A DNA stretch of 32,000 bases from Candidatus Electronema aureum (lineage in GTDB: Bacteria; Desulfobacterota; Desulfobulbia; Desulfobulbales; Desulfobulbaceae). Position 1 is the stretch's first letter, and each line of letters begins with the position of its first letter. A program made the position numbers and the translations under genes. The notes beneath the pieces are model-generated. The model was not told the DNA's origin. It ran no database searches and saw nothing but the letters and a program-made list of their open reading frames with translations. Of the stretch, positions 1 to 32,000 are shown one piece after another. Where the stretch lies: assembly GCA_004284765.1 (NCBI GenBank), contig NQJD01000001.1:1-32000 (forward strand), in the 5' to 3' direction.

Positions 1-187
1 AGTATGCGAAGATGTCCTTATCACATTCGAGTTTGAAATACTCGCCGCAGATTTCCATAGTGATGACTTCTTCATCTGTTAAGGCAGGGTTAAATCCGCC
101 CCGCCGCAGCCGACATTGCTGCCTGATGACACCGTATTGTTCACAGACAAGCAGAAAGACAGCAATAACAAAATCGTCTCGATCCAT
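1..187 (-). mobile_element. DDE transposase gene, 5' part (IS element continuing beyond the left edge)
   Basis: Minus-strand ORF open at the window edge, so it is missing from the ORF track. ATG at 187-185 has AAGGAG 7 nt upstream. Translation is MDRDDFVIAVFLLVCEQYGVIRQQCRLRRGGFNPALTDEEVITMEICGEYFKLECDKDIFAY. The ..RRGGF.P.LTDEEVITMEI.GEY.. pattern matches the N-terminal region of IS4/IS5-type DDE transposases as I remember them. Family not resolved and IS ends not identified. Confidence 0.6.
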
Positions 188-409
188 TGGCGCACTCCTT
201 GTGAATAGGGCTTAGATACCACTATTCTACAGGATGCGCCCAATGGATCGGGCATCTTTTTTAAGAGTTGCACATTAGGTATTTTTTTATATCTCCTCAT
301 CTATTTTTCCTATTTTCTCATAGCCGCCGCCTATAAGAAAATGTTCTCCGTCTATCTCCTCATAGGAAAAAGAGATGAGAAAGTCCAAAAAATATACTTC
401 GAGATAGGC

Positions 410-988
410 GCGCCAGACGAGGAAGCCTTCTCCGGCTTCACCTTCAAAATTCAGGCCAATATGGAGTCGGCGTATCCCAGCGACATCATCGGCATTCACA
501 ACCACGGCACAATCAAGATCGGCGACACCTTCACCGACCGTGAGCCGCTCAAGTTCACCGGCATTCCCAACTTTGCCCCAGAGCATTTCCGCCGGGTGAT
601 CCTGAAGAATCCGCTCAAGATGAAGCAGCTCGCCAAGGGTCTGATTCAAATGGCCGAGGAAGGCGCGGTGCAGGTCTTCAGGCCGGTGCTTGGCAATGAC
701 TACATCCTCGGCGCGGTGGGCGTGCTGCAATTCGAGGTGACGATGGCGCGGCTCAAGGACGAGTACGGCGTGGAGGCGATTTCTGAGGGCATCAACTACA
801 ATCTGGCCCGCTGGGTAAGCTGCGAGGATCTGAAGAAGCTGAAGGCATTCGAGGCCAAGTGCCAAGGCAACTTAGCCTATGACGCGGAAGGGCATCTCGC
901 CTTCCTTGCTGATGGCCAGTGGCGGCTCAAGCACACCGCCGAGCTGTTCCCGGAGATAGTGTTTCATAAGACGAGGGAGCATAATTGA
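410..988 (+). pseudogene. prfC: Peptide chain release factor 3 (PrfC) remnant: C-terminal part only, with an internal deletion
   Basis: ORF 341-988 matches PrfC from ..[15 protein letters not shown].. through [33 protein letters not shown] and FHKTREH. The whole N-terminal GTPase domain is absent. KIQANM is joined directly to [13 protein letters not shown], so about 50 aa of domain II (the R.AF.RV.SG beta-barrel segment in E. coli PrfC) is skipped. Confidence 0.8.
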
Positions 989-1042
989 GAATTCTGAGCA
1001 GGGGCGAAGAGATATCGCCTCTGCCTTTTCTTGGAGGAAATT

Positions 1043-2101
1043 ATGGCTATTGTAAAAAGAGAAAGCGGTGCCTGGAAAACCGTGACCAATAAATTGAAAC
1101 AGGCAGGGATACGGATCAACACCGAAGGTGAACTGCTGCAATTGTTAGACAAAGAAAAAATAAAACATGCTGAATCTGTCGGACTGCTTGAGCAGAAAAA
1201 GCAAGAAGCTGATCAACGCTGCAAGAATGAAATTGCTCAAATATTCGCAGAGCAAGAGAACAGTCTGTCTTTAATACGTAAAGAATTCAGCAGGAAGATT
1301 CGTCCTGTTCAAGATAGAATTGATGCGCTTAAAAAACAGCAGGATGAAGTGAACGAAAAAAGTTTCGTTTACAAAATGTTCCATTTGCTTGAAATAATAA
1401 AATTGTCAAGCGAGGTAAAAAAGATGAATCTCAAGCTCAGGAAAATCACTTCGGACAAAGATGATACACTAAAAGAACAGAGTAATTTTTTTGATAGAAA
1501 ACGACTGGACGCAAATCAAGATCGTAATGACATTATATATACCATTAAAAATGAAATGTATGTCACAGGAAGGAGGATAGCTATTATAGAGGAAACATTA
1601 GCATCGAATGATTATTATGGTGCTGTTGCAGAGCTGAAGATGATCGATTTCCTCAGGAAGTTACCTGATAAATATCAGGTCATAAATGATGTTTCTATAA
1701 AATTAAACAAAAGCATACAGCTCGATAAAAAATGGATACAGTCTGTTCAAATTGATCACCTTGTTATTGGCCCATCAGGTGTCTTTATCATTGAGGTGAA
1801 AAACTGGAGTAAAAAATTTGCCTCTACAGGTGATTTTCATGATCCGTACAATCAAATCAAACGACATAACCGAGCATGTTATATCTTGCTTAAAGAACAA
1901 TGTGAGACAAAATTGAGAAACATAATCGCCTGCGCAAATCATCTTCCGTCCAAGACGGATGAAAAATATATCAAGGTTATGCCTATCGAACAAGTTATTG
2001 GATATATTCTTTGGTTCAAAGAGGAGATACATGATAATCAAGAAGTTGCGCAGATAGCCCGCTTTTTTGAAGGAAGAATTAACGATACTGTTTCTTGGTA
2101 A
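1043..2101 (+). CDS. Coiled-coil N-terminal region fused to a C-terminal NERD (PD-(D/E)xK nuclease-related) domain
   Basis: ORF 1031-2101. ATG at 1043 follows GGAGGA at 1033-1038. The N-terminal ~170 aa are K/E/Q-rich heptad-like sequence. The C-terminal part carries the NERD core IDHLVIGPSGVFIIEVKNW (D...ExK) plus downstream Q.KRH. The gene is visibly AT-rich compared with its flanks. Confidence 0.75.
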   Translation: MAIVKRESGAWKTVTNKLKQAGIRINTEGELLQLLDKEKIKHAESVGLLEQKKQEADQRCKNEIAQIFAEQENSLSLIRKEFSRKIRPVQDRIDALKKQQDEVNEKSFVYKMFHLLEIIKLSSEVKKMNLKLRKITSDKDDTLKEQSNFFDRKRLDANQDRNDIIYTIKNEMYVTGRRIAIIEETLASNDYYGAVAELKMIDFLRKLPDKYQVINDVSIKLNKSIQLDKKWIQSVQIDHLVIGPSGVFIIEVKNWSKKFASTGDFHDPYNQIKRHNRACYILLKEQCETKLRNIIACANHLPSKTDEKYIKVMPIEQVIGYILWFKEEIHDNQEVAQIARFFEGRINDTVSW

Positions 2102-2205
2102 ATATCGTCCGCCGAGCCTGAGCACAGGCTGTCGGACATAGAAAACGCTTCGGCGAAAGACCTTTCGCCCCTTGAACCCAGCCTGCTACTGCCTCCTTGC
2201 TTTTT

Positions 2206-2223
2206 TGTATCCTACAGGATACA
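2206..2223. promoter_or_regulatory. 18-bp palindrome TGTATCCT-AC-AGGATACA, probable operator of the toxin-antitoxin module
   Basis: Perfect 8-bp arms with a 2-nt centre, ending 8 nt upstream of the toxin ATG at 2231. This placement is typical for autoregulation by an HTH antitoxin. Confidence 0.45.
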
Positions 2224-2230
2224 CTTAATT

Positions 2231-2531
2231 ATGCAATACACCCTCCAAAGCACCAAGCAGTTTGACAAATGGTTTGCCAAGCTGAAAGACCCGGCAGTCA
2301 GAACAAGAATTTTGGCCCGCTTTGTCCGCGGTTGAAAACGGCAGCTTTGGAGATTTCAAGCAACTGAGTGAAAATCTGTTTGAACTGCGCTTCTTCTTTG
2401 CCGCCGGCCTGCGTATTTATTACACCGTGCGGCAGAATCAAATAGTGCTGCTGCTTGTCGGCGGCGACAAATCCACTCAGAGCAAAGACATAGAAGCCGC
2501 CAGCAGGCTGATTGACGAATTGGAGGAATGA
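2231..2531 (+). pseudogene. RelE/ParE-superfamily 'addiction module killer' (HigB-like) toxin, frameshifted
   Basis: Frame 1 from ATG 2231 gives MQYTLQSTKQFDKWFAKLKDPAVRTRILARFVRG and stops at 2333-2335. The family sequence continues in the next frame as VENGSFGDFKQLSENLFELRFFFAAGLRIYYTVRQNQIVLLLVGGDKSTQSKDIEAA.. (track ORF 2322-2531). The total span is 301 nt, which fits a 1-nt insertion near 2327-2332 (cgcGGtt). Confidence 0.75.
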
Positions 2532-2534
2532 ACT

Positions 2535-2825
2535 ATGGCCCTGCAAACAAAACCGTTCGACATCGCCGAACACCTGAACACGGCTGAAGAAATCCGCATG
2601 TTCCTGCAAGAGGTCGCTGCCTACGGCGACGAAGCTGATTTCATTCACGCCTTGAACACGGCGGCCAGAGCAATGGGCATGACGGAACTCGCGAAAAAAG
2701 CGGGCATTTCCCGCGCAAGCCTGTACAAATCGCTTGCTGAAAACGGCAATCCGAAATTCTCAACCATCAGCAAAGTCACCAAGGCCCTTGGCTGCAAATT
2801 GGCTGTTGTGCAGCAGGGAACGTAG
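2535..2825 (+). CDS. Addiction-module antidote protein (HigA-like, HTH/XRE-type antitoxin)
   Basis: 96 aa, starting 3 nt after the toxin stop. FD.AEHL.T.EEI..FL.. and an HTH (GMTELAKKAGISRASLYKSL) followed by NP.F.T..KV..ALG.KL are characteristic of this family. Confidence 0.85.
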   Translation: MALQTKPFDIAEHLNTAEEIRMFLQEVAAYGDEADFIHALNTAARAMGMTELAKKAGISRASLYKSLAENGNPKFSTISKVTKALGCKLAVVQQGT

Positions 2826-2849
2826 GGGAGTTTCGCGAAACGTCCCTAC
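2822..2849. repeat. REP-like palindrome GTAGGGGAGTTTCGCGAAACGTCCCTAC
   Basis: Imperfect hairpin overlapping the antitoxin stop codon. It shares the GTAGGG / CCCTAC termini with the element at 17034-17061. Confidence 0.6.
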
Positions 2850-3025
2850 ACGCGCCTGTATCCACAATCCCGGCTTGAGCGCAGCCCCGGAACGTATAAT
2901 GCAAGGTCTGATTCACAACTTGGGTTAGTGGATATATTGGATGTGCGACTGGCGTAGATAATGTAGGTGGCGGATACTGACATGACAAAATTCAACAGGC
3001 AGTCATCGCCTTATAAAGAAAGAGC

Positions 3026-3862
3026 ATGGATACTTTCCTGATCGACGAGCTACTGCGCGGCTTTCTCCGTGAAGACATAGAACACGGTGACATCACCACT
3101 GAAGCCATTTTTTCTAACACGGAAACGGCCTCTGCTTCGCTGCAAGCGCGGGAGTCGCTGATTGCTGCTGGGATAGAGACAGTTGCAGCCAGAGTCTTTC
3201 GTCTCTTAGACGACCGCCTGATCTTCACCCAAATTGCCCCAGACGGAGCGCGGATTGCTCCCGGCGAGGTGCTGATGACAGTGAGCGGGCCGGTGCGGAA
3301 TATTCTTCGGGGCGAACGGGTGGCTCTGAATCTGGTGCAACGGCTTTGCGGTATCGCCACGTTGACGCGGAACTACGTGGATGCGGTGCAGAGTTGCAAG
3401 GCCGCTATTGCCGATACCCGCAAGACCACACCCGGCCTGCGTCTGCTGGAGAAATACGCAGTGCGGGTCGGCGGTGGCAGAAACCATCGCTATAGCCTCA
3501 GTGACGGGGTACTGATCAAGGATAACCACATCGCAGCCTGTGGCTCGATCAGCGAAGCAGTGCGGCGGACACGCGCGGTTGTGCCGCACACCATCGCTAT
3601 CGAAGTAGAAACTGACACGCTGGCGCAAGTGGAGGAATGCCTGCGCTGCGGGGTGCAGATTATCATGCTCGACAACATGGATGTGGAAAACCTACGGCAA
3701 GCAGTAGCGATGATTGGCGGCAAAGCTCTTGTGGAAGCCTCTGGCGGGGTGAATCTGCATACCGTACGGGCGATTGCTGAAACCGGGGTGGATATTATTT
3801 CCGTGGGTGCATTGACCCATTCCGCCCCGGCCTGTGATATTGGTTTAGATTGGATAAGCTAA
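3026..3862 (+). CDS. nadC: Nicotinate-nucleotide pyrophosphorylase (quinolinate phosphoribosyltransferase)
   Basis: 278 aa with GERVALNLVQRLCGIAT, TRKTTPGLRLLEKYAVRVGGGRNHR, LIKDNHI, IEVE, IMLDN and EASGG. Confidence 0.95.
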   Translation: MDTFLIDELLRGFLREDIEHGDITTEAIFSNTETASASLQARESLIAAGIETVAARVFRLLDDRLIFTQIAPDGARIAPGEVLMTVSGPVRNILRGERVALNLVQRLCGIATLTRNYVDAVQSCKAAIADTRKTTPGLRLLEKYAVRVGGGRNHRYSLSDGVLIKDNHIAACGSISEAVRRTRAVVPHTIAIEVETDTLAQVEECLRCGVQIIMLDNMDVENLRQAVAMIGGKALVEASGGVNLHTVRAIAETGVDIISVGALTHSAPACDIGLDWIS

Positions 3863-5274
3863 GATTGTTTTTCCGTGCTGTTCTCAACCCGAAGAGGCTT
3901 GAGCAGCTCTTCGTCAGGGACGGTACAAGGCAGCGATCTACCAATGTACGCCTCAATATCGGGTAAATGAAATGCGCCTTCCTCACAGGCAAAGCTGACC
4001 GCAATGCCACTCATTCCAGCTCGGCCTGTTCTACCGATGCGGTGGACGTAATCCTCTGGTTCCTCTGGCAGCGTGTAGTTGACCACATGACTGATGCCAT
4101 CAATGTGAATGCCCCGGCCCGCCACATCAGTAGCGATCATCACCCCAGTCTTTTCCGCCCGAAACCGTTCTAAGCGAGACATGCGTTTCTGTTGAGGCAC
4201 ATCGCCAGTGAGCAGGGCTGCATTGATGCCAGTGCGTTTTAGTCGCTCATGGAGCCGGGCTGCTTCGCTTTTCATGTTGGTAAAAACCATAATCCGCTCA
4301 TGCGACTGCTGCGCGATAAGGTTGCAGAGTACGGTATATTTTTGCTCACCGGTAACAGTGTAAATAACCTGCTTGACCGTCTCCACCGCCACCTGATCTG
4401 GGTCGCTTTCAATATAGACCGGCTTCACGCACCACTGTGAGACCAGATGCTTGACATCCTCATTAACTGTGGCAGAGAACAGCATAGTCTGCCGCTGCTC
4501 TTTGGGCTTGATACGAGAGATAATTCGGCGCACATCCGGGATAAAGCCCATGTCCAGCATCCGGTCGGCCTCGTCAATGACCATGATGCCAGCCTGATCA
4601 AGAGTGATGATCTTTTTGGAAACATAATCTAACAGACGACCGGGAGTGGCCACAATTACATCTGTTGGACGTTCTGCGAGCTGCTGTGCCTGCTTTTGGT
4701 AGTCAGTACCGCCATAGACCGCAACGATGCGCAGCGAGGTATGCTTGGCAAGAGCCTTGCTGTCTTTGACAATCTGCATGATTAGCTCGCGAGTTGGGGC
4801 GATGATCAGAGCACGGGGTAGGCCAGGCTTGCGCAGGGCTTGCTTTTCGTTGAGCAAGCGGGTGAAAAGGGCAACGAGAAAGACCGCGCTTTTACCGGTG
4901 CCTGTGCCTGCCCTAGCGATGATATCTTTGCCTTCTAAGGCAGAAGGCAGAGCCTTTTCTTGAATTGGGGTGCAGTATTTGAAGTCCAGATCAGCAATGC
5001 CGTGCATCAGGGCTGGCGGCAGGGCGAAATCATGGAAGCGGCTGCGGCCCTCTACGGGATCAACCGGGTATTCGACGATGCTCCATTCCGGCTGCTTTGG
5101 CTTTTGGGGACGCTCTGGCCTGCGGCGGCGGGCTTGCTGCTGGCTTTCCGTAGGCTGGGTTTGCGGCTGTACTTCTTGGGCTGGCTTGGAGGTAGGTGCG
5201 GTTTCAGGCTGCACCTTGCTGGACCAGACCCGTTTAAGCTGTCTTCCTACCTTGGCAACAAATGCTTTGATCAT
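3859..5274 (-). CDS. DEAD-box ATP-dependent RNA helicase with a basic/Pro-Gln-rich N-terminal extension
   Basis: Q-motif region (F.DF.L...L..GI..L.F..CTPIQ), AGTGTGKS, PTRELI, VIDEADRMLDMGF, SAT, ARGID-like GRGIH and HRIGRTGRAG. The track ORF begins with TTG at 5313; the first ATG is at 5274. No clear SD for either, so the start is uncertain. The 3' end overlaps the nadC stop by 4 nt (convergent). Confidence 0.9.
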   Translation of the reverse strand: MIKAFVAKVGRQLKRVWSSKVQPETAPTSKPAQEVQPQTQPTESQQQARRRRPERPQKPKQPEWSIVEYPVDPVEGRSRFHDFALPPALMHGIADLDFKYCTPIQEKALPSALEGKDIIARAGTGTGKSAVFLVALFTRLLNEKQALRKPGLPRALIIAPTRELIMQIVKDSKALAKHTSLRIVAVYGGTDYQKQAQQLAERPTDVIVATPGRLLDYVSKKIITLDQAGIMVIDEADRMLDMGFIPDVRRIISRIKPKEQRQTMLFSATVNEDVKHLVSQWCVKPVYIESDPDQVAVETVKQVIYTVTGEQKYTVLCNLIAQQSHERIMVFTNMKSEAARLHERLKRTGINAALLTGDVPQQKRMSRLERFRAEKTGVMIATDVAGRGIHIDGISHVVNYTLPEEPEDYVHRIGRTGRAGMSGIAVSFACEEGAFHLPDIEAYIGRSLPCTVPDEELLKPLRVENSTEKQS

Positions 5275-5365
5275 ATATGAGAGGTGATACGGCAACAAAT
5301 GAGGTTGGTGCAAGGGAACAACGCGGCAATACCTGTCGCCCGCGTTGGCGCATGGGAGCGGGTTC

Positions 5366-5503
5366 CAAAATCCTAAACGCTTAGGATTTGCATTCCCATT
5401 AGCTTAGGATTCAGATTCCCAAACGTTTAGGATTTAAAATCCCATTAGCTTAGGATCCAAAATCCTATGAGAATAGGATTTGCATTCCCACTCTCATAGG
5501 ATT
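5366..5503. repeat. Six exactly phased 23-bp tandem units, each an imperfect dyad A(A/T)TCC(T/C)A-N6-(T/A)TAGGAT(T/C)
   Basis: Units start at 5366, 5389, 5412, 5435, 5458 and 5481. They read caaaatcctaaacgcttaggatt, tgcattcccattagcttaggatt, cagattcccaaacgtttaggatt, taaaatcccattagcttaggatc, caaaatcctatgagaataggatt and tgcattcccactctcataggatt. The array lies between the ABC-F stop (5534) and the helicase start. Confidence 0.9.
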
Positions 5504-5533
5504 TCGGCGGAGGCTCTGCTCCGCCGCATCCGG

Positions 5534-7144
5534 TCACGCTGCTTCCAGCTCCAGGCCGCAGCAGGTGGTCAGATAGTCGTCAAAGCTCATCCGCGCGTCC
5601 GTGATGCGGTCTGGCAGGAACTCGATGATCCGGTTGGCCACGGTTGAGACAAGCTGGTGATCGTGCGAGGAGAACAGCATTGCCTCTGGGTACGCGGTGA
5701 GCGCGTTGTTGAGGGAGGTAATGGATTCGAGGTCAAGATGGTTGGTTGGCTCGTCGAGAATCAGGGCGTTGGCTCCAGAAAGCATCATCCGCGATAACAT
5801 GCAGCGTACTCGCTCACCACCAGAGAGAACAGAAACTTTTTTCAGAGCTTCCTCACCGGAAAAGAGCATCCGACCGAGAAAACCTCGGACAAAGCTCTCG
5901 GTCTCCTGCGGCGGCGCGTACTGCCGCAACCAGGTGACGATGTTCATGTCCGTGTCTTTGAAGTAGGAGTTGTTCTCCTTGGGGAAATAAGCCTTACTGA
6001 TGGTCACGCCCCAGCGCACCGTGCCTGCGTCCGGCTCTAGCTCGCCCGCGAGAATCTGGAAGAAGGTGGTTTTCGCCAGGCCATTGGAACCGACAAAGGC
6101 GATCTTGTCGCCCTTGCCTACACTCAGGCTGAAATCCTTGAACATCGTCACCCCGTCAACCGTTTTGCTCAGGTTCTCGATCTCCAAGATGATGTCGCCG
6201 CTGGGTCGCTCTGGCTTAAAGTCAATAAAGGGATACTTGCGTGAAGACATGGGCATGTCTTCAATGGTCAGCTTCTCCAGCAGCTTCTTGCGGGAGGTGG
6301 CTTGCTTGGCCTTAGAAGCGTTCGAGCTGAAGCGGCGGATAAAGTCCTTCAGGTCTTGCTCCTTGGCCTTGGTCTTCTTGTTTTCAGTCTCTTTCTGGCG
6401 GAGTTGGAGCTGGCTGGCCTGCTGCCAGAAATCGTAGTTGCCAACATAGACCTGAATCTTGCTGTAGTCAATGTCTGCCATGTGGGTGCAGACCTGATTG
6501 AGGAAATGCCGGTCATGCGAGACGATAATAACCGTGTTCGAGAAGCGAGAGAGGAAGTTCTCCAGCCAAGTGATAGTGGCAATGTCGAGCTGGTTGGTTG
6601 GCTCGTCGAGGAGGAGAATGTCAGGGTTGCCGAACAGGGCTTGGGCGAGCAGCACCCGCACCTTGTCTGTGCCTTCCAGCTCCTTCATCTTCTTCTGCCG
6701 CAGCTCTTCGCCAATACCCACGCCATTGAGCAGCACTGCCGCCTCAGACTCGGACTCGTAGCCGTTCATTTCGCCGAACAGGACTTCCAGTTCGCCGGAG
6801 CGCATACCATCTGCCTCGGTGAATTCGGTCTTGGCATAGATTTTGTCCCGCTCGGCCATCACCTCGTAGAGCTTTTTATGGCCCATGATCACCGTGTTGA
6901 TGACGGTGTGCTCATCAAAAGCGAACTGATCCTGCCTGAGCACGGTAAGGCGTTTCCCCGGATCAATGGAAACCTGACCTTGCTGCGGGTCAATCTCGCC
7001 GGACAGTATCTTGAGGAAGGTGGATTTGCCTGCGCCGTTGGCTCCGATCAGGCCGTAGCAGTTGCCGGGGGTGAACTTAATGTTAACTTCTTTGAAGATG
7101 ACTCTTTTGCCGTAGGAGAGTCCAATATTGGTGGCTGTGATCAT
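5534..7144 (-). CDS. ABC-F family ATPase (YbiT-like, two ABC domains, no transmembrane domain)
   Basis: Two Walker A motifs (GANGAGKST, GSNGLAKTT), two signatures (LSGGE plus a divergent first one) and two Walker B motifs (LLLDEPTN, LILDEPTN). A Lys-rich interdomain linker is present (KKTKAKEQDLKDFIRRFSSNASKAKQATSRKK). The protein is colinear with E. coli YbiT as recalled. The likely start is ATG 7144 (MITATNIGLSYG), not the upstream 7237 of the track ORF. Confidence 0.9.
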   Translation of the reverse strand: MITATNIGLSYGKRVIFKEVNIKFTPGNCYGLIGANGAGKSTFLKILSGEIDPQQGQVSIDPGKRLTVLRQDQFAFDEHTVINTVIMGHKKLYEVMAERDKIYAKTEFTEADGMRSGELEVLFGEMNGYESESEAAVLLNGVGIGEELRQKKMKELEGTDKVRVLLAQALFGNPDILLLDEPTNQLDIATITWLENFLSRFSNTVIIVSHDRHFLNQVCTHMADIDYSKIQVYVGNYDFWQQASQLQLRQKETENKKTKAKEQDLKDFIRRFSSNASKAKQATSRKKLLEKLTIEDMPMSSRKYPFIDFKPERPSGDIILEIENLSKTVDGVTMFKDFSLSVGKGDKIAFVGSNGLAKTTFFQILAGELEPDAGTVRWGVTISKAYFPKENNSYFKDTDMNIVTWLRQYAPPQETESFVRGFLGRMLFSGEEALKKVSVLSGGERVRCMLSRMMLSGANALILDEPTNHLDLESITSLNNALTAYPEAMLFSSHDHQLVSTVANRIIEFLPDRITDARMSFDDYLTTCCGLELEAA

Positions 7145-7254
7145 AGCTGTATGAATGGTGCGAAATGATGTTGGAAAATAATGAGAACCGCAAGGAGGGA
7201 ATCTGGAGAAGGCCGGATGAAACATCCGTGCCTCCACCGAAAGTACCGCAGGCG

Positions 7255-7413
7255 TTATTCAGACGGCGGCACTTCTGTTCCGGCAGCCGCGTCTTCCCTG
7301 CCGTCATCTGTTTTTTTCTTTTTTTCGAGCTTTTCCTGCTGTTTTTCTTCCTGCTTCTTTTTCTTTGCCAGTTCCTTCTGGCGTTTTTCAAAGGAATAGT
7401 TTGTTCTCGCCAA
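7255..7413 (-). CDS. Unannotated 52-aa Lys/Glu-rich small protein (TTG start)
   Basis: TTG at 7413-7411 lies 6 nt downstream of GGAAGGAG (7427-7420). Hand-checked translation is MARTNYSFEKRQKELAKKKKQEEKQQEKLEKKKKTDDGREDAAAGTEVPPSE, with stop TAA at 7257-7255. It is below the 60-aa cut-off of the ORF track. It lies between the csp terminator and the ABC-F gene on the same strand. Confidence 0.45.
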   Translation of the reverse strand: MARTNYSFEKRQKELAKKKKQEEKQQEKLEKKKKTDDGREDAAAGTEVPPSE

Positions 7414-7449
7414 GAGATGCTCCTTCCGTTTTTGCTGGGCAAAATGATC

Positions 7450-7481
7450 AAAAAAAAAGACCCCGCAATCTCTACGGGGTC
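7450..7481 (-). terminator. Rho-independent terminator downstream of the first csp gene
   Basis: On the minus strand, GACCCCG-tagagattg-CGGGGTC is followed by T9 (plus-strand A-run 7450-7458). It lies 26 nt after the csp stop. Confidence 0.8.
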
Positions 7482-7506
7482 TCCATGATGCTGCTCGGTT
7501 CAGCGG

Positions 7507-7710
7507 TTACTTCTTCTGAACAACGTTCTCTGCGGCCAAGCCTTTCGGACCGTTAACCACATCAAAGGTGACTCGTGCGCCTTCTTGCAGGGATTTGAAA
7601 CCATCAGCTTTAATTGCAGAGTGATGGACGAATACATCCTTTCCACCATCTTCCTGAATAAAACCAAAACCCTTAGCATCGTTAAACCACTTCACTATAC
7701 CTTCTGCCAT
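7507..7710 (-). CDS. Cold-shock protein, CspA family
   Basis: 67 aa with [12 protein letters not shown] (RNP1) and VFVHHSAI (RNP2). GAGGAG SD lies 8 nt upstream. Confidence 0.95.
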
Positions 7711-7832
7711 TTTTACCGCTCCTCGCTGGCGGCGGCCCAGTCTTGCCGAACCGCCTATAACTCATTCTTCAATTGCCGGGCAGACATGCTGCCGACAGAT
7801 CATTGCTGTGCTGTTTTTTGAAAACGCACGTT

Positions 7833-8033
7833 TTACAGCTGAACAACCTTGTCCGCTGCCGGTCCTTTTGGGCCGTTGACGACTTCAAAGCTCACTCGTG
7901 CGCCTTCTTGCAGAGATTTGAAACCCTCGGCTCTGATCGCAGAATGATGAACGAACACATCTGGTCCGCCGTCCTGCTGAATGAAACCGAAACCCTTGGC
8001 ATCGTTAAACCACTTTACTGTGCCCTGTGCCAT
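7833..8033 (-). CDS. Cold-shock protein, CspA family (paralogue)
   Basis: [33 protein letters not shown].., roughly 80% identical by eye to the neighbouring copy. ATG 8033 with AAGGAG 9 nt upstream is preferred over the track's TTG at 8039. Confidence 0.95.
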
Positions 8034-8133
8034 TTTCAACTGCTCCTTGCTGTTCGCAGTTCAATTATGAACCGCTTAAATCATTCAATGCCGACAGAAA
8101 AAACTGCCGACTGGCAGTCACCGTAGCTCAAAC

Positions 8134-8171
8134 AAAAAAACCGCACGCCTCTGTTAGGGAGGATTGTGCGG
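8134..8171 (-). terminator. Hairpin plus T-tract terminator after tsaC (purDE-tsaC operon)
   Basis: CCGCAC...GTGCGG outer stem with inner CCTC/GAGG pairing (8141-8171). It is flanked by A7 (8134-8140), which reads as T7 on the minus strand. A second small hairpin ACTGCC-agtc-GGCAGT plus T6 follows at 8098-8118. Confidence 0.65.
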
Positions 8172-8257
8172 CTGTTTTCTTCATTCGAGAATTATAATAG
8201 TGACTGCACAACATACGCATATAGTAGCCGATCTCCAGCAATACGCAAGCACTTTTT

Positions 8258-8914
8258 TTATAAAAATGAAAAAAATGTTTTTTCCTGCTTTCTGCTTTCT
8301 TTCGTAGCTAGCAACCGCAGTATTTTGGCGAAAGAAATCCGGCCTTCCCGAACGCAGCGCAGCCCCTGTTCACCGTAGCCGACCAAGCTGGAGCCTGCGC
8401 CGCCAGGCGTCCTGCCACCGTCGATGATGAGATCTATTTCACTGTTGAAGGCCACTTCAACTTCTGCCGCTGTGACCGCTGCCATCTCGCCAGAGCGGTT
8501 TGCACTAGTGGCCGTAATTGGCCTGCCAAAGGCTGCAAGCAGAAGTCGGGCTGTTGCATCTGGCGATTGACGGATACCAACCGTGTTCGTGCCGCCTGTA
8601 AGCAGCTTCGGTAACTCCGCTCGCGCCGGACAAACTAACGTCAGCGGGCCGGGCCAAAAACGGTTCATCAAATGCTGCAACTCAGTTGGCACATTTTCCG
8701 CCAGCAGCGATACCTGTTCCTGATCTTTCACCAAAACCAGCACCGGCTTATTTTCCGCCCGCCGCTTAACCGCGAAGAGTCGCCGCAGAGCCTCGCTATT
8801 AAAGGGATCAACGCCGAGGCCGTAATACGTTTCCGTTGGAAAAGCAATCAGGCCGCCTTGTTTGAGCAGTCTGGCCGCCTCTTGAAAGACAGCGTCAGAA
8901 GCGGGGACAATCAC
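8258..8914 (-). CDS. tsaC: L-threonylcarbamoyladenylate synthase (YrdC/TsaC family)
   Basis: 218 aa with FPTETYYGLG, KRRAENKPVLVLV, FWPGPLTLV, VGIRQSPD and PITATSANRSGE. The GTG start overlaps the purDE stop (GTGA). Confidence 0.9.
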   Translation of the reverse strand: MIVPASDAVFQEAARLLKQGGLIAFPTETYYGLGVDPFNSEALRRLFAVKRRAENKPVLVLVKDQEQVSLLAENVPTELQHLMNRFWPGPLTLVCPARAELPKLLTGGTNTVGIRQSPDATARLLLAAFGRPITATSANRSGEMAAVTAAEVEVAFNSEIDLIIDGGRTPGGAGSSLVGYGEQGLRCVREGRISFAKILRLLATKESRKQEKTFFSFL

Positions 8915-10704
8915 GCCGCTGTCTGCCCTTTCGACTGCTGAAGAGCCTGATTCTTGGCCGCCACTTGCTCTTCCATCTCCCGGCTGAATTGCCGCAGAGC
9001 TTCGGTGATCTCCTGATCATTGATTGCCAAAATTCGAGCCGCCAACACCGCTGCGTTTTTGGCTCCAGACTTGCCGATGCCCATGGTTGCCACAGGGATA
9101 CCTGGCGGCATCTGCACAGTCGAAAGCAATGCGTCAAGGCCATTCAGCGGCGATGCGTCAATCGGCACGCCAATCACTGGCAAGGTGGTGTGCGCAGCAA
9201 TTACCCCAGCTAAATGGGCGGACATGCCTGCTCCGGCGATAATAATCTTTAGGCCGCGCCGGGCGGCGGTGCGAGCGTATTCAGCAGTTTGTTCCGGGGT
9301 GCGGTGAGCCGAGGAAATGGTGATTTCATGCTTGATGCCCATCGTGGCAAGGAAATCCGCAGCCGCCTGCATCACCGGCAGATCAGAATCCGACCCCATG
9401 ACAATACCCACTGCTGGGCCGGTATGCTTCTGGAGGCGGCGTAACGCTCGATGGCCGATATCCCGGCGGAAATAGCTGCCTTTCCACTTAATTTTATCGA
9501 CAGCCTTATACGCCCGCTCAATCGCCTTGCCGATGGAAATGTCCATCGCAGTCACGCCCAGCACTCGCCCGCCTGCGGTCAAGGTAGTCTGATTCTCGAT
9601 GGTCGTGCCAGCATGAAAGACCATCACATCCTTCAATTTTGCCGCATTAACCAGACCGGTGATCGGCTTACCTGCCTTATACGTGCCTGGATAGCCTTCT
9701 GAGGCCATGACCACGCAAACCGCCGGACGCGGGTCAATCTCCAGCTCGATTTCGTCTAGCGCACCGTCAATCGCCTTCTCGAAAATATCCACCAAATCAG
9801 TCTGCAAGCGCATCAACAGCGGTTGACATTCAGGATCGCCGAAACGACAGTTAAATTCCAGCACATTGATTTGTTCACCGTCGATCATCATGCCTGCGTA
9901 GAGCATTCCCTTGAAGGGACGACCTTCAGCAGCCATGCCTCGTACTGTCGGCAGCATGACCTCGTTCATCACTCGCATGGTCATGGAATCATCAAGCACC
10001 GGCGCGGGAGAATAAGCTCCCATGCCGCCGGTGTTAGGGCCACGGTCGCCCTCGAAGATTGCCTTATGGTCTTGAGAAGACGGCAATGGCAGAACGTTCT
10101 CTCCATCCACAAAAGCGATGAATGAAGCTTCCTCACCGGTGAGGAACTGCTCCACCACCACCCGGTTGCCTGCCTCGCCAAAGGCACGATCTTTCATAAT
10201 TAGATCAACAGCGTGCTTGGCTTCAGTCTTGGTCTGGCAAACCATCACGCCTTTTCCGGCGGCCAAGCCATCAGCTTTGACAACACAAGGCGCACCAAGC
10301 CGATCAATGAACTTCTTTGCCGGTTCAGGCCGATCAAAGGTCTCGTACTCGGCAGTGGGAATATTATATTTGCGTAAAAAATCTTTGCAGAAAACCTTAC
10401 TGCCTTCCAATTCGGCTGCGGCTGCGGTGGGGCCGAAGATGCGCAGCTCTTTTTCTTGAAAGCGGTCAACAATGCCTTTGGATAAAGCGTTTTCCGGGCC
10501 GACCACGGTCAGGCAAATGCTCTCCTTAATCGCAAAGTCGAGCAGCCCATCCACGTCGTCTGCCGCAATTTTGACGCAGGTTGCTAATTTCCGTATTCCA
10601 GCGTTTCCGGGGGCGCAGTAGATGGTCTTCACTTTCTCCGACTGGCTCAATTTCCACACCAGCGCATGTTCTCTGCCGCCGGAACCAATGACCAGAACCT
10701 TCAT
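8911..10704 (-). CDS. purD: Fusion protein: phosphoribosylamine-glycine ligase (PurD) plus a C-terminal PurE domain
   Basis: Starts MKVLVIGSGGREHALVWKL, with AAGGAG upstream of ATG 10704. An ATP-grasp body runs to ..YFRRDIGHRAL. A short linker (RRLQKHTGP) then joins in-frame to a complete PurE: VGIVMGSDSDLPVM, SAHRTPE, IIAGAGMSAHLAGV, PVIGVP, QMPPGIPVAT. The upstream 37 codons of the track ORF are probably not translated. Confidence 0.9.
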   Translation of the reverse strand: MKVLVIGSGGREHALVWKLSQSEKVKTIYCAPGNAGIRKLATCVKIAADDVDGLLDFAIKESICLTVVGPENALSKGIVDRFQEKELRIFGPTAAAAELEGSKVFCKDFLRKYNIPTAEYETFDRPEPAKKFIDRLGAPCVVKADGLAAGKGVMVCQTKTEAKHAVDLIMKDRAFGEAGNRVVVEQFLTGEEASFIAFVDGENVLPLPSSQDHKAIFEGDRGPNTGGMGAYSPAPVLDDSMTMRVMNEVMLPTVRGMAAEGRPFKGMLYAGMMIDGEQINVLEFNCRFGDPECQPLLMRLQTDLVDIFEKAIDGALDEIELEIDPRPAVCVVMASEGYPGTYKAGKPITGLVNAAKLKDVMVFHAGTTIENQTTLTAGGRVLGVTAMDISIGKAIERAYKAVDKIKWKGSYFRRDIGHRALRRLQKHTGPAVGIVMGSDSDLPVMQAAADFLATMGIKHEITISSAHRTPEQTAEYARTAARRGLKIIIAGAGMSAHLAGVIAAHTTLPVIGVPIDASPLNGLDALLSTVQMPPGIPVATMGIGKSGAKNAAVLAARILAINDQEITEALRQFSREMEEQVAAKNQALQQSKGQTAA

Positions 10705-10794
10705 CCAACTCTCCTTGCAGGTTTCTTGAAAAATGGCTGCCAACCGGACAAAACCGGCGGCAGAGCTTGGCTGCTCTTGAGCCACAACCATAAC

Positions 10795-10828
10795 AAAAAA
10801 TGAGTGCGTTCTCAACCGCCGAACGCAC
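10795..10828 (-). terminator. Hairpin plus T-tract downstream of tRNA-Ser
   Basis: On the minus strand, GTGCGTTC-ggcggttga-GAACGCAC is followed by tcaTTTTTT. It lies about 135 nt 3' of the tRNA. Confidence 0.55.
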
Positions 10829-10964
10829 GGTCAAGCATTTTTGGCAGAGAAATAAAGAGAAGCGCAAAGATGAACGTTCGAGAATGAAAAAACGGTGGTG
10901 GGTTAAATCTGTTGGTAACCTGAGTGAGACCAGTTAGCTTTGGGAAAGATAACGAGGAAAAAAT

Positions 10965-11054
10965 TGGCGGAGGAACAGGGATTCGAACCCTGGGCGAGGT
11001 TACCCCCGCAACGGTTTTCGAGACCGTCCCGTTCAGCCGCTCCGGCATCCCTCC
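10965..11054 (-). tRNA. tRNA-Ser (anticodon CGA)
   Basis: Hand-folded cloverleaf. Acceptor GGAGGGA/TTCCTCC. Anticodon stem ACGGT/ACCGT with loop CU-CGA-AA. Long variable arm. T-arm CAGGG-TTCGAAT-CCCTG. Encoded CCA. Confidence 0.9.
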
Positions 11055-11063
11055 GTCTCCTAT

Positions 11064-11092
11064 TATTTACTCGCAAAAAGCCTGTTCGTCAA
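11064..11092 (-). promoter_or_regulatory. Sigma70-type promoter for tRNA-Ser (TTGACG-17-TAAATA)
   Basis: Minus-strand -35 at 11092-11087 and -10 at 11069-11064. The -10 ends 9 nt upstream of the mature tRNA 5' end. Confidence 0.5.
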
Positions 11093-11195
11093 GCAGGACA
11101 AGCGGTTGACAAGCATGCAAAATACATTTACTGTTGATGGAACGCATTCTAACTCTCTTGTTCCAAAACGAAATGTCATGTTGAACCATACGCCT

Positions 11196-11708
11196 ATGAA
11201 ACCAATCTTACGCCCCCTTGCCTTGCTTTTTGCCCTGTCTCTTGTGCCAATGCTAATGCTCACAGGCTGTAGTTCCCTGTTCTGGAAGAAAAAGACTGAG
11301 CGGCCCACCGTTTCTTTGGCGGATATGGAACTGCAAGGTATCAAGGGATTAGAAACGATCTTTCGCCTTCAGCTACGGGTGATCAATCCTGATGACGAAC
11401 CATTAGAAATTCGCGGCCTGAACTGTGAGCTGAAGGTCAACGGCAAGTCCTTTGCCGACGGCATCAGCGACGAGCATGTCACTGTACCTGCCTCTGGAAC
11501 GACTACGGTACCGGTGATGGTTTATGCGGGCATGTTCGACGTGGTCGGTTCGGTGATTGATCTGCTCCAGCAAAGCAATGCCCAGCAGTCTGCTCCCAAA
11601 GCGGCCAAGCCACTCCAGTACGAGTTGACCGGAAGACTGCGTTTGGGTGAAAAAGGTGATGATACCGTACCGTTCCAGCTCAAAGGCAGCTTGCCACCGG
11701 AGAAGTGA
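11196..11708 (+). CDS. Lipoprotein with a LEA_2 / WHy-like (late-embryogenesis-abundant type 2) domain
   Basis: Signal peptide with lipobox MLTGC (MKPILRPLALLFALSLVPMLMLTGCSS). LQLRVINPDDEPLEIRGLNCELKVNGKSFADG resembles the LEA14/NDR1 fold signature. The start may be 11178 or 11196 rather than the track's 11106. Confidence 0.65.
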   Translation: MKPILRPLALLFALSLVPMLMLTGCSSLFWKKKTERPTVSLADMELQGIKGLETIFRLQLRVINPDDEPLEIRGLNCELKVNGKSFADGISDEHVTVPASGTTTVPVMVYAGMFDVVGSVIDLLQQSNAQQSAPKAAKPLQYELTGRLRLGEKGDDTVPFQLKGSLPPEK

Positions 11709-11713
11709 CCATC

Positions 11714-12328
11714 ATGCGAGTGCTGCTGACCTTACCATCAGAACTGAAAGCAGAGCTGGCTGCAATCTATCAGGCATTGCAGGAGGAATACGAGCGCGTC
11801 GCTGAACGCATTCCCCTGACCTGTCACGATTGCCCGGATAACTGCTGCGATTCTTGGTTCCATCATCATACCTACAGCGAATGGGCATGGCTTTGGCAAG
11901 GACTGCGACAGCTTGATGAACCAATATTAGCTCGCATCACCGCACGGGCCGAAGACTCTATTCGGCAAAGCCAAGAACAGCTCGCCGCAGGCCAACTGCC
12001 CCGGATTATGTGTCCGCTGAACGAGGAAGGTCGGTGCAGTCTCTATGAACACCGGCTTTTGGTTTGTCGGATGCACGGTATCCCTGCCACCTTGACTCGC
12101 CCGGACGGGAAGCAGTTGCGTTTCCCTGGTTGCTTCCGCTGTCAAGAAATCGTGCAAGAGAACTACCGCAGTGAACATGAGGCTCCGACTATGGATCGCA
12201 CTCAGCTCTTCACCCAGTTAGCAGCCTTGGAATCCCGACTCCTCGGCGGCGACCGTCAGCTTTATCCCAAGATCAAAAAGACTATCGCTGAAATGATCGT
12301 TCAAGGGCCGCCAACATTTAAGTTGTAG
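11714..12328 (+). CDS. YkgJ-family Cys-cluster protein (CxxCxxxCC, putative Fe-S/Zn-binding)
   Basis: CHDCPDNCC motif near the N-terminus plus distal C..C pairs (MCPLNEEGRCSLY, CRMHG, GCFRC). The alternative GTG start at 11705 overlaps the upstream stop. Confidence 0.65.
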   Translation: MRVLLTLPSELKAELAAIYQALQEEYERVAERIPLTCHDCPDNCCDSWFHHHTYSEWAWLWQGLRQLDEPILARITARAEDSIRQSQEQLAAGQLPRIMCPLNEEGRCSLYEHRLLVCRMHGIPATLTRPDGKQLRFPGCFRCQEIVQENYRSEHEAPTMDRTQLFTQLAALESRLLGGDRQLYPKIKKTIAEMIVQGPPTFKL

Positions 12329-12399
12329 GATCGGCGTGTGCAAATGATTACCGATGAATGGTGCGGGCAACGAGAATCATCTACCGAGAGAGACCAACT

Positions 12400-13386
12400 A
12401 TGACCGATTTACTCCGAGACACATTCAGCATGATCACCGAGGGTATACCGGTCAGCCGGGAAATCGCCCTGCTGCTGGCCCGCTATCCTGACTCGCAAAA
12501 GCTCTGGTCAGCAGCTGACCGACTCCGCCACCGCTTCATGGGTGATCATTTTCACCTCTGTTCGATCATTAACGCCCGCAGCGGGGGGTGCTCGGAGGAC
12601 TGCCACTTCTGCGCTCAGTCGGCTCGCTATCAGACCAGCGCACCGGTCTATACCATGATCGATCAGGAAGAGGCTATGACGATTGCCCGTGATAACGATG
12701 CGCACGGCGTACATCGCCTCTCGCTTGTAACCAGCGGACGTACTCCGGCAGGAGACAGGGAAACGTTCTCACAGTTTAATGCACTGTATGAGCAAATTCA
12801 GCGAGAAACGAGTATGGAGCTGTGCGCTTCAATGGGTTTGCTCGATCAGAAAAAAGCCGAAATGCTCGCAGCAATGGGAGTCAGTCGTTATCACTGCAAT
12901 TTGGAAACCTGTGAGCGACAGTTCAGCACGATTTGTTCAACCCATACGTGGCAGGATAAGATAGAAACCCTGAAGACAGCAGCAACGGCAGGAATGTCGC
13001 TTTGCTCCGGCGGCATCATCGGCTTAGGCGAGAGCATGGAAGACCGGATTGAGTTGGCCTTAGAACTACGGCAGTTAGACATTCGTTCTATCCCGCTGAA
13101 CATTCTCACCCCGATTGCCGGAACGCCATTGGCTGATTTACAACCGTTGACTGTGCATGAGGTACTCACCACGGTGGCTTTGTTCCGCTTTATTAATCCA
13201 GAGGCGGTAATCCGCATGGCCGGAGGTCGCCAGCAATTGGGTGCCGATCAACATCGTTGCTTTGCCGCTGGTGCTAACGGAGCGATCGTCGGCAATTACC
13301 TGACCACTGCGGGCGTTTCGATTGACAAGGATGTAACTCGGCTGCGAGAGATGGGCTTTATTGTTAAACGAACTACGCCGCACTGA
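12400..13386 (+). CDS. bioB: Biotin synthase (radical SAM)
   Basis: CSEDCHFCAQS (Cx3Cx2C), YHCNLET, CSGGIIGLGES, and a C-terminal R...G..Q segment. The likely ATG is at 12400 (MTDLLRD..). Confidence 0.92.
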   Translation: MTDLLRDTFSMITEGIPVSREIALLLARYPDSQKLWSAADRLRHRFMGDHFHLCSIINARSGGCSEDCHFCAQSARYQTSAPVYTMIDQEEAMTIARDNDAHGVHRLSLVTSGRTPAGDRETFSQFNALYEQIQRETSMELCASMGLLDQKKAEMLAAMGVSRYHCNLETCERQFSTICSTHTWQDKIETLKTAATAGMSLCSGGIIGLGESMEDRIELALELRQLDIRSIPLNILTPIAGTPLADLQPLTVHEVLTTVALFRFINPEAVIRMAGGRQQLGADQHRCFAAGANGAIVGNYLTTAGVSIDKDVTRLREMGFIVKRTTPH

Positions 13387-13461
13387 TAGGTTGTATCCGT
13401 CCTATAGCTGCTTTTCCTTAGATCTTCGACAGACGGAATCAGAATTCTGCCATAGAATGGC

Positions 13462-14529
13462 ATGACAAATATATCCTATCTTCTCGAATTTATAATTAAA
13501 ATGCCACCTTTTATTAAACGATCTGGTGTAATCGTAGCAAATATTTTTCTTTTCTTGATTGTAGTTGCCGTAACAATCAGCTGTTCGGAGGTGTTTTTAC
13601 GATGGTATTACCGTGATGTTCTCTCCAGCGCAACCGGTGTGGACTATTTTCATAATCGTTCCTACCATCTATTTGCTAAGGAAAAAAATGTGTTTAATCT
13701 AAGAGGGAAAACTTTTAAAGCTGGAAAGCATCATTTGCTGAGAGTTGTTATAATGGGTGATTCTTTCACCTATGGACAAGGAGTCTATCCCTATGAAAAA
13801 AGATATACAGAACAGATGGAGTTGTTGTTTAAAAAAGAACATCCTGATCTTGATGTAGAATTTATCAATGTTGGGATATGTGGAATGGATCTTCTTGGTT
13901 ATAATAACAAAATTGTTAATTTTGTTGCAGCGTTACATCCCGACTTTGTTCTGTATCAATGGTACGTAAATGATATGGAAATTACTCGTGATTGGCTACA
14001 ACTTAGAATTCCTCAAATAATATCGAACAATACAGTGCATCGATTTTTCATAGAAAATTCTGTGCTGTATTTTATCTTACAGAGAGGCTGGAGTCAAATT
14101 AGGGCAATGTCGGGACAGCAGTTAGATTATACAGAATATCTTGTAAAAAGATTCAGCGATCCTGAGAATAAATATTCCATTGCGGCGAAAAAAGAATTAG
14201 ACAAACTTTTTGAAACCTTAGACAGAAGAAATATTCCACATGGAATTGTTCTTTTTCCAGATTTTAATACTAAAAAAGATAAATACAGACTTGCATTCTT
14301 GCATGAACAAGTCCATAAGGTATGCAAAGAACATCATGTCGATTACCTTGATCTTACAAAAACTTACAGTAAATATGATGACAATATTGAAGAACTATGG
14401 GCAAATATTTTTGATCATCATCCGAGTGCGCTTGCGCATCGTATAGCAGCTGAAAAAATTGTCGATTTTTTTGGCAATAAATGGCAGCAAATGGCTTTGA
14501 AAAACGCTAATCTAAAAAATAAAGAATAA
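13462..14529 (+). CDS. Membrane-anchored SGNH/GDSL-family hydrolase
   Basis: One N-terminal TM helix (VIVANIFLFLIVVAVTI). Block I VVIMGDSFTYGQG. Block V DHHPSALAH (DxxH). The gene and its flanks are visibly AT-rich. Confidence 0.75.
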   Translation: MTNISYLLEFIIKMPPFIKRSGVIVANIFLFLIVVAVTISCSEVFLRWYYRDVLSSATGVDYFHNRSYHLFAKEKNVFNLRGKTFKAGKHHLLRVVIMGDSFTYGQGVYPYEKRYTEQMELLFKKEHPDLDVEFINVGICGMDLLGYNNKIVNFVAALHPDFVLYQWYVNDMEITRDWLQLRIPQIISNNTVHRFFIENSVLYFILQRGWSQIRAMSGQQLDYTEYLVKRFSDPENKYSIAAKKELDKLFETLDRRNIPHGIVLFPDFNTKKDKYRLAFLHEQVHKVCKEHHVDYLDLTKTYSKYDDNIEELWANIFDHHPSALAHRIAAEKIVDFFGNKWQQMALKNANLKNKE

Positions 14530-14594
14530 TTATCGCAGCTGCTCAGGATTATGCTTGAACAAGTCTTTACAGAGGGAGAGAAAATCCGCGCGGT

Positions 14595-15524
14595 TTACAA
14601 CTCTTCATCGGCAAAGGGCAGCACCTCGGCAATACTCTTCCGGCCAAGTAGAATCATCAGCAGGCGATCAAGACCAAGGGCAATCCCGGCGCAGTCGGGC
14701 AGCTGCTCCACCGCGCGGAGAAATTTCTCCGGCATCAAGTCGCTGCTGATTCCAGCCTTTTCCATCTCGGCTGAAAACCGTCGCCGCTGGGCTGCCGCAT
14801 CGGTTAGCTCAGAAAAGCCGTTAGCCAACTCAATTCCGTTAATGTACAGCTCCACGCGCTCGGCCACCGTCGGCTTGTCGGGCCTTGGTCGGGCGAGCGA
14901 GGCCAAAGCTATCGGATAATCACAGAGAAAAACTGCACCCAAACGGCCCAGCTCTGGCTCTACCTGCTCTACCAAGAGCTGATCGAAATTCCCAGTTGCC
15001 ACAGCGTGTTCAGCGGAAATACCAACAAAACGCTGAAAAGCCTCCTCGACGGTCAAGCGCAGCCAAGGTTCAGCCTGCGCCGCCCAAGCGGGCAAGTCCT
15101 GCCAGCCTTGTTCCGCGCAGATATGGGCCAGCTCTCGCACTAACGCCTCGCTTTCTGCCATCAGCTCAACATAGCTCCAGCCGACCTGATACCACTCCAG
15201 CATCGCAAATTCTTCCTGATGCAATCGTCCGCGCTCGCCTTTACGGAAGCAGCGGCAGATTTGGAAGAGCCGCGAGCAGCCGCCCGCGAGCAGCCGTTTC
15301 ATGCACAGCTCTGGCGAGGTTTGGAGAAAGCGGCCTTCAGAAGTCAACGGCTGAATCTCTACCTCTGGAATCAGCATCGGCAAGCGGATAGGGGTATCAG
15401 CTTCGAGGTAATTCCGGGCGAAGAAGAAGCTCCGTGCTGCCTGAAGGAGGACGGAGCGTTTATGCAGGTCGGATGGGGTAAGCATGGTGTTGGTGTGAAG
15501 GAAAGCCTGTCTTAAAGTCGGCAT
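14595..15524 (-). CDS. epmA: EF-P (R)-beta-lysine ligase (EpmA/GenX/PoxA, class II LysRS paralogue)
   Basis: FFFARNYLEADTP, LQTSPELCMKRLLAGG, FQICRCFRKGERGRLHQEEFAMLEWY, ELANGFSELTD and PDCAGIALGLDRL, colinear with E. coli EpmA. Start candidates are 15569, 15524 and 15485. Confidence 0.85.
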   Translation of the reverse strand: MPTLRQAFLHTNTMLTPSDLHKRSVLLQAARSFFFARNYLEADTPIRLPMLIPEVEIQPLTSEGRFLQTSPELCMKRLLAGGCSRLFQICRCFRKGERGRLHQEEFAMLEWYQVGWSYVELMAESEALVRELAHICAEQGWQDLPAWAAQAEPWLRLTVEEAFQRFVGISAEHAVATGNFDQLLVEQVEPELGRLGAVFLCDYPIALASLARPRPDKPTVAERVELYINGIELANGFSELTDAAAQRRRFSAEMEKAGISSDLMPEKFLRAVEQLPDCAGIALGLDRLLMILLGRKSIAEVLPFADEEL

Positions 15525-15540
15525 AGCTTTGCCTAAAACA

Positions 15541-16143
15541 TCAGGCAGTGAATTCGCCTGTTCCTCCAAATTCAGCTAAACTTTTCCTCAGCTCGTCGCA
15601 GCCCTGCCCGGTTTTGGCGGAAAACAGCAGCCGTTCAGCCGGGCGGATATTCAAGGCCGCATCCAAGGCCGCAGCCTGCTTAGTTTGTTCATTGCCAGAG
15701 AGCTTGTCCGCCTTGGTATAAACGATGAGATACTGCTTGCCGTTGTCCGCCAGCCAATCGATCATTTCGCGGTCGAGCTGCTTCAGCTCGTGGCGGAGAT
15801 CAATGATCACCACCACGCAGGCCAAGGCTGTCCGGCTGAGGATATAGCTGCTGATCAAGTCCTGCCATGCGGCGCGGGTCTGCTGATCTTTCCGAGCAAA
15901 GCCGTAGCCGGGCAGATCAACTAAATACATCCCGCCTTCCACCTTGAAGAAGTTCAGGCTCTCGGTCTTGCCAGGCTTCGCGCTGGTCTTGACCAAGTTC
16001 TTGCGGTTGACTAACTTGTTGATCAAGCTGGACTTGCCCACGTTGGAACGCCCAGCAAAGGCAATTTCCGGGAACAGCTGCTCTGGCAGCTTCTTCAGGT
16101 TATAAACCGAATCCTGAAAGGAGACTTCGGTGAAAGTAATCAT
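15541..16143 (-). CDS. engB: Ribosome-biogenesis GTPase EngB/YihA
   Basis: GRSNVGKSSLINKL (G1), DLPGYGFA (G3) and TKADK (G4). ATG 16143 overlaps the hisG stop (ATGA). Confidence 0.9.
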   Translation of the reverse strand: MITFTEVSFQDSVYNLKKLPEQLFPEIAFAGRSNVGKSSLINKLVNRKNLVKTSAKPGKTESLNFFKVEGGMYLVDLPGYGFARKDQQTRAAWQDLISSYILSRTALACVVVIIDLRHELKQLDREMIDWLADNGKQYLIVYTKADKLSGNEQTKQAAALDAALNIRPAERLLFSAKTGQGCDELRKSLAEFGGTGEFTA

Positions 16144-17012
16144 ATCACCTTGTTCAGCGAATACTCGATGATCCCCTGTGCGCCGAGTTTTTTCAGCTGA
16201 GGAATCAAGTCGCGCACCTGATGCTCGGAAATGACCGTTTCCACCGAGAACCAAGGTTGCTTGTGCAGGCGGGCCACAGTCGGCGCGGTCACGCTGGGCA
16301 GGATGGCAAGGATGGCCTCAAAGGCTTCTTCCGGCGCGTTCATCTTCAAGGCGACGATCTTGTCTGCCCGCAGCGCGCCTTGCAGGAGCATGGCGATGTG
16401 GTCGATCTTCTCCTTTTTCCACGGATTAGCAAGAGCCTGTTTGCCCGCAATCAGCTGGGTGTTGGACTGCATCAGCTCGTGGATAACCCGCAGGCCGTGT
16501 GCGCGAATGGTTGCTTCAGTCTCGGTCACTTCGACAATTGCATCAGCCAGCCCGGAAACCGCCTTCGCCTCGGTCGCGCCCCAAGAAAAGGCGATATCGA
16601 CCTTCAGTCCGCGTTGCTCGAAGAAGTTGCGGGTGACGTTGACCAGCTCCGTGGCAATCTTCTTGCCGTCTAACTGCTCCACGGTCGTAATCGGCGAATC
16701 GCCGGGTACGGCAATCACCCAGCGGGTCGGCTTTCGGCTGACCTTGGAGTAAATCAGGTCTTCGATCACTACCACGTCAGAGTTGTTCTCCAGCGTCCAG
16801 TCTTTGCCGGTGATGCCCGCGTCGAGCATTCCGTCCTCAACGTAACGCGACATCTCCTGTGGGCGGCAGATGTAAATCGACAGCTCCGGGTCATCGACTT
16901 CTGGGAAATAATTCCTTGAAGTCATGCTGATCTTCCAACCTGATTTCTCAAACAGCTCAATGGTCGCCTTTTCTAAGCTGCCTTTGGGAATGCCTATTTT
17001 CAATACGCTCAT
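16140..17012 (-). CDS. hisG: ATP phosphoribosyltransferase, long form
   Basis: LKIGIPKGSLEKATIELF, DAGITGKDW, a C-terminal regulatory domain, about 290 aa. ATG at 17012 is preferred over the track's TTG at 17024. Confidence 0.92.
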   Translation of the reverse strand: MSVLKIGIPKGSLEKATIELFEKSGWKISMTSRNYFPEVDDPELSIYICRPQEMSRYVEDGMLDAGITGKDWTLENNSDVVVIEDLIYSKVSRKPTRWVIAVPGDSPITTVEQLDGKKIATELVNVTRNFFEQRGLKVDIAFSWGATEAKAVSGLADAIVEVTETEATIRAHGLRVIHELMQSNTQLIAGKQALANPWKKEKIDHIAMLLQGALRADKIVALKMNAPEEAFEAILAILPSVTAPTVARLHKQPWFSVETVISEHQVRDLIPQLKKLGAQGIIEYSLNKVI

Positions 17013-17033
17013 AATATGCCTCAACGATATGAT

Positions 17034-17061
17034 CGTAGGGGCAAAAGATTTTTTGCCCCTA
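17034..17061. repeat. REP-like palindrome GTAGGGGCAAAA-gatt-TTTTGCCCCTAC
   Basis: Perfect 12-bp arms in the 59-bp hisI-hisG spacer. It has the same GTAGGGG/CCCCTAC termini as 2822-2849. Confidence 0.7.
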
Positions 17062-17071
17062 CATAAAATAA

Positions 17072-17449
17072 TTAACCGTACACTTTGGCCGGATCAAAGA
17101 TCGGCTCGCCTTGAATGTGCAGCTCGTCGCCCTGCACCCGGCGGTAAAAACAGCTTTTATGCCCAGTGTGGCAGGCTGCACCACCGAGCTGCTCCACCTT
17201 GAAAACTACGGTGTCCTCGTCGCAATCAACCAGAATTTCCTTTACGAGCTGCACATGGCCAGAAGATTCGCCTTTGAGCCAGAGCTTGTTGCGCGAACGG
17301 CTCCAGTAATGGGCCTTGCCGGTCTCGATGGTTTTCCGCCACGATTCTTCGTTGATATAGGCCAGCATCAGCACTTCGCCGGTGGCTGCGTCCTGCGCGA
17401 TGGCGGGAATGAGGCTGTCAGGGGATTTTTTGAAGTTAAGTTCCAGCAT
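17072..17449 (-). CDS. hisI: Phosphoribosyl-AMP cyclohydrolase (monofunctional)
   Basis: [32 protein letters not shown] and DCD.D....V...G.ACHTG..SCF. Confidence 0.92.
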
Positions 17450-17457
17450 GTTTGCTT

Positions 17458-17709
17458 TTAAGGCGATTCGTTGATTTTCTTGCAGTTGCTATAGACAACC
17501 TCAGGGTCAATGTCCGCTCCCGACTCCCATTCCACTGTGTCAAATGACACTCTGACTTTTACAAATGAATGAGGACTTTTTATGCGGACAAATATTCCAA
17601 AATCAAGATACGGTTTCATGTCGAGGAAGCCGTTTTCTCCGTTGTCAAAGGCAAGATGCAGAATGAAATTATCTTGCGGGCGCACATCGATGACGGCAGG
17701 ATATTTCAT
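17458..17709 (-). CDS. DUF2442 domain protein
   Basis: 83 aa. The pattern V..V.P..NF.L.L.F.NGE...LD..PYL ... W..GADIDPE is the DUF2442 signature as I recall it. Confidence 0.75.
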
Positions 17710-17722
17710 CTATTTTCTTCGG

Positions 17723-17908
17723 TTATTGCAGCGGCTGTATCTTGAATGGCTCTTCTCCGTTCATCATAAGATTCCAGTCAGCCATAAGTTCATCCTGATG
17801 AATAGCCTTGTATTCAGCATAATAAACATGAAAATGAGGCGGCGGATGTTCATTCGGCGCAAAATACATTCGAACGATTATGCCATAAAACATAGAGATA
17901 GTAGGCAA
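17723..17908 (-). CDS. DUF4160 domain protein, apparently shortened
   Basis: TTG at 17908 (GGGAGA 4 nt upstream) gives (M)PTISMFYGIIVRMYFAPNEHPPPHFHVYYAEYKA-IHQDELMADWNLMMNGEEPFKIQPLQ. N- and C-terminal DUF4160 blocks are present. The middle ~25 aa found in typical 85-90 aa members appears to be missing. Confidence 0.7.
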   Translation of the reverse strand: MPTISMFYGIIVRMYFAPNEHPPPHFHVYYAEYKAIHQDELMADWNLMMNGEEPFKIQPLQ

Positions 17909-17941
17909 GGTATCTCCCGTTTCACACACTGCCTTTCAAAA

Positions 17942-18946
17942 TTACGCTTTATTTTTTATATGATAATTTGAGTCGAGACATTTTAAACATGTTTCTGGCA
18001 TCTTTTCATTACCTTTGAATGATTCACGTATCTTATTCATTTTGTCACTATTCCATAATGAAATAATGCTGGAATTTAAAACATTACCTAATGTAACATC
18101 TGGAGACTTGTAGCCGCAACACAGCGACATATCTCCTTCTGGCCAAATCATTACCCTCCTAAAAGGACTGCTGCACTTTATTTTTACTTTTTCAAATTCA
18201 CCACCAGTGGCAGGTGTTTCATTTATATGGCGAAATCCTTGAAATTCAACAATGTCAACTTTATCTGCCCAAAATTCCTTAAACATAGCTTTTTCTGTAT
18301 AATTCGTAGGATTAACGCAAAATGACACGCGCACAGTAGGAAATGACTTGCTTCTTCGCTCCCTATTTTTAATAAAATTAAGAATATTTTCCACAATCTT
18401 GTCGTAATCATTGGAACGCCTGCTTTTTTTATATCTCTCTACAGTGGCAGCATCAATAGAAATGCAAATATGCCTTAATCCTGAATCTATAAGTAGTAGC
18501 GCGAATTCAGAATCAAGAAGCAATCCATTTGTATGGAGAAAAATATCCATTATTTGATTTTCATTGCAATAATTAATACCTTTCATTAGCAATTCTTTCT
18601 GCAATAACGGTTCAGCGGAAGAGCCGAAATTTATAGCGCAAAGGCCATTCTGCACCCCTTCATCTATTATTTTCTTCAGCAAAACCCATGTCATAGTAGC
18701 ACCATTTCTTGATCTGTACTTTTGATGACACATCGCACAATTTTGATTGCAAGCATCTTCCAGATCAACATCTATATGCAATGGAAATTTTGAATCTCTA
18801 TATTCTTCATGTGTATCTTTCCAATTACGTCTATACTCCAAGTATTTTCCCCCAAAAATACCTTCCATTATTTCGAAAGGATCAATTTTAACTAAAGACT
18901 CAAGGTCGTTGCTTTTAAATTTTTCATACTTTCCTTCATGAATCAT
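17942..18946 (-). CDS. Radical SAM enzyme with a C-terminal SPASM/twitch-like Cys cluster
   Basis: CNQNCAMCHQ (Cx3Cx2C) about 65 aa in, and a GSSAEPLL SAM-binding-like motif. The C-terminal cysteines are KCSSPF..GDMSLCCGYKS...PETCLKC. The gene is strongly AT-rich. Confidence 0.85.
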   Translation of the reverse strand: MIHEGKYEKFKSNDLESLVKIDPFEIMEGIFGGKYLEYRRNWKDTHEEYRDSKFPLHIDVDLEDACNQNCAMCHQKYRSRNGATMTWVLLKKIIDEGVQNGLCAINFGSSAEPLLQKELLMKGINYCNENQIMDIFLHTNGLLLDSEFALLLIDSGLRHICISIDAATVERYKKSRRSNDYDKIVENILNFIKNRERRSKSFPTVRVSFCVNPTNYTEKAMFKEFWADKVDIVEFQGFRHINETPATGGEFEKVKIKCSSPFRRVMIWPEGDMSLCCGYKSPDVTLGNVLNSSIISLWNSDKMNKIRESFKGNEKMPETCLKCLDSNYHIKNKA

Positions 18947-19057
18947 AGCTATATCTCCAATAATTGGTTATTAAACTACTCTATCATTCAATAAACTTAG
19001 TTATGCGTCATTGGTATGATTAATTACCTTTGTTGCAATAACTATACTTTCATTAAC

Positions 19058-19588
19058 CTACCGATAGAAAATACCTGCCAGCCCTTTTCTATATCCAGTC
19101 TGCACAAGCGCAAACTTTGTATTCAGTTCAACCGTGCTGAAGTAGAAATAAAATCCCCCGTACTTAGGCGAAGTCCGCTCGCTTGCAGCAACCATCCGCT
19201 CTTCAAGCATCTTGTATTCCATCGCTTCCGCATACGCCCCGATTGACTTTACCTCAGCAGGCTCGGAATGCACAAACACCTTTTCCCCTTGCATCAGCAT
19301 TGCCTTGCCGCCGCCGGTGAACGGCGCAGCCCACGCAGTCATGAACTCAACCTGCATGTCATGCAGAGCTTCGTACACATCTCCTTTTTGCGGAAAGCGC
19401 ATCGCTGTCGGAATCATGCTGCGCTCATAATCACGCGCCCAATCAAGCTCAGGCTGCCCGATTGATTGCCGCTTCCCGGCTTTCATCTCGGCCATCAAGT
19501 CGGCAAAGGTGAAATGCCAGTCTTCAGGACGAGGTGGCCGCTCGACGCTTCGCTCAGGCTTCTTACTCTTGCGATTGAAAAAGCACAT
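19058..19588 (-). CDS. Hypothetical protein (176-181 aa), no recognised domain
   Basis: Long ORF with backbone-like composition. The GTG start at 19603 overlaps the upstream small-ORF stop (GTGA). The alternative ATG is at 19588. Confidence 0.55.
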   Translation of the reverse strand: MCFFNRKSKKPERSVERPPRPEDWHFTFADLMAEMKAGKRQSIGQPELDWARDYERSMIPTAMRFPQKGDVYEALHDMQVEFMTAWAAPFTGGGKAMLMQGEKVFVHSEPAEVKSIGAYAEAMEYKMLEERMVAASERTSPKYGGFYFYFSTVELNTKFALVQTGYRKGLAGIFYR

Positions 19589-19599
19589 CGTGCTAATTC

Positions 19600-19779
19600 T
19601 CACCTTTCCACATTGCGGCTATCTGTTTCTTTAGCCGCCGTTTTTTGTTCGCCTCTATTCTCCCGCTCAATAAACTGAATCATGCAGGATTGTCGATGCT
19701 GGCAGTAGTCGCCCGGATGTTTGCACGTCGCTTGGGCGGCATCCATCTTTTCACCGTATTTGACGCATTCCAGTTTCAT
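19600..19779 (-). CDS. Unannotated 59-aa four-cysteine small protein
   Basis: ATG 19779-19777 has GGAG 8 nt upstream. Translation is MKLECVKYGEKMDAAQATCKHPGDYCQHRQSCMIQFIERENRGEQKTAAKETDSRNVER. It is one codon below the track's size cut-off. Confidence 0.5.
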   Translation of the reverse strand: MKLECVKYGEKMDAAQATCKHPGDYCQHRQSCMIQFIERENRGEQKTAAKETDSRNVER

Positions 19780-19847
19780 GCCGCTGCTCCATTGGCAAAA
19801 CCACTCGCCACATGCGTGTTACCTGCATGACACGTTTTCCTTCAGGA

Positions 19848-19997
19848 CTATATTTTTAGCCCAAGAATTCCAATCACGCCAACAATAATCAAATAAATCG
19901 CCACAATGTAATTCAATAACTTTGGTGTAATGAGAATGGCAATCCCAGCAATAATTGCGAGCAGATACTCAACGGCGAAATGCAGGTGAAGATTCAT
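19848..19997 (-). CDS. DUF3096-like small membrane protein (49 aa)
   Basis: MNLHLHFAVEYLLAIIAGIAILITPKLLNYIVAIYLIIVGVIGILGLKI has two hydrophobic helices, and the ..P.LLNYIVAIYLI..G..G motif is typical of DUF3096. It is not in the ORF track (under 60 aa). Confidence 0.6.
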   Translation of the reverse strand: MNLHLHFAVEYLLAIIAGIAILITPKLLNYIVAIYLIIVGVIGILGLKI

Positions 19998-20107
19998 AGC
20001 GTTTCCCTCCTTGGGATAAACATTTTTTAGATTTTCTCACCGGTCACATTTATGCGGTTAGGCGATCTTTGTCAAGCATCTTCATCCAGATCACCACACG
20101 AGCAGGC

Positions 20108-20136
20108 TTGCCAGACCGCAAATATTTTCTTATATA
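20108..20136 (+). promoter_or_regulatory. Candidate sigma70 promoter TTGCCA-17-TATATA upstream of the PPIase gene
   Basis: -35 at 20108-20113 and -10 at 20131-20136, 44 nt upstream of ATG 20180. Confidence 0.4.
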
Positions 20137-20179
20137 GAAAGACAAGTGCGCCAACAAAACCACAACCGAGGAAAACTCC

Positions 20180-20614
20180 ATGCCTATTGTCTCCCTAACC
20201 GACACCGTTATCATACGCTACACCGCTGCCCTTGAAAACGGCGAGCTGATCGAAAAAACTGACAAGCCTGTGACGGTGTCCATCGGCAGCGGAACTGTCT
20301 GTCCGGCAGTGGAAGCCTGTCTTTTCGGCATGGAACCGGGTCAGACCAGAGTAATTCGCGTGCAGCCTGAAGATGCCTATGGTCTGCATTTACCAGAACT
20401 CGTGCAGGATATCCCGCTTGCTGCCTTTCAAGGCAAACTTGTTCCTCAGTCGGGCATGATTCTTTCGCTGAATGTACAACGCGAAGGGCAGAACTGCCAA
20501 GTTCCAGCCACCGTGACAGCTGTGCGAAACGACACAGTGACCGTCGATTACAATCATCCGCTCGCCGGACAGATCATCGTCTATACTGTCAACTTGGTCA
20601 GTATTGCCGAGTGA
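20180..20614 (+). CDS. FKBP-type peptidyl-prolyl cis-trans isomerase (SlyD/SlpA-like, with an insert-in-flap region)
   Basis: 144 aa with G.G...PA.E..L.GM..G, AYG and VDYNHPLAGQ....V.LV. Confidence 0.85.
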   Translation: MPIVSLTDTVIIRYTAALENGELIEKTDKPVTVSIGSGTVCPAVEACLFGMEPGQTRVIRVQPEDAYGLHLPELVQDIPLAAFQGKLVPQSGMILSLNVQREGQNCQVPATVTAVRNDTVTVDYNHPLAGQIIVYTVNLVSIAE

Positions 20615-20826
20615 TTCGGAGCCGGAAACTCTGCCTCGCGCTCTTCGGTAAAATAACAGAAGCGGTCCCAAGAGAATTCTCTCCCTGATATCGGACAACG
20701 CAGCGTTACTTTGCGGTCATCAACCGCGATAACCAGCCAGTCACCCCGACGCGGGCCATCTTCGATGTGGATTTTCTGTCCCGGCGCAAAAGAATAAGGC
20801 CGGAAAAAGATCACGTTTTCAGTCAT
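20581..20826 (-). CDS. Hypothetical 81-aa protein
   Basis: ORF with backbone composition, divergent from mazG. Its 3' end overlaps the PPIase gene by 34 nt. No family recognised. Confidence 0.45.
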   Translation of the reverse strand: MTENVIFFRPYSFAPGQKIHIEDGPRRGDWLVIAVDDRKVTLRCPISGREFSWDRFCYFTEEREAEFPAPNHSAILTKLTV

Positions 20827-20864
20827 GCGGATGCTCCTTGCTTAAATTCAGCCAATACAACACC

Positions 20865-21275
20865 ATGCCTACTCAACCGGAAGTAGAGCCGTCTGTCAAG
20901 TCCTTTCAGCAGCTTGAAGCCCTTGTTAAAAGGCTGCGTTCCAAGCAAGGTTGTCCTTGGGATCAGCAGCAAACCGCTGCCAGTTTGAAGAAATATATCC
21001 TCGAAGAAGCGGCGGAGCTGGCCGAAGCCATTGACCGGGGCGATGAGCAGCATATCTGCGAGGAAGCGGGCGATCTCTATTTTGTCCTCACCCTGCTGCT
21101 GGTGATTTGCGAGGAAAAAGGCGGTTGCTCTGTTGCCGATGCCCTCAATGCCGTCTGCGAAAAGATGTTGCGTAGGCATCCCCATGTCTTTGCTGCTGAC
21201 GATCAGGTTATGCCATCTGAGGAGCAGCTCAAAACACAGTGGGAGCGGATCAAGCAGGAAGAAAAAAGACGATGA
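20865..21275 (+). CDS. mazG: MazG-family nucleoside triphosphate pyrophosphohydrolase
   Basis: L..L....GCPWD..QT..SL..Y.LEEA.EL.EAI, E.GDL.F, and KM.RRHPHVF. ATG 20865 is preferred over TTG 20838. Confidence 0.85.
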   Translation: MPTQPEVEPSVKSFQQLEALVKRLRSKQGCPWDQQQTAASLKKYILEEAAELAEAIDRGDEQHICEEAGDLYFVLTLLLVICEEKGGCSVADALNAVCEKMLRRHPHVFAADDQVMPSEEQLKTQWERIKQEEKRR

Positions 21276-21538
21276 GACTAATCGGTTGAACAGAAGAGTA
21301 TGAAGAAACAGAGAGTTAAAGAATCACTTCACTACTAACATAAATTTTATTATGTTTATCAGCTTTTCCGAGCAGCCAATTGCCAGTATATATCTATCTA
21401 TTTGATAGACAGGGGAGTTACGCAGTTTAATTTTACAAAGTGAACAAGTCAGGTCAGTTGTCATTTTTCATGAAAAACTGATTTTTACCAACCACGTAAC
21501 TCCTGAATAAATAGCTTCTCTCGGACACCAACAACGCC

Positions 21539-22597
21539 TTATTTTTTCCTAAAGGCTTCAGCAAGCTCCGTCACTGCCATTGCGTAGCGGTTGGAGTGGT
21601 TCCACTCGGTAATGGCTTGAAAGTTCGGATAGCCTGCAATGTAGCGAAATTCTTGCGCAGACTGCTGCGGACTCAGTTCTAACCCGACGATGGACAACGA
21701 GCGGCCTCCGGGGGAAGGTGGAAGATTTTTTCCTTGCGCATCACGCACTAATTGCCAAGACACCCTGCCTTTTTTCCAACCTTTATCCATCGCTTCGCTC
21801 AGTCGTGCATCCTTGAGCTTGTTACCCAGTTCGGCATAAACCGGCGCATCCAGCATCCAACCGTGCTTTTTGATATAATTGGCGATTGAGGCCAGCACGT
21901 CCGGTACTGAATTCCAGACATCTTTCTGCGCGTTGCCATCAAAACTCACGGCAAAGGAGCGAAAGGACGAGGGAATAAATTGCGTCTGGCCGAAAGCTCC
22001 GGCGTAGGAGCCTTTAACGCCATGCGGATCAACACCGTTTTCCTTGCAGAGCAGGAGAAAATGCACCAGCTGCTCGCGGAAGAAATCTGCCCGCCTCGGA
22101 TACGCGTCAAACAGAGTGTTAAGGGTCTGGAGTACATTGAAATCACCCTGATTACTGCCGTAGCGAGTTTCCACTGCCCAGATGGCGACAACAAACTCCC
22201 GATCCACACCAAACTGCTGCTCGACTCGGTCCAGCAATTCCTTGTGTTCCTTGAGCTTTGCTTTGCCGGTGAGAATATTCTGTGGGGTGATAAAAAGGGG
22301 GAAATATTTGTAGTAGGGCTTGGCTTCCCAAGGACGGTCCATCAGCTCCAGCACCCGCTTGGAGATGGTCACGCCGGTGAAAATTTGCTTTAGTTCCTGC
22401 GGGCTGAAACGGTATTTGCGCTCCAACTCGCTGAAGAGCGTTCTGTATTTTGGCTGATGCAGATCAATCTGCTGGCCGTCTTGTACTAAGTCCGCAGCCT
22501 TGAGCGTTTGAGTTTTCTCCACCGCTAACGTCGCAGTGGGCAGAGAAAAAAGAAAAGCGGCGAGTAGAACAGAGCGTGAAAAAGAAGAAAGGTGCAT
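21539..22597 (-). CDS. mltB: Lytic murein transglycosylase B family (SLT_2)
   Basis: Signal peptide MHLSSFSRSVLLAAFLFSLPTATLA. Also VVAIWAVETRYG, GSYAGAFGQTQFIPSSF and SNRYAMAV. Start is ATG 22597. Confidence 0.87.
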   Translation of the reverse strand: MHLSSFSRSVLLAAFLFSLPTATLAVEKTQTLKAADLVQDGQQIDLHQPKYRTLFSELERKYRFSPQELKQIFTGVTISKRVLELMDRPWEAKPYYKYFPLFITPQNILTGKAKLKEHKELLDRVEQQFGVDREFVVAIWAVETRYGSNQGDFNVLQTLNTLFDAYPRRADFFREQLVHFLLLCKENGVDPHGVKGSYAGAFGQTQFIPSSFRSFAVSFDGNAQKDVWNSVPDVLASIANYIKKHGWMLDAPVYAELGNKLKDARLSEAMDKGWKKGRVSWQLVRDAQGKNLPPSPGGRSLSIVGLELSPQQSAQEFRYIAGYPNFQAITEWNHSNRYAMAVTELAEAFRKK

Positions 22598-22623
22598 GAA
22601 AGAAGTTCGGAGGGTTAATTTGA

Positions 22624-23592
22624 TCAGAAAAACAGCCGCCCAAACTGGCAACTGAAGGCTCGAATGAATTCATCTAATTGATCAGCGGGCAGCGCGTTGA
22701 TGCCTGCCGCTGCCGCCCGTCCACCGCCGCTGGGAAATTGACGGCAGAGTACGTCTGCGCCGTTGCGGTTATGCAGCGGCGCACGGACACTGATTCGCAA
22801 CGTGCTGTCACGGTTTTCGGTCAGCAAGGCGTGGGCCAACGTAGGTCGTTGTCGGGCCAAGGTGTTAGCGCAAACCCCAGAGACCCGTCGCGCCCATGAC
22901 TCAGCTGGAAGCTGGAGAACGCGCCCGCCGCGATCTTCATATAGTGGTAGCAAGGACAAGGCGTTGTCCATGTCGCCTTTGTAACCCTCACGTAAGGTTT
23001 GCAGAAATTTTGAATCAGCATGAAATTCAAGCGGATCGGTATAAGCCTGTACGTGAAGGTACAAGGCAACAGGATGAAAAAACAAATCATCGACCGTGTC
23101 GCCGTAGCCGTTGTAGTTGAGCAGAATGCCGGTCTCCCGCAGCTGCTCAAGGCCTTTTAGTCCCAGCCGGTGGGCTAACTGACAGGCTGCCTCGTCCAAA
23201 TTGTCGCCAAAGGCACCAACTGCGGCCCACGCTGCATGTTTGTCTTTCAGCAACCGATTGACAATCAGTGAGGTGCAGATCAATGGCTCAAGATCAAGAT
23301 GAACGGTCAGTCGTTCAGAAACCGGTACCTCACCCGCATGATGATGATCGGCATAAAAGACGAGATTGCCAGCTGCTAAGAGCTGTTCAAGAGCGACACG
23401 GTTTTTATCTAAAGAAATATCTAAAACGGTGATGCGGCTGTCTTGAGCATCGCTAATCTGTGCCAGCAAAGCACTGTCCCGCTTTACCCCGCTGATCAAC
23501 CGCGCTTCTAACTGCGGCTCATGCAGGCGTAATTGATGTAAGGCGCAGATGCCATCAGCATCACCATTAAAGACATCAATGCACTTCATCAT
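22624..23592 (-). CDS. DHH-like phosphoesterase family protein
   Basis: N-terminal DVFNGDADGICALHQL (DxD motif), a downstream D.S.D and an HHH cluster (YADHHHAG). The start overlaps the lptD stop. The assignment is from motif memory only. Confidence 0.6.
   Translation of the reverse strand: MMKCIDVFNGDADGICALHQLRLHEPQLEARLISGVKRDSALLAQISDAQDSRITVLDISLDKNRVALEQLLAAGNLVFYADHHHAGEVPVSERLTVHLDLEPLICTSLIVNRLLKDKHAAWAAVGAFGDNLDEAACQLAHRLGLKGLEQLRETGILLNYNGYGDTVDDLFFHPVALYLHVQAYTDPLEFHADSKFLQTLREGYKGDMDNALSLLPLYEDRGGRVLQLPAESWARRVSGVCANTLARQRPTLAHALLTENRDSTLRISVRAPLHNRNGADVLCRQFPSGGGRAAAAGINALPADQLDEFIRAFSCQFGRLFF

Positions 23593-32000: not shown

Follow-up and report, generated by a model that had tools for sequence, protein, structure and literature searches.

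What are six identically phased palindromic repeats doing between an ABC-F ATPase gene and a DEAD-box RNA helicase gene in a freshwater cable bacterium, and would they act there as RNA or as DNA? The repeats lie in the window, a stretch of 32,000 nt from Candidatus Electronema aureum GS (contig NQJD01000001.1, positions 1 to 32,000 of the forward strand). A preliminary description of this DNA took them for six tandem stem-loops in a minus-strand transcript of a cold-response neighborhood, and named as second option a phased operator array for a dimeric DNA-binding protein. Comparative data favored the second option.

Positions 5366-5503 were made up of six 23-bp dyad units without gaps between them, exactly as first described, and showed a superperiod of 46 bp (Table 1). 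Units followed the layout A(A/T)TCC(T/C)A, six variable bases and TAGGAT(T/C); the earlier layout held for the units, except that its right half-site was given as 8 nt and so overlapped the stated 6-nt center. Each unit held a 20-bp imperfect palindrome in intergenic DNA, in keeping with the imperfect extragenic palindromes of about 20-40 bp that form REP/BIME elements. Tandem Repeats Finder returned a period of 23 (5.5 copies) and, more strongly, a period of 46 (2.8 copies, score 163), and the self-match of the array rose from 0.66 at lag 23 to 0.74 at lag 46. As had been noticed before, units shared their starts in pairs; the first 10 nt were common to u1 and u5 (9 nt in the preliminary description) and likewise to u2 and u6. 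Units u5 and u6, both diverged, were mutually inverted copies that formed a 46-bp super-palindrome. The heptamer TAGGATT occurred eight times in the window, seven of them within the 138-bp array, while shuffled sequences contained 3.15 +/- 1.45 and none of 100 shuffles reached eight. The intergenic sequence was identical in assembly GCA_942492785.1 (OW818638.1, 2.94 Mb) and in two Logan assemblies encoding the same helicase protein; a closed-genome paper exists for Candidatus Electronema aureum (PMC10030654).

Table 1. Coordinates of the array units and neighboring features in the window.
Feature	Position	Strand	Sequence or remark
Array unit u1	5366-5388		caaAATCCTAaacgctTAGGATT
Array unit u2	5389-5411		tgcATTCCCAttagctTAGGATT
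Array unit u3	5412-5434		cagATTCCCAaacgttTAGGATT
Array unit u4	5435-5457		taaAATCCCAttagctTAGGATC
Array unit u5	5458-5480		caaAATCCTAtgagaaTAGGATT
Array unit u6	5481-5503		tgcATTCCCActctcaTAGGATT
GC-rich hairpin between ABC-F stop codon and array	5506-5527	minus	CGGCGGAGcagagcCTCCGCCG; without T-tract
ABC-F family ATPase gene, YbiT/PRK15064-like, 536 aa	5534-7144	minus	PRK15064 match, E 4e-203
RhlB-like DEAD-box RNA helicase gene, 471 aa	3859-5274	minus	match, E 1e-151
Cold-shock-domain (CSD) gene, upstream of ABC-F	7507-7710	minus	
Cold-shock-domain (CSD) gene, upstream of ABC-F	7833-8033	minus	
Segment directly upstream of helicase ATG	5275-5319	minus	common to closest relative (L133); absent from PJ and E. 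halotolerans
Weak sigma-70-like pair in segment 5275-5319	5313-5284		TTGCAC (5313-5308), 18-nt spacer, TATCAC (5289-5284)

The ABC-F gene, the helicase gene and the two csp genes were identified as in the preliminary description. The array began 30 nt downstream of the ABC-F stop codon and ended 91 nt before the helicase ATG, within an intergenic region of 259 bp (~53% GC). A scan of positions 5000-5800 for sigma-70 promoters and terminators returned no promoter above threshold and no terminator at the array, the GC-rich hairpin was not called by the terminator scan, and no T-tract was found after the hairpins at the array. The segment directly upstream of the helicase ATG, with its weak sigma-70-like pair, is possibly a new, weak helicase promoter or a short leader.

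In relatives, the same junction was differently built. The ABC-F stop and the helicase ATG were separated by 16 bp in Ca. Electronema sp. PJ and by only 2 bp in E. halotolerans, neither of which had an array, and the csp-csp-ABC-F-helicase synteny was the same in both, so that gene order was kept with or without the array. The closest relative (L133; helicase 89% identical) had a gap of 266 bp, the middle of which was an unrelated hairpin-rich insert with a loose ~43-bp periodicity; sequence in common with the window was restricted to ~8 nt past the stop codon and ~45 nt before the ATG. Because the junction measured 16 and 2 bp in PJ and E. halotolerans and held a different insert in the closest relative, the window array is, on this sequence comparison, a recently acquired, lineage-specific insertion into a formerly tight junction, across which ABC-F and helicase were probably co-transcribed.

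This history bears directly on the proposal of a locus-specific cold riboregulator, with six tandem stem-loops acting either in the 5' leader of the helicase or in the 3' UTR of ABC-F. The csp, ABC-F and helicase genes did form a conserved neighborhood, but the array was not conserved with it, and its absence from the orthologous loci of PJ and E. halotolerans contradicted such a riboregulator. The same repeat also occurred at loci with no link to cold shock. For the helicase/ABC-F locus, the account of a riboswitch-like cold-shock leader thus falls, being highly improbable, and what remains is a recent insertion that splits a conserved ABC-F-helicase operon.

It was well supported that the window array is one copy of a repeat family, here called type A, specific to cable bacteria. 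The consensus unit of the family was AATCCTAAGCTAATGGGATTT or AATCCTAAACGTTTGGGATTT plus 2-3 nt, in arrays of 4 to 9 units, and the form AATCCTA-N6-TGGGATT-N3 was found at unrelated loci of other Electronema genomes; in the same frame, the minus strand of the window array read AATCCTA-N6-T(G/A)GGA(A/T)T-N3. When one genome per species was scanned with a strict two-unit pattern, matches fell on two contigs of Ca. E. nielsenii F5 (L012, L010) and three of the Desulfobulbaceae MAG S01.Bin068 (L007, L011, L004); outside cable bacteria there were just four single chance matches. Two further species carried type-A arrays at L140 and L142. A looser metagenome scan (at least 120 loci) added a wetland contig (L029); among the metagenome matches listed, all but a few were either chance matches of two units or iteron-like 23-bp arrays unrelated to type A, and L029 and L067 were the only ones from cable bacteria. 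Consensus units were 71-100% identical between loci and species.

The genes around type-A arrays varied. Arrays separated a TPR gene from the promoter of a gene for a 357-359-aa protein, and a partial duplicate of this TPR/357-359-aa gene module, with its array, preceded an MBL-fold gene. Others separated exbB from the gene of a TonB-dependent receptor or followed a Uup-like ABC-F gene (L011). Dispersal of the motif away from the ABC-F and helicase genes, which the preliminary description had held to speak against its reading, was therefore seen in part, since arrays of the same unit stood at several unrelated loci in relatives. At L011, the order of ABC-F stop, hairpin and sense-oriented type-A array was the same as in the window, with a different ABC-F paralogue and in another species. 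By a rough post hoc estimate, which assumed ~4 ABC-F genes among ~2,700 genes, such a recurrence at two loci would be unlikely by chance.

One alternative explanation is a neutral or selfish minisatellite. On this view, a palindromic 23-bp unit now and then reaches new intergenic sites and expands or contracts by slippage and unequal exchange, and the window copy is a recent passenger under no selection for a role. The absence of the array from orthologous junctions, the different insert at the same spot in the sister lineage, the varied flanking genes, the unit numbers of orthologous arrays (6, 7, 7 and 9) and the two diverged, mutually inverted units u5 and u6 were all consistent with it. 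So were the breaks of short-read assemblies at arrays, as in the N gap at L004; the arrays explain some contig breaks in short-read assemblies of cable bacteria. Against it, the type-A loci inspected had neither a transposase nor terminal inverted repeats and showed no consistent target-site duplications, plasmid and phage blastn gave no match to the array, and a pattern scan of viral contigs returned only four single chance matches. The constancy of the repeat at its best-conserved locus, presented below, argued further against a neutral origin, and we regard the minisatellite as quite unlikely.

Two kinds of mobile element were considered for the family and rejected. A MITE did not fit, as flanks were not conserved across loci and terminal inverted repeats with target-site duplications were lacking; an 8-bp direct repeat, GCGGGCAA, flanked the array only at the F5/L140 locus. 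No Y1 transposase (RAYT) gene lay near any array in the loci fetched, and the sole PF01797 gene (L137, 6200-6631) encoded an ordinary TnpA of the IS200 type, which had hairpin ends of its own but neither an array nor related repeats.

The best-conserved setting of type A, its home locus, was the promoter of the 357-359-aa gene, a member of a family with many paralogues per cable-bacterium genome. In four species, whose proteins were 71-99% identical, a type-A array of 6 to 9 units stood upstream of the orthologous gene in identical orientation. The array ended 14 bp (its last full 23-bp unit 12 bp) upstream of the -35 box of a promoter of the form TTGACA-17-TATGAT or TATAGA in all four, and at L007 it was located after a canonical terminator and upstream of the promoter. 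Across these species the array consensus was 76-100% identical, while the 80 nt beyond the array were at shuffle level (56% vs 55%), and both inner subtypes, AAGCTAAT and AAACGTTT, were kept within randomized flanking intergenic DNA. The retained unit consensus with both subtypes and the fixed position relative to the -35 box speak against a neutral minisatellite.

The protein encoded at the home locus matched the Pfam families DUF4469 (Ig-like), HU-HIG and HU-DNA_bdg with modest scores, and is referred to as HU-DUF4469. For its AlphaFold2 model (mean pLDDT 90.8), Foldseek ranked 4fmr first, a Bacteroides protein with a putative DNA-binding function (E 3e-13); HU structures aligned with the N-terminal domain at TM 0.7-0.8, and the remainder was Ig-like. 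The predicted structure thus shows an HU fold for this candidate binder. No HU-DUF4469 gene was present within the 32-kb window, and neither side of the window array had a canonical promoter at the home-locus distance. The best match in GS to the paralogue carrying type-A arrays was 54% identical, and GS may lack the presumed cognate type-A binder. Arrays at L136 and L004 also lay far from any HU-DUF4469 gene. A profile search (HMM from alignment A1) found no HU-DUF4469 genes adjoining arrays outside cable bacteria.

Other HU-DUF4469 paralogues had upstream arrays with unrelated dyad motifs, in the same 23-bp phase and next to the same kind of promoter. These sister arrays comprised TCACnnnnGTGA in GS (L139; six units, 46-bp superperiod), a related motif in Electrothrix scaldis (E. 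scaldis, L146), GCATAnnnTATGC in S01.Bin068 (L011; ~ten units) and CTCGCTCGA in Electronema sp. JM (L151; alternating orientation). Among 12 HU-DUF4469 loci examined, eight had an array at most ~300 bp upstream of the gene, two (L145, L067) had one ~2 kb upstream, heading a co-directional gene cluster, and two had none. Arrays appeared to be enriched at HU-DUF4469 promoters in freshwater and marine cable bacteria, which is not expected of a neutral minisatellite. Divergent promoter regions held arrays at L139, L146, L011 (L011-C), L136 and probably L029, and no array stood between convergent genes among the loci inspected. For three of the eight arrays at most ~300 bp upstream (L139, L146 and the sister array of L011), which lie in divergent promoter regions, a 3'-UTR role is impossible.

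The phase itself was constant. When ~193 kb of cable-bacteria loci were scanned blindly for periodicity (lags 15-34), every array with a self-match of at least 0.6 had period 23; at a threshold of 0.5, lag 23 gave 22 hits, against just 3 for lag 22 and 2 for lag 24. In control loci of other organisms, many different periods were seen. The scan also revealed further motif types at L136, L142 and L145, and the wider class reached a density of ~1 array per 30 kb in the flanks fetched. All arrays of family and class had a period of exactly 23 bp, about two helical turns, as in iteron and operator arrays. The 23-bp period may be an inheritance from one ancestral array rather than a protein footprint. 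Unrelated 23-bp dyad arrays retrieved with the same pattern lay, for example, beside a possible replication-initiator ORF (no family assigned) with an adjoining SSB-like ORF, and inside a phage O-like ORF, all of these ORFs being identified by eye only; such arrays near replication-type genes look like iterons.

Whether the repeats are recognized as RNA or as DNA was approached through folding, strand and conservation. The minus-strand RNA of positions 5356-5533 (array, GC-rich hairpin and short flanks) folded at -85 kcal/mol (z -9.3), 17 kcal/mol better than the plus strand (-67.8 kcal/mol, z -6.4). This greater stability as minus-strand RNA would suit the cold riboregulator, but the lowest-energy fold was made of long helices between units rather than the six separate stem-loops that had been suggested, single units reaching only -4 to -7.4 kcal/mol. 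Rfam likewise offered the cold riboregulator no family, as the array had no match at the gathering threshold, and relaxing the cutoff to E 1 yielded only tRNAs and chance-level matches.

The strand asymmetry pointed out in the preliminary description was real in this array, but the G-U argument drawn from it in favor of a minus-strand RNA did not hold, as it came down to a single consensus position, T6/G15. Across 54 type-A units, G.T mismatches (10) and A.C mismatches (9) were about equally frequent outside pair 6-15, and the T6/G15 asymmetry belongs to the consensus unit itself, being copied through tandem duplication. The G.T-compatible strand was the sense strand in the window and at L011; at the home locus, in the duplicate of that locus and at L004 it was antisense. 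Covariation, which had been suggested as a check, was not seen: T3C4C5, A7, T14 and G16G17A18 were invariant or nearly so, while pair 2-19 was mismatched in 15 of the 54 units. Being invariant, the half-site cores are uninformative on pairing. The invariant half-sites, the lack of a general wobble bias, the fixed distance to the -35 box and the placement in divergent regions together favor recognition as double-stranded DNA by a dimeric protein.

An RNA role at the window copy nevertheless has a precedent in E. coli REP325, six palindromic repeats inside the yjdMN operon that act as a partial terminator and stabilize the upstream mRNA (PMC4550694; bioRxiv 10.64898/2026.03.23.713779). By analogy, the array would be transcribed with ABC-F, and its hairpins and inter-unit helices, aided by the GC-rich hairpin ahead of them, would stop part of the transcripts short of the helicase and shield the 3' end of ABC-F from exonucleases, so that the levels of both genes would be set independently. 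The position of the array between co-directional genes that are tightly coupled in relatives, the strong sense-strand fold and the recurrence of the ABC-F stop-hairpin-array order at two independent loci all speak for such a role. Several observations speak against it: the G.T-compatible strand was antisense to the flanking genes at the best-conserved loci, where the array preceded a promoter; sister array types stood in divergent promoter regions; half-sites were invariant, with pair 2-19 often mismatched and no general wobble bias; hairpins of single units were weak; and no hairpin was followed by a T-tract. On balance, a REP325-like role was considered somewhat unlikely, but it is the main rival of the explanation given next.

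The explanation we tentatively prefer, at close to an even chance, places the function of the window array at the DNA level: it would offer a row of sites to a dimeric protein and, as a satellite copy, uncouple helicase expression from that of ABC-F. Each 23-bp unit would bind one dimer of a protein that recognizes a specific DNA sequence, most likely a member of the expanded HU-fold/Ig-domain (DUF4469) family, and adjacent dimers would assemble into a short nucleoprotein filament. At home loci this filament would abut the -35 box in the promoter of the HU-DUF4469 gene itself, an arrangement that suggests autoregulation. In the window, a satellite copy together with ~120 bp of other sequence would have been inserted into the 2-16-bp ABC-F/helicase junction, where the protein-occupied array could act as a block or insulator between the expression of ABC-F and that of the helicase. 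A weak new promoter may lie downstream of the array, in the TTGCAC-18-TATCAC segment, and any read-through by RNA polymerase would yield very stable helices that reinforce the uncoupling. Several observations weigh against this explanation: the window contains no HU-DUF4469 gene, the paralogue associated with type-A arrays has a best match of only 54% identity in GS, neither side of the window array has a canonical promoter at the home-locus distance, some arrays are remote from HU-DUF4469 genes, and both in the window and at L011 a sense-oriented array comes after an ABC-F stop and a hairpin, as would suit an RNA or terminator role.

A broader interpretation, which we consider unlikely, is that cable bacteria possess an undescribed system in which HU-fold/Ig-domain (DUF4469) paralogues are each paired with their own 23-bp-phased palindrome array. 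Each array would abut a strong TTGACA promoter, and the specificities of proteins and arrays would have co-diverged, giving Electronema and Electrothrix together at least five motif types. The resulting sequence-specific nucleoprotein filaments would regulate or organize the chromosome, and the window array would be a satellite that brings the helicase, and possibly ABC-F factors, under control of the system. If HU-like proteins do bind the arrays, they would constitute a new sequence-specific nucleoid or regulatory system in a multicellular uncultured bacterium.

Among known repeat systems, CRISPR arrays share with the cable-bacteria arrays a regular arrangement of repeats that are partly palindromic and comparable in length (23 bp or more); they were rejected as an explanation, the units being contiguous without spacers, only 4 to 10 in number and accompanied by neither cas genes nor a leader. 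To our knowledge, the units bear no convincing similarity to Fur, LexA, KorB/ParB, MraZ or DnaA boxes. The earlier statement that no such element has been described was fair for the type-A family, for which neither an Rfam match nor a literature report was found; searches on DUF4469 and on short repeats of cable bacteria gave nothing relevant, and the closed-genome papers cover only IS-type repeats.

The likeness to REP/BIME elements, REP325 in particular, is closer. Both consist of short, imperfect, clustered intergenic palindromes, six of them inside an operon, some with alternating unit orientation and a two-unit superperiod, and both combine strong RNA or cruciform potential with lineage-variable presence or absence and a historical connection to HU. 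The place typical of REP elements, a transcribed 3' region between co-directional or convergent genes, was occupied by the window copy and at L011. In contrast to REP units of ~35-40 bp plus linkers, the cable-bacteria unit measures 23 bp and has no linker. REP sequences occur in tens to hundreds per genome; the strict scan found few type-A loci per genome (two in F5, three in S01.Bin068), with ~1 array of the wider class per 30 kb in the flanks fetched, and no RAYT gene accompanied the arrays in the loci fetched. Many sister arrays occupy divergent promoter regions that are probably untranscribed, and it is the half-site sequence that is conserved, not the pairing.

Arrays of iterons and operators bound by dimeric proteins include the O-protein sites of the lambda origin, plasmid iterons, sopC of F and the parC centromeres of pSK41 or R1. 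They have in common with the cable-bacteria arrays contiguous head-to-tail repeats of ~20-23 bp, about two helical turns, with a dyad in each unit. For the class as a whole, the array lies directly upstream of the promoter of a neighboring gene for a putative DNA-binding protein, and unrelated 23-bp dyad arrays adjoin replication-type genes (identified by eye only). Unlike these systems, the cable-bacteria arrays are chromosomal and occupy several loci, with no Rep/Par gene, AT-rich unwinding element or DnaA boxes nearby; none of these was present in the 259-bp intergenic region of the window, which therefore does not resemble a replication origin. In place of a winged helix or ribbon-helix-helix, the candidate binder combines an HU fold with Ig-like domains, and its gene adjoins the array at home loci, with none beside the window copy (within 32 kb). 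The architecture does resemble known operator/iteron arrays and REP clusters. Freshwater and marine cable bacteria appear to carry many such intergenic arrays with one fixed 23-bp period and several motif types, and what would possibly be new, if upheld, is the pairing of 23-bp-phased arrays with an expanded, uncharacterized family of HU-like proteins.

Of the roughly five independent loci with type-A arrays, which are built of the 23-bp dyad units AATCCTA-N6-T(G/A)GGA(A/T)T-N3, two had an ABC-F gene directly before the array, since that of L011 (from the Desulfobulbaceae MAG S01.Bin068, a species other than that of the window) follows such a gene as the window array does. In both cases, a small hairpin lay past the ABC-F stop codon and the array was in sense orientation. 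A small open reading frame (ORF) with CxxCxGxG zinc-finger motifs started 12 nt downstream of the L011 array. In the closest relative (L133, JGI 3300056860), the spacer between the ABC-F and helicase genes (266 bp) was unlike that of the window and rich in other dyads (GCTGCGGGGAGAaatCTTCCCGCAGC, GCCAGgcgcggtCTGGC, CCAGAAAATTTCTGG and GGAACTTTCC-like), which recurred about every 43 bp. This junction seems prone to gaining hairpin arrays. The same neighbourhood in E. halotolerans (L137) harbored an IS200-type TnpA (Y1 transposase). This element, which carries end hairpins of its own, had inserted between an additional csp gene and the Sua5-like gene, and it has no relation to the arrays.

Coordinates of arrays and associated features in the window and in the related and unrelated contigs
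Sequence	Positions	Feature
L011	2472-2635 and 2663-4495	type-A array and the ABC-F gene (Uup-like, 610 aa) that it directly follows
L133	1640-1860	dyad-rich region at ABC-F/helicase junction
L137	6200-6631	IS200-type TnpA
L139 (GS, same genome as the window; OW818638.1, at ~0.93 Mb)	9763-9900	six units, exact 23-bp phase
L146 (Electrothrix scaldis)	2660-2860	array related to that of L139
L012	1686-1693 and 1909-1916	8-bp direct repeat flanking home-locus array
L004	2125-2221	type-A array with ~100-N run
L136	4059-4196	other 23-bp-phased dyad array
L142	9155-9315	other 23-bp-phased dyad array
L145	89-203 and 829-944	other 23-bp-phased dyad arrays
L067	3053-3167	other 23-bp-phased dyad array
L004	6763-6854	other 23-bp-phased dyad array
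Window	31690-31830	another phased array
Window	29606-29691	tRNA gene
Window	1001-2000, 13501-14500, 17501-19000, 30001-31000	islands of low GC content (31-41%, vs ~53% elsewhere)
L045	1-90 and 14534-14631	GTCCCAAATAGGTGGGACATTTT arrays, at contig ends
L087	5884-5975	GTCCCAAATAGGTGGGACATTTT array, at contig end
L066	11506-11620	array within phage O-like ORF (by eye only)
L076 (rumen Bacteroidales)	6727-6956	ten units of ATCCTATGACGGGAGGATTACTA

Phased arrays were also associated with genes encoding HU-fold/Ig-like (DUF4469) proteins. The GS array L139 consisted of CAC-N4/6-GTG type units with a 46-bp superperiod, and the TTGACA -35 box of a gene of this family began about 12 bp past its end, within an intergenic region between divergent genes. 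In Electrothrix scaldis, a related array likewise preceded the counterpart of this gene. A stereotyped promoter and leader was found upstream of these paralogues (L012, L140, L142, L007, L139, L146, L011, L151 and L144), with a perfect TTGACA, a 17-nt spacer, TAnnnT located 85-89 nt from the ATG (103 in L151), and a ribosome-binding site of CAGGAGAA type. This common layout suggests that expression of the paralogues is strong and similarly organised.

At the home locus, where a type-A array abuts the promoter of such a gene, an 8-bp direct repeat, GCGGGCAA, occurred on both sides of the array in Ca. E. nielsenii F5 (L012, L010) and a close relative (L140), while none of this type was seen at other array loci. 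The repeat could be a remnant of the array's mode of origin. Type-A arrays break or gap short-read assemblies, as displayed by the N run inside one of them (L004, also from S01.Bin068), and counts from draft genomes are therefore too low.

Other motif types surfaced unsought in cable-bacteria contigs (L136, L142, L145, L067, L004), including CAACAGTAtgTACTGTTG, GTCACTC-N6-GAGTGAC, CTCCTA-N6-TAGGAG and 46-bp palindromes. The window itself held another phased array of about 6-7 units of 22-23 bp each (TTTTnCCTATCAnAAGG and similar), at the margin of a low-GC island that spans 30.0-31.5 kb (GC content 31-33%), adjacent to a tRNA gene and upstream of a gene starting past ~31900. The four low-GC islands of the window are probably horizontally acquired segments; the first spanned a NERD-domain gene adjoining a toxin-antitoxin-like HTH gene.

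Arrays of 23-bp dyads were present in unrelated organisms too (L045, L087, L066, L076). Those of L045 and L087 adjoined a possible replication-initiator ORF, with no family assigned, which had an SSB-like ORF as its neighbour, both recognized by eye only.
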